From Malacoraja senta (Eukaryota), in assembly GCA_038087875.1 (NCBI GenBank), contig CM075982.1:52142001-52206000 (forward strand): 64,000 bases of DNA. Reading direction: 5' to 3'. The position numbers and the translations under genes are program-made. The notes under the pieces were generated by a model. The model did no database searches. It saw nothing but the letters and a program-made list of their open reading frames with translations, and was not told the DNA's origin. Below, piece by piece: positions 1 to 64,000 of the stretch. The stretch's first letter is position 1. The number at the start of each line of letters is the position of its first letter.

Positions 1-1229
1 CTGAGTTAGGGTAGTCTATTTCACTTCTGTAATACACAAATGTAACTCCTCAACCCTCCTGTCACTTCTATGTATCCATTGTGCACTCTTTCCATATCCC
101 AGACAACCTTCATAAAGTAAAACTGCCCTTCCAACCCCAATAGATTGCACAAACGTCTATAGGGAAAATAACATGGTTTTACTTTCTTTTTGCTTGATAA
201 TTTTCTTTCTTCTTGTCAAAGCATTGATTTGTTGCCAAAGTCCCAATTTGCAGGTGTTTTCTGGTGCCTTGCCCAAGTGGCAGCATTTAAATGTGCCTTT
301 ATTCAGGCCGTTCATAGAATAGCACAACTCTTTCCTTACCACGTAAGATTCCAGCAGGGATTCCAGGATAATGAAACCCTGTTGATTTTACTCTTTAACT
401 TGGATGGCTGGAATCAGTTTTAATGCCCAGATGAGATCGAATAACTCCGCGGACTCTTCTGGCCACAATGGCTTACTCACTCAGCAATTAAGGCATCAGG
501 AAGCATTTGCTTAACTCCTTTGAAATCTGATACATTCAAATCCTTTCCTCCAATATGACTGCAATTATTTGGGGCATTTAAACAATATAGTTTACCAGGA
601 GATTAATCCGAGTATGCTAGTTGCAAAGTATGACATCATTTACATGAGCTATTTTGTCAAGCCAAGTCCACATACATCCCCACAATTCTTTCTTTGTGAA
701 TCTTAATACCAGTATCTAGCAAAGCACAATTTGAATTATCAGAGGCGTTTGCTAACATCTAATAGACATTTTATAAGAATAATAGTTTCTTGAGCATTGA
801 TACCAGTGAGATGCAATAAATTGGAGAAATGGTTACATGCACGTCTCTTGTTGAACCAGACACTCAAACGCCCTTAACCACTGCTGCACAACCATTAAAG
901 GTGCCTACCGTTCCACCCCTCAGCTGTACTTTGGTAAATCTGATCACTTGGCTATGCTTCTACATCTTGCATACAAACAGAAACTGAAGTCGGAGGATCT
1001 GGGAAATAAACTGATGTGAGGAAGCAGATGAGATCCTTTTGTGACTTTAGTCGGTACACTGGTCCATATTCAAGGACTCTGTGGCTAACCACAATGAGTA
1101 TGCCACTGCTGGCACTGACTTCATCAGCGGGATGTGGCAGACATAGGGTTAGCCATCCTGAGAGAAAATCCAAGGAACGTAACTGGCCTGGAGGGTCCCT
1201 TGGCCACGACCTCAAAATCTGTGTGGACC

Positions 1230-1545
1230 AGCTAGTAAAGGTATTCAGAGATATCTACTCACTACTTCATTTTGAGGTCCCTCTGGCTTTAAGAAGGCAA
1301 CAATCATTCTGGTGCCACAGAAATGTAAGGTGATGACTACCGTCCAGTGGGTCTGGCATCCACCCTCATGAGGTGTTTTGAGATACTGGTGAAGGTGCAC
1401 ATCAACACCAGCCTTCCAGCCAGCCTTGATCCACTGAACTTTGCCAATCATCACAACAGATGCACATCAGACACCATTTCCCTGGCCCCAAGTTCTGGAA
1501 CACCTAGACAACAAGGCACCTATATGAAACTCCTATTTATTGGCT
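1230..1545 (+). mobile_element. Degenerate Rex1/Babar-type LINE RT fragment
   Basis: Translates to ...LPASLDPLNFANHHNRCTSDTISLA..., homologous to [21 protein letters not shown] of the copy at 2702-3960. Confidence 0.7.
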
Positions 1546-2170
1546 TCACTTGGACCAATCTCGACATCTCCCTATCTTTTCTTGATCTCACCATCTGCAT
1601 CACAGGAGACAGACTATCGACTGATATCTATTAAAAACCCACTGACTCCCACAGCTATCTAGACTACATGTCTTCCCACCCTGCTTCCTGTAAAGACTCT
1701 ATCCCCTACTCCCAATCCCTCCATCTATGCTGCATCTGCACCCAAGATGAGGTGATCCATACCAGGACGTCAGAGAGGTCCTCATTCTTTTGGGAACGGG
1801 GATTCCCCTTTTCCATCAAAGATGAGGCCCTCACTAGGGTCTCCTCGATATCCCACAGCTCTGCTCTTGCTCCCCCTCCCCCCAGTCGTAACAGGGACAG
1901 TCCCCAGTCCTCACCTTCCAGCCCATCAGCCATTACGTACAGCACATAATCCTCCAACATTTCCGCCACCTCCAATGGGATCTTACTACTAGCCACATCT
2001 TCCCATCTCCACCCCTTTCCACTTTCCGCAGAGACGTTCCTTCCCCAACTCCATGGTCAATGTCCCTTCCCACCCAAACCACCCCCTACCCAGGTACTTT
2101 CCCCTGCAACCGCAGGAGATGCAACACCTGACCCTATACCCCGCCTCCCTGACTACGTCCAAGGATCCCC
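1545..2170 (+). mobile_element. Penelope-like element fragment (RT thumb/linker region), degenerate
   Basis: SFLDLTICITGDRLSTDIY..SSHPASCKDSIPYSQ matches the intact PLE ORF at 43917-46997. Confidence 0.85.
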
Positions 2171-2189
2171 ACTCCCCCTTCCCCTCCTG

Positions 2190-4210
2190 CCAATTTTGGT
2201 TAAACCCACCCTTGTAGCACTGGCAAACCTGCCTGCCAGTATAACATTCATCTGTCTTATCCTCCTGTTCCTACCCCCACTAGTACACAGGAGTCATCTG
2301 TCCATCACTACTCTGGAGATCCTGTTTTTTTTAACATTTTGCCTAACTCCCAGTATTCATTTTGCAGGACCTCATCTCTTTTCCTACCTGTATCATTAGT
2401 GCCAACATGTACACAACTTCTGTCCCACTTGAGAATCAAATAAAGCCGCTCAGAGACATCTGGGTCCTGGCACCAGGGAGGCAACACACCATGCTGGAGT
2501 CTCGATTGGTGCCACAGAATCTCCTGCCTGCCCTCCAAACTAATAAGTCTCCTTTCACTATGGCTCTGCCTGACATTACCCTTCCCCACTTTACCTCAGA
2601 GCCAGGGCCACAAACTTGATTGCTCACGCCTGTTGTATCATCTTGCTCAACAGTATCCAACATACAATATATACCTGTTTTGAAGGGAAATGGCCACAGG
2701 GGTCACCTGGACCCACTGCAGTTCGCTTACCGCCACAACAGATCAACGGTGGATGCGATCTCGCTGGCCCTCCACTCCGCTCTGGACCACTTGGACAACA
2801 AAAACTCATATGTCAGGCTGTTATTCATCGATTACAGCTCGGCATTTAACACAATCATCCCCTCCAAGCTGGTTACCAAACTTGCAGAACTGGGTCTCTG
2901 CGCATCCCTCTGCAATTGGATCCTCGACTTCCTCACTCTCAGACCACAGTCTGTTCGTATTGGTGGAAATGTGTCAGACTCGATAACAATTAGCACGGGA
3001 GCACCTCATGGCTGCGTGCTCAGCCCCCTGCTGAACTCACTCTATACTCATGACTGCGTAGCCGGACATAGTGCGAACTCCATCATCAAGTTTGCTGACG
3101 ACACCACTGTTGTGGGACGTATCACTGATGGGGATGAGTCAGAGTATAGAAGAGAGATCGAGCAACTGTCCATATGGTGCCAGCACAATAACCTGGCCCT
3201 CAACACCAGCAAAACCAAGGAACTGATTGTGGACTTTGGAAGGAGTAGGATGGGGACCCACAGTCCCGTTTATATCAACGGGTCGATGGTTGAAAGGGTC
3301 AAGAGCTTCAAATTCCTGGGCGTGCACATCTCTGAAGATCTTTCCTGGTCCGAGAACACTGATGCCATTATTAAGAAAGCACATCAGCGCCTCTACTTCC
3401 TGAGAAGATTACGGAGAGATGGTTTGTCAAGGAGGACTCTCTCTAACATCTACAGGTGCACAGTAGAGAGCATGCTGACCGGTTGCATCGTGGCTTGGTT
3501 CGGCAAATTGAGCGCCCTGGAGAGGAAAAGACTACAAAAAGTAGTAAACACTGCCCAGTCCATCATCGGCTCTGACCTCCCTTCCATCGAGGGGATCTAT
3601 CACAGTCGCTGCCTCAAAAAGGCTGGCAGTATCATCAAGGACCCACACCATCCTGGCCACACACTCATCTCCCTACTACCTTCAGGTAGAAGGTACAGGA
3701 GCCTGAAGACTGCAACGACCAGGTTCAGGAACAGCTATTTCCCCACAGCCATCAGGCTATTAAACCTGGCTCGGACATAACACTGAACTTTATTCGCCGA
3801 TACTGTTATTTGCACTTTATCAGTATATTGATTCATGTGTGTATATATTTATAGAATGCCTTGTAGTCAATGCCTACTATGTTCTGCTGTGCTGAAGCAA
3901 AGCAAGAATTTCATTGTCCTATCAGGGACGCATGACAATAAACTCACTTGACTTGACTTGTACTCTCTGCCTACTCCCTATTCTAGTATCATCCATCCAC
4001 TCATTTCCTAGATCTTAGGTGTGAACACCTCTCTCTATCTCCTATCTATGAAGCTCTCATTCTCCCGGATGCTCCTGAGGTTGTCCAGCTGAGTCCCCCG
4101 TTCCCTATGGAGGTCAGTAAGGATCTGCACTTGGACATAAATCCCACAGGTCTAGTCTTCATGGATACCAGCAGTTTCCCTGACTTCCCACATCTTGCCA
4201 GAGGAACTTT
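2190..4210 (-). mobile_element. CR1 LINE ORF1 (esterase-type) relic, split by the Rex1/Babar insertion at 2702-3960
   Basis: Fragments VKGDLLV, CCLPGAR, VHVGTNDTGRKRDEVLQNEYWELGKMLK typical of CR1 ORF1 SGNH-esterase; flanks ggccacaggg / tactctctgcc rejoin across the insert. Confidence 0.65.
2702..3960 (+). mobile_element. Young 5'-truncated Rex1/Babar-type LINE (RT C-half + 3' UTR + (ACTTG)n tail)
   Basis: Open frame to 3780 with [15 protein letters not shown](H)[30 protein letters not shown]; 3' UTR gaatttcattgt...atgacaataaa followed by short tandem tail. Confidence 0.9.
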
Positions 4211-4214
4211 GTAC

Positions 4215-6930
4215 GATACAATACTATATGTTACAATAGTACTTTACTAATCCCAGGAGGGAAATTGATCTGCCAACGGTCATAAAACCACAAAATACAT
4301 GAAATATGAAATTAAAGTGATGAGTGGAAAGGATTGGGGATGTGTGTGGGGGGGGGGGGGGGGGGGTGTCAGTCTTAGTCTACCCCATGACAGAAAGGGG
4401 AGGAGTTGTACAGTTTGATAGCCACAGGGAAGAAGGATCTCCTGTACCATTCTGTGCTGCATCTTGGTGGAACCAATCTGTTGCTGAAGGTATTCCTCAG
4501 GTTGACCAGTGTGTCATGGAGGTGAGCTGTATTGTCCAGGATGCTCTGTAGTTTGAGGAGCATCCTCCCCTCCAGGACCACCTTCCATGAATCCAACTCC
4601 ACCCCCAGAATGGAGCCAGCCTTCCTGATGAGTTTGTTGATCCTATTGGTGTCCGCAGCCTTCGCCCTGCTGCCTCATCACATGGCAGTAAAGAAGATGG
4701 CACTGGCTACCACCGATTGGTAGAACATCTATACAATACAATACAATACAATACAATACAATTTATTTGTCATTTGGACCCCGTTGAGGTCCAAACGAAA
4801 TGTCGTTTCTGCAGCCATACATTACAAAACGAAGAAGACCCGAGACACAACACAATTTACACATACATCCATCAAAGCGCTGTGATGGAAGGCAAAAAAA
4901 ACGTATCTCTCCACTGCACTCCCCCCCCCCCCCCCGATGTCAGAGTCAAAGTCAAAGCCCCCGGCGGTCGATGGTGATTGTCCCGCGGCCATTAAAGCCA
5001 CGCCGGGTAATGCAAGGTCGCGCACCGGGTCTTGGTGTTAGAGCCCCGGCGTGCGCTCGTAAAGTCCCGCGGCCATTCCAAGCCGCGCGGGGCGATGATG
5101 TAATGCCCCGCTCCAGGTGCTCTTCAACCCCGCAACTCGGGCGGGAGAAGTCGCCGCTGCGGAAGCCCCGAAAAGCGGTCTCCCACCAGTGTTGCCGTCC
5201 GCCAGACCCGCGGTTGTAGCCTCTGAATCTCCGGGGGTCGGGTCGCAGCAGCGCTCCACCACAGCTCCTCCCGCTCTGGACTCGGCCAGCCCCGTGACGG
5301 TGAGTAGTCCGCAGCTCCGCAACTGGAGCCCCAGGTCGTTCCTGCTTGAGGCCGCTCCACGTTGTCCAGCCCCAACGACAACGGAGACCCGACAAAGAAA
5401 AGGTCGGGTCTCCCGTGCAGGGGAAAGATTTTAAAGTCCCCCCCCCCCACCCCCACACACATACCCCGACAAAAAAAAGAATAAAAACTACATAGAAACA
5501 AGACAAAAATAATAAAAAGACAGACGGACTGCAGAGGCCGCTGCTGACGAGAGCCGCGCCGCCCACCAACTGTGTCCGCAGCCTTCGCCCTGCACTTTAC
5601 TGCAGACATTGAAAGAGCGGAGCCTTCTCAAAAAGTACAGCTAGTTCTGTCCCTTCTTGTACAGGGCCTCAGTGTTCCAGGTACACTTCAAGGTATTTGT
5701 ACTCCCTGGTAAACTGCACTTCCACACCATTGATGGAGACAGGGGTCAGGGGTGTTCCGTTCTTCCTAAAGTCCACTATTAGCTCCTTAGTCTTGTCGGT
5801 GGTGGGCTGCAGGTGATTTAGCCCACACCACAACAAAGTTGTTGACCACACCTCTGTATTCAGCTTCCCCTCACTGATGCAGCCCACAATTGCAGAGTCA
5901 TCTGAAAACTTCTGCAGGTGGCAGGTGTAGATGGTGATCAGGAAGGGAGAGAGGACCGTCCCCTGTGGGGCCCCTGTGTTGCTCACCACCATGTCTGAAA
6001 CACAATTCTGTAGCCTGACATATAGTGGTCGTCCTGTCAGGTTGTTGGTGATCCAGGACACCAATGGAGCATCCATCCGTATCTTTGTCAGTTTGCTCCT
6101 GGCAATGCAGGCCGGAGACACTCCCAATGCTTCCCGGCTTATCCAGGTGAGCAGAGGAACGATGGAGCAGGTGGAAGATAGCGTCCTCTACTCCCATCTT
6201 TGCTTGGTAAGCGAACTGCAGGGGGTCCAGGTAGGGTCTAATCAGGGGTCGCAGGTGAGTGAGCACCAACCTCTCCAGGGACTTCATGATGTGTGGTCAG
6301 CGCCACCAGTCTGCAATCATTGGAGGAGCTGGGGTGCGTCATCCTTGGCACAGGAACCAGACAGGATGTCTTCCCCATCACAGGAACCCTCTTCAACCCT
6401 TAGGTTGTAGATATGCTGGAGTACGCCACACAACTGGCTAGCACACGCCTTGATTATCCTAGGGCTGACACCATTGGGACTCGTGGCTTTGCCTGGGCAG
6501 AGTCTGCTCAGCTCCTTCCTCACCTGCTCAGCCTTGATGGTCAGGCATGACAAAGAAAGGGCAGAGGAAGTGGACCAGGGCGATCGAGGGGAGAGTCTGT
6601 CAAGGAGGGTGGGCAGAGGTGCCACCATCAAATCTATTAAAACACAGGTTTAGCTCATTGACCCAGTCCTGATTGCTTTCCCTCCCCAGGCCACTGGCCT
6701 TCTTGTAGCCTGTAAAGCTCTTCATACTGCTCCACACATCCCTCATGTTGTTCTGCTGATGTTTCAGCTCGAGCTTCTTCCTGTAGTGGTCCTTACCCCG
6801 TCTCAGTCTCGCCTTCAGGTCTTTCTGCACCCGTTTCACCTCCTCCCTGTCTATTCCTGAAGGCCTCTTCTTCTGGTTGAGAAGGGCCTTTATGTCACTG
6901 GTGACCCTGGGCTTGTACCATTCTACCTGC
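4215..6930 (-). mobile_element. Degenerate Rex1/Babar-type LINE (second subfamily), interrupted by element at 4729-5570
   Basis: Frameshifted pieces [61 protein letters not shown]. Confidence 0.85.
4729..5570 (-). mobile_element. Non-autonomous retroposon with GC-rich core, LINE-like 3' hairpin tail and (TATTG)n microsatellite end
   Basis: Shares head (cagcagcggc..ctgcagtccgtctg) and tail (gtatggctgcag..hairpin..atgacaaataaa) with 62340-63200; interrupts a Rex1-like relic. Confidence 0.7.
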
Positions 6931-7811
6931 AATCACTACAGTACTAAAACCAAGAGGGAAAAAACCCATAACAATCACACACAAGAAACAGCAAACTGTA
7001 CCTTTACCTCCTGCCCCCCTCTGCTCAGTCCCTGCTCAGCCTCCTCACCAAAGCCTCTTGAGCCATAGACTCACACTTATCCTTCCACAGCCTTCACCTC
7101 AACACTGCCTCTCTCCCAACATGGGTGCTCCCAACGTGATGCTCTGCTACACTTTGCCTTCTTTATATTAGCTGATAAATTAGCCAAGTCTGATCACACA
7201 ACCAATCCAACAGCTGCCTTTTGAATTCTCCCGCTGCTGCCACCGAAAAAGACACTTCTTTGTATTATCATTCTTTTATTCCATCCTTAGCAACAGAACA
7301 TTGATTTGACCCATCCTCTCTTGTGTTGTCCCTCGACATAACTGTATTGCCCACCTCTTGTTTCAGTTATTGAACACTGGACACTGCTTTTATCATTGTT
7401 CATTGTTCATCCTTTGGCCTTTTTTGTTCATTGTGAAGAATGAATCAGTCATAAATAATCAGTTATACCTTAGACTTAAAATATAAGGATAATCAGAATA
7501 TCCTGACATGACATCATAACAAACTTACCACTGCTATCAAACATAAAAAGACGAGGATCATCACTAGGGTGTTGTTGGTTGGCCCGGACTCGATGGGCCA
7601 AAGGGCCTGTTTCCACACTGTATCTCTAAACTACACCAAACTAAAATCTCTTATCAGACTTCACTGATTGACAATGGATCACAAAGAATAGTAAAAATAA
7701 AGTATGAGGGATTTCTTTTTGAAATGTTGTCTCCCAATCTATTCAGGGAATTCTACCCTTGCAAAGACTTTTATATGATTAGCTTCACCCAATTGAGTGT
7801 GTATATCTTAT

Positions 7812-8856
7812 TGTAGTTTAGTTTAGTTTAGTTTAGAGATACAGGCCCTACGGTCCACCAACTCTGCACCGACCAGCGATCCCTGCACATTAACATTATC
7901 CTACACACATTAGGGACAATTTACACTTATACCAAACCAATTAACCTACAAACCTGTATGTCTTTGGAATGTAGGAGGAAATCGAAGAAAACCTACACGG
8001 ACAGGGGGAGAAGATACAAACTCCGTACAGACAGCACTCGTAGTCGGGTTACGTTAGGTAAGGGGGAGGTACAGCGAGACCTGGGTGTCCTTGTCACTGA
8101 AAGTTGGCGTGCAGGTACAGCAGGCAGTGAAGAAAGCTAATGGAATGTTGGCCTTCATAACAAGAGGATTTCAGTATAAGAGTAAAGAGGGTTTTCTGCA
8201 GTTGTATAGGGCTCTGGTGAGACCACATCTGGAGTATTGTGTACAGTTTTGGTCTCCTAATTTGAGGAAGGACATCCTTGTGATTGAGGCAGTGCAGCGT
8301 AGGTTCACGAGATTGATCCCTGGGATGGCGGGACTGTCATATGAGGAAAGATTGAAAAGACTAGGCTTGTATTCACTGGAGTTTAGAAGGATGAGGGGGC
8401 ATCTTATAGAAACATATAAAATTATATAAGGACTGGACAAGCTAGATGCAGGAAAAATGTTCCCAATGTTGGGCGAGTCCAGAACCAGGGGCCACAGTCT
8501 TAGAATAAAGGGGAGGTCATTTAAGACTGAGGTGAGAAAAAACGTTTTCACCCAGAGAGTTGTGAATTTGTGGAATTCCCTGCCACAGAAGGCAGTGGAG
8601 GCCAAATCACTGGATGGATTTAAGAGAGAGTTAGATAGAGCTCTAGGGGCTAGTGGAGTCAAGGGATATGGGGAGAAGGCAGGCACGGGTTATTGATAGG
8701 GGACGATCAGCCATGATCACAATGAATGGCGGTGCTGGCTCGAAGGGCCGAATGGCCTCCTCCTGCACCTATTTTCTATGTTTCTATGAACCCGGGTCTC
8801 TGGCACTGCAAGCGCTGTAAGGCAGCAAGTCTACCACTGTGCCACCGTGCTGCCCC
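7812..8856 (-). mobile_element. tRNA-derived V-SINE (HE1-like), interrupted by a CR1 insertion
   Basis: Minus-strand head gcacggtggcacagtggtag (A box)..gacccgggttca (B box), V-SINE-like core ggagtttgta.ctt.tcccc, CR1-type tail and (AAACT)n end. Confidence 0.8.
8050..8788 (+). mobile_element. Young 5'-truncated CR1 LINE 3' end
   Basis: LYRALVRPHLEYCVQFWSP..RGHSLRIKG..FTQRVVNLWNSLP, 3' UTR gaagggccgaatggcct, ttctatgtttctatg tail. Confidence 0.95.
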
Positions 8857-9561
8857 AGCTGTAGTTGGTGATCATCCTTGCATTTTGGCAAGATATCCAA
8901 GCTAAAAGTGACAGTGGAAAGTTCTGTTTCATAAGACCTCTTGGGTGATTTGTTTTCTTCGGGTAGTTATGACATTGAGCAACTAAAGTGAAAGGCAGCT
9001 TCTAGTTTGCACAGGGATGGGGTGAAAAACCCTTGCTCTTCCACAAAGACTGAAGCAAAGTAATATTGGGTGTACACGCATGTGAATAAGGACCTGCTGG
9101 AACTATTCAACGCAGTAAACATGCATTCCATCACGTGGTCAATTTGCCAATGCAAGAATATTTGTGTTGGTGAGTAACTGGCAAAGTTTTGTTCAAATCT
9201 TACTTGTACATAGATTATGTGACATCCAATGTAAGATTACTTGATGTCCCTGTGACTATACAGAAAGCATCTGTTTGCTAAAGATTCACGGCTTTGACTG
9301 TCTTCACTTCACAATCAACACATTGCTGTGATGAAGCTTGATTTTAATTCTGATTCCAGCAGATGGCACAATTCACTGAGAAGGCCATTTTCCTCAGACA
9401 CTCCTTTGTGGGAGTGTCTCAGTACATGGATGCAGCTGGCCTGGTTAGGATGGGACAACATTCCATCTCTATTGCAAATTACCTCCTTCACCCCCCACCT
9501 CTCCGAACCCCCAAAAATAGATTGCTTCCCCGATTAAAAAATGAGAGGTCTGCCTATAAAA

Positions 9562-10245
9562 TCCTGAGTCATAGTCATACAGTGTGGAAACAGGCCCTTC
9601 AGCCCAACTTGCCCACAATGACCAATATATCTCATCTACACTAGTCCTGCCTGCCTGCATTTGGCCCTTATCCCTCTAAACCAGTCCTATCTGTGTACCT
9701 GTCTAAATGTTACTTAAATGTTGCAATAGTCCCTGTCTCAACTTCCTCCTCTGGCAGCTCGTTGCATACATCTACCACCCTTTGTGTGAAAAAGTTACCC
9801 GTCCGGTTGCTTTTAAATCTTTCCCCCTCCTCACCTTAAACCTATGTCCTCTGGTTCTCGATTCCCCTACTCTGGGCAAGAGACTGTGCGTTTACCTGAT
9901 CTATACCTCATATGATTTTGTAAACCTCTATAAAATCCTCCTTCATCCTCCTGCGTTCCAACGAATAGAGTCTTAGCATGTTCAACCTCTCCCTATAGCT
10001 CAGGTCGTCGAATCCTGGCAACATGCTCGTAAATCTTCTCTGCACCCTTTCCAGCGCGACAATATCTTTCCTATATCATGGTGCCCAGAAATGAACAAAA
10101 TACTCTAAATGCGGCATCACCAACGTCTTATATAACTGCAACATGACCTACCAAATTCTATACTCAATGACTCATGAAGGACAATATGCTAAAAGCTTTT
10201 TTATGTTCCTGCACTCCTAGATCCCTCTGCTCCACAACACTGAGC
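9562..10245 (-). mobile_element. CR1 3' fragment
   Basis: Reverse complement of CR1 ORF2 C-terminus and 3' tail (gggcctgtttccacactgtatgactatgactc). Confidence 0.85.
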
Positions 10246-10899
10246 TATATTAACACTAATTTTCCCCCAAAATATGAGACTACTTGAGCCTTTATGAAGG
10301 ATAAGGGCTTTTTATCCGATGACTGTGCAGACTAGGAAACTCATCTACGGAATTGCAATTGTAGAAATCAAAAAAATAGCAACAGGAATAAAGGATGAAT
10401 TCCAAAATTACAGCCAGAAATGCAGGATAATGATCACAAAATTAAAGAATACTATCTTGGAAAAATTGCTCTCACTTTCATCAACCATTTTCACAGGGGG
10501 CCAGGTAATACATATTTTCATAGAAAAATGGAAAAACATTATGTCTCAGAGATACCTCAGCTTGACAGTTCAGTTGGTAAAGGACAAGGTAAAAAGGTCA
10601 ATATAGAACACAGAACAGTTCAGCACAGGAACAGGCCCTTCAGGCCATGGTATCTGTGCTGAATATGATGCCAAATTAAATTAATGCTTCTTGCCTGCAC
10701 ATGATCCACATCCCTCCATTTACTGCATATTCATGTGCTATTAAACACCATTATCGTAAAGCTAACCCTTTTAGTATTTGGCATAACCACCCTGAGATAA
10801 AGATTCTAACTTTGAATCCCATCTATATCTCTTATAATTTTGTTATCTTCACAGGTCTTCCCTCAGCCTCTGATACTCTGTAGAAAACAATTCAAGTAT

Positions 10900-11075
10900 G
10901 TCCAAAGATAGAAAATGCTGGAGCAACTCAGCAGGACAGGCAGTACCTCTGGATAAAAGCAATGGGTGACTTTTCAGGTCAGGACCCTTCTTCAGTCTGA
11001 AGCAGTCTGAGTTACTCCAGCATTTTGTATCTGACTTTGGTGTAAACCAGCATCTGCAGTTCATTCCTACACATC
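10900..11075. mobile_element. Head-to-head Penelope pLTR fragments joined at hammerhead motif, inside a CR1 relic
   Basis: Minus copy (gctggagcaactcagc..gacccttcttcag) abuts plus copy (ctgaag..gagttactccagcattttg..cagcatctgcagttc). Confidence 0.7.
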
Positions 11076-11204
11076 AAGTATGTTCAATCTCTCTTTCTAG
11101 CTACTACCCTCAAATCCAGTCAGACACTCTTATACACCCTCTTCAAAGACTCCACATCCATCCTCTAACGGGAGAAACTAGAACTGCAAACTAACCAACT
11201 ATCA

Positions 11205-11515
11205 ATTGGTTTGAATTGCACTTATTTTATTACGAGAGACCTGATGGCTAGTGCAGATGAACTCATGGTGTGGGTGGGTACGTGCGACTGGGACATTGTC
11301 GCCATTACAGAAACCAGGTTAAGAGAGGGACAGGACTGGCAGCTTAATGTTCCAGGGTACAGATGCTTCAGGAGAGGTAGATGTAGGGGGGGGGGGAGGT
11401 GGGGGCTAAAGGAGGAGGAGGTATTGCTTTATTGATTAAGGAGGATGTCACAGCAGTGGTCAGAGATTTCATGGTTTATCCAGCGAGGCTATATGGGTGG
11501 TTCTGAGAAATATTA
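11205..11515 (+). mobile_element. CR1 ORF2 endonuclease N-terminal fragment
   Basis: DIVAITETRLREGQDWQLNVPGYRCFRR. Confidence 0.8.
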
Positions 11516-12048
11516 GTGAATGAGAGTTAATGTTCTGTAAACACGACTTGCAACTTTACAAGATTCGCAGGAAATTGGATTGAATTGTTTTTTTAGTTTA
11601 AACTCCTGCAGTTATAACAGTAAATCTAATATTACTTTATTAGATACAAAACACTACAGGGTGACTTCAGACTGTGAATCCAAGTTCTTGCTCCTTGTTT
11701 GTCCATGAAGACAATCTAAGTATCATCTCATTTTCTGCATTTTGATGACCCATGGACCAACGCGTGAGTGCCTGATATGTGAACAGTGAAAACCCCAAAA
11801 GTGGTTGGTGATTTTGATTGTTAAGTCAAACCTTCCGTAGTTAGAATTTATACTCAGTAAGTATGATAAGACAGTTGCATTGTCGGAATTGCCTTTTTAA
11901 TCCGCCTTTGGTCATGTTTTTTATTTTAAAAGATTTGCACCCACTGCAGATTCTTAGTTTGTGCTGTTTTAGGACCATATTAATGCAATTTTTATGTTCC
12001 TTTTGATAATCAATGCTTTCCAGTTATTAATGTCCCATAAAGTCTTCT

Positions 12049-12373
12049 AGCCCTGTCCCACGGTGCGAGTTCATTCCAAGAGCTCTCCCGAGTTTAAAAA
12101 AAATCAAACTCGTGGTAAGCACGGAGAATGAACGTAGCGGGTATGTCGGAGCTCGGGGACGTCTCTTAGCGGCTCGTAACGCTAACGGCAGGTACTCGGG
12201 AAGACTCGCTAACGGCAGGTAAGCACAGGAAGACTCATGAAGATTTTTCAACACGAAAAATGTCCACGAGAGCCCCGAGTACCGACGAGTGGCCATTACC
12301 GTAAATCTCCGAGTTCGAATCAGGGCAAACTTGGGAGAGCTCTTGGAATGAACTTGCACCGTGGGACAGGGCT
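12049..12373. mobile_element. MITE with ~47-bp terminal inverted repeats (PIF/Harbinger-like)
   Basis: agccctgtcccacggtgcgagttcattccaagagctctcccgagttt is mirrored by aaacttgggagagctcttggaatgaacttgcaccgtgggacagggct (2 mismatches); non-coding interior; superfamily tentative. Confidence 0.8.
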
Positions 12374-12439
12374 CTTCCTTTGCCATTTGATTATCAGATC
12401 TTACCATTTCATATCTCGAACAGCATAATTCTGCCTCTA

Positions 12440-12560
12440 TGTGTAGTTTTCCTATTTGGCATTTCAGTTATTTTCAGAATCTTCTTTTCATACATCTTGA
12501 CTTGCCATCTGATCTTTATCAGTTGCCTCAGGTACCTTAGATAAACATGGTCTGTTATTG
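12440..12560 (-). mobile_element. Possible ancient RTE-type LINE C-terminal fragment
   Basis: YLRYLRQLIKIRWQVKMYEKKILKITEMP resembles the RTE motif LRxILxIxWQDKxxNxxVL. Confidence 0.4.
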
Positions 12561-13184
12561 TGTCGTGCATATGCTGTTCAAACCTCAACAGGCATAAATC
12601 AGTAGTGTCAGGTGCATTTGTCATAATGTTTTCTGGACCGGATGCTACACAAGACGTTAAATCTGGTTGCAGCCAGATGGGTGTGATCATTTACGATATT
12701 GCTGGAAGAACAGTATTCTTTATCAAGCAGTGACAGTTCAGCTAAAGCACAGGCAAATTGTTTAAGGTCAATTTAAAATAGTTTGCATTTCATCCAGTGA
12801 GAGGGTGCCTCAAGGGAATTCCAGAGTTCAGGAACAAATTGGTCCAGCACTTTTAATTTCACTGCTAGCCTTCTGAGGTTGAACAACTGGCCATTTGTTC
12901 TGAATCAGATTCAAACTTTGGTCGCACTATTAAACAAAGCAGGACCCAAGGGAAACTAATTTGTCCGAAATCAGCCCGTTCCCTCCACTGTTTTCACCTT
13001 CAAACTAAAAGTGGAGACATAAGGTAACAAATAAGAACCAAAGTGTGTCCTATGTTCCCTTGTGTCTTCTCTGCCATTCAATAATATCATGGTTGGTCTG
13101 ATGTGTAGGAAGGAACTGCAGATGCTGATTCAAACTGACGATAGACACTTCGGCTAAGATATACATCTAAGGGATGTATATGTC

Positions 13185-14025
13185 TTAGGGATAATCAGCA
13201 TTTGTTTTGTACGTGGGAGATCGTGTCTCACAAATCTGATTCAGTGTTTTGAAGAGGTAACCAAAAAAGTTGATGAGGGCAGAGCTGTAGATGTTGTTGC
13301 TGGATTTCAGTAAGGCATTTGGCAAGGTTCTGCATGGCACACTGGTCTGGAAGGTTAGACCCCATGGAATCCAGGGAGGGCTAGTTGACTGATATAAAAT
13401 CGGTTTCATGGAAGGAAGCAGAGGGTGATGGTGGAAGGCTGTTTTTCATACTGGAGGCCTGTGAACAGTGGTGTGTGTCATCTATTTCAATGATTCGGAT
13501 GAGAACATAAAAGGCGTGATCAGTAAGTTTGCAGTTGACACTAAAGTGGGCAGTATTGTAGATAGCAAAGATGGTTACCGAAATTTGTTGCAGGCTCTTG
13601 ATCCATTGGGCAGGTGGGCTGAGGAATGATGGAGATTATTACAGAGAAGTGCAAGGTATTGAGTTTTGAGAAGTCTAACATGGACTGGACCTAGGCAGTG
13701 AATGGCAGGGCTCTGGCGAGTGTGGAGGAGCAGAGGGATCTAGGTGTGCAGGTACATAGTTTCTTGAAAGTGGTGTCACAGGTAGATAGGTTGGTCCAGA
13801 AGGCTTTCGGCACATTGGCCTTCATCAGTCAGAGTATTTAGTATAGCGAGGCCACATTTGGAGTATTGTGTTCAGTTTTGGTCACCCTGTTAGAGGAAAA
13901 ATGTTAAGCTGGAAAGGGTGCAACGAAGATTTATAAGGATGTTGCCAGGACTCGAGGACCTGAACTATAGTGAGAGGTTGAGCAAGTTAGGACTTTATTC
14001 CTTGGAGCCCAGGAGGATGAGGAGA
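13185..14025 (+). mobile_element. Degenerate CR1 RT fragment
   Basis: ggatttcagtaaggcatttggcaagg (DFSKAF), agtaagtttgcagttgacac (SKFA.D), QRRFIRMLPGLEDLNYSERL. Confidence 0.85.
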
Positions 14026-15927
14026 TTTTGCAGTGGAGCCGTGAAATGTAGAAACAAGAAACTGCAGATGCTAGTTTCCAAAAGAAGATACAAAGTGCTT
14101 GTCAAAAATTGCTCTCATACTTTTAGCAAAGCAAATTGTCCCTTTCTTTGTCGAACTGGTTTAGGCCGTTCAAACCACTGTAACCACATATTGCTTGATT
14201 AAAATGTTGCAGATCAAGAGGACCCTCACCAGTCATAAATAAGCAAGATATAATTTCCAAAGTTACCACAGAGGTGTTGAGCTTTCTGATATGATCAACA
14301 CTTCTGCAGTGGGTAATTCTGGAAGTACACACATAATTCTCATGCAGTATTTAAAATATATAAAATATTTGTGTCGAAGTCTATGGAACAGATGATCTTA
14401 TTGTTTTGGCATAAAGGATCAATGATAAATATTGGAATCAAATGGAGAAAAGATTACAAACACAAAATAGTAATGCAGGAGTTAATACCTAGATTTTGTT
14501 TATTATTGATCTTCTTTTATTTTTGATTTAAATGAGAATATTATACATTGAATAAGCTTTAACTATATTTCTGTTCACAGCAGCTGCAAAATAATACTCA
14601 GGAATGTCTGGGGACAATACTGATGGAGAAGTAATGGGATTGCCAGAGTCCATAAAAAACAAGTAATTCTTCAGATTGCCAATTTGGATCTGATCATTCT
14701 CGGAGTTGGATCTGAATTGGCCTGCCTGTAAATGAGACAATATTTATTGAGAAAGCAGTATTGTCCACAGTTCAGAAGCTCACAGGGTTTAGTGGTGGGA
14801 AAGGAATCAATGTTACATATCACAATTTTGCTTCTCTGCACTCACCTCCAGTGCCAAATATATCATTTGGTTCAAGCATCTCCAGATCAGGATCCATTAA
14901 AATCAACTGAAAGCCAATGGCTTCTGAAATAGAATTCTTGAATTTATCCATATTTTCTTTAGCCTAATTTTGAGATGATCACTCATCATACTCATGTTAT
15001 TACTAGCTTCCTCAAATGCTCCCTATTACTAGCAACTTCATAAGTATAGAAGTTTTCTTTTTCTACTTGGGGGTTAAAAAATTACTGGGTTTTCACTGTA
15101 AGTTTGAATAAACTAGGTTGCAGTCTTTTACATCATTCAAAGTGAGTTAATTATGGATTTGCCATGACCTTGAATAGAGTGTCAGAAAAGGAACAATTTA
15201 AATGATGGAGTTTTATTGTGGTGGCATATCGATCACTTAGTATTTTGAATGTAATATTTTCAATTTATTTTTATGTTTACCATAATGAACCATTTGCTCT
15301 TTCTAATTCATTATTTCTTTCTGCTTCAATCTTGACAATAACTCGCCTGTTTCTGCTCAGTTTCTGTCTTTTTATCTGAAGGAGATAGTCCTGTGTACCT
15401 GATGTTCAGGAGGTCCCTTGCAAGAACTATCTCCAGGCTAAAACATACCATGCTTACATCTGGTGTCATTGTTTCATTGTGTCACTGCAAGGCTTGCTTT
15501 CTTGTGCGGTATCACAGTTTCGGTAGTAACTAAATTGGCTGGATTAGTACAAACATTACCCAATGTCGTGAATTGCTTTGAAGTAAATGAGTGTTGAATT
15601 CACACCTCTGCTCGGGAATATAACAGTTGGAATTGTTAGTAATAGAAAAGTCTGTTTGTGTCGTAACCTACTGAAGGCAGTCTCAGAGAACAAAGCTGCC
15701 TTTTACAGGGGAAAAATAAACAAAGCTGAGAGTTACATTTGTTCCAACTTCTTTTTTGGATTATTTTGTGAGATGGTCATGCAAGGTTTTATAAGATAGT
15801 GGAAAATGGTTGAATAAAGTTGAAAAGGAGTTTGAAAACCAGAATAGTGAATGGATAAGGAGTACTGGAAAATTGCTCCTCCCCCCAGATTGATTACAGC
15901 ACAAATGGAAGAGGAGATCTTACAGTT

Positions 15928-16045
15928 AGTCTGAAGAAGGGTCTCGAACCGAAACGTCACCCATTCCTTCTCTCCAGAGATGAGTTACTCCAGCATTCTG
16001 TGTCTATCTTTGGTTTAAACCAGCATCTGCAGTTCCTTCTTACAC
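15928..16045 (+). mobile_element. Solo Penelope pLTR fragment beginning at hammerhead-like motif
   Basis: gtCTGAAGAagggtctcgaaccGAAAcgtcac followed by the pLTR tail gagttactccagc..cagcatctgcagttcc. Confidence 0.8.
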
Positions 16046-16654
16046 AGCTGACTGTTGACACCAGACAGTAAATGAATGTCGGCTGCAAAAGAGGTTTTGA
16101 TTCAACTAAAGGTTCAGCTGGTAACAAATAAATTGGGATTATTGCCTTTATATAAAAGCTATCAAAGTTAATGATTTATCCTGGATATTTATTGGAGCAT
16201 TTAGAAACAGGAATATAGTAGCCCCAAATTTTTTTATAATGAACCAGTCAGCTCATCTGCCCACTAAGTCCACAGTTAGCTTTAGTGATGTGATGAGCAA
16301 CAACCTTTGAAACAAAGCTTGTTCCTAACACTCTACACAGTACAGATGTAAATGGCAACGAACACAGTAATGATGAGAAATCTATGATAGCAGCTTGGCC
16401 ACACCTACAAAGTGTCAAACTTGTGAATATCTCTATTATTCAGACATCTTCAAAACATTCCATAGCTATTAGAAAAATTACAAAGTTGAACCATTGGACA
16501 CAAAAAAAAATTAAATTAATATAAAAAGTGGAAACATAAACATTAGTAAGTACACAAGACAATTACATTTTTTGAATAAACACAATTAATTCAAACCCAT
16601 CTGATATTTGTAATTCTTCTATCACAAGTTCAGGAGAGAGATCCCCAGTATATC

Positions 16655-17345
16655 CCCAAGCATTCGACAAAGGTTTCACATGGCAGGCTGCTCTGGAAGG
16701 TTAGATTGCATGGGATCCAAGGAGGGATAAGAAATTATAGAATATTGGCTTAATGGAAGAAAGCAGAGAGCGATGGATGGTAGATTGCTTCGTGGACTGG
16801 AGGCCTGTGACTAGTTGTATGCCTCAGTGTTCGGTGCTGAACCCATTACTGTTTGTCATCTTTATCAATGATTTGGATGAGAATGTACATGGCAAGATTA
16901 GCAAATTTGCAGATGACTCAAAAGTGAGTGGTATTGCAATTATTGGAGATGGTGATGAAAAGCTGCAGCAGTATCTTGATTGGTTGGTCAGGTGGGCTGC
17001 GGAATGGTTGATGGAATTTAATACAGAGAAATGTGAGGTGCTGTGGTTTGGTAAGTCTAGTATGGGAATGGTAGGGCTCTGGGAAGTGTTGTAGAACAGA
17101 AGGGTCTAGGAGTGCAGGTACATAGTTCCTTGAAGGTGGAGTCACAGGTAGATGGGGTGGTCAAAAAGGCTTTTGGCACATTGGCCTTCATCAGTCAGAG
17201 TATGGAGCCTGAAGAAGGGTTTCGGCCCGAAACGTTGCCTATTTCCTTCCTCCATAGATGCTGCTGCACCCGCTGAGTTTCTCCAGCATTTTTGTGTACC
17301 TATTGAGTAAAGAAGTTGGGAGCTCATGTTGCAGTTATATATTCT
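16655..17345 (+). mobile_element. Degenerate CR1 RT fragment with nested PLE piece
   Basis: WRPVTSCMPQCSVLNPLLFVIFINDLDE..ISKFADDSK. Confidence 0.85.
17208..17300 (+). mobile_element. Short Penelope pLTR/hammerhead insert with ~7-bp TSD
   Basis: Near-identical to 47114-47206; flanked by tatggag / tattgag. Confidence 0.8.
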
Positions 17346-17348
17346 CTG

Positions 17349-17351
<3 letters not shown>

Positions 17352-17391
<40 letters not shown>

Positions 17392-17420
17392 ACTCTACTG
17401 GCACTCTCTCTCTCTCTCTC
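17352..17420. repeat. (TC)n microsatellite
   Basis: Direct observation. Confidence 0.9.
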
Positions 17421-19643
17421 ATCTGTCCTATTTAATTTACCTTTACCATCAACTTTGATTTACAAATCTTCACGACCCTTTCACAGCCAGCATCACCACT
17501 AATTACATCATTTATTCTGTCTTGGTTTCCACAGACATTGCGTTTATTCCTACCATTCTCCCCCTTCTCTGCAAATAAAGCATGTCTATTTTCTTAATCT
17601 TTCACAGCTCTAATGAAAGGTATTTGAACTGAAATAATAATTCTGTTTCTTTCTTCGTGGATGATGCAAGAACTGTTGAATATTGCCAGCACTTACTGTT
17701 TTCATTTCAGATTTCCGACATTTGCAGATTTTTGCTTTTTGGTATTCTGTTCATTTTTTTCACCTGATCCCTCAAGTGCCCAACCAACCCTCTTTTGAAA
17801 ACTCTAAATAAAAAATGACAGGATCTTATATTTCCTAACATATTGTTATTGGAATTATTATAATTTTCTTTCTTATAACCATATGGCCATTGGGAAGGGT
17901 AATTTTAATTCTTTTCAGAAGAAAACTATCTCAAGGCAGAATTATTCTGACAGTGATTGTTACAAATTATTCAATGGGTATGCAATTTTCATACTGCAAT
18001 GTTCACAAAGAAGCACAGTATTTGATTTACTCTAGAAATAACTTGCCCTCATTTTCCTCTCCCACTTACTGTCAGATTTTCTATCTCACATGCTCATTCA
18101 GCCTTATGACTGGCACTACTTTAATTTTACAGACAAAACCCCTCAGGTGGTTCATCCCAGGTGGCTGTTCCATCTATAAGGCACATATATGAGTGTCAGT
18201 GAACGTTTTGAACATGGACTGTTTGCAGCCTGATCTTTCTCACCTGTTGCCTTGCTGCAGAGACTGCCGATTTGTGACTGGGAAGTAGGGGCCACTGTTA
18301 TGTTTTCCCTTCACAGTCCAATGATTTGAGGCAATTTCTCTTTCTGCTGTTATCTGCAAGGATACATTCAAATATACGACCTGGTTCAATCCCACAACTG
18401 TGGCTTATTTTAACCAGTGTCCCATTGGAAAGAACGAGTTTTAAACATAATTTCCAGGGTCTGATGATTGTAAAATGGAAAATAACGTTTTTTTTGTGTG
18501 AGTTGGACAAATCTTGTTATAAATGCAACTCCTTGCTAGCATATCGAAGCCTGAGACACTTCAATAACACATTTGACTACATCACTTTTAAAATGTGCAT
18601 GGAATTCTGGTACTATTAATCCATTTTATAAGTTACTTTGATGGTCCAAAGTCAGGAAATCCGAATGAAGTTATACTACTAATGTGAGTTTAGCATTTTA
18701 TGTTTTAAAGATGACTACAATTAAAGATGATTGCAAATTGGCATCATATGCACATTCTGGTATTAACCAATACCATTAGATGCCTGTAAAATACAAGCAA
18801 AACAAAATATAATTAAAAATAAGTCATAATCACTGCGGATTGAAAAAACCTTTACTGCAAACTGTCATACCAATCATTTCCTTAAAAGTGTTAGAATGGC
18901 CCTTTGGATTTTGTTGTACCTTTCAACTACATTATATTTGATTAGGTTAATTCAATTTGATTAAATGCTTTTGTTAGAAATATGGATTGTACCTTTCTCA
19001 AAAGAAAAATTCTATTGCTCAATATGTTTTTGTTGAATCCATCAATACTTGAAAGAAATTCTGTGGCCAGTTTTAAGAGATTTGTATTAATACAGTTAGT
19101 TTGAGCTTTTAAGCTTTCTACAGCATCAACCTTTTAAGTTACATGCCCACATGGGACTTTTCTATTTCTATTTGAAATGAATTGCTGGAATGATGTCACT
19201 TGGCACACAGGGTAAATCAAACAAGTAGAAGTGTATACTGTCCAAACATAGAACCCAATTAAAGACAACCCCACAGTGAATCACTCTCTATTTCCTCGCC
19301 TATGCAAATGCTGTGGTATGTAAGAAGCACCAAAGTTTAACAGAGATTTCTGCTCATTTTCTGCATGTTTTTAATATTGCGAAGAAATGGTCATTGTGCC
19401 CAACACTATGTGCCTATATTCAACTTTGTAAATAATTGTCTTCAATTAAGTAAATATTAAATGAAAAAAAACTTGATCATTATATAAAGTATCTTATTTA
19501 TGTCTAGAAGCACATTGAGTGGATCTATTCACACAGGTATTTACAACCTGTTTCACTTAAAAATAATATGATTTAAAACTAAATATGACTGATAAACTAG
19601 CTGTAGGAACAATGGAAATTCTAAATAAACATTCAAAGAACTT

Positions 19644-19772
19644 TGTGTAGGAAGGAACAACAGATGCTGGTTTAAACTGAAGATAGACACAAAAAGGTGG
19701 AGTAACTCAGCGGGACAGACAGTATCTCTGGAGAGAAGGAATGGGTGATGTCGAGACCCTTCTTCAGACTCA
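19644..19772 (-). mobile_element. Solo Penelope pLTR fragment
   Basis: gtgtaggaaggaac..gatgctggtttaaac..gagtaactcagcgggac..gacccttcttcagact. Confidence 0.8.
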
Positions 19773-20696
19773 TTACTTGGAGGTGATAAGCAAGATCAGA
19801 GAGTTTCACAAATAATCCAATATATGCCAGTAACGGACGTTGGTTGCATCAAACTGCATATTCATCTGCTTGAATAGTGTCCAAAGAGATACATTGTGGG
19901 TGTAAAAATCCTGAGATAATTTCAGTTCATTTTCACTTGGTTGCCTGTGCATGACATTCAAATACCAACTTCACACCTGTTTAAAAAAAAACATGTGCGC
20001 AAATAGTTCTTCCTTGAACAGACAGGTAATTTTTACAACCTTATTTTTACAATTATCTTTTTTAAGATGAAAAAAATACACATTATTTGAGGCATTTAAA
20101 CTGCACACAGAGGAAGTGAAAAGCAATTGTCTATGCAGTAAAACTGCGAAAGACTCTTATCGAATGAAAATGTAATAAAATGCACAATTTTGATAACAGA
20201 AACAAAAATACTACAAAAATGCTATTGCTTCAATCAAAAAACATCAAATTATTTCTTACAGATTAACTAGAAATGTCTTCCTCTTTTCATTATTTGTCAG
20301 ATGACATTATTTTGCGCATCTATTATTCATCTTGCAGGTCATTGTATTATTCTGGTGGAGGATAGAACCTAGGTTGAGTTTAAAGCTGCTTGAATGATTA
20401 TTTCATTAATGATCAATTCAGTCTTTGACCAAAGTTTCCACTGTTTCTGTGAATGGCCCAAAGGAAATAGCCCATTTTGCTACTCCAGTTCATTGCTGGA
20501 TTTGAAGCTTGTCCTGAAGCAACACCATACATCTCAGTGTCTGATTTAAGAGTGACCCACGGTGATTCCCTGGAGGTTCTTTCAATTTGACTGGATTTGC
20601 AAGACATTAATATTATTTCCTGAGGGGCTATTGTGTCCATAATTCCAGGGACAAAGCAGTATCTTGTCAGTGAGTGGTATCTTACCATTGGGCATT

Positions 20697-21005
20697 GTGG
20701 GTGGCACGGTGGGGCAGAGGTAGAGTTGCCGCCGCACAATGCCAGAGACCCGGGTTAAACCCTGACTATGGATGGTGTCTGTACAGTGTTGATATGTTCT
20801 TCCTGTGACCATGTGGGTTTTCTCCGGGTGCTCTGGTTTTCTCCACCATTCCAAAGACGTGTAGGTTTGGAGGTTAATTGGCTTCTGGAAATTGTCCCTA
20901 GGGTCTAGGATCGATCTAGCGTATGGGTGATTGTTGGTTGACATGGACTCGGTGGGCCAAAAGGCCTGTTTCCACACTGTATCCCTAAAACTCTAAAACT
21001 CTAAG
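20697..21005 (+). mobile_element. V-SINE (HE1-like)
   Basis: gcacggtggggcagaggtagag A box, gacccgggttaaaccc B box, core gttctt.cctgtgaccatgtgggttttctccgggtgctc, CR1-type tail. Confidence 0.85.
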
Positions 21006-21730
21006 CAGAATAGTTCAGATTTCATGACCAATTTTCAGGTATAGTGCTGCATCATTCTGACTCCAACAGCAAATGTTTTCCTTGCATCACTTCTGAATTT
21101 TTGTCTGTGAAATCCCCTGGTTAAGTGTACCTCGAAGCATGTTATATGCAATTTTTGAATTGAGACTCCTCTGGAATTTACACCAGGTGCTTCTTCTCAT
21201 CTAGTCGAGTTAGCTATTGCATGCCGATCCATTTTGTACTTGTGAGAGGATGTTGTTTAAAGAGAGCTGCTGACTGCTTTGTCACATATTTGGCAGCTTG
21301 ACTGAATAATTGAACAAAAAATATTATTTTTTCCTACAATGAAGAATTGTGTAGGAAAAAATTGCATGACATCAGCGACCAACACATCACATAAGGCTCT
21401 TTTTATGTACCTGCACTTTTCCTGTAACTCCTCTAACTATGTTCAATACATGTGACTCGACAAATGCATCGGGGCTTCCTCCTGCACCCATGCAGCACTC
21501 ATGATTTAATTAACTTCATCACTAACTTCCACCCTGCCCTTAAATTCATGTGGACTATTTCTGAAACCTCTCTCTCCTTTCTTGATCTCTCCATCACAGG
21601 GGACAACTGACATCTTTTGAAAACCGACCAACTCCCATAGTTACCTGGACTGCATATCCTCCCACTCTGCCTCTTGCAAAGACGCTAGTCCCTACTCTCA
21701 ATTCCTCCATCTCTACCGCATCTGCATCCA

Positions 21731-24470
21731 ACATATTCAATATTCAGGAGGGATAGAGAGAAAGGAAAAGGAGGTGGGGTAGCGTTGCTGGTTAGAGAGG
21801 AGATTAACGCAGTGGAAAGGAAGGACATTAGCTTGGAGGATGTGGAATCGGTATGGGTAGAGCTGCGAAACACTAAGGGGCAGAAAACGCTGGTGGGTGT
21901 TGTGTACAGGCCACCTAGCAGTAGTAGTCAAGTTGGGGATGGCATCAAACAGGAAATTAGAAATGCGTGCAACAAAGGCAAAACAGTTATAATGGGTGAC
22001 TTCAATCTACATATAGATTGGGTGAATCAAATTGGCAGGGGTGCTGAGGAAGAGGATTTCTTGGAATGTATGCGGGATAGTTATCTAAACCAACATGTAG
22101 AGGAACCAACGAGAGAGCAGGCTATTCTAGACTGGGTATTGAGTAATGAGGAAGGGTTAGTTAGCAGTCTTGTTGTGCGTGCCCCCTTGGGCAAAAGTGA
22201 CACTAATATGGTTGAGTTCTTCATTAGGATGGAGAGTGACATTGTTAATTCTGAAACAACGGTTCTGAACTTAAAGAAAGGTAACTTTGAGGGTATGAGA
22301 CGTGAATTTGCCAAGATTAACTGGCAATTAGTTCTAAAAGGGTTGACGGTGGATATGCAATGGAAGGCGTTTAAAGACTGCATGGATGAACTACAAAAAT
22401 TGTTCATCCCAGTTTGGCAAAAGAATAAATCAGGGAAGGTAGTGCATCCGTGGATAACAAGGGAAATCAGGGATAGTATCAAAGCAAAAGATGATGCGTA
22501 CAAATTAGCCAGAAAAAGCAGCATACCAGAGGACTGGGAGAAATTCAGAGACCAGCAGAGGAGGACAAAGGGCTTAATTAGGAAAGTGAAAATAGATTAT
22601 GAAAGGAAACTGGCAGGGAACATAAAAACTGACTGCAAAAGTTTTTATAGATATGTGAAGAGAAAGAGATTAGTTAAAATTAGACCAATTGAATTAGACC
22701 AATTAGTTAAAAAGAGATTAGACCAATTGAAAATACTACTTTGGTTCCGTCTTCACTAAGGAAGACATAAATAATCTACCGGAAATAGCAGGGGGCCGCG
22801 GGTCAAAGGAGATGGAGGAACTGAGTGAAATCCAGGTTAGTCGGGAAGTGGTGTTGGGTAAATTGAATGGATTAAAGGCCGATAAATCACCAGGGCCAGA
22901 TAGGCTGCATCCCAGAGTACTTAAGGAAGTAGCTCCAGAAATAGTGGATGCATTAGTGATAATTTTTCAAAACTCTTTAGATTCTGGAGTAGTTCCTGAG
23001 GATTGGAGGGTAGCAAACGTAACCCCACTTTTTAAGAAGGGAGGGAGAGAGAAAACGGGGAATTACAGACCAGTTAGTCTAACATCGGTAGTGGGGAAAC
23101 TGCTAGAGTCACTTATTAAAGATGGGATAGCAGCACATTTGGAAAGTGGTGAAATCATTGGACAAAGTCAGCATGGATTTACGAAAGGTAAATCATGTCT
23201 GACGAATCTTATAGAATTTTTCGAGGATGTAACTAGTAGAGTGGATAGGGGAGAACCAGTGGATGTGTTGTATCTGGACTTTCAGAAGGCTTTCGACAAG
23301 GTACCACATAAGAGATTAGTATACAAACTTAAAGCACACGGTATTGGGGGTTCAGTATTGATGTGGATAGAGAACTGGCTGGCAAACAGGAAGCAAAGAG
23401 TAGGAGTAAACGGGTCCTTTTCACAATGGCAGGCAGTGACTAGTGGGGTACCGCAAGGCTCAGTGCTGGGACCCCAGCTATTTACAATTTATATTAATGA
23501 GTTGGATGAGGGAATTGAAGGCAACATCTCCAAGTTTGCGGATGACACTAAGCTGGGGGGCAGTGTTAGCTGTGAGGAGGATGCTAGGAGACTGCAAGGT
23601 GACTTGGATAGGCTGGGTGAGTGGGCAAATGTTTGGCAGATGCAGTATAATGTGGATAAATGTGAGGTTATCCACTTTGGTGGCAAAAAGAGGAAAGCAG
23701 ACTATTATCTAAATGGTGGCCGATTAAGAAATGGGGAGATACAGCGAGACCTGGGTGTCATGGTACACCAGTCATTGAAAGTAGGCATGCAGGTGCAGCA
23801 GGCAGTGAAGAAAGCGAATGGTATGTTAGCTTTCATAGCAAAAGGATTTGAGTATAGGAGCAGGGAGGTTCTACTGCAGTTGTACAGGGTCTTGGTGAGA
23901 CCACACCTGGAGTATTGCGTACAGTTTTGGTCTCCAAATCTGAGGAAGGACATTATAGCCATAGAGGGAGTGCAGAGAAGGTTCACCAGACTGATTCCTG
24001 GGATGTCAGGACTTTCATATGAAGAAAGACTGGATAGACTTGGCTTATACTCGCTAGAATTTAGGAGATTGAGAGGGGATCTTATAGAAACGTACAAAAT
24101 TCTTATGGGGTTGGACAGGCTAGATGCAGGAAGATTGTTCCCGATGTTGGGGAAGTCCAGGACAAGGGGTCACAGCTTAAGGATAAGGGGGAAATCCTTT
24201 AAGACCGAGATGAGGAAAAACTTTTTCACACAGAGAGTGGTGAATCTCTGGAACTCTCTGCCACAGAGGGTAGTTGAGGCCAGTTCATTGGCTATATTTA
24301 AGAGGGAGTTAGATGTGGCCCTTGTGGCTAAGGGGATCAGGGGGTATGGAGAGAAGGCAGGTACGGGATACTGAGTTGGATGATCAGCCATGATCATATT
24401 GAATGGCGGTGCAGGCTCGAAGGGCCGAATGGCCTACTCCTGCACCTATTTTCTATGTATCTATGTATCT
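21731..24470 (+). mobile_element. Young 5'-truncated CR1 LINE: most of ORF2 (APE endonuclease part + RT) and 3' UTR
   Basis: ORFs 21785-22759 (VVYRPP, IMGDFN, ILDWVLSN, SD) and 22812-24374 (NYRPVSL, YLDFQKAFDKV, GVPQGSVLGP, KFADD); one local lesion at ~22670-22740; tail ttctatgtatctatgtatct. Confidence 0.95.
22812..24374 (+). CDS. CR1 ORF2 reverse transcriptase portion, uninterrupted 520 aa
   Basis: All non-LTR RT motifs present in one frame. Confidence 0.9.
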   Translation: MEELSEIQVSREVVLGKLNGLKADKSPGPDRLHPRVLKEVAPEIVDALVIIFQNSLDSGVVPEDWRVANVTPLFKKGGREKTGNYRPVSLTSVVGKLLESLIKDGIAAHLESGEIIGQSQHGFTKGKSCLTNLIEFFEDVTSRVDRGEPVDVLYLDFQKAFDKVPHKRLVYKLKAHGIGGSVLMWIENWLANRKQRVGVNGSFSQWQAVTSGVPQGSVLGPQLFTIYINELDEGIEGNISKFADDTKLGGSVSCEEDARRLQGDLDRLGEWANVWQMQYNVDKCEVIHFGGKKRKADYYLNGGRLRNGEIQRDLGVMVHQSLKVGMQVQQAVKKANGMLAFIAKGFEYRSREVLLQLYRVLVRPHLEYCVQFWSPNLRKDIIAIEGVQRRFTRLIPGMSGLSYEERLDRLGLYSLEFRRLRGDLIETYKILMGLDRLDAGRLFPMLGKSRTRGHSLRIRGKSFKTEMRKNFFTQRVVNLWNSLPQRVVEASSLAIFKRELDVALVAKGIRGYGEKAGTGY

Positions 24471-26544
24471 ATGAGGCTTTCCATTCTAGGACATCCGAGA
24501 TGTCCTCTTTCTTTAGTAAATGTGGTTTTCCCTTGATAGATGGATCCCTCACCACCATCTCCTCTGTGTCCCGTAACTCTGCTCTTGCTCCTCCACCCAC
24601 GAGACTGAACAAGGATATTCTCTTGGTCCTCACCTTTCACCCCACCAGTCTCTGCATCCAAAACATCATACTCCGATGGTTCTGTCACCTTCCACCAAAA
24701 GTCATATCGTCCTATCTCCATCAATTTCTGCCTCATGCAGAGCCCGTTCCCTCTACAACTTCTTGGTTCACTAACCCCTTCCCTCCCAAACCGCCTCCTC
24801 CCCAGGTACTTTCTCCCTCAACAGCAGAAGATATGACACCTGTCCCTATACTTCCTCCTTCGCCTTTATCCAGGGACCCCAGCAATCCTTTTAGATGAGA
24901 CAACGCTTCACGTGCACCTCCTCTGCATCCAGTGTTCCTGAGGAGCCTCTTGTACTTCGGCGAGACCGAGCTTAAACTCGGTGACCATTTCACTGAACAC
25001 TTATACTCGGTCTGCCAAGGCCTGTGGGATCTCCTGGTTGCTTACCATTTCAACTCCCCTTCCCATTGTACACTGACCTTTCTGTCCTGGGCCTCCTACA
25101 TTGCCACAGTGAGGCCACACACAAACTGGAGGAACAGCACTTCATATTCTGGTTTGGTAGCTTGCAATGCAATGATATGAACATTGAATTCTTAAATTTT
25201 AGGTAACCTCTAACTAACCCCCCTCCCCCTACTCAACACCCACCCCTCCTTTATCCTGTCCCCATCTCTCTCCCCTCCCTCTCTCCATATGCCCCTCACC
25301 TGGACTCCCACCTATTACTCCCCTCATCTCTGGCCTTTGTTCCAAACATCTGCCTATCAACCCCCACCCTCACCTATGTTATTCTATTAGCTGCCATGCT
25401 TTGTTCTGCCTCTCCCTTTTTCCAGCTTTATTCTCCCCCTCAACAATCAGTCTGAAGAAGGATCTCAAGCCGAAATATCAACTGTCCATGTTCTCCAGAG
25501 ATGCTGGCTGACCTGCTGAGTTACTTCAGCAACTTGAGTCGTTTTGTGTCTTTGTTTCTACTCAAACTGGAGTGAATATATTTAAAGTGAGAGGGGAAAG
25601 AATTAAAAGGGACCTAAATGGCAACCATTACACACAGATGTTGGTGGGTATATGGAACAAGCTGCAGGAGGGAACCGTCAAAATGGATACAATTACAGCA
25701 TTTAAAAAACATTTAAGCAGTTTCATGGATCAGAGGGATCCATGGAAAGGTTCGGAGGGATATCGTCCAAACGCAGGCAAGTATGACTGCCTCAGCAGAC
25801 AACTTGGTTGTCATGGATGAAATGGGCCAAAGAGCAATGCTGTAAAACACCAAGAATCTATGACTATGGCAGCACATATCATCAGGATACGCTGCCTCTG
25901 TACTTGGTCAACTGGAGCCTGCCTCAAATATGCTTCAGCCTGAGGACCCTGCAACCTTTTGTCTAAGATAACTCCAGTATCTTGTATTGTCAATTAATAA
26001 ATAGTAATTTTCAAGTAAACAATTACTATGGTGAAACTCAAGCAACTTTACCCAGTGTTGCTGAATCAATGTGACACAGAAATGCCATGCCAATGATAGA
26101 ATATAACACAGACAAAGTAAGAAGATAGTTTCTTTCAACTGCCCTGAAGGTAGCAGGTTTACTGTGCTTAATAAAAAACATTGTTTTCTGAGTGAGGTAG
26201 ACTATATCCTTGCATGAGCATCCCATAAATTGAACACAATAAAAATGATTAGTTTAAAGTATCAGAGAATGAACGACATAATGAGAGGGGTATAGCCGAA
26301 TCCATTCACTGTGTTTACTTTCATGTGGAATTTTCTACTGATACAAAAGCTGATATCATCAATGATCAAATGATCATACAATGAGTACAGTACAGTTACA
26401 TACTGCTGCACAGTTACGTCAATGCCATCAATGGAAACTTACTTAATGGTGTGTATTGTTGACCACTGCCTCATGCAGAGCCCGTTCCCCTTACCGCTTA
26501 CCACTGTATCATTAATCATTTAAATATGCTCAAATCATTGGCAC

Positions 26545-26760
26545 ACAAATTCAGAGACCCACTCGGACTAACTTTAATCGGACATTACCAGACTTTATTT
26601 TGCACTATACATCATTCCCTTTATCCTGTATCTGTACACTGTGGACGTCTCGATTGTAATCACGTATAGTGTTTCCACTGACTCGGTAGCACGCAACAAA
26701 AAGCTTTTCACTGTACCTCGGTGTACGTGGCAATAAACTAAATTAAACTAAACTAAATAT
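26545..26760 (+). mobile_element. LINE 3'-UTR-derived repeat (Rex1/L2-like tail)
   Basis: aaagcttttcactgtacctcggtgtacgtggcaataaactaaa tail; reverse-complement copy at ~52550-52750. Confidence 0.6.
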
Positions 26761-27478
26761 TTCAATCCTTTCTGCCCCTTTACACTTGTTTACATTTATT
26801 AAACTCATCAAGAGATGGACCTCTGGTAACAGCAGGATCTCATAATGATGACCCCCCCTTCCTCCTCCCCCCCCCCCCCCCCCCACTGAAGTATTACTCT
26901 TTTTTCCTTTATTGAGAAGAACTCCCAGATATCTTGGCACTTACTCTGGGCCAGCTGCAGAGCAGACTTTATTCCTTCAATGGCTGTTCTGTCCTACTTT
27001 ATTTAGGAAAAGCATTTGAAAGGGGGAATTGTTCTCTGGGTTGAGGTTGCATTCGGGTGCAATTTTCGTTTGCGGCATAAAGGTGAATTACTATACCCTA
27101 CCCCGCCCTCTCCTAACAGAACACAGATCAAATATTTTGTCTTTCTTTGATTCTAGAGGACTTGTTAAGTTGTGATGATCGAAATTTATGTAAAAGTTTC
27201 TCCAGAATTACTTAATGCCGACATTGTAATTTAGTATTGAGGAGCTTGCACCAACGAGACAGGGAGGGGAACAAGGTGCCAGAGGACAAAGTCGCTCTCT
27301 TGCAAGGAAAAGATGTTAGGTTTCCATTCACCTTTCCAAATGGGAAGCAATAAATTGGAAGCAGATTATTGATTTCCTCCCAATAAAGTCATGGCTAATT
27401 TATGTTGGCCTCCAATCCTCTACTGTGCCAGTTTCCCCCAAATCCTCAATTAGTTAAATTAATTTAGTTTATTATTGT

Positions 27479-28400
27479 ACAGTAAACCCTCGTTTTAACG
27501 CACTCTTTTATAACGGATTTTGGTTATAGCGGATGGACCTGCTGATATCTCCCTGGCTCGCACCATCTACCCAGTCCCGGCTGCCGATGCCACCCCAGGA
27601 TCACAAAGTGCACCAGCCAGCCCTTCGTCACTCACTGGACAATCCAGTTAACATGGTAGAGGCTCACATTGTAGCCCCTGGGTTCAGCACTTTCATCAGG
27701 CTGCCGCCACCTACAGGATGCACTCGGTCACTGTGGGGCTCCCTCATCTCGCATTTGCTGTTGCTTCTTCCTGTCAGCCTGTTGATTTGTCCACACGGCC
27801 TCTCTCCTCCTCCACCGCAGCCTCCTCCTCCTTCTCCCATCGCTCCCTCCACTCTGCCCCTTCCCCCCTCCACTGCTGCCTCCTCCTCTCTCTCGCCCGG
27901 AGTTGCCAACATACTCCACCTTGGAAGCGGGAAGCGGACAAGGTGACGGTCGCTATGAGGAACCAGTAGTTAGTGAGAGGGAAGGGAGCCCCATGGTGAC
28001 CGAGTGCATCCTGTTGGTGGCAGCATCTGAACAAAGAGCTGATGGCCAGTGGCTACGACATGGGCTGCAACAACAGCCGCCTCAACTGGACAAGCGTTCG
28101 CTGGCGCAGACCAGTTGCATCAGCACCTAGTTTTAAGGTGAAACAACATAAAGTGCTGGAGTAACTCAGCAGATTGAATCGGTCTGAAGAAGAGTCTGGA
28201 GAACCTGTCCATATTCTCCAGAGTTGCTGCTTGACTCGCTGACTTCATCCAGCACTTTGTGTCCTTTTGTTTATTAAACATCCTCTGCAGTTCTGTGTGT
28301 CAACTACATGCAATGATAACATCCTACTCAGTGACAGCGGACAATCGGCATAACGGAACCATTCATCCCCTATGGTCTGTTAGAACATAGATTTAGTGTA
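27479..28400. mobile_element. Tigger/pogo-like non-autonomous DNA transposon with GC-rich interior and nested pLTR pieces
   Basis: TA + cagtaaaccctcgttttaacg left end; degenerate right end ctgttagaacatagatttagtg + TA; subterminal ataacgga repeats. Confidence 0.55.
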
Positions 28401-28659
28401 ATGTGTACTGAGATACCGTACATATTTATATTGATTTGGCCTCCATCACCCTCAGAGCCGGAGAATTCCAGACTTACCACATTGAGAAAAAAACTGCTAT
28501 ACACCTGTTTTAAATGATTAGCCTTTATTTTGTAGCTATATCACTCCCACGAGAGAACATATCTCAACATCTCCTCCATAGGATCATGCCTGTTTGAATC
28601 AGGTTATTCCTCATTCTTCTAAACTCCAAAGAAAACAGACCCAAACCGTCTGGCCTTTC

Positions 28660-29135
28660 TTATAGACTCAAGAGTCATAGTCATACTGTATGGAAGCAGG
28701 CCCTTCAGCCCAACTTGCCCCATCTACACTAGTATCACCTGCCTGCATTTGGCCCATATCACTCCAAACCCTCTCTATCCATGTACCTGTCCAAACGTTG
28801 TAATAATACTTGCCTCAACTACCTTCTCTGGCTGTCCATTCCATATACCTACCATCCTTAGTATAAAAAAGTTGCCCCTCGGGTTTCTAATGCATCTTTC
28901 CCCCCTCACCTTAAATCAATGTCCTCTGGTTCTTGATTCCCCTACTCTGGGTAAAAGGCTCTGTGCATTTATCCTATCTTATCCTCTCATGATGTTGTAC
29001 ACCTCTGTAGGATCACCCCTTATCCTCCTGCGCTCCAAGGAATAAAGTCTTAGCTCGGGCCCTCGAGTCCTGGCAACATCCTTGTACATCTTCTCTGCAC
29101 CATTTCTGGTTTAACAACATCTTTCCTATAACAGG
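28660..29135 (-). mobile_element. CR1 3' fragment
   Basis: Same family as 9562-10245. Confidence 0.8.
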
Positions 29136-29634
29136 GAAAGATGTTTTCTTAAGAGAACAGAACTCTCATCCCAATAATTAGTCTGGTGAATCTCCTTTGG
29201 ACGGCCAAAATTCAACATTCATTAATTTTACTAAAGCAAGTAGGGGATCATCTACTTTCTAAAGTAAAAAGACCAAAACTGCGCACAGTGTTCCAAGTGT
29301 GGGCTTGCCAACACTCTGTGCAACTGCAACAAAGAGTCTCTATTCTTAAACCCCGTTGTAATTAAGGTCAATATGGTGTTCGCCTTTTTACCTCCTCGCT
29401 GGGCCATGCCTTCTGACTGATTTATCCACTAGAACATATAGGAAGGACCCTGTGAACCAATCATTGACATTTTTTTCCACTCAGATAATAATCCACTTGT
29501 TGATTCCTCTTATGCAAGTGCATGATTTCACATTTCCAATATTAAACTCTGATCAGTTTTCAGTCAGGCACTCACTCCATCTATATCCTATTGCATAGAT
29601 CATAGAACAGAGAACAGTACAGCTCAGAGGTGGG

Positions 29635-30620
29635 CCCTTTGGTCCAGGATCCAGGATGTCTCGGAGCGGCGGTATGATGTTCTGAAGGTGGAGGGGGGAG
29701 GGGGAGCAGCCAGACGTCATGCATGTTGGCACAAATGACACAGGGAGGAAAAGGTAAACAAAAAATGCTGGAGAAACTCAGCGGGAGGCAGCATCCATGG
29801 AGAGAAGGAATAGGCGACATTTCGGGTCGAGACCCTTCTTCAGACTGACGTCAGGGGAAGGGGGGGGGGGGCGGGAAAAAGAAAGGAAGAGGCGGAGACA
29901 GTAGGATTTGTGGGAGCTGAGAAGGGGAGGGGAAGGAGGGAGAAAGCAAGGGTATCTAAAATTAGAGAAGTCAATGTTCATACCGCTGGGGTGTTAACTA
30001 CCTAAGCGAAATATGAGGTGCTGTTCCTCCAATTTGTGCTGGACGTCACTCTGGCAATGGAGGAGGCCCAGGACAGAGAGGTCAGATTGGGAAGGGGAGG
30101 GGGAGTTGAGGTGCTGAGCAACCGAGAGATCAGGGATGAGGTTTGTCAAAATGATTATAGGAAGTTTGGCAAAAGGTTAAGAGTAAGACCTCCAGGTTAG
30201 TGATCGCTGGGTGACTCCCTGTGCCACATGCTAGTGAAGGTAGGAACAGGAAGATAGGATAGATGAATGCTAAGGAGTTTGTGCAGGGGGAAGGGATCCT
30301 TTCTGGGGCAGAGGTGACCTGTACAAGAGGAATAGTTTGCACCTGAACTGGTAGGGAACCAATATCCAGGCAGACAGGTTTGATAGTGCTATGCAGGTAG
30401 GTTTAAATTTGATTGGCATCATCCAATGCAGAACTGAGGCAGGTGAGATACTGGATGTCAGTATGGAGTGTGATGAAAGATAGTTGCGTGGGCAGAAAAA
30501 GCAGGACCATGACAGGGAGCAGGAAAGGACTGTAGGATTGAATTGCAATAATTTGAATGTGAGAAGCCTAATGGGGAAGGCGGATGAACTCAGGGCATGG
30601 ATAGATGCGTTATTCATGGA
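29635..30620 (+). mobile_element. CR1 ORF1 esterase/ORF2 start relic with nested minus-strand Penelope 3' fragment (29755-30130)
   Basis: catgttggcacaaatgacacagggaggaaaagg rejoins gatgaggtttgtcaaaatgattatagg; insert is reverse complement of PLE 3' end including hammerhead motif. Confidence 0.75.
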
Positions 30621-30694
30621 TAGATAAGTTATTAGCCTTGATTATAATACAGTCCCTAGCTACAACACTAATATGCAAGCATGTAGTCTAGTCG

Positions 30695-30976
30695 GCATAA
30701 TGGCATCGTGGTAGACCTACTGCCTTACAACGTCAGAGACTACGGGTGCTTGTCTGTATGGAGTTTGTTCATTCTCCCCGTGACCTGCGTGGGTTTTCTC
30801 CGAGATCCTGTTTCCTCCCACACTCCAAAGACGCACAAGTTTGTAAGTTAATTGGCTTGGTGTAAATGTAATTAAAAATTGTCCCTAGTGTGTGTAGGGT
30901 AGTGTTAATGTGTGCAGACTCAGTGGGTCAAAGGGCCTGTTTTCGTGCTGTATCTCTAAACTAAACTAAACTAAAC
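30695..30976 (+). mobile_element. V-SINE (HE1-like)
   Basis: Core ggagtttgttcattctccccgtgacctgcgtgggttttctcc, tail gggcctgtttt.gtgctgtatctc(taaac)n. Confidence 0.85.
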
Positions 30977-30995
30977 TTGTCATTAATCATTTTAA

Positions 30996-31292
30996 TACCA
31001 AAGATAGACACTATCTGACCCGCTGAGTTACTCCAGCATTTTGTATCTATCTTTGGTAACTGACCCACTGAATTACTCCAGCACTTTGTGTCTATCTTTG
31101 GTACTGCAGAGATGTTGCCTGACCCACTGGGTTACTCCAGCAATTGTGTCTATCTTTGGTACAGTCTGAAGAAGAGTCCTTACTCGAAACATCACCTATC
31201 CTTTTTCTCCAGACATGCTGCCCGACCCACAAAGTTACTCCAGCACTTTGTGTCTATCTTTGGTATAAACCAGCATCTGCAATTCTTTGCTT
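30996..31292 (+). repeat. Nested partial tandem array of Penelope pLTR pieces
   Basis: Four copies of gacccrctgagttactccagca.tttgtgtctatctttggta of increasing length. Confidence 0.8.
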
Positions 31293-32339
31293 CTCCATTA
31301 ATCATTCTTTTTAGCTTTATCCTATTTCATTTCATTGCACAGTGAAAGATCCCTACTGGGTTCCAAGAATAACGTGAAAGTGAATAGGATATTAAATTCT
31401 ATATGTGTAGGAAAGAACTGCAGATGCTGGTTTTAATCGAAGGTAGACATAAAATGCTGGAGTAACTCAGCGGGACAGGCAGCATCTCTGGAGAGAAGGA
31501 ATGGGTGACGTTTCGGGTCCAGGAAAGTTAAGCAGAAACCATAGCCAGGAAAGTTAAGCAGAAACCAAAAGCTGCAAAGTTTTCCTTCTGCATGGAACTA
31601 TTTAAAGTGGTGCTACAGCTTTCTAAATTCTTCTGGCATAACCATAGACAGAGATGACTGGATAAATATAATATCTAATACTCCAATGAATAAAAGCTGC
31701 TATTAGAGAAATCAACATGTGTGCTGGTCAGCAGAATAAAATAATGGCTCTTTTAATCATTCAAGAACACAAACCACAGTCCTAGATTTACAACTCATCT
31801 GTAGGTCATAAAAATCAGCATAAAGTGCGACCTATGTACCCAGTTTTATGATAAACAGCAGCAATTTTACAACCATCTTTTACTTCATTTTCCATTGAAC
31901 AGTGCTCAACTAGTTTGCCATCACTCCAGGCAGTCTTTGGGTGTATTGCAATAAGCATTACTATTAAAGCAGTGTTTTACAATGAGCTGACTGTAGAATC
32001 TGTTTTAATTTGGTGGGTTTCCTGGTGTTCATCTACAGTTTATAGAGTGGACAAATGCTGAGAGCTTCCAAATGCTCATATTGCAGGGAAATATCTCCCT
32101 AACTGCAGGGGTTCTTTGGAGACAATTGATGCATGTTTCAGGAATTTATTTACATTGTTTCTTGGCATTTAAGTTGAAAATTGTGGATCAATTCTTTCAA
32201 ATAATTAATTAAACCATGATAGAAAAAGGCTGCATCGTGTTGGATGGGTAGATTTTGTGGCCATTTCAATTTGTAGAAACAGGTGAGTGAGTAGCCGGAA
32301 GTCATTGTGCACGTTGGAAAAGGGATGTCCTGTAAAGTG

Positions 32340-33090
32340 AATGTAGGGAGTTAGGCAGAACATTAAAAAGCAGGACCCCAAGGGTAGTAATCTCTGGATC
32401 ACTCCTGGTGCCACGTGCTGGTGAAGGTAGAAATAGGAAGATAGGACAGATGAATGCATGAAAGTGACAACACAAGAAAAGAGTGATAAAAGACCCAGGC
32501 TTGCTTTCATAGGTCGGGGCATTGACTATAAGAGTCTGGAAGTCATGATACAGCTTTATAGGCTGCATTTGGAATATTGTATGGGTTGCCCCATTACTAG
32601 AAGGATGTGGAGGCATTGGATAGGGTTCAGAGGAGATTTACCATAATGATGACTGGATTAGGGGATATTAATTACAGGGAGAGTTTGGACAGACTTGAAT
32701 TGTTTTCTCTGGAATGCTGGAGGCTGCAGGGACACCTGATTGAAGTATATCAAATTCTGAGAAGCATTGATAGGGCCAAAATCTTTTTCCCAGGATGGAA
32801 AAATCAAATACTGGAGGACATAGCTTTAAGGTAAGAGGGGCAATGCTTAAAGGATATGCGGGCAATTTTTGGTACAGAGGGTGGTGAGTGCTTGGAAAGT
32901 GTTGCCAGGAATGGTGCTTAAAGCAAATACATTAGTGGTATTTGAAATACTTTTGGATATGGATATGGATATGGATATGAGTTATGTGCAAGTGGGTAAG
33001 TGATGGTTTTGGCATTGTGTTCGGCACAGACATTGTGGGCCGAAGGGCCTGTTCTTGTGCAGTACTGTTCTAAGTTCTATGTTCTAAATG
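32340..33090 (+). mobile_element. Degenerate CR1 (ORF1 piece joined to ORF2 3' end and tail)
   Basis: LAFIGRGIDYKSLEVMIQLY, QRRFT; tail gggccgaagggcctgtt..ttctaagttctatgttctaa. Confidence 0.8.
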
Positions 33091-33170
33091 AGTTGCAGTC
33101 TGTTTTATTTGTCCCTGGTTAAATTCCAAAATATGTCCACATCCAACAAAAGTATCTGTTAATAGATAAT
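32965..33170 (+). repeat. Left copy of 206-bp host duplication flanking the LTR element
   Basis: Matches 42805-43010 with 2 substitutions. Confidence 0.95.
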
Positions 33171-34502
33171 TGTAAGGGTTTTCTGCGTCGAGCTTTCGCC
33201 CGACCTAAGGTCCCTGTGCCTTGCTCTGGTCCCTTGACCAGGCCGCGCACACTGGTTCCCCGTGAGTGGCTCGACCCACTCACCCCCTACGGTTCTAGAC
33301 ACTGGACTTAGTTGCAGGAGCGTTGATAGTGCAGAAAATTCAACCAGACCAGATTTGAAGACCAGGGTTTAAACAGGAAAACAACTTTTATTTAGCGGTT
33401 GGAACTACGGTACATGAATACTTTGACACAGTTCTATAAGGCATATGCATAATAACAGTTCCTGTTTCGGGATCATAGACGCAATAACTACGATACAATA
33501 CTCGAGTGCGGGATGGGGAACGTACGGCACATCGTAAAATTTGCCAGCACATCTTACACTTACACCCACGTTAATATAACCCCCTCCCCCTCCCCTCTAC
33601 ACTAAACTATGTCCAGGATGTGCAGGATCGGGGTACATGCTCACCATGGGGCGATTACTGAGGTTACTGGCTGGTCGTGCTGCTTCCTCCGATTAGGTGG
33701 CTGTGGAAGGGTCGTCGGCGGTCGTCTCGGTCTTTCGGGTGGTCCCGGGGGTTCCTTTTATTTTTTTCCTTTTCTTTCCACGTGGCGGGGACTCCAGCCG
33801 GAGTGTGTGTCACACTAGACACCGTGTACTTTTAAGCACTGTCCTGTGTCCTCTCTCTCTCTCCGCAAGTCTCCAGATTCGTTCAGTGACTCCTTCTGTG
33901 TCTCCCTCCTTTCCTTTTTAAACCCCAAAATCGTGGCCAGTTATTCTAATCCTGACCCGTCCTATCTCCCGCCAGATCTCAGGATCTCTTTGCTTAAAAG
34001 ATGGGTTTCGAGCTCTCTCTTTGTTCTGCGTTATGTCCGGGAGTACTGGTGATGGCTAGACGGTCTGTTAATTTGTTTCTCAATAAGAGGTGATGGGTTT
34101 AACTGGTTTTCCCATCACCGGCCAGGTAGGTTTCTATGGGCTATTGTGCTCCCTTAACGAGATTAACTATGTAGGTCAGCTTGGGGCATTGTGAATGCCT
34201 GCTGATGTCAGCGCCCCAGTGTCTGGACTTCGACCTGGTTTCGGGGGTGTCTGCACGGCCAATATCCATCTATTGTTCAGGCCGTGACTTTGCAGAAACC
34301 CAGAGACTGGGCTGTGGGGTTTCGCTTTTGTGGCTGGTCACGAGGTCCCGCGGCCATCTTGGGACCCACTGATTGTGACATCCCTTGTTAAAATGACCGC
34401 AGCTTTTCTCTCTCTCAGTCCCAGTCCCGTATAAAAATGTCCAAAATGCAGCTCTTTGGTTTTGTTGATTGTAGCATGAGGGAAAACTTCTCAAATCTTA
34501 CA
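33171..34502 (-). repeat. 3' LTR (1332 bp, complete)
   Basis: TGTAAG...CTTACA inverted termini; preceded on minus strand by purine tract; 33171-33969 repeats at 41982-42804. Confidence 0.92.
33387..33392 (-). promoter_or_regulatory. Candidate LTR polyadenylation signal AATAAA
   Basis: tttatt on plus strand, conserved in both LTRs, ~215 bp from LTR end. Confidence 0.6.
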
Positions 34503-34512
34503 GTCCCTCCTG
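34503..34512 (-). other. Polypurine tract
   Basis: Minus strand CAGGAGGGAC immediately before TGTAAGA of 3' LTR. Confidence 0.75.
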
Positions 34513-35012
34513 TTGATTTGCATAACCCCAGCTTATCGAATCAATTAAATAATGTGGTTGAGCAATGTTTTCCCGATTCCCCACATCCAGACCCCTGAGG
34601 TTTTAACTAACTAGTGCCCCATTACGAACATACAGTCCCCATCTTTTAGGCTGACCTATACTGTCCGTGTCCCGGGCAAAACTATATTACAAACATTTGC
34701 ATTTTGTGTCTACCTATACACTTACACCTTGCCCCAGGCCGATGCCTCCGCCATCCTCCTGCTGGTGTAAGCTTTAATGTAGGACATGAAAACAAAACCA
34801 CTGCAAAACGATACATTTTCGTGCATTCTTTCAAAACAATCACTTTTTTCCACCATTTCGAAAAGGACAATACAAAACACAGTTGACTCGGTCTGGAGGG
34901 GGCCCGTCCTCCTAGCAGCTTGCGGCTGGGTCCTGCTCGCCCACCCGCACGTAACGGTCTCTCCATTCTCCTTTATTTACCCGGTCATTGAGGCGCTGCC
35001 CTCCTTTACATT

Positions 35013-35734
35013 TCACACATAGTAAATATCTACTGCCAGCGGAACTGTGGGAGGGGTTGTGCGTGGTCGTGTGATGAGTTCAGTGGCGTTTGCCGGGATC
35101 GGGGAAAGGGGGACCCCACAAGCCTGCGAGCTAACATCCCACCTCATCCCCTTACCGTCATCCTGCCACTGTTTGTGGAAAAATATGCTGTTGCCCATGG
35201 AGCAGCGATACCTCGAACCCCACATACACATATAGATCCCCTCATCCGGTTCCCACCATTTGTCCCAACATACACTCAACTGTTCATTAGTCCCAGAAAT
35301 AGTTCTGTGAGTGTTGTTGTTAAGTCTCTCCCACTCAACAGTGGAGTTGGCCATTGTCCGACTTGTTTTCCTCAGCCACCACCGCCTGCTCGCGGGGACC
35401 TTCCCCGTGCATACCAGGCAGATCCTTTTGCCCACGGTGGCGCTTATTCTTTGGGCGACGATCTTGACTCTCGGGCACAATAATGCAGTGTCCCGATAAG
35501 CAAAGCCTGAGGCGCTGGAATATTCTGAAGAGTTCGATCCCAGCCACCCCGGCCCCGGCCTTCATGAAAGTGAACTGCAGTCTCCTCCGCTTCTCTCCTT
35601 CCAGTCCCATCGGTCGCGATGGGAGCCGTGTCCCCGGAGCAGCCGTAGACGATGATGTCCTTGGTGCAGCCCCGATAGGCCCACCCACATCCGATCGCCG
35701 TGGCGACGATCCACCATACGAGTGCCTCCTTCCG
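35013..35734 (-). pseudogene. Env-position accessory gene: signal peptide + Ig-superfamily domain(s) + Thr/Pro stalk (disrupted)
   Basis: RKEALVWWIVATAIGCGWA hydrophobic leader; Ig pattern VGKRICLVC..WW..LSVCW..DEGIYMC; sequons NSS, NST, NNT, NAT; one frameshift near 35620 and a TGA at 35562-35564. Confidence 0.6.
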
Positions 35735-36617
35735 CTCCAGAAAACAGATAAAATATGGTATAGCCAGCCTCTTGGGGAGCGCTTGACTTTGTTAAATGCC
35801 CCTGCGGGCGGGTCTCTTGACCCTCAGCCCACCCCACACCTGCATCCTGGACGCATCAACTTTGTCTAAAACTATTCCCCCAAACTTATCTATATTACTT
35901 ATCCTTATCCTTATCTACACTATAATACAACGCCGCCTTCCCAGGGCGGCTCAGCTAATCCCTGTCAAGGCTGCAGCGGGTCGTCTCCTGCGGCTGCACC
36001 ACACTGTCTCCCACCTTTGACCCTCCGCAGCCTGTCGCTGCCTGTCGGGGGCTAAACCTCCTCTGAAACGCTAAACTCCCGTACCTCGGGGCGTGATTGA
36101 CCTCTGGCCAAAACTTTCTAGGTTGGGGTTCCCTATTAGACCTACGGAGAGTCACCTTAGGCACTGCCCCCTGGACAGCCTGGCTGAGGACCGGTTCCTG
36201 CCGTGTCACAGCTCGGGTATCCCCCGCAGCTGCCGACCCTGGCCCCTCCTCATCCAGCTCTGCCCCCCCCGGTGCTGGGTATTCTCGCGGCATCCGGCCT
36301 CACCCTGCCTGTACCTACAGGTGGTGAGCCTCCGCCCGCTACCCCCGCCTTCCTGGTGCTTGAGTCGAGAACGTTACTGTCGTCCCCCTCCGACTCCTCC
36401 TCCTCCGTAATGGGGTCCAGCCCCTGGTCGAGCTGATCAGGCTCTTCCTCGTCTGAATCCCACCCAAAACGCGAGACTCTCCATTCCTGGAGAATGTCCC
36501 CCCCTGTCACGCAGGCAACCTTGCTGTCTGCGTGACCTGCCTCACCCTTGGCTGTGAGTCCCCACTCACAGGGCTGGCCCCTGTGGTTGACCCCTGTGCT
36601 CCAGGCTTATATGATTT

Positions 36618-37658
36618 TCACTGGTTAATGTGAAACCATTTAACCCGCCGGGGCAACTTCACGGTGTAGACCATGGGGCTGGCTTTATCTACAATGCTGT
36701 AGGGCCCCATGTAGAGTGGTTCGAAACTACCTACCCTAGCATAGTTCTGAACCATTACTAATTCTCCTACCTCCCAATCCTGCAGCTTGTGCGGCTCCAG
36801 CAACAGCTTGTTGCCCAGGTGCTGCCTTCCCATGTTCCCAGCCATCTGCCCGTGGACCTGCTTCAGACGCTCGAAGAGATTCTGGACAAACCTGTCCCTC
36901 TTAACCTCCTCGAGCTGACCCTCCGTGAGCACCGGGGCCAGAACATGGGTGGGAGTGCGCATAACCCCGCCAGTCATCAGCTCGTACGGGGAATACCCCG
37001 TGCTCTTTGACTGGCTGGCCCTGATCCCCATGAGGACTAGGGGCAGGACCTCCGCCCATTTTTGGGGCGAGCCCATGGCCTCCTTCCTCAACCTTTCTTT
37101 CAGGGTCCTATTCATGCGCTCCACAATCCCTGATGACTGAGGATTGTGGGCTACGTGCCACTTCCCCTCAATGCCCAGGAGCATGAGGGTGTTCTGCATC
37201 ACCTGTCCGGTGAAATGACTCCCTTGGTCGGACTCCACAAACCGAGGGAGCCCCCACCGCGAGAACACCTCCCGGACCAGGATCTTGGCAGTACCCAGTG
37301 CCGTAGCTGTCTTACAGGGGAAAGCCTCCACCCACTTAGAGAACACATCTATCAGGACGAGGCAGTACTTATAGCCTCCTTGGGTGGTGGGCAAGGGCCC
37401 GATGTAGTCGATTTGGATCGACTGCCAAGGTCCCTCCACCCTCCTGACGTGTCCCATGGGCGCTTTCCTTTTCTGGGGGTCTGGGTTATCGGCAGCACAG
37501 ACGAGGCAGCTGGCGCAGAACTCGCGGACATCGTCCCTAAGCCCCGGCCACCATCCCGCCTGCTCTATCCGCTGCCACGTAACCTCCGGTCCGACCCTCA
37601 TGTGCCAGCTGGAGGAACTCCCTCCTGTGCTGCTGTGGCACAACCCACTGTTCGGCAT
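36618..37658 (-). pseudogene. pol: Integrase
   Basis: Zn-finger remnant H..H..CLVC, QIDYIGPLP, SDQGSHF, GIVERMNRTLK (DDE), GPY motif; frameshifted relative to RT-RNase H. Confidence 0.92.
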
Positions 37659-39751
37659 GGAAGAGCATGCCTTCTTTTACCGAGAGGGCCGCCTTACTGT
37701 AGAGACCCTCTACCTGCTCACCCTCACTAACCGCTCTGAGGATGGCTTTTAAAACAGGATCCTGAGCTTGGACGGTCCTCAGGTCCAGAGGCAATGTGAC
37801 CTTTGGGGTCCCGACGTTTCCCTCCCTATCCTGGATCGCTGCTATCTGCCTGGGCCCATAGGGGTCCCAGAAAATGCCACTGCGGGCGCCCTCCTTAGCC
37901 AGGGCGTCCGCCTGTTGGTTGCCCTCCCCCCGGGGCTCTGTGGCGGAATGGGCCTTCACCTTGTGAATGAAGACCTCCCCTCTCTCCCCTACTGCGGCCA
38001 AGATCTGCTCTAGCAGGGCCTTAACTGTTAAAAGCCTTCCGTCCGAGGAAGTGTATCCGCAACGGGACCAGATGGCCAGGTACTCGGTACACCAGTTGCA
38101 GGTGAACATGCTGTCCGAGCAGATCGTGTACGGGGTTGGGAACATCTCTGGGTGGGTAACGACGTATGCCACTGCGGACAGCTCGGCCTGCTGCGCGCTC
38201 ATGGTGCTGGGGAGCTTAATCGCCAAGGCAATGCCTGCCTCGGGGTCATAAACTCCACACCCCGTGAGTCGTTCGCCAGCTGACACCATGCTGGAGCCGT
38301 CCACATAGATCTCCCGGCCTGTGGGATGGATCCCAGCCCGTAAACCTATGTCGACGTCCCAAACCCCCTCCACGGAACACCGATGGGCCGTTCCGGGATA
38401 TACCAAATTGGCCGCGAGCTTGGGCTCGCACAGGCCCTCAACCTTCAGATCCATCTGTGAAAGGAGGAGGGTCCAGCGCACGATGCGGGCGCTGCTGACA
38501 GTCCCATCTTTGATCCTTCCATCCAAAAGCATCTGGGTGGGTGTGTGGTGGGTGAGGAGAGTGATGGGAGAGGTCCCTGTGAAGATTAATGACCTCTTCA
38601 CTGCCCAATATGTGGCTAAAAGGTGCCTCTCGCAATTGGAGAAACTCCTCTCCACATCGGTGAGCACCCTGGAGGAGTACACCACTGGTCGCAGCCTGCC
38701 GTGCAGCTCCTGCAGCAGCACGGCACGCAGGCTGTCCCCACTGGCTGCCACCTCCAGAAAAAAACCTTTCTCTCTATCTATGGCTCCTAAGGCTGGTGCG
38801 GTTTGCAGATCCCCTTTTAACTTCTCGAACGCGGCCTGGCAACCCTCATCCCAAGACCACTCCACTCCCTTGTGTAGGAGTCGGAGTAGTGTGGCTGCGA
38901 TGGCCGCGTAGTCCTCGATGAAGTCCCTGCAATACCCGGTCAATCCCAGGAAAGACCTCACACCCCTTACTGTGCAGGGAATTGGCAACTCCCGTACTGA
39001 CTCCCTCCTAGCCTTATCTATGGCCCTTTCCCCAGCGAGGATGGTCAGACCCAAGAATTTTACTTCTGGCAGACCGATCCGTGCCTTTTTCGGGTTTACC
39101 TTAAAACCCTTCCTAGCCAGCAGCTCTAGCAGCTCGGCCAGCAGTGGACCGTGCTCCTCCTTCGTGTCTGTCAACAGGAGGAGGTCGTCCACATACTGCA
39201 CGATCTGGTGGCGCTGGCTAAATTCCCTCAGGCTATCCGCCATACACTGGTGAAAAATGCTGGGGCTGTTGTGGAAACCCTGTGGCAAGCAGCTCCATGT
39301 GTACTGTTGCCCTTTAAAGGTAAAGGCAAACTTGTACTGGTCCTTCCGCCGCAGCGGAATGGACCAAAACCCATTTGAAATATCCAGCACCGTGAACGTG
39401 GTCGCGGACGCTGGGATACTCCCTATGAGGTCGGCAGCTGCTGCCACCGTGGGTGCGCATGCGGGGATGTTACTGTTGAGGACCACCGCGGTAGTCCACT
39501 GTGGCCTTCCATGAGTTATCCGGTTTCCTAACCGGCCACAATGGAGAGTTCATGTGTGTGGCTATCGGCCTCAGCACGCCCTGCTGCACCAATGAAGACA
39601 TGGCTATCTCCAAATCGGGTTCCGCCTCCTTGGGGAAATTGTACTGCCTCTGGGGTCTGGTCATGGGGTCCCCGTCTACGCTAACCTCGAAACCGACTAC
39701 CCTACCACAATCGTGTCTGTGGGTTGCAAACGCGTTCAGGTTGTTCCCCAC
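37600..39751 (-). pseudogene. pol: Reverse transcriptase + degenerate RNase H tether + second RNase H
   Basis: NSPLWPVRKPDNSWKATVDYR, LDISNGFWSIPL, LPQGFHNSP, YVDDLLL; tether LEVAAS/ERHLLA/LTHH; active RNase H YVDGSS, SAQQAEL, CSDS, KVKAHS, GNQQADALAK. Confidence 0.95.
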
Positions 39752-40262
39752 ACTCTTGCAGTTTGGCCGGGACCTCCGCCACCATGCGCTCGAGGTCGTA
39801 ACCCTCGGGCGGTTTTATGGTGCACAGAGTCCCTTTCCGCTCTTCTCCCCTAATCACCATCATCTCACCCTTACTGCCCTTGTCCACCCAAAGGCAGTGG
39901 TTCCGTAAGTCCATGAGGATCCCATGGCTTACCAAAAAATCGGATCCAATGATCCCCTTCCCACCCCCTGCTGTCCACTTCATCAGGATACACTCCCATG
40001 TGGTGCGGAGTGCTCCCAAATGAATGGACAGCGGGATGGAATGCGCGCCAGCCTGTTCTCTCCCTGTGAACCCCACCAGTGCGAAAGTGGCCCCCGTGGA
40101 CAGGGGAGTGTCAAAGGGTTCCTCTGTGTGGACCACGGTGCATGAAGCCCCCGTGTCCACCAGGTAACTGCCCCTTTGCCTCCCCACTACCATCACCACA
40201 AGCGGCCTCTTCCACACATCGTAGTGGAGCGGACACAGATAGGCGGGCTGCGCGGGCTGATG
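39702..40262 (-). pseudogene. pro: Retroviral-type aspartic protease
   Basis: YLVDTGASCTVV and GIIGSDFL motifs; in frame with gag after a single TGA. Confidence 0.9.
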
Positions 40263-41977
40263 TCATTGGGGAATGTCCAGTGCCCCCCCCCCCGCACCCG
40301 GGGAGCCGGTAGCGACTGCCACCTTCCCCTGTGCGGCCATGAGGGACCGCATCACCTCGATCATCGATTCGATAATCTCGGGCTTAACTGGGACATCGGC
40401 GCGCAGGGTGGCGCCAACCCTATCTTCCTTGGTGTGGGCCCTGCAATCCTTCCGCCAGTGCCCCACCTTACCGCACCTGAAACACTTGGACTGTGCGGTA
40501 GGGTTACCCTCCTGTCGCCACTCCTTTTGGGCCGGTGCAGTAGCCTCCGCCACGTGCACCTTCCCTTTTACGAGTCGGGTAGACGTGCTCCAGCTGTTTC
40601 TATACCCTACGGTGAGACGGTCCAAAACCGCCTCCTCCGTGCTATTTGTGGGATCAAACCAGGCTTTCGCCTGCTCCCTGACGGCCACCAGGCTGTTTGA
40701 CACCAAACATCGGAGCCACTGGGCTCTCCCATTCCCGACCAGGTCATCCCGCGCGGGGACGTGCGGGCAGCTGCTCTGATACACTGGCCACAGTCGCGCC
40801 GCAAAAACCTTTGGGGGTTCTCCCTCTATCTTCCCCAATCGGGCAAATGGACCCTCATCGTCCATCCCCAAAACTTCCAGGACCTCGTCCCGTAGGAGAT
40901 CGTAGGTCCTGGTCCCTCTTTTACTCTCATCTGAGAGGCATTGGAGGATTGAGTTGTCCAGGGAGAACAGCAACATTTTTGCCCGTTCTTCCCCGTCGCA
41001 ACCGTTGATTGCGGCGGTTTGCTCGACCTCCCTAAAATGCAGCAAAGGGTCCCCTGATTCGGACAATTTCTTTACATGCCCGATCATGGGCCTTAACTGC
41101 TGGGAGTTGTGGGGCACCACGATCTCACTTTGAATGGGTCCGGCGTCCCCATTCAGCGCGGTGGGTCCCCGTCTGGTTTCCAGGACTGGGCACATGGGCG
41201 CCGGTGCCGAGTCCTCGACCGGGAGCTCCCCCGCCTCTCTCTCCCCTACACTACCCCTTTCCCAGGATGCCTCGTAGCTAGGGGGATCGTGGAGTCTGGG
41301 GGCCGAAGCCACCACGGTCTTTCTGAGGGCTGGAACCGGGACCTTCGCAACCGCTAGCTTTATTTAAAGCACCGCAGACCCTCTATCTCCTGCAGGCAGG
41401 CCCCGTGGTCGGCCTCTTCCGACCTGTCCTCCAAAGCCATTTTGTAGGCTGCCCTAACTCCCTTGAGGTTCTCTGCCTGGGCCTCCAACTGGCGGCTCAG
41501 GGAAGCACACTGCTCCCTGAGCTTGCCCTCACTGAGCATGGCCTCAGTGATCTGGCACTCCATCAGCTCTACCCTGGCCTCGTGGCGGTTGGTCACGGCC
41601 CGGCGCTCCTTGTTTAAGGAGTCCAGAGCCTCAATCAACCGGTGCCCACCCGCAGCCTTCTCCTCTACCTCCTCAAGAAGGTCGCTGATCAGGGCTGCCT
41701 GCGCCACAATCACGCGGTCCAAGAGCCGGACCTGTTTTTTGTAACATGTCAGCCAGACCGCCTTCTCCACAGATTTCTTATGGGCTTTGCTGGCCGTCCA
41801 CCGGATCGCTGCATCCAGTGGGCGCTTGTCCTCCAATAAATCACAAATCCACTGTTTGGTAATATTGACCTTGCTAAAAACATAGTCCGCAATGCGCTCG
41901 TCCATTACGTTCCTAGTCTTCAACTCCTTTTCTGGCACCCTATCGTCCTGCTGCCAGCGTCCCTTCGTGGTTGCCAT
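40263..41977 (-). pseudogene. gag: Gag (coiled-coil N-terminus, PPxY, capsid-like region, CCHC knuckle); one frameshift near 41350
   Basis: Heptad-rich 41360-41750 region, DPPSYE, GEPPKVFAARL (MHR-like), CFRCGKVGHWRKDC. Confidence 0.85.
41960..41976 (-). other. Primer binding site, tRNA-Arg(UCG)
   Basis: Minus TGGCAACCACGAAGGGA, 5 nt after LTR end, complementary to the vertebrate tRNA-Arg-TCG 3' end TCCCTTCGTGGTTG-CCA (recalled sequence). Confidence 0.8.
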
Positions 41978-41981
41978 AATC

Positions 41982-42804
41982 TGTAAGGGTTTTCTGCGTC
42001 GAGCTTTCGCCCGACCTAAGGTCCCTGTGCCTTGCTCTGCCCCTCGACCAGGCCGCGCACACTGGTTCCCCGTGAGTGGCTCGACCCACTCACCCCCTGC
42101 GGTTCTAGACACTGGACTTAGTTGCAGGAGCGTTGATAGTGTCGAAAATTCAACCAGACCAGATTTGAAGACCAGGGTTTAAACAGGAAAAAAACTTTTA
42201 TTTATCGGTTGGGACTACGGTACATGAATACTTTGACACAGTTCTACAAGGCATATGCATAATTACAGTTCCTGTTTCGGGATCATACACGCAATAACTA
42301 CGATACAATACTCGAGTGCGGGATGGAGAACGTACGGCACATCGTAAAATTTGCCAGCACTTCTTACACTTACACCCACGTTAATATAACCCCTCCCCCT
42401 CCCCTCTACACTAAACTATGTCCAGGATGTGCAGGATCGGGGTACATGCTCACCATGGGGCGATTACTGAGGTTACTGGCTGGTCGTGCTGCTTCCTCCG
42501 ATTAGGTGGCTGTGGAAGGGTCGGCGGCGATCGTCTCGGTCTTTCGGGTGGTCCCGGGGGTTCACCTCGCCCAGGGGTCCTACTGCTTTCCTTTAATTTT
42601 TTCCTTTTCTTTCCACGTGGCGGGGACTCCAGCCGGAGTGTGTGTCACACTAGACACCGTGTACTTTTAAGCGCTGTCCTGTGTCCTCTCTCTCTCTCCG
42701 CAAGTCTCCAGATTCATTCAGTGACTCCTTCTGTGTCTCCCTCCTTTCCTTTTTAAACCCAAAAATCGTGGCCAGTTATTCTAATCCTGACCCGTCCTAT
42801 CTCC
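41982..42804 (-). repeat. 5' LTR, truncated (lacks outer ~530 bp of U3)
   Basis: Aligns to 33171-33969 with about 20 differences and one ~25-bp indel, then switches abruptly to duplicated host sequence. Confidence 0.92.
42448..42456 (-). promoter_or_regulatory. Candidate ATG + splice donor in LTR (ATG|GTGAGC)
   Basis: Minus strand gccccATGgtgagc, conserved in both LTRs (ATG also at 33645-33647). Confidence 0.55.
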
Positions 42805-43010
42805 ATGGATATGGATATGAGTTATGTGCAAGTGGGTAAGTGATGGTCTTGGCATTGTGTTCGGCACAGACATTGTGGGCCGAAGGGCCTGTTCTTGTGC
42901 AGTACTGTTCTAAGTTCTATGTTCTAAATGAGTTGCTGTCTGTTTTATTTGTCCCTGGTTAAATTCCAAAATATGTCCACATCCAACAAAAGTATCTGTT
43001 AATAGATAAT
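42805..43010 (+). repeat. Right copy of 206-bp host duplication
   Basis: Matches 32965-33170. Confidence 0.95.
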
Positions 43011-43916
43011 AGATACAGCATGATTATTTTGTATGGATGTATTTTGGGGTATGTGAACAAAGCAAGTTAATATATTTGTAACATAACGAGAATAAGTATG
43101 ATTGAATAAAATTGTAATCTGATAATAGTGAATAGCGTTCTTTGGTGTTGCAGATCTTAGATCTTTTACTAAATTAAGCAGATAAACTGGAGCTGAACTT
43201 TCAGTGTATAAATGCTATTGGGGAACAATGTACCTACTGTAACTGTGTTCAAGGAATCTTTATGCTTATGAATGCTTAAACATCACCAAATTATGAAAAC
43301 ATGTATTCGGAAACTACTGGCCATCTTCACCTTCAGTATTAGACAGATAGCTCCACTGAAGTCAATGCAATAGGATAAGGTTTGGGATGGATAATGGCCT
43401 GTTAATTGGCTATTGCCTGTTTTACCACCCAACCAAAGTCAAGAACTACCTTTGTGATTTTTGCAATTTCATAGATAATGAAGCAAAAAAGCCGGCCATC
43501 ACATTACTTGAGATGATTTCCAAGATAGCAGGGGAAAAGATGTAAATTCACATTCACCGCGCTGCAAGCTTTTGTGGCTTCCGTAAGAAAACATCACAAG
43601 GAACTTTTTCCTGCCCTCCAAGTTTGCAGAGGAATTGAACATGGAAGTCTATCATAGAAACTCGAACACAGGGTTTATTTGCAGCAGAATTTAGGATGAC
43701 AGTGAAAGGATTTCATGAGTACCTCCAAAGAGTGCCTCCAAGGAGTAGCACAGTTCATAGATACATATGATAGAAGTAATGGTAAAGGAAACGTTAAACT
43801 ATTAATGGGAAAGTTGTAGCAAAGTTTTGGAAATAGCAATGTTGTTCAATCTCTTTGCAATGAATGGAAAATTGCCAACACATTTGGGATTTCATTGATT
43901 TGGGCACAATAGAGGT

Positions 43917-46900
43917 GTGAAGTATGGATTATTCTGTGCTCATTTAGAGACCATATCTTTCTTGAGAGCACAGAGAACTCATTCAGGGATTTGTCCACTG
44001 GGAGCGCTTCCAGTACTCACCAGGAGGTCGCCTTCACCGACCTCCACGTCGATGCTGCCGCCGACCTTCACCTGCCTACCGATGACGCCCAGGCTCGCCG
44101 CTTCTACGGTAACTCGGACTTCCTTCCCCTCGCCGATTCCTCGCCGCCCCCCGGGACCTCCCAGCATCGCCGCCGGACCGGGCCCATCCAGCATCGCCGC
44201 CGGACCGGGCCCACTCTACACGGCCGCCGGACCGGGGATCCACGAACTTGGCCGCCGCACCGCACCCTATTCACCCCGTCGCCTCACCGGACTGGTCGAA
44301 CCGCGCCGCCCCACCGACCATCCGCCTACCGGGACCTCCCACGCATCGCCCGTGGACCCCGACTCTACTGCCCACCTACCCCGACCATCGGGTCCGCCGA
44401 CCCTCGCCACTGCAACGCCCTCCAGCCCCACCGACCCCGACTACACTGCCCACGGACCCCGACCGTCGGGTCCGCTGACCCTCGCCACTGCACCTCCCTC
44501 CAGCAGCCCGCAGCCGTCGCCTTACCTGCAAACTGGACTCTGTACTGGGCCTGAAGCCTCCACGCTGTTCACTCCCACTCTCCTGGGTTTGACTCCACTG
44601 TGTCCTAGCGCTAGTCTGCCTAGCCCTGGTTATCTCAGTGGCAGTTCCACTGATTCTTCCCCATCCCTCTCCAACTATGGGACCACTTCTCTTCCACACC
44701 CACACCACTGCCCTCTCACCCCCCCACCCCCTGACCACCCACCACCCCCCCACCACACATCGCCTCGTCCCCATTACACCCACCTGCCTTCCTCCGGCCC
44801 CAACCCCCATCCCTGCCGGGTGTTCACCATCCCCCCCGACCTCCCCCTCTCCGACATCGAACGGTCTGTCCTCAGCAGAGGTCTTACCTTTGTCCCCCTC
44901 CGTCCCCATCTCAATGAGTTCCGTGCCCTCCATGACTTGGAACGCTTCTACCGTCGCCTCCGCCTCACAGCTCACTTCCATGGGAAGCAGTCCTCGCTCC
45001 CCACTGATGACCCCTTTTCCCGTCTCCAACGCACCCCATCCTCATGGAACCCCCTTCGCAGCCTTCCGGCTTTAGAACTCTTTATTAAAAACTGCCGCCG
45101 TGACATCAACCGCCTCAACTTCTCCACTCCCCTGTCTCACTCCAATCTCTCCCCCCTTGAACGCACTGCCATCGACTCACTCCGCAACAACCTAGATTGG
45201 GTTATCAAACCCGCCGACAAGGGAGGTGCCGTGGTAGTCTGGCGCGTCGACCTCTACAAAGCTGAGGCCACGCGCCAACTCTCGGACACCTCTTCCTACT
45301 TACCCCTGGACCATGACCCCACTGACGAGCACCAGGCCTCCAGCACCATCACCAACTTCATCCACTCCCACGCCCTGCCCGAACGAGCCTCCAACCTCAT
45401 CGTTCCCCAGCCCCGCACAGCCCGCTTTTACCTTCTCCCCAAAATCCACAAACCAGACTGTCCCGGTAGACCCATTGTCTCTGCCTGTTCTTGCCCCACC
45501 GAACTCATCTCCACCTACCTCGACTCCATACTATCCCCCTTGGTTAAATCCCTCCCCACCTATGTTCAAGACACCTCAGACACTCTCCATCATCTCCGCG
45601 CATTCCACTCTCTAGGCCCTCACCCCCTCATCTTCACCATGGACGTCCAGTCACTGTACACCTCCATCCCCCACCAGGATGGTCTCAAAGCCCTCCGTTT
45701 TTTCCTCGACCGTAGAAGCAATCTATACCCGGCCACTGACACCCTCCTCCGCCTAGCGGAGCTGGTACTTACACTTAATAACTTTTCATTTGACTCCTCC
45801 CATTTCCTCCAAATACAAGGCGTAGCTATGGGCACACGCATGGGCCCCAGCTACGCCTGCCTCTTTGTCGGGTACGTAGAACAATCCCTGTTCAATGCGT
45901 ACCAGGGCCCCATCCCCGACCTCTACCTCCGCTACATCGATGATTGTTTTGGTGCCACATCCTGCACCCACACACAACTGACTGACTTCATCCGCTTCAC
46001 CACCAACTTCCATCCGGCACTCAAATACACCTGGACCATTTCCGACACTTCCCTACCATTCCTTGACCTCACTATCTCCATCGCAGGTGATAGACTCCTT
46101 ACCGACATCCACTACAAACCTACCGACTCCCATGGCTATCTGGACTACACTTCTTCCCACCCTGCTTCCTGTAAGGACTCCATCCCCCACTCCCAATTCC
46201 TCCGTCTACGCCGCATCTGCTCCCAGGATGAGGCGTTCCACACCAGGGCATCTGAAATGTCCTCATTCTTCAGGGAACGGGGGTTCCCCTCCTCCACCAT
46301 AGATGAGGCTCGCACCAGGGTCTCTGCCATACCCCGCAACACTGCTCTCTCTCCCCATCCCCCCACTCACAACAAAGGCAGAGTCCCCCTAGTCCTCACC
46401 TTTCACCCCACCAGCCGTCACATACAACAAGTGATCCTCCGTCAGTTTCGCCACCTCCAACGTGACCCCACCACTCGCCACATCTTCCCATCTCCCCCTA
46501 TGTCTGCCTTCCGCAAAGACCGCTCCCTCCGTAACTCCCTTGTCAATTCTTCCCTTCCCTCCCATACCACCCCCTCCCCTGGTACTTTCCCTTGCAACCG
46601 CAAGAGATGCAACACTTGTCCCTTCACTTCCCCCCTCCACTCCATTCCAGGACCCAAGCAGTCGTTCCAGGTGCGACAGAGGTTCACCTGCATCTCCTCC
46701 AACCTCATTTATTGCATTCGCTGCTCTAGATGCCAGCTGATCTACATCGGTGAGACCAAGCGGAGGCTTGGCGATCGTTTCGCCGAACACCTCCGGTCGG
46801 TCCGCAATAACCAACCTGAACTCCCGGTGGCTCAGCACTTCAACTCCCCCTCCCATTCCGTATCTGACCTCTCTGTCCTGGGTCTCCTCCATGGCCACAG

Positions 46901-46997
46901 CGAGCAACACCGTAAATTGGAGGAAATGCACCTCATATTCCGCTTGGGCAGTCTACATCCTGGTGGCCTGAACGTTGAATTCTCCCAATTCTGCTAG
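43917..46997 (+). CDS. Penelope-like (Neptune-type) RT + GIY-YIG endonuclease, uninterrupted ORF; true 5' start uncertain (first ATG 44052)
   Basis: IKPADKGGAVVV, LPKIHK..GRPIVS, MDVQSLYTSIP, GVAMGTRMGP, YLRYIDD, CNRKRCNTC linker, NLIYCIRC..YIGETKR..RFAEH. Confidence 0.93.
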   Translation: MKYGLFCAHLETISFLRAQRTHSGICPLGALPVLTRRSPSPTSTSMLPPTFTCLPMTPRLAASTVTRTSFPSPIPRRPPGPPSIAAGPGPSSIAAGPGPLYTAAGPGIHELGRRTAPYSPRRLTGLVEPRRPTDHPPTGTSHASPVDPDSTAHLPRPSGPPTLATATPSSPTDPDYTAHGPRPSGPLTLATAPPSSSPQPSPYLQTGLCTGPEASTLFTPTLLGLTPLCPSASLPSPGYLSGSSTDSSPSLSNYGTTSLPHPHHCPLTPPPPDHPPPPHHTSPRPHYTHLPSSGPNPHPCRVFTIPPDLPLSDIERSVLSRGLTFVPLRPHLNEFRALHDLERFYRRLRLTAHFHGKQSSLPTDDPFSRLQRTPSSWNPLRSLPALELFIKNCRRDINRLNFSTPLSHSNLSPLERTAIDSLRNNLDWVIKPADKGGAVVVWRVDLYKAEATRQLSDTSSYLPLDHDPTDEHQASSTITNFIHSHALPERASNLIVPQPRTARFYLLPKIHKPDCPGRPIVSACSCPTELISTYLDSILSPLVKSLPTYVQDTSDTLHHLRAFHSLGPHPLIFTMDVQSLYTSIPHQDGLKALRFFLDRRSNLYPATDTLLRLAELVLTLNNFSFDSSHFLQIQGVAMGTRMGPSYACLFVGYVEQSLFNAYQGPIPDLYLRYIDDCFGATSCTHTQLTDFIRFTTNFHPALKYTWTISDTSLPFLDLTISIAGDRLLTDIHYKPTDSHGYLDYTSSHPASCKDSIPHSQFLRLRRICSQDEAFHTRASEMSSFFRERGFPSSTIDEARTRVSAIPRNTALSPHPPTHNKGRVPLVLTFHPTSRHIQQVILRQFRHLQRDPTTRHIFPSPPMSAFRKDRSLRNSLVNSSLPSHTTPSPGTFPCNRKRCNTCPFTSPLHSIPGPKQSFQVRQRFTCISSNLIYCIRCSRCQLIYIGETKRRLGDRFAEHLRSVRNNQPELPVAQHFNSPSHSVSDLSVLGLLHGHSEQHRKLEEMHLIFRLGSLHPGGLNVEFSQFC

Positions 46998-47245
46998 CCC
47001 TGGCTGTCCCCTCCCCTTCATCAGCCATCTGGTTGTCTCCTCCCCTCCCCCAGCCCTCGGGCTCCTCCTCCTCCTTTTCCTTTTTTCCTTTCTTCTCCCC
47101 ACCCCCTATCAGTCTGAAGAAGGGTTTCGGCCCGAAACGTTACCTATTTCCTTCGCTCCATAGATGCTGCTGCACCCGCTGAGTTTCTCCAGCATTTTTG
47201 TGTACCTTCGATTTTCCAGCATCTGCAGTTCCTTCTTTAACACAT
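43985..47245 (+). mobile_element. Young Penelope-like element with 3' pLTR
   Basis: C-rich ORF followed by pyrimidine-rich 3' UTR, hammerhead motif and pLTR tail shared with many short copies. Confidence 0.88.
47110..47146 (+). ncRNA. Minimal hammerhead ribozyme-like motif in PLE pLTR
   Basis: CTGAAGA-agggtttcggccc-GAAA-cg-TT: conserved core, short stem II, palindromic ACGT stem III; minimal hammerheads are known in PLEs. Confidence 0.65.
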
Positions 47246-47984
47246 TAGCAACCACTCATCGCGGTGGCAGTTGCAGAAGATTAGTGTGTGCTACCATTTG
47301 ATGGAGTGTTCATTGGCAGCAGATATCAGGTAATAATCAGCTCACACTGCTTAAAGCAGAGGTGGTAGCAATACCTGGGATAGTTTGTTGCACACCGGTA
47401 TCTTTTTAATCTACATTCTGCCGCATCTATTAGATGTACATGCAGGGACTCATTTGGAAGTGTACACATTCTCTTTGACCTTTCTTTGACCATCAGATGC
47501 CACATAATGTCAAAAAAAATAATGTCATGTTGGCCAATATAGGATTCCATGTTTCACCACATGATTTTGTAGCCTTTTTAAAACCATGTAATGTTTGCAT
47601 ATATCCTTCTGCATTTGGCTCTGAGGCTGTGGCTAAAGCTTATCTAAAGATCTGATTGAAAACAGAACCGCTTATGCCCGATCTGCTCGCCCATCTCTTT
47701 CTCAGTCTTTGTCTTGCCTTTTTTCTATTATTATGTTTTCCTTTGTTCACATTTAAATCAGAAATCCCACCAATGACCCCCCACCAAGCATCAGGAACCA
47801 GACACTTGCCAATACTACGATTCTGAAGCTTTTATCGATTTAATTGCACAAGCTGACTAATGGCATTTATTCACAATTTTTGAAGAAAATAATGTTCATC
47901 TGTGTATCTATTCTCTTTTTGTCCGCTCAAACCTGTGCAGCTTCAAGTTTTTAAGAAAAGCCAGTTCAAAATAAAGTCTAAAAA

Positions 47985-48430
47985 AAAGACACAAAGTGCT
48001 GGAATAACTCAATACATCTGGAGCATATCTGGAGAACATGAAGAGGTGACGGGTCGGGACCATTCCTCAGACTGATTATGCCTGGGGAGGGGGTGAGAAA
48101 GCTGGAAAAGAAGTTGGGACAGGATAAAGCCTGGCAAGTGATAGGTGGATACAGATGAGGGGGTGGGGGGGTGATTGGATGATTGTTGGATATAGATTAG
48201 AGATGAAAAGATAAAAAGTATGAGATAAGGGTAGAAATTATAATAATTGTGAAGCCTGAGGAAGGATTATAAGTGGAAGGGGACAGGGGAAGGGAGATGG
48301 GGAGATGGGGAGAAAACCCATGTGGTCACAGGGAGAATGTACAAACTTTGTGCAGACAGCACTCATAGTAAGGATCAAACCCGGTCTCTGGCGATGTAAG
48401 GCAGCAGCTCTACCGCCACGCCATTATGCC
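47985..48430 (-). mobile_element. Penelope 3' UTR fragment joined to V-SINE head fragment
   Basis: acacaaagtgctggaataactc..ggtgacgggtcgggacc..cagactg; then cccatgtggtcacagggagaatgtacaaac..taaggcagcagctctacc. Confidence 0.7.
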
Positions 48431-48985
48431 GTTGCATCATAACTTCATAACTCTCATACGCAATGCCCCTAGCAATGAAGGCAAGCATATGCCTTCTTTA
48501 CCACCTCATCTATTTGTGTTTCCATCTTTAGTGAGCTATGAACCTGGACTCCAAGTTCCCTCCTCACATCAATGCTGTTAAGGGTCTTGCCGTTAACTTT
48601 ATATTCTCTCCTTACGTTCAACCTCCCAAATTGCAACCTCCCTTGAACTTGCGCGGGTTAAACTCCATCTGCCATTTCTCAGCCCTTTCTGAACTGACCA
48701 ACACACCTTGCTCACCAACCCTTCTACATTTATGTCTAGGTCATTTATTATATCACAAACAGTAGAGGTCTCAGCATAGATCCCTGTGGAACTCCACTGG
48801 TCACAGACCTCCAGCACAACCCAGTTCTGAATCCATAAGCCAGTTCAGAATCCATACAACTGAGTCATCGTGCATCCCGTTCATCTTAATATCCTGGATC
48901 AGTCTACCATGAGGAACCTTATCAAAAAGCCTTACTAAAATCCATGTATACAACATGTACTACATCAATCTCCTTTGTCACCATT
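48430..48985 (-). mobile_element. Degenerate CR1 RT fragment
   Basis: ggaactccactggtcacagacctccag, ccttatcaaaaagccttactaaaatccat (reverse of MDFSKAFDK). Confidence 0.75.
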
Positions 48986-49077
48986 TAATTTAACCATTCT
49001 GACAAAAAAAGGTATGCTGACCCACTATTAGATGCATTGGTCCACAGAAATTCAAATACCCTTACTATAGGAATATT

Positions 49078-50370
49078 TTAAGAAAGAACTGCAGATGCTG
49101 GAAAAATCAAAGGTGGACAAAAATGCTGGAGAAACTCAGTGGTGAGGCAGCATCTATGGAGCAAAGGTATAGGTGACGTTTTGGGTCAAGTCCCTTCTTC
49201 AGGCTGATGTGGGTGGGGAGGGGGAAGAAAGGAAGAGGCAGAGACAGTAGGCTGTGGGAGAGCTGGGAAGGTTGAGGGGAAGGAGGGAGAAACTACCCAA
49301 GTTTAATATGAGGTGCTGCTCCTCCAATTTGCAGTGGGACTCACTCTGGTCATGGAGGAGGCCAGAAAGGTCGGATTCAGAATGGGAGGGGGAGTTGAAG
49401 TGCTGAGCCACCATGAGATCAGGTTGGTTGTTGCGAACTGAGAGGAAGTTTTGGGCGAAATGATCGCCAAGCCTGTGCTTGGTCTCAACGATGTAGAGCA
49501 GTTGACACCTGGAACAGTGGATGCAATAGATGAGGTTGGAGGAGGTGCAGGTGAACCTCTGCCTCACCTGGAAAGACTGCTTGGGTCCTTGGATGGAGTC
49601 AAGACGGGAGGTAAAGCGATAAGTGTAGCATTTCCTGCAGTTGCAAGGGAAAGTTCCAGGGGAGGGGGTGGTTTGGGTGGGAAGGGACGAATTGACCAGG
49701 GAGATATGGAGGGAATGGTCTCTGAGGAAAGCCGAAAGGGGAGGAGATGGGAAAATGTGACCAGTGGTGGGGATCCCGTTGGAGGTGGCGAAAATGTCGG
49801 AGGATTATATGTTGTATGTGACGGCTGGTAGGGTGGAAGGTGAAGACAAGGGGGATTCTGCCCTTGTTACGAGTGAGGGGATGGGGAGTGAGAGCGGAGC
49901 TACGGGACATAGAGGAGACCCTGGTGAGAGCCTCATCTATAGTCGACGAGGGGAACCCCCGTTCCCTAAAGAATGAGGACATCTCCGATGCCCTGGTTTG
50001 GAACACCTCATCCTGGGTGCAGATGTGGCATAGACGGAGGAATTGGGAGTAGGGGATTGGGTCATTACAGGAAGTAGGGTGGGAAGAAGTGTAGTCCAGA
50101 TAGCCATGGGAGTCAGTGGGTTTGTAGTAGATGTCGGTCAGTAGTCTGTTACCTGCGATGGAGATGGTGAGGTCTAGAAACATTAGGGAGATGTCGGAAA
50201 TGGTCCAGGTGAATTTGAGTGCTGGATGGAAGTTAGTGGTGACTTTGCGGAAATCCGAAAGGGGAGGAGATGGGAAGATGTGGCCAACTCTGCGGAAAGC
50301 CGAAAGGGGAGGAGATGGGTGAGAGGCAGCATGACACTAAATGCTGGAGTAACCCATTCCTTCTATCCAA
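49078..50370 (-). mobile_element. Penelope 3' fragment (RT thumb, GIY-YIG, pLTR)
   Basis: FLDLTISIAGNRLLTDIYYKPTD, NLIYCIHCSRCQLLYIVETKH; frameshifted. Confidence 0.9.
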
Positions 50371-53300
50371 AGTCAAAAGTTCAAATTTGATTGACAATTT
50401 TTAAAATGTATATTAAAAATATTAACATATGAAATTACAGGATTGCTTTCCATTATTTCTTTCCATTTTTATTGTGATAAATTAATAGTTTGTCTTAAAG
50501 AATTTGGAAAGCAGTTGAGAATTTTGTTTTATTTTCTGTTTATAGGCATTTCTAGGGCACTTTAAAAAGATCTTTATCCAGCTAAGTCTGAAACAATGCA
50601 GTTCTTTGTTATAAGCTGTTTACTCTCTTTCAAACAAACTCCTATATATCATTCTTTTTCTCTTGATCCACCACGCCTGTGGCTTCAAAGAAGTAGCAAT
50701 CAACAAATTGATCTAAATTACAAAGAACTTGAGGAGTTTTGTTCAGAGGAACACACATGTTCTAATCCTTCAAATCTCTGAGGAGTTATACTTTAAAAGT
50801 AAAATGTGGTAAACAGAGTTTTGTGAGTTGTCCAAGTCTCACATGGATATTTTTTACTGCCCTATGAGTGAGATAAGGTCTGCGAATGAATACCAGAACT
50901 AATTTCAGCTGTCTCATGAAATAATTATCAATCTGTGTCAAATTTGTTAATTAACAGTCAACACAAGTTGGGTTTCCGTGTCGACAGTTTCTGAGAATCT
51001 GTTTTGTTTTAAAGAAATTAAATCACAGTTACTTTCCAATATTTGTTTAAGAATGGAAACTATAAGGTGATCTCATTCTTCATTTAACTATTTAAGGAAT
51101 AGCATAAGTTTTTCTACAATAAAAACCATGTAACTTGATTTAGAGTTTAGAGACACAGTGTAGAAACACACCGACCACTGATCACCTATACACTACCTCT
51201 ATGTTCTCCCATCCTACACACTAGGGGCAATTTATGGAAGCCAACCTACGTTAACATTGGAATGTGGGAGAGAAAAAAGCAGAGCACCAGGTGGGCTGAA
51301 GATAGTTTAATGGGGTTTATTACAGGTAATAGACACAAAATGCTGGAGTAACTCAGCAGGACAGGCAGCATCTCCGGAGAGAAGGAATGGCTGATGTTAC
51401 GGGTCAAGATCTTTCAGACCATTCTTCTGTCTTCTCCCTGTAACCTTTGACACCCTTACTAATCAAAAACCTTTCTATCTCTGCTTTAAAAATACTCACA
51501 TTGACACTCCACAGCCCTCCATGGCTATGAATTCCACAGATATTCCACAGAAAATTAATAATACTTTTTCAAAAGTCGTGCTTTTCATGGTCAAGTAAGA
51601 AATATACTTGATTAAAAACATTGGTGACCTTTGAATGAATTGGATGTATTCTAAAATTGCCTTCATTGCACTTCAGACTCAATGCACAAGCTCTTCCCAA
51701 ATATTTATTGGACACCAGAAGTTTTGTAGTTTTCTGATCTGAACACATCTTGTAAGAATTGTAATGAAGATATATCTAACTGTTATAAAATAATATCAGT
51801 CCACAATTTGGTGTTTTGTATTTAGATCTAGCACATAGAAAGGATGTGATGGTCTTGGAAAGCATGCTAAAATGATTTGCAGGAATGCTTCTGGAGATGA
51901 AGGAAGGCTGAAGAACCATGGAGTGTAATCCTTACAACAGATGAGGGGGAGATGTGATAGTGTGGATGAAGAGGATGTTCTCATTGGTGTCAAGAACCAG
52001 AGGATGCAGATTTAATATGATTGGCATAGAACCAAAGGCAACATGAAGAAAAAATTTCTTTCTGCAAAGACACCACTTGTGATATGCCAATGTCTGACAG
52101 GGTGCTGATGGTAGATTCAATTGTGGCTTTCAAAAGGAAACTGGATCAGTACTTCATAGAAAAGGCAATTACAGCTGGGGTGAAAGGATAGGGAAAAGAT
52201 AGGATTATCTACATTGCGTCTGCAGATAATTGACAAACTGAATGACCTCCTTCTGTTACTCTTCTATTAGCTTATACTTGTATTAGCTTCTCCACAAGAC
52301 TTTTATGCCTCTTTCAATTCTGCTACTATGCAGATCGCGGAAGAGCAGCTACAGTAGCCTTGGGTTATGACTCTAATGAGATATTCACATAGATCAATCG
52401 GGCATAGACATAATGTGGCGCATGCGTTCCACACATCTATTGTCCAGTGCGCTGTAAACATACGGATGAAGTGATTCAAGTTCCTTAGCAGCTCAGTGGA
52501 TGCCCCTTGCAATAACAATATAAACGAGTCTCTTAAATGCTGCCAGTTGAGTTTAGTTTGTTAGTTTATTATTATTGTCTTGTGTACCGAGGTACAGTGA
52601 AAAGATTTTGTTTGTGTGCTATCCAGTCAAAGAAAAGACTATTCATGATTATAATGAAGCTGTCCATCGTGCACAGATAGAGGATAAAGTGTACAACAGT
52701 TAGTGCAAGATAAAGTCTGATTAAAGATAGTTCAATGGTCTCCAATGAGGTATCAGCCTCATTCACCCCCACCGGCAGCACGTTCCAGGCATTCACCACC
52801 CTCTGTGTAAAAAAACTAACCCTGCAAGTTATGTCCTCCATTATTTGATTTCTTCATCCTGGGAAAAAGCTTCTAGCTATTCACCCTATCTATTGCCTCT
52901 CGTAATTGTAAATGCTTCGATCAGATCTTCCCACAACGTCACAGTTCCAGATAAAACAATCCAAGTCTGTTCAACCTCTCGTTGTAGCTAATACCCCTGG
53001 TCCAGGCATTATTCTGGTAACCCTGCTCTGCATACATTCCAAAGCTTCCATATCCTTCTTTGGTTTGGTTCCATTTTAGTTTAGTTTATTGTTGTCATGC
53101 GGACCAAGCTGCAACTACATAGACTTGGGGGCATTGCTTTTATCTTTGCACTTTTATTGTTTGTTTTTATTTTTTTATATACTGACCTTCTTTGTCATTT
53201 ATCATGGTGTTTATAGAGTATTATATTTACATATCTGTTGTGCTGCTGCAAGAAAGAATTTCAGTTCCATTTCAGGACATATGATAATAAAATACTCTTG

Positions 53301-53964
53301 CCTCTTGCCTCTTGCCTCTTGATGGCACAGGGATTCATTATTTTATAACAACCTTTGAGAACCTACGTTTTAACCTTATTTCCAGCTCGCTAAACTCTGC
53401 CTGTTCAATCTTATTTCTTTTTCTACCTATATCATTGGTAGTGATATGGATCAGGATCTCTGGTTGTTTTATCTTCTCATTTCTGGACAATAACTTGCTG
53501 TAATAATGCAGCTGCGTACAAATTAAGCCGAACAATAAGGATTCCTTCTCATTTTTACTGGATACAATTATCTTTCATGTTTGCACGACTTTTTTCAAAA
53601 ACTGACTGATCCACCACTTGATGAGACAAAGTTCCATAAAAATAAATACATTTTAAAAACTCGACTTCAAAATTATAAAATTACAGTTACGAGCAAATTT
53701 ACTTAAATATATAAAGTTAATTTGTGCAAAATAATAACATATTCTGCTTCCCACACTAATGGGTAATCTCACTATGATTAATAAGAATAGCTTCTAATTA
53801 ACTTCCTGCACTCACCCCAAAGTAATTACCCAACATTTTCTTTGTCTTATCCAAGTTTGCAGACTTGACTGTTTGCCACATCACAACTGAAATGCTCTCT
53901 GAAATAATGCTATGTTAGTTGAATTATTTGTTTTTGCCTTATATTCCAAGTGCTTTCCCATCAA

Positions 53965-54120
53965 AATGTTGACCATTTTGGGTCGAGACCCTTCTTCAGG
54001 GTATCGACCCGAAACATCACCCATTCATTCTATCCAGAGACGCTGCCTGTCCTGCTGAGTAACTCCAGCATTTTGTGTATCTTCGGTGTAAACCAATATC
54101 TGCAGTTCCTTCCTGCACAA
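53965..54120. mobile_element. Inverted pLTR junction centred on hammerhead motif
   Basis: gggtcgagacccttcttcag directly followed by ggtatcgacccgaaacatcacc and plus-strand tail. Confidence 0.7.
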
Positions 54121-55599
54121 AATGTTGAGCAGGCCTGACTTTATCTAGCTGGGAGCACAAGAAGAATGCAGATCCCTTGCTCTCTGTAGATTTGACTGGT
54201 GACCTTTGTTGTTGTTTCTGTTTCTACTTTGGTTATTTTGATGTTACATTTTCACAACCTGTTAATTATCAGAATAGTGGGGGCATTACAAGGAAATAAT
54301 TTTAATGCATAATTTTGGTTTTAGCAATGTATTTAATTGATGCCATTTTATTGCCAGTATTGCTGAGTGTTTATGTGATGGTTTAGGGCTTATCTTATTG
54401 TTAGCTACCATAATATGTGCTACCATGTTAGCTACTATGATATCCATTTTAACCAGTGTGTCAATATGTCAGACTTACTATTCCCCTTGGCAGGAGGTAA
54501 GTCGTTTGCAGGGGAAAATATTGATTATGAATTGGATACAGTCGTACTTATATGAGATAAATAACAGCGCATTCCACAAATGTTTAAAGCTTGCTATCTG
54601 AAAACAAAATGTTTTTTCCTGCTTTTGGTGCAGATGCTGAGTTCATGAGTAGAACTCTAATGTAACGGTTAAGTGGCAATGGGTTCCACATGGAGCTTTA
54701 CTTCTAAATCCCATTTATGGAAAAATCACCAATAAAGTGCAATTAGTTCAAAATGGATATGTAAGGAAGGGTGTTTACAAGAGAGCTTGAAGAAACCGGA
54801 TTGGGATGAAGCAGGGATTATGTGATGCCCAGTATGGTCCTTATTGTGCAGGGTGATCAAAGATTCGTACATAATAGGAGGGAGACCAATTGGCCCATGA
54901 TGCGTGTTCCACTTCTTTGAAAGAACTGTCTTATGTAGTCTCCCTCCCACAGCTATTTCTGCCATAACCCGCACTAATTAGTCCTATTCAAGTACGCGTT
55001 CATATGTCTTTTGAGAATTCCTATGCTATCTGATTCCATTGTCTAATGAGACGAAGAGTTATAAATCTAACACAATTATTTTTAGTTTTTATGCAAAAGA
55101 TATTTAAAGAAGTGGTACAGAAATTATTTTTAAAAGTTTGGAATTTAGGACCACAGGGAACCAGCACAGAAAAGGAGTTGATCCTGAGGCAGATCAGTCG
55201 AGAATATAAAGAATGGCTAGGGAGGCTATAAGGAGCCAGGTGTCCACTCCTGTACCTATCTTCTCATGTTATTGTGTATCCACAATCATTTACCAATCAT
55301 TTTGAACGAATGATATTTTTTGTTTTTCATTACTCTATTAAAACACCTCATAATTTTGAATAATTCCATAAGGTTTTTTTGGGTTGAATATTCTGCAAAA
55401 AGAGGAGCAATATCACTACCCTCTCATCCTTTCAGGTCAGGAGCTGATTATTTACAAATGGTAGCATTTTCTCTTGGAAATTAGTCTCTAATTGGTATGA
55501 GGCTCTGCTTTGAAAATCACTTCCTGACACACAATATCTGAGCAGCGAAAAGCTGCAGGTCGATTTAAAATGAAATGAAGAGAGATATGTGGTATTTCT

Positions 55600-56440
55600 T
55601 AGTCATAGAGTCATACAGCGTGGAAACAGGCCCCTCGGACCAACTTGCCCATGTCAACCAACTTGCCCCATCTTACACTAATCCTACTTGTCTTCACTTG
55701 TCCCATACACTTCTAAACATATCCTATCCATGTAACTGTCCAAATGACTTTTAAATGTTGCGACCTGACCCAACACCTCCTGTGGCAGCTCATTCCATAC
55801 ACCCACTTTTGTGAAAAAGCTGCCCCTTCGGGTTCCTATTACATTTTCCCCTCTCACCTTAAACCTATGTCCTCTGGTTCTTGATTCCCATACTCTGATG
55901 CTGTGCATTTACCCTATCTACTCCTCTCATGGTCTTATACATCTCTATACGACCACTCCTCATCCTCCTACACTCCAAGGAATAAACTCCTAACCTACTC
56001 AACCCATAGCTCAGACCCTCAAGTTTTGGCAACATCCTTATAAATTGTCTCTGCGCCATTTCCAGCCTAACAACATCTTTCCTACAACAGGGTGACCAAA
56101 ATTGAACACAACACTCCAAATGTGACCCCACCAATGTCTTGTACAACTGTAACATAACCTCCCAATGTCTATACTCAATACTCTGACTGATGAAGGCCAA
56201 TGTGTCAAAATCATTTTTGACCACCTTATCTACCTGTGAATGCCACTTTCAAGCATCTATGAACCAGCACTCCTAGATCCATCTGCCCAATAACACTCTC
56301 CAGAGCCCTGCCATTCATTGTGTAGCTCCTGCCCTGGTTTGACTTCATGAAATGCAACACCTCGCACTTATGTGTATTAAATCATTCCTCAGCCCACCTG
56401 CCCAACCGATCAAGATCTGCTGCAATTTTTGACAATTCTG
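55600..56440 (-). mobile_element. CR1 3' fragment
   Basis: LAFISQSIEYRHWEVMLQLYKTLVGSHLECCVQFWSP. Confidence 0.88.
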
Positions 56441-57084
56441 GAAGATCTTTCTTTAAAATAAATTTTAGCAGGAAGTAAATGAGCAAACTAATAAACTTAT
56501 TTGTCTGCATTTTTTATTCTGGTCTGTCATTCTTGGACCTTGCCTCCATTGTTGCTAAGTAATGGTTGGATGTGGATTTGAGCCTTTACAATTAATCATT
56601 GCAATGGTGAGATCAGAAGCATTTGTTTCAGAATCAAAAGTAACTTGGCACGATTTCTCAAAAGCCTGGCGGAGGCCCAGATAAAATATAAAAATGAAAT
56701 AAAACCATTTTTTAAACTAAATTGTCATCTAATATGTGCCGAGAGAGGAAGTGTATTTCTTAAAGTGGCATTGGTATAAACCTTCTGTGCTGCTCACTTT
56801 TAAAATATGTTGTGGTTTTAGGATTCTGTCACTTTATTAACACAGGACCTATTAATTTATTAAAACAGGATTTGACAATTGCATGCCTGTTAAATAATGC
56901 GTGTAGACTATTGGAAGCTTATTTTCATTTTAAAATAAAACAAAACAATGAAAATATGTTTTTCATGCTTCCTTTTTGGGCCCCAACACTGCAAACAAAG
57001 TCATTGGCTTGAAGGTTTGGCAGAAAACCTGCTTCTAGGGCTCTGGCAGTATTATTTTTAAGCTGGCTTCTGGTAAGTGCACAA

Positions 57085-57250
57085 GAGTGGCAGCACAGTG
57101 CCGCAGCTGGTAGAGCTGCTGTCTAACAGTGCCAGAAACTCAGGTTTGATCCTGACCTTGGATGCTGTCTGTGTGGAGTTTGCATGTTCTCCCTGTGACC
57201 GCGTGGATTTGCTCCATGTGCTCCGGTTTCCTCCCACCTCCCAAAGACAG
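57085..57250 (+). mobile_element. V-SINE 5' part
   Basis: gcacagtgccgcagctggtagag, ggtttgatcct, ggagtttgcatgttctccctgtgaccgcgtgg. Confidence 0.8.
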
Positions 57251-57704
57251 TCAAAACAACATTTCACTACATGGACATACATTATATTTGTTGAGAAACC
57301 GAGATTCAAGTAGAAAAGCATGTTTGTAGATAATAAATTTGGCTGTTGCATTTTGGCATGTGACAAAATTGTTTAAGTGTATTTCTTTCCCCAGTTGGAA
57401 TGAAAAGGTTTGATGGCTAATACTTTAGCTTAGGTATAAATCATGAAATGCTAAGCAATTCGTCACTTTTCTCACAAATATTGGAATCTCTTTCCGGTAG
57501 GCGGATTGGTCATATTCTACCTGTTGCCCGAGGCTATGAACAAAACTAAGTTGAGAAAAATTGTTGAGCAAGATAGACTGTTGCATGCTTACACTGTTTT
57601 TATCTCTCAGTTGCAGATTGTCATTTGCAAGTACAGTCATTTATTTCTTAGCTGTATCCATTACTATCCACATCCCGTGATTCCTCCATGCTTGCAAACT
57701 ATTG

Positions 57705-58150
57705 TGCAAAAAACAAAGTGCTGGCAGAACTCAGTGGGTCAGGCAGCATCTCTGGAGGGAAATGGACAGATTATACCCTTGTTCAGACTAAAGGAGTAGA
57801 GGGGAGAAAGCTGGAAAATAAAGTTGGGTGGCACAAAGCGTGGCAAGTGAAGGGGCATTTATTGATGACGGGTTGAGTAAGAGGCAAAGGCTGGAGATGA
57901 AAAGATTGTCAGATGAGGAAAAAAGGCTAATTAAATGTAAAGTCGCAGGGAGGGAAATGGGAGGGATATGGCTGACGAGGAAAGAGCTATGGCCCTGTTT
58001 CCAACCCAACATTCTCCAGGTTTGTATTCAAACTGACGGTTGTATTATACAAAGGTAGACACAAAAAGCTGGAGTAACTCAGCAGGACAGGCAGCATCTC
58101 TGGAGAGAAGGAATGGGTGACGTTTCGGGTCAAGACCCTTTTTCAGACAA
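57705..58150 (-). mobile_element. Two Penelope pLTR/3' UTR fragments
   Basis: aaagtgctggcagaactcag.. and gacacaaaaagctggagtaactcagc..gtgacgtttcgggtcaagaccctttttcagac. Confidence 0.75.
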
Positions 58151-59547
58151 ACATACATACATTCCAGACTTGGAAGTTTGCAATCAGGTAAAAGAGAAAG
58201 ATTGTTCAACATATTTTCCATTAAAAAAAACTTCTCTACACTCTGAGACGCTCTACACTCTCAGTATTTATTTTACATTATTTCAGATGTAAGAATTTGG
58301 AATTTATGGAGATGGTTATCACCAGATTTTTATTTTTACTTCTATAAAATTCAACCAAGCTAAAATTTCACTGTCTGTTTTTCATCTAAAACCAAGTCCA
58401 ACTGTCTTTGCTGACATGGAGAGTCCCTCTCCATTGTCCAATTAGCTAACTGTCCCACTGGCCTGGAAGTAAAATAATTGAAATCACCAGTACATCCCAA
58501 CCTTTCACAACTGTTCTTCCACTCTCCTGATAAACACGCATGGAATGATCAAGGCTATTTTGATTTGGCCATCTTTTTAAATGCCACAGCTACAATTAAA
58601 CACGAATGAGGAAATAAATGTAACAGTCAACTATTGAGCAAGCATGCAGCCTTTCTTGATTTAATATTTAGTTGTTCAGAAACAATAGTACATTAATATT
58701 GCAGTAAATCTGGCATGATGATCCAAGTAAGGTGATTAGTGCTAGAAAGAGGCAGCAGAATTAAGATGATCTTGTTTTACTTGAGAGAATACAAAATGTA
58801 AAACAATCTTTCACCTTGGTTAACATCAAGCAGCATTACATTTCAGGAAGTAGAATAATATGCCACAATCCCTTTGGTAGAAGAATTTTCTGTGAGATGA
58901 AAATCATTTCAATTATGATACAAATAATAACACATTATTAGCATTGGTAATTTATATCTATAAAAAGCAAATCATTATACTTGAAATATCTGGGTGTGAG
59001 GCTTTTCAACTTTTTAATTACAAGTACTTTGATCATTAAAAAAAAGCCCAAAACATGAGTTGTACACGTTAACAGTTTAATGGATTGTCTCATGTTTGAA
59101 CTAAGCTTCTTTATGGCTTTTTGAGACAATAATCTTCAAGGAATTCCTGAAACAAGGAAGTTACAAATGAAACTGCTGGACTTTACCATTTCAACTCCCA
59201 GGGTGTTTGAACAGGTGTAAGATGGCCTAAGTCCTCACATCTGATTGCTGCTCATATTCCAACTCTACTCCGTTAATGCCAGCTTCTGGCAATTTCACGG
59301 TAGATATAGTGGGAAACTGATCAACCAATTCATACCAGATTAATCTCCTTTCATTTCAATTGAGAGCATCGGCTTTGAGAGATAAGATTCAGTTGTTATT
59401 TATTTAAATTGAATTGTATATAGGTTTGTGAATGTTAATGAGATTCACAAAGAGTTAAAACTAAAACTTAAATGTGCAATTTAAAGTATAATACTTAGTT
59501 TAAAAATATTTAAATTTTAATTTAGACACTGAAGAACTATACATTAC

Positions 59548-60470
59548 TAGAGTCATAGTCATACAGTGTGGAAACAGGCTCTTCGGACCAACTTGCCCAC
59601 ACAAAATAACAAAATAGCTAGTCCCGCCTGCCTGTGTTTGACCCATATCCTTCTAAACCTATCCTATTCATGCACCTATCTAAATGTTTGTTAAATATTG
59701 TAATAGTACCTGCCTCAACTACCTCCCCAAAAGCTCATTCCATACACCCACCACCCTTTGTGTGTAAAGGTTACCCCTCAGGTTCCCATTAAATCTATCC
59801 CCCCTCACCTTAAGCCTACATCCTCTGGCTTTCGATTCTCCTACCCTGGGCAAGAGACTTTAGCAAGGTCTTTGAATAGGTCCTGAATGGTAGGCTTGTC
59901 TGGATGGTTAGATTGCATGGATTCCAAGTTGAGCTAGTCTATTTGCTTGGACGAAGGAGTCATAGATTTATGGAGTCATAACATGAAAACAGTCCCTTCG
60001 ACCCAACTTGTCCATGCCGACCAAGATGCCCCATCTATCCATCCCACCTGCCCGCAATTGATCCATATGCCTCTAAACCCTTTCAATCCATGTACCTGTC
60101 CAAATGTATTTTAAATGTTGTTATAGTACCTGCCACAACTATCCCCATATACCCACCACCCTCTGAAAAAGTTGCCCCTCAGGTTCCTATTAAATCTTTT
60201 CCCTCTCACCTTACACCTATGTCCTCTGGTTCTTGATTACCCTACTGTAAAATACACTGTGCATCTTCCCTATCTATTCTCCTCATGATCTTTTACACCT
60301 CTATAAGATCACTCCACATCCTCCTGCACTACAAGAAATAAAGTCTTAGCTTGCCCAACCTCACCCTATAGCTCAGACCCTCAAGTCCTGACAACATCCG
60401 CGTTAATATTCTCTGCACTCTTTCCAGCTTAGCAATATCTTTCCTATAGCAGCGTGACCAAAACTGAACG
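59548..60470 (-). mobile_element. Two tandem CR1 3' fragments
   Basis: Each begins with gagtcata..gaaacagg/aacag..cccttcg tail in reverse orientation. Confidence 0.8.
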
Positions 60471-60509
60471 CATGCGGACGGGGAGCCGGGGCTGGCGAGT
60501 GTTTGCTAG

Positions 60510-60678
60510 GCTGACGAGTCGCTCACTGCAGCTCAGTACAAGAGTCCTGGGCCATCGGAGGCATCGGAAGTGTTGTGCCGCTGCCGTGAGAGTCTCTGCA
60601 TGGAATTCACCCTGGTGACTGGCATGGACCAGGCTGTGACTCGGTGCATCCTGAGGACAACCAGTGGCTACTGGAAGT
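60510..60678 (+). pseudogene. TDP2: TDP2-like N-terminal UBA-like exon fragment (frameshifted)
   Basis: RESLCMEFTLVTGMDQAVTRCIL[fs]EDNQWLLE aligns ungapped with recalled human TDP2 RRLLCVEFASVASCDAAVAQCFLAENDWEME (14/31 identical); GT follows at 60677. Confidence 0.6.
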
Positions 60679-60784
60679 ACCAAGGTACCAAGCACTGGGT
60701 AGAAGTGGTGAAAGATAGTGGCCTTCAAATGGGGGTGGTTCGAAAAAGCATCCTGCTTGCCTGCTAGATTTTCACTTACTGTAA

Positions 60785-61127
60785 CTGCAGGAAAAATGTT
60801 CCCGATGTTGGGGGAGTCCAGAACCAGGAGTCACCATTTAAGAATAAGGGGTAGGCCATTTAGGACTGAGATGAGGACAAACTTTCTTCACCCAGAGAGT
60901 TGTGAATCTGTGGAATTCTCTGCCACAGAAGGCAGTGGAGGCCAATTCACTGGATGTTTTCAAGAGAGAATTACATTTAGTTCTTGGGGCTAGCAAAATC
61001 AAAGGATATGGGGAAAAACAGGAAAGGGGTACTGATTTTAGATGAACAGCCATGATCATATTGAATGGCAATGCTGGCTCGAAGGGCCGAATGGCCTATT
61101 CCTGCAACAATTTTCTATGTTTCTATG
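60785..61127 (+). mobile_element. CR1 3' end
   Basis: Same subfamily tail as 8445-8788. Confidence 0.9.
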
Positions 61128-61194
61128 CTTGAGTATATGGCAATAAAACTCGATCACTTGAATTTGAAGCATTCATGCATGGTGGAGGTATAAT

Positions 61195-61515
61195 GTAGTC
61201 AAAGAATGATACAGTGTGAAAACAGGCCCTTCGGCCCAACTTGCCCACACCCACCAACATGTCCCAGTTACACTAACTGCTTTTGGTCCATTTCTCTCCA
61301 AACCTGTCCTATCCATGTATCAGTCTAACTGTTTCTTAAATGTTGGGATAGTCCCTGCCTCAACTACCTCCTCTGGCAGCTTGTTCCATAGACCCACCAC
61401 CCTTTGTGTGGAAAAAGATACCCCTCAGATTCCTTTGAAATCTTTTTCCTTTCACCTTAAATCTGTCCTCTGGTCCTCGATTCACCTACTCTGGGCAAGA
61501 GACTCAGTGCATTGA
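61195..61515 (-). mobile_element. CR1 3' fragment
   Basis: Reverse CR1 tail and C-terminal region. Confidence 0.8.
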
Positions 61516-61834
61516 AATGTATATTTCTAATGCATTTTAGATTTCTCGAAAGTCATACTTTAAAAAAAGTAATGTTTCCACAAACATATACGCCCTTTAT
61601 TAATGTCATGGTTTGATGATTCTAAATTCAAATCAAAATGAAATATATGTCAAAAGGAGAACGCATACTTTCAAAATACTCAGATTTTTTCCCCCGAGCA
61701 TAATTTGTATGACTTTGCAAAATCAGGAAATGTTATGATTATTTCTTGCCCCTTTTTCCAACTACAAAAAAAAAATAGCATGAAATTATAACACATTTTG
61801 ACGTTTTTTTGTCAAATTTTCTATACCGTGGAAG

Positions 61835-62205
61835 GCACTGCCGTTCATCTGGGGGTGGGGGACATATCCCCCCACTTTTTGAGGTGGGGGATGGCCTGTA
61901 TTATTATCCCCCAGTTTTTGGAGGTCGAGCAATAACAAAAATAATAATCACCTATCTCTCATGTAGGCCCTAAATTCTTAAAAATACTTCAAAAAAAAAC
62001 ATTGAAATCATACTTCTACAATGCACTAAAACATGATTTTAATACATCATGTATTTCAAAATGTCCCTACCATGGGAGGGGGGAGCACCCCCCTCCCACA
62101 CCCTCCCCCCACTCGGTCGCTCCACTCCCTCGCCAGGTACCCCAAGGCCAGTGATCAGTGATTGCTCAGCCCCCCCACTTTCAAAAACACTCCGCGCGCC
62201 CCTGC
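61835..62205. mobile_element. Possible non-autonomous hAT-like DNA element
   Basis: GC-rich ends cactgccg..ccccccacttt and ccccccactttcaaaa..cgcgcccctg around AT-rich interior; TSD unclear. Confidence 0.4.
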
Positions 62206-62339
62206 CATGAATCCAGGTTTGATTGTGACTATGGCCGCTGCCTGTATAAAGTTTGTACGATCTCCCTGTGGCTGCGTGGGTTTTCTCCAGGTGCTCCAGT
62301 TTCCTCCCACGTAGGAATCTGAGGGATGACCTTATTGAT

Positions 62340-63200
62340 TAGAGAGATTAGAGATTAGAGATTCCTTTATTTGTCATTCAGACCTTTCGGTCTGAACGAA
62401 ATTTCGTTGCCTGCAGCCATACATATAATAATAAATAATAAATAACAAAACACACAATAAACACAAATTAACATCCACCACAGTGAGTTCACCAGGCACC
62501 TCCTCACTGTGATGGAGGCAAAAGTCTTAAAGTCTCTGTCTCTTCCCTCTTTGTTCTCCCTCTGCGCTGAGGCGATCCAGGCTTCTGACGCTGTGACCCC
62601 GCCGGGTGATGGTAAGTCAGTCCCGCGGCTGAATCCGTGCTCCGTCCACGACGGGCCGGTTCAAACTCCGCGGCCCGGGGTGGTCGAAGCTGCCGAAGCT
62701 GCCGCCCTCCAGTCCAGCGGACGCAGCTGTAGTTGCGGGAGCCCCAGAAAAACAGGTCACCCACCTGTGACCTGCGCGCTCCCGACGATGTCGTCCACCG
62801 GGCCCGCGGCCGAGCCTCCGGATTCAGGTCGCCACCAGTGTCCTCGGTCGCCACCGCCGGAACGCCACCGCAGCCCCGAAGTTGGCCAGCCCCGCGCTGG
62901 TAAGTCCTGGCTCTGCCTCCGGAGCCTCGAGGTCGGTCGGTCGGTCGCAGTTGGAGTTGGAGGCCGGCAGCTCCGCCATTAGGCCTCGGCGCAGACGGAG
63001 GCAGAGAAGGGGGATACGACAAAAGTCGCATTCCCCCGAAGGAAGAGACACAAGTCATGTTTCACCCCCCCCCACCCCACACATACACAACCCAATAAAC
63101 TAAAATTTAACTAAAACATGACAAAAGAAAACAACAAAAAAAGTAAAAACAGACGGACTGCAGGCGAGCCGCTGCTGTTCGACAGCGCCGCCACTTCCGG
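62340..63200 (-). mobile_element. Non-autonomous retroposon related to 4729-5570
   Basis: Shared head and hairpin tail; (TCTCTAA)n tail; head begins ccggaagtggcggcg. Confidence 0.7.
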
Positions 63201-63324
63201 AGGTGTGCAAAATGAGAAGGTCATGGATAAAATGAATGCTCCCAGTCTTTTTCCCAAGGTAAAGCATTTTAAATCTAGAGGACATAGGCTTAAGTTTGTG
63301 AGGGGAAGGATTTATGATGAACCT

Positions 63325-63620
63325 CAGGGGCAACACCATGGTGCAGCAGTAGAACTGCTGTCTCAGCGCCAAAGACCTGGGTTGAATCCTGACTGCAGGT
63401 GCTGTCTGTATGGAGATTGTTCATTCTCCCTGAATGACCATGTGGGTTTTCCCCAGGTACTCTGTGGTTTCCTCCCACATTCCGTATATGTGCAGGTTCA
63501 TGGGTTAATTGGCCTCAGTAAAGTGTCTCTGGTGTGTAGTATAGAACTAGTGTATGGGTGATCATTGGTAGGTGCAGACAGTGGGCTGAAGGGCCTGTTT
63601 TCATGCTGTGTCACTGTATT
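63325..63620 (+). mobile_element. V-SINE inserted in a CR1 3' fragment (63205-63870)
   Basis: caccatggtgcagcagtagaac, gggttgaatcct, V-SINE core, CR1-type tail. Confidence 0.8.
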
Positions 63621-64000
63621 TCGAAATTTTCACTCAGATAATAGTCTGTATCCAGAATGAGTTGCCAGAGGAAGCTATTATGCCAGCGGATGCAATTATG
63701 ACTTTTAAAAGAAATTTAGAGAGATACATAGTTAAGAAGTGTTTAGAGGGCCAAGGGCCAAATGCAGGATAGTGAGACTATCGCAATGTGCCAACTTTGT
63801 CGACATGGAAAAGGTGGGCGGAAGGGCCTGTTTCCGTATTGCGCAGCCAGATGACTCGGTGACTCTTTATATTCATGTAAGATACAATTTGCCTCAATAA
63901 CTTGCAAAAAACAGTTTATCACTGTATCTGTACACATGACAATAATAAACCAATTATTTTTCAATTCAATTAATTCAATCAATTCTCGACCCGTATCGTC

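Follow-up and report, generated by a model that had tools for sequence, protein, structure and literature searches.

How can a gene be translated if the exon encoding its signal peptide holds no methionine codon? A minus-strand locus of Malacoraja senta, lying in a stretch of 64,000 nucleotides that we refer to as the window, raises this question. The initial annotation had read it as an immunoglobulin (Ig) gene whose initiator ATG would be spliced in from a donor inside a long terminal repeat (LTR). From motifs, reading phase and relatives, we consider it probable that the gene, a retroviral env, would be made from spliced RNA and would receive its start codon from a one-codon LTR exon, in a defective SnRV-like provirus.

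The provirus and its envelope gene

The locus is a defective endogenous retrovirus (ERV) of the SnRV-like clade in a skate-like fish. Its parts follow the order LTR-gag-pro-pol (tether, RNase H, integrase)-env-LTR, as in SnRV-like endogenous retroviruses (Table 1). The 5' LTR remnant and the 3' LTR (33969-33171) are identical at 783 of 802 positions of their common parts (97.6%), and the loose ends of contigs at 34502 and 41981 point to the LTR ends. We take the primer binding site (41976-41959) to match tRNA-Arg; no tRNA gene was found in the window, and an Rfam search of 33000-43100 gave no match. The gag frame ends at 40263 and the protease frame starts at 40262, pol thus standing in frame after the gag stop, and the coiled coil of Gag was judged from sequence and weak Pfam matches only. 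In the window copy gag is broken near 41355, where contigs of runs X1 and X8 differ in length, and pro-pol has several breaks.

Table 1. Features of the provirus, in coordinates of the window
Feature	Position	Strand	Basis or remark
Host flank, copy 1 (206 bp)	42805..43010	.	2/206 mismatches against 32965-33170
5' LTR remnant	41982..42804	-	about 530 bp missing at the start, relative to the full LTR
TTTAAAA, TATA-like candidate 1	42751..42757	-	would put ATG and donor inside the transcript
ATG, proposed env start (one-codon coding exon)	42454..42456	-	sequence
Splice-donor-like GTGAGC	42448..42453	-	upstream of poly(A) signal; score 8.2
G-runs, then TATATTAA	42381..42410	-	intronic G-run enhancer or rival promoter
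AATAAA, poly(A) signal candidate	42197..42202	-	sequence; 3' LTR counterpart 33392
Second donor-like site GGG/GTGAGT	42088..42093	-	score 8.6; downstream of AATAAA
Primer binding site	41959..41976	-	overlaps first gag ATG (41977)
gag: coiled-coil-like N-terminal part, single zinc knuckle	40263..41977	-	ORFs; zf-CCHC 2e-6
pro-pol: protease, RT, tether-like RNase H, RNase H, integrase	36618..40262	-	ORFs, profile matches
In-frame ATG upstream of env	35843..35845	-	one stop (35794-35792) lies between it and the signal peptide
T-rich tract and acceptor AG (G at -3)	35735..35755	-	second in-phase AG at 35730-35729
Signal-peptide-like stretch without Met	35678..35734	-	9-residue hydropathy means 1.7-2.1 at 35728-35710
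env 5' part, weakly Ig-like domain	35031..35677	-	91-94% to skate proteins P0001/P0002
env cytoplasmic tail	34912..35028	-	joined to 5' part by internal deletion at about 35030
Polypurine tract	34503..34514	-	sequence
3' LTR, complete, 1332 bp, TG...CA	33171..34502	-	carries identical ATG/GT (33647/33644)
Host flank, copy 2	32965..33170	.	duplicated on opposite side of provirus

The view of a free-standing Ig gene has to be abandoned, as the supposed Ig gene is the 5' third of a broken retroviral env with a weakly Ig-like N-terminal part. The 91%-identical skate protein continues into a furin-like site, a heptad repeat and a membrane anchor, which the window copy has mostly lost: the deletion near 35030 took out the fusion region and most of the membrane region, residues 479-516 of P0002 matching 35028-34915 and residues 225-478 being missing from the window. 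Because of this large internal deletion and a frame break near 35550, the window copy cannot make a full envelope. The parts of a class I envelope can be read in P0002 (signal peptide, furin site, fusion peptide, heptad repeat, anchor and tail), and its Atlas features resemble those of F-type envelopes (0.90-0.91); a profile search and a PDB sequence search with P0002 returned no Pfam or PDB match that would identify it and its relatives as envelopes. The Ig likeness (Atlas features 0.93) is weak, with recognition below the Atlas threshold. Pfam Ig_3 appears in relatives at E values of 0.0027, 0.0085 and 0.58, all under the cut-off, and no Pfam Ig profile matches the env piece of the window. 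Folds predicted without an alignment were unusable (mean pLDDT 32.7 for P0002 and 38.9 for the Ig-like piece). Related DNA was confirmed in none of the metagenome contigs and, for env, in none of the viral contigs, and a first word-based protein search yielded 0 of 17 candidates.

The affinity to SnRV shows in pol. A quick reverse transcriptase (RT) tree of the window, SnRV and all 47 matches, with midpoint root and neither bootstrap nor Loki, foamy or gypsy rows, places the window inside a 24-row set with SnRV (SH-aLRT 96); the two are 40% identical over 244 residues of RT and 31% in the integrase. Both have a single zinc knuckle, a coiled-coil-like Gag and pol in frame after the gag stop, as far as the accessible part of the SnRV source goes (PMC2717909). 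The env of SnRV is also weakly Ig-like at its N-terminus (V-set E 0.079), but the two envelopes are not significantly similar (best E 0.038, hhalign 0.7%); one short Cys-containing match recurred in 3 of 5 queries. A dual RNase H is, to our knowledge, common to all retroviruses. Lokiretroviruses share it with the window, together with a coiled-coil ORF before the capsid, and their envelopes share a furin site and fusion-glycoprotein-like features with the window family (PMC7947760). A Lokiretrovirus identity was nevertheless dropped, since RT groups with SnRV and the RT motif, compared by eye without a tree of Loki rows, is LPQGF in the window versus CPFGY, LPFGY or MPFGY in the Loki RTs seen in part of the supplement to PMC7947760. 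Moreover, the env of Loki-Xtr possesses a Met of its own and its N-terminus is short, and six cartilaginous fish genomes in the Lokiretrovirus screen bear no positive mark (PMC7947760). SnRV-like ERVs have been reported in elephant shark, according to the accessible parts of two studies (PMC4422223, PMC4977317).

The LTR start codon and the env acceptor

The motifs of the splice proposal all lie where it had placed them, namely ATG/GTGAGC in both LTRs, the AG at 35736-35735, AATAAA, and TTTAAAA, which begins at 42757 in the 5' LTR and at 33922 in the 3' LTR. The ATG (42456-42454) and the GTGAGC behind it belong to a 14-mer that is repeated in the 3' LTR (ATG 33647-33645). Scored with rough weight matrices, not with MaxEnt, the donor at 42453 ranks second among the 89 GTs of 42730-41300, from the LTR into gag, and 42456 is the only open phase-0 ATG at any LTR-internal donor scoring at least 4. 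In 2000 dinucleotide shuffles of 42730-41982, 1283 contained a donor of equal score, 385 such a donor with any open phase-0 ATG, and 73 such a donor directly preceded by ATG. The ATG has C at -3, and another ATG lies upstream at 42717. An acceptor at the LTR end (41980), through which the LTR ATG would enter the gag frame, was dropped, its score being only 1.8.

At the other end of the supposed intron, the pyrimidine tract before AG 35736-35735 ranks first among the 642 AGs of 41980-34503, and the previous AG is 34 nt back. Scoring speaks for the donor and the tract but less for the acceptor as a whole, whose full score by the same rough matrices reaches only 3.1 because of the G at -3 and falls below the 12 best of the 106 AGs in 36620-35600; the alternative AG scores 0.0. 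Phase 0 holds for either acceptor (first exon base 35734 or 35728), relative both to the signal-peptide frame and, as had been proposed, to the LTR ATG. The signal-peptide frame (35791-35444) indeed contains no ATG, although the same-frame ATG at 35845, beyond one stop, had gone unmentioned.

We propose that transcription would begin at a 5' LTR position upstream of 42456, TTTAAAA probably preceding it, and that exon 1 would end with the ATG at donor 42453, putatively in R as had been proposed. The rest of the LTR and its poly(A) signal would be spliced out together with gag and pol, and joining to acceptor 35734 or to the in-phase 35728 would let the LTR ATG open the env signal peptide. A donor inside the LTR is to be expected because the primer binding site overlaps the first gag ATG, so that no leader is left beyond the LTR. 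In analogy to foamy virus, donor 42453 may, when bound by U1, also keep the 5' poly(A) signal silent: the foamy virus has its major splice donor within R and upstream of its poly(A) signal, with U1 binding silencing its 5' poly(A) site, whereas its donor exon is not described as a supplier of start codons in the accessible part of the source (PMC3694450). What the two elements have in common is that, in both LTRs, the donor stands upstream of the poly(A) signal; foamy virus RT is more distant from the window (E 1e-40, versus 1e-57 for the best retroviral RT chains).

RNA was sampled in 4 of 12 listed runs, one of them confirmed as RNA. The confirmed run gave 9 reads on 8.8 kb with about 6% of the run read, which leaves almost no power for the joint, and at this power no read or contig joined the ATG-donor to the acceptor, nor did any of the 15 listed contig joints match.

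Relatives and other sources of the start codon

The splice model is strengthened by comparison, namely by the tract, the relatives at the env start and the precedent of SnRV. A methionine at the head of the signal peptide was looked for in other copies and is missing from all three skate copies that show this head (the window, P0001 and P0006); P0006 also has none in the 13 codons upstream. The skate family carries Lys at this head and two distant relatives (P0004 and P0007) their own Met, which suggests that an in-exon start, once redundant, was probably lost after the LTR exon had supplied one. The Met of P0004 is in register with 35731-35729 and follows Gln and Leu/Phe/Ser codons, a layout with which P0007, called in another frame, is compatible. 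In the RefSeq gene model P0001, env homology begins at the codon right after AG 35736-35735 and unrelated sequence precedes it, as expected if the model uses that acceptor; gene models such as this one may be ab initio. Nothing on the env start can be learned from P0002, whose first Met is private to it and falls within the signal peptide. A difference between copies in the triplet before the acceptor AG was weakened as an argument, P0006 having the same residue there.

In the SnRV record (L001) the env frame likewise runs for about 90 codons without a Met. A leader ATG (180) and 13 hydrophobic codons end at the best donor (221, phase 2), which matches the best acceptor (6184, phase 2), so that in SnRV as in the window an env exon without its own ATG faces an upstream exon that fits as supplier. 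Hart's original SnRV paper of 1996 reportedly describes an env start upstream of the common donor. The two differ in that SnRV holds its ATG and 13 signal-peptide codons in the leader, after the primer binding site and outside the LTR, whereas in the window the upstream exon, inside the LTR, would contribute the ATG alone, the signal peptide lying in the env exon; R-U5 measures about 83 nt in SnRV and several hundred in the window. The proposal as first made is thus partly supported. Splicing from the LTR ATG agrees, at the level of sequence, with tract, phase, relatives and SnRV, the G at the acceptor's -3 counts against it, and the Ig gene is reassigned to env.

An unlikely alternative is that the skate family spread without translating an envelope after a founder copy had lost the env start, or that it uses a non-AUG start, the LTR ATG/GT being due to chance or left untranscribed by a promoter at TATATTAA (42388), and the working donor being 42093, with a role in poly(A) control. 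The codons of the acceptor-plus-Met arrangement that fits P0004 and P0007 differ in all three skate copies, the AG that remains has the unfavourable G, and every env copy seen is broken or a patched gene model. Donor 42093, too, scores slightly above 42453 and is reached by no open ATG. Drift, however, would erode the tract, which is still the best of 642; the ATG/GT is exactly in phase, and long open env frames persist in P0001 and P0002. The TATATTAA motif, which follows G-boxes, could be a rival promoter downstream of the ATG or part of a G-run enhancer. A diverged LTR contig of run X1 keeps a 63-nt patch (42397-42459) that spans ATG and donor and stops before TATATTAA, with 163 nt upstream and 257 nt downstream not kept; an indel in the G-runs could also cause that.

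The start codon might also come from gag, as in avian leukosis viruses, where splicing from within gag gives env the ATG and first codons of gag. Donors at 41869 (5.1), 41731 (4.2) and 41668 (4.8) are in phase 0 with the gag ATGs 41977 and 41905, the former with A at -3 and G at +4. Yet they score at least 3 bits below 42453, would put 12-103 polar residues ahead of the signal peptide, and would leave in exon 1 the poly(A) signal and up to eight upstream ATGs, which makes this source improbable. We judge it equally improbable that env starts at its own ATG 35845, with the stop at 35794-35792 private to the window copy and the hydrophobic core preceded by a long, basic extension of the N-terminus. 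In its favour, this ATG shares the env frame, carries A at -3 and stands behind an AG (35847) whose full score is 4.4, and P0006 stays in frame despite a difference of one codon in the length of the tract. Against this, the tract of AG 35847 is poor (-8.2 versus +6.6), P0004 has its Met at the signal-peptide head and not 37 codons upstream, and the T-rich tract is better explained as an acceptor.

Precedents and significance of an LTR-supplied env start

The elements of splicing from the LTR ATG are known separately: an env start from an upstream exon in insect ERVs and, as its signals suggest, in SnRV, an LTR AUG in HTLV-1 HBZ, and donation of AUGs by solo LTRs in mouse MT elements. In insect ERVs (subclades of springer, ZAM, Beagle and idefix) splicing joins the principal env exon to an upstream exon that supplies the start as an AU dinucleotide, as a short peptide exon upstream of gag, or as gag itself; these elements are Ty3/gypsy-derived and unrelated by descent, and the accessible part of the study does not place the donor in the LTR (PMC12992720). 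For HTLV-1 HBZ (SP1), the accessible part of PMC1459196 describes an LTR-exon AUG spliced in frame to a viral gene and tested by mutation; HBZ is, however, antisense, expressed from the 3' LTR, and a regulatory protein rather than env. Mouse ERVL/MaLR (MT) LTRs combine promoter, AUG and splice donor, and their solo copies give host genes first exons and start codons, as far as the accessible text covers them (PMC5538554). They belong to another family and another host, and donation to host genes, which the initial annotation had envisaged for solo LTRs, is only a candidate role for the element of the window. New here would be the one-codon, in-LTR form of env start supply. Since SnRV itself appears to supply the env ATG from a leader exon, the principle is known, and the gain is therefore mainly for ERV specialists.

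We tentatively consider it possible that in the skate lineage the env start moved to an LTR exon, so that one splice would both open env, with its Ig-like domain and F-type fusion module, and remove the 5' poly(A) signal, while abundant solo LTRs would act as portable promoter-ATG-donor cassettes for genes of cartilaginous fish, independently of the mouse MT LTRs. If the LTR exon does supply the start, it would show how the start codon of a retrovirus shifts, step by step, from one exon to another, from relatives with acceptor plus Met, to SnRV with ATG and signal peptide in the leader, to the skate family with a lone LTR ATG. It would also explain the false N-termini given by gene predictors (P0001, P0002 and P0006), such envelopes being easily missed, and would single out an LTR family as a candidate for donating first exons in cartilaginous fish, whose ERV expression has received little study.

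The envelope gene and its candidate acceptor

The gene that the initial annotation called an Ig gene is, judged by sequence, a retroviral env, because it matches the skate protein P0002, which itself carries envelope features: a RHRR furin-like site, a fusion-peptide-like stretch, a heptad repeat and a hydrophobic anchor followed by a tail. A HMMER search gave 11 hits; residues 2-52, 51-224 and 479-516 of P0002 align to the window, and residues 225-478 are without counterpart. Atlas likened part of P0002 to F-type envelope proteins with high scores, which are not calibrated for protein parts; P0002 had no Pfam and no PDB hit. In the window copy the reading frame is broken near 35550 and an internal stretch is deleted at ~35030; contigs of other runs differ at both places.

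What stands of the Ig label is a weak but repeated signal at the N-terminus. Atlas scored this part very highly as Ig-like, with low recognition, and Ig_3 matches in the distant relatives P0012 (E 0.0027) and P0004 (E 0.0085) fall below cut-off, as does a V-set match (E 0.079) at the N-terminus of the env of snakehead retrovirus (SnRV). The env of SnRV (whose record among the viral contigs is L001) perhaps likewise begins with an Ig-like domain (6185-6484); its similarity to the window env is not significant. In the shark and skate env lineage (window 35677-35031) the putative Ig-like domain precedes an F-type-like fusion module, the profile hits all lying below cut-off. The sawshark models P0003 and P0008 fuse env pieces of this lineage to zinc-finger and Niban-like host exons; these could be true chimeras or errors of gene prediction.

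The signal-peptide frame is, as first claimed, free of ATG from the stop at 35794-35792 to its end. The acceptor noted before it was recovered: AG 35736-35735 stands at the end of a T-rich tract that begins at 35755. Both proposed acceptors (35734 and 35728) are in phase 0 with this frame. Splice sites were scored with rough weight matrices for vertebrates. The tract ranks first among the 642 AGs of the element interior, but the full score of acceptor 35734, with G at -3 counted, is only 3.1, under the 12 best of the 106 AGs in 36620-35600. Homology of P0001, a RefSeq skate model, to env starts at the codon right after AG 35736-35735 (the preceding 48 residues are unmatched in the element), which suggests that the model uses this acceptor. 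The DNA directly upstream of the tract is similar to that of the distant relative P0007.

N-termini were aligned ungapped on a conserved Tyr-Gly-Cys-Ser motif. In all three skate copies that show the region (window, P0001, P0006), offset -28 is Lys and the signal peptide contains no Met; P0006 has no Met in the 13 codons upstream of the signal-peptide head either. The fourth skate copy, P0002, begins at a private Met within the signal peptide. Among the four distant relatives in the signal-peptide frame, P0004 has Met at -28, preceded by Leu-Leu-Phe-Ser-Gln, P0003 has it at -26, and P0005 and P0012, from patched or partial predictions, have it solely at other offsets; the codons of P0007, which was called in another frame, would fit the layout of P0004. 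Initiation at an ATG of env itself, at 35845, is quite improbable, even though this ATG lies in the env frame and a single stop separates it from the signal peptide.

A proposed start codon and donor in the LTR

The motifs ascribed to the LTR were found in place, with ATG at 42456-42454 followed by GTGAGC, TTTAAAA at 42757 and AATAAA at 42202; an identical 14-mer places the ATG and donor in the 3' LTR as well. Donor 42453 ranks second of the 89 GTs of 42730-41300 and is the sole intra-LTR donor that combines a score of at least 4 with an open phase-0 ATG. When the LTR segment was shuffled 2000 times, a donor as good was present in 1283 cases, stood directly behind an ATG in 73 and had any open phase-0 ATG in 385. 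Overall, the pattern exceeds what chance would ordinarily produce, though not overwhelmingly. Since the first ATG of gag (41977) overlaps the primer binding site (to 41959), a donor upstream of gag must be intra-LTR.

On balance, we favour an env start taken from the LTR ATG by splicing. If transcription begins after TTTAAAA 42757, the RNA would contain ATG|GT at 42453, and splicing to 35734 or 35728 would give env an in-frame Met while removing the LTR poly(A) signal and seven later ATGs, that of gag included; the LTR donor might also control polyadenylation. Supply of the ATG by gag is very unlikely, as it would depend on weaker donors. Between TTTAAAA and gag there are eight ATGs with short frames, which bear on gag translation from full-length RNA. 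A second AATAAA in the 3' LTR (33762) lies 160 nt past TTTAAAA, and the 5' LTR (~42597) differs there; if it is used, R would be short and the donor would lie in U5.

An env start that is dead or non-AUG, including one served by a promoter at TATATTAA (42388, following G-boxes downstream of the LTR ATG), is rather unlikely. Four of twelve sequencing runs were compared with 33972-42804. A diverged LTR contig of run X1 aligns in patches only, one of which (42397-42459) spans ATG and donor and ends before TATATTAA, an edge that an indel could have set. In runs X6 and X8, LTR bins are covered several-fold more deeply than most internal bins; depth is no copy number, but many solo LTRs would give such a picture. 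Patch and depth help the splice reading a little. None of 15 contig joints matches the donor-to-acceptor joint, which neither supports nor refutes splicing, and the 9 reads from ~6% of the confirmed RNA run, without a joint, are too few to do either. In run X12 (9 reads in all), the few RNA reads over env (34562-35446) are first-mate-on-minus and may be antisense RNA, though too few to judge.

Provirus structure and relatives

Layout of the provirus
Feature	Position	Strand	Remarks
5' LTR remnant	42804-41982	minus	
Primer binding site	41976-41959	minus	
gag	between primer binding site and pro-pol	minus	coiled-coil-like start, one zinc knuckle
pol	3' of gag	minus	protease, RT, two RNase H domains, integrase, in this order
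env, then polypurine tract	between integrase and 3' LTR	minus	
Full 3' LTR	34502-33171	minus	1332 bp; TG...CA ends; contigs have loose ends at 34502 and 41981

Over their common part, the two LTRs show 97.6% identity. The 5' LTR is without its first ~530 bp and the 3' end of the provirus is intact. A 206-bp host stretch occurs on both flanks (43010-42805 and 33170-32965, 2 mismatches). This is no ordinary short target duplication; together with the clipped LTR it looks like a one-ended integration completed by host repair. An adjoining 1032-codon open frame (43899-46997, plus strand) is presumably Penelope-like, by its RT-like and GIY-YIG-like motifs, and the remaining window holds many LINE-like RT frames.

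The RT shares 40% identity over 244 residues with SnRV and agrees with it in its motifs. L001 was the sole record from a motif scan of viral contigs; its RT is that printed for SnRV, and its 10,688 nt equal the SnRV length in the available text of PMC12193657. A first reading as a lokiretrovirus was dropped: the motifs match SnRV and are unlike those of the Loki RTs given in the supplementary material of PMC7947760. In a quick tree built from the window, SnRV and the full set of 47 RT hits, without bootstrap and without Loki or gypsy rows, the window falls within a group of 24 rows (SH-aLRT 96) that also includes SnRV and elements of coelacanth, frog and turtle. Elephant shark is reported to have SnRV-like ERVs (PMC4422223; PMC4977317). 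Gene models from the skate Rhinoraja longicauda, at 91-94% identity, are the closest named relatives, which makes a skate the probable host. The ~800 bp from integrase to env (36606-35794) contain open frames at 36250-36606 and 35955-36299, which have no Pfam hits and might be accessory genes like those of SnRV.

Comparison with known systems

In L001, 13 hydrophobic codons follow a leader ATG at 180 and run up to the best donor (221, phase 2). The best acceptor (6184) is likewise in phase 2, and the env frame is free of Met until 6407. The same splice logic is visible in this record, with an upstream exon that would supply the env start. Work by Hart in 1996 reportedly located the SnRV env start 5' of the common donor. 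Signals, phase, rank, absent Met and SnRV layout are observed and support the splice interpretation of the initial annotation in part; the transcription start, the splice, translation, poly(A) control and the order of events are what we infer.

For SnRV, the text available mentions only complex splicing (PMC12193657). As in our proposal, insect ERVs splice env to upstream sequence, either an AU dinucleotide or a short exon that precedes gag (PMC12992720). Foamy viruses are described as carrying their major donor within R and ahead of a poly(A) signal that U1 binding silences (PMC3694450); also described are an HTLV-1 HBZ AUG that comes from an LTR exon (PMC1459196) and mouse MT LTRs that give promoter, AUG and donor to host genes (PMC5538554). 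The accessible portions of PMC9040795, PMC12440569, PMC12789967, PMC11952523, PMC10435555 and bioRxiv 2023.10.26.564294 hold nothing on an env start supplied by an LTR. A literature search, with subscription papers, repeat databases and bioRxiv supplements largely outside its scope, found no publication on this element of skates, and none in which the LTR of a vertebrate retrovirus supplies the ATG of env.

Presumably, in the ancestor the acceptor was followed by a Met of its own, an LTR exon ending in ATG made this Met redundant, and the skate family then lost it. Starting env from an upstream exon is a known principle; what is new here would be its probable reduction to a single codon inside the LTR.
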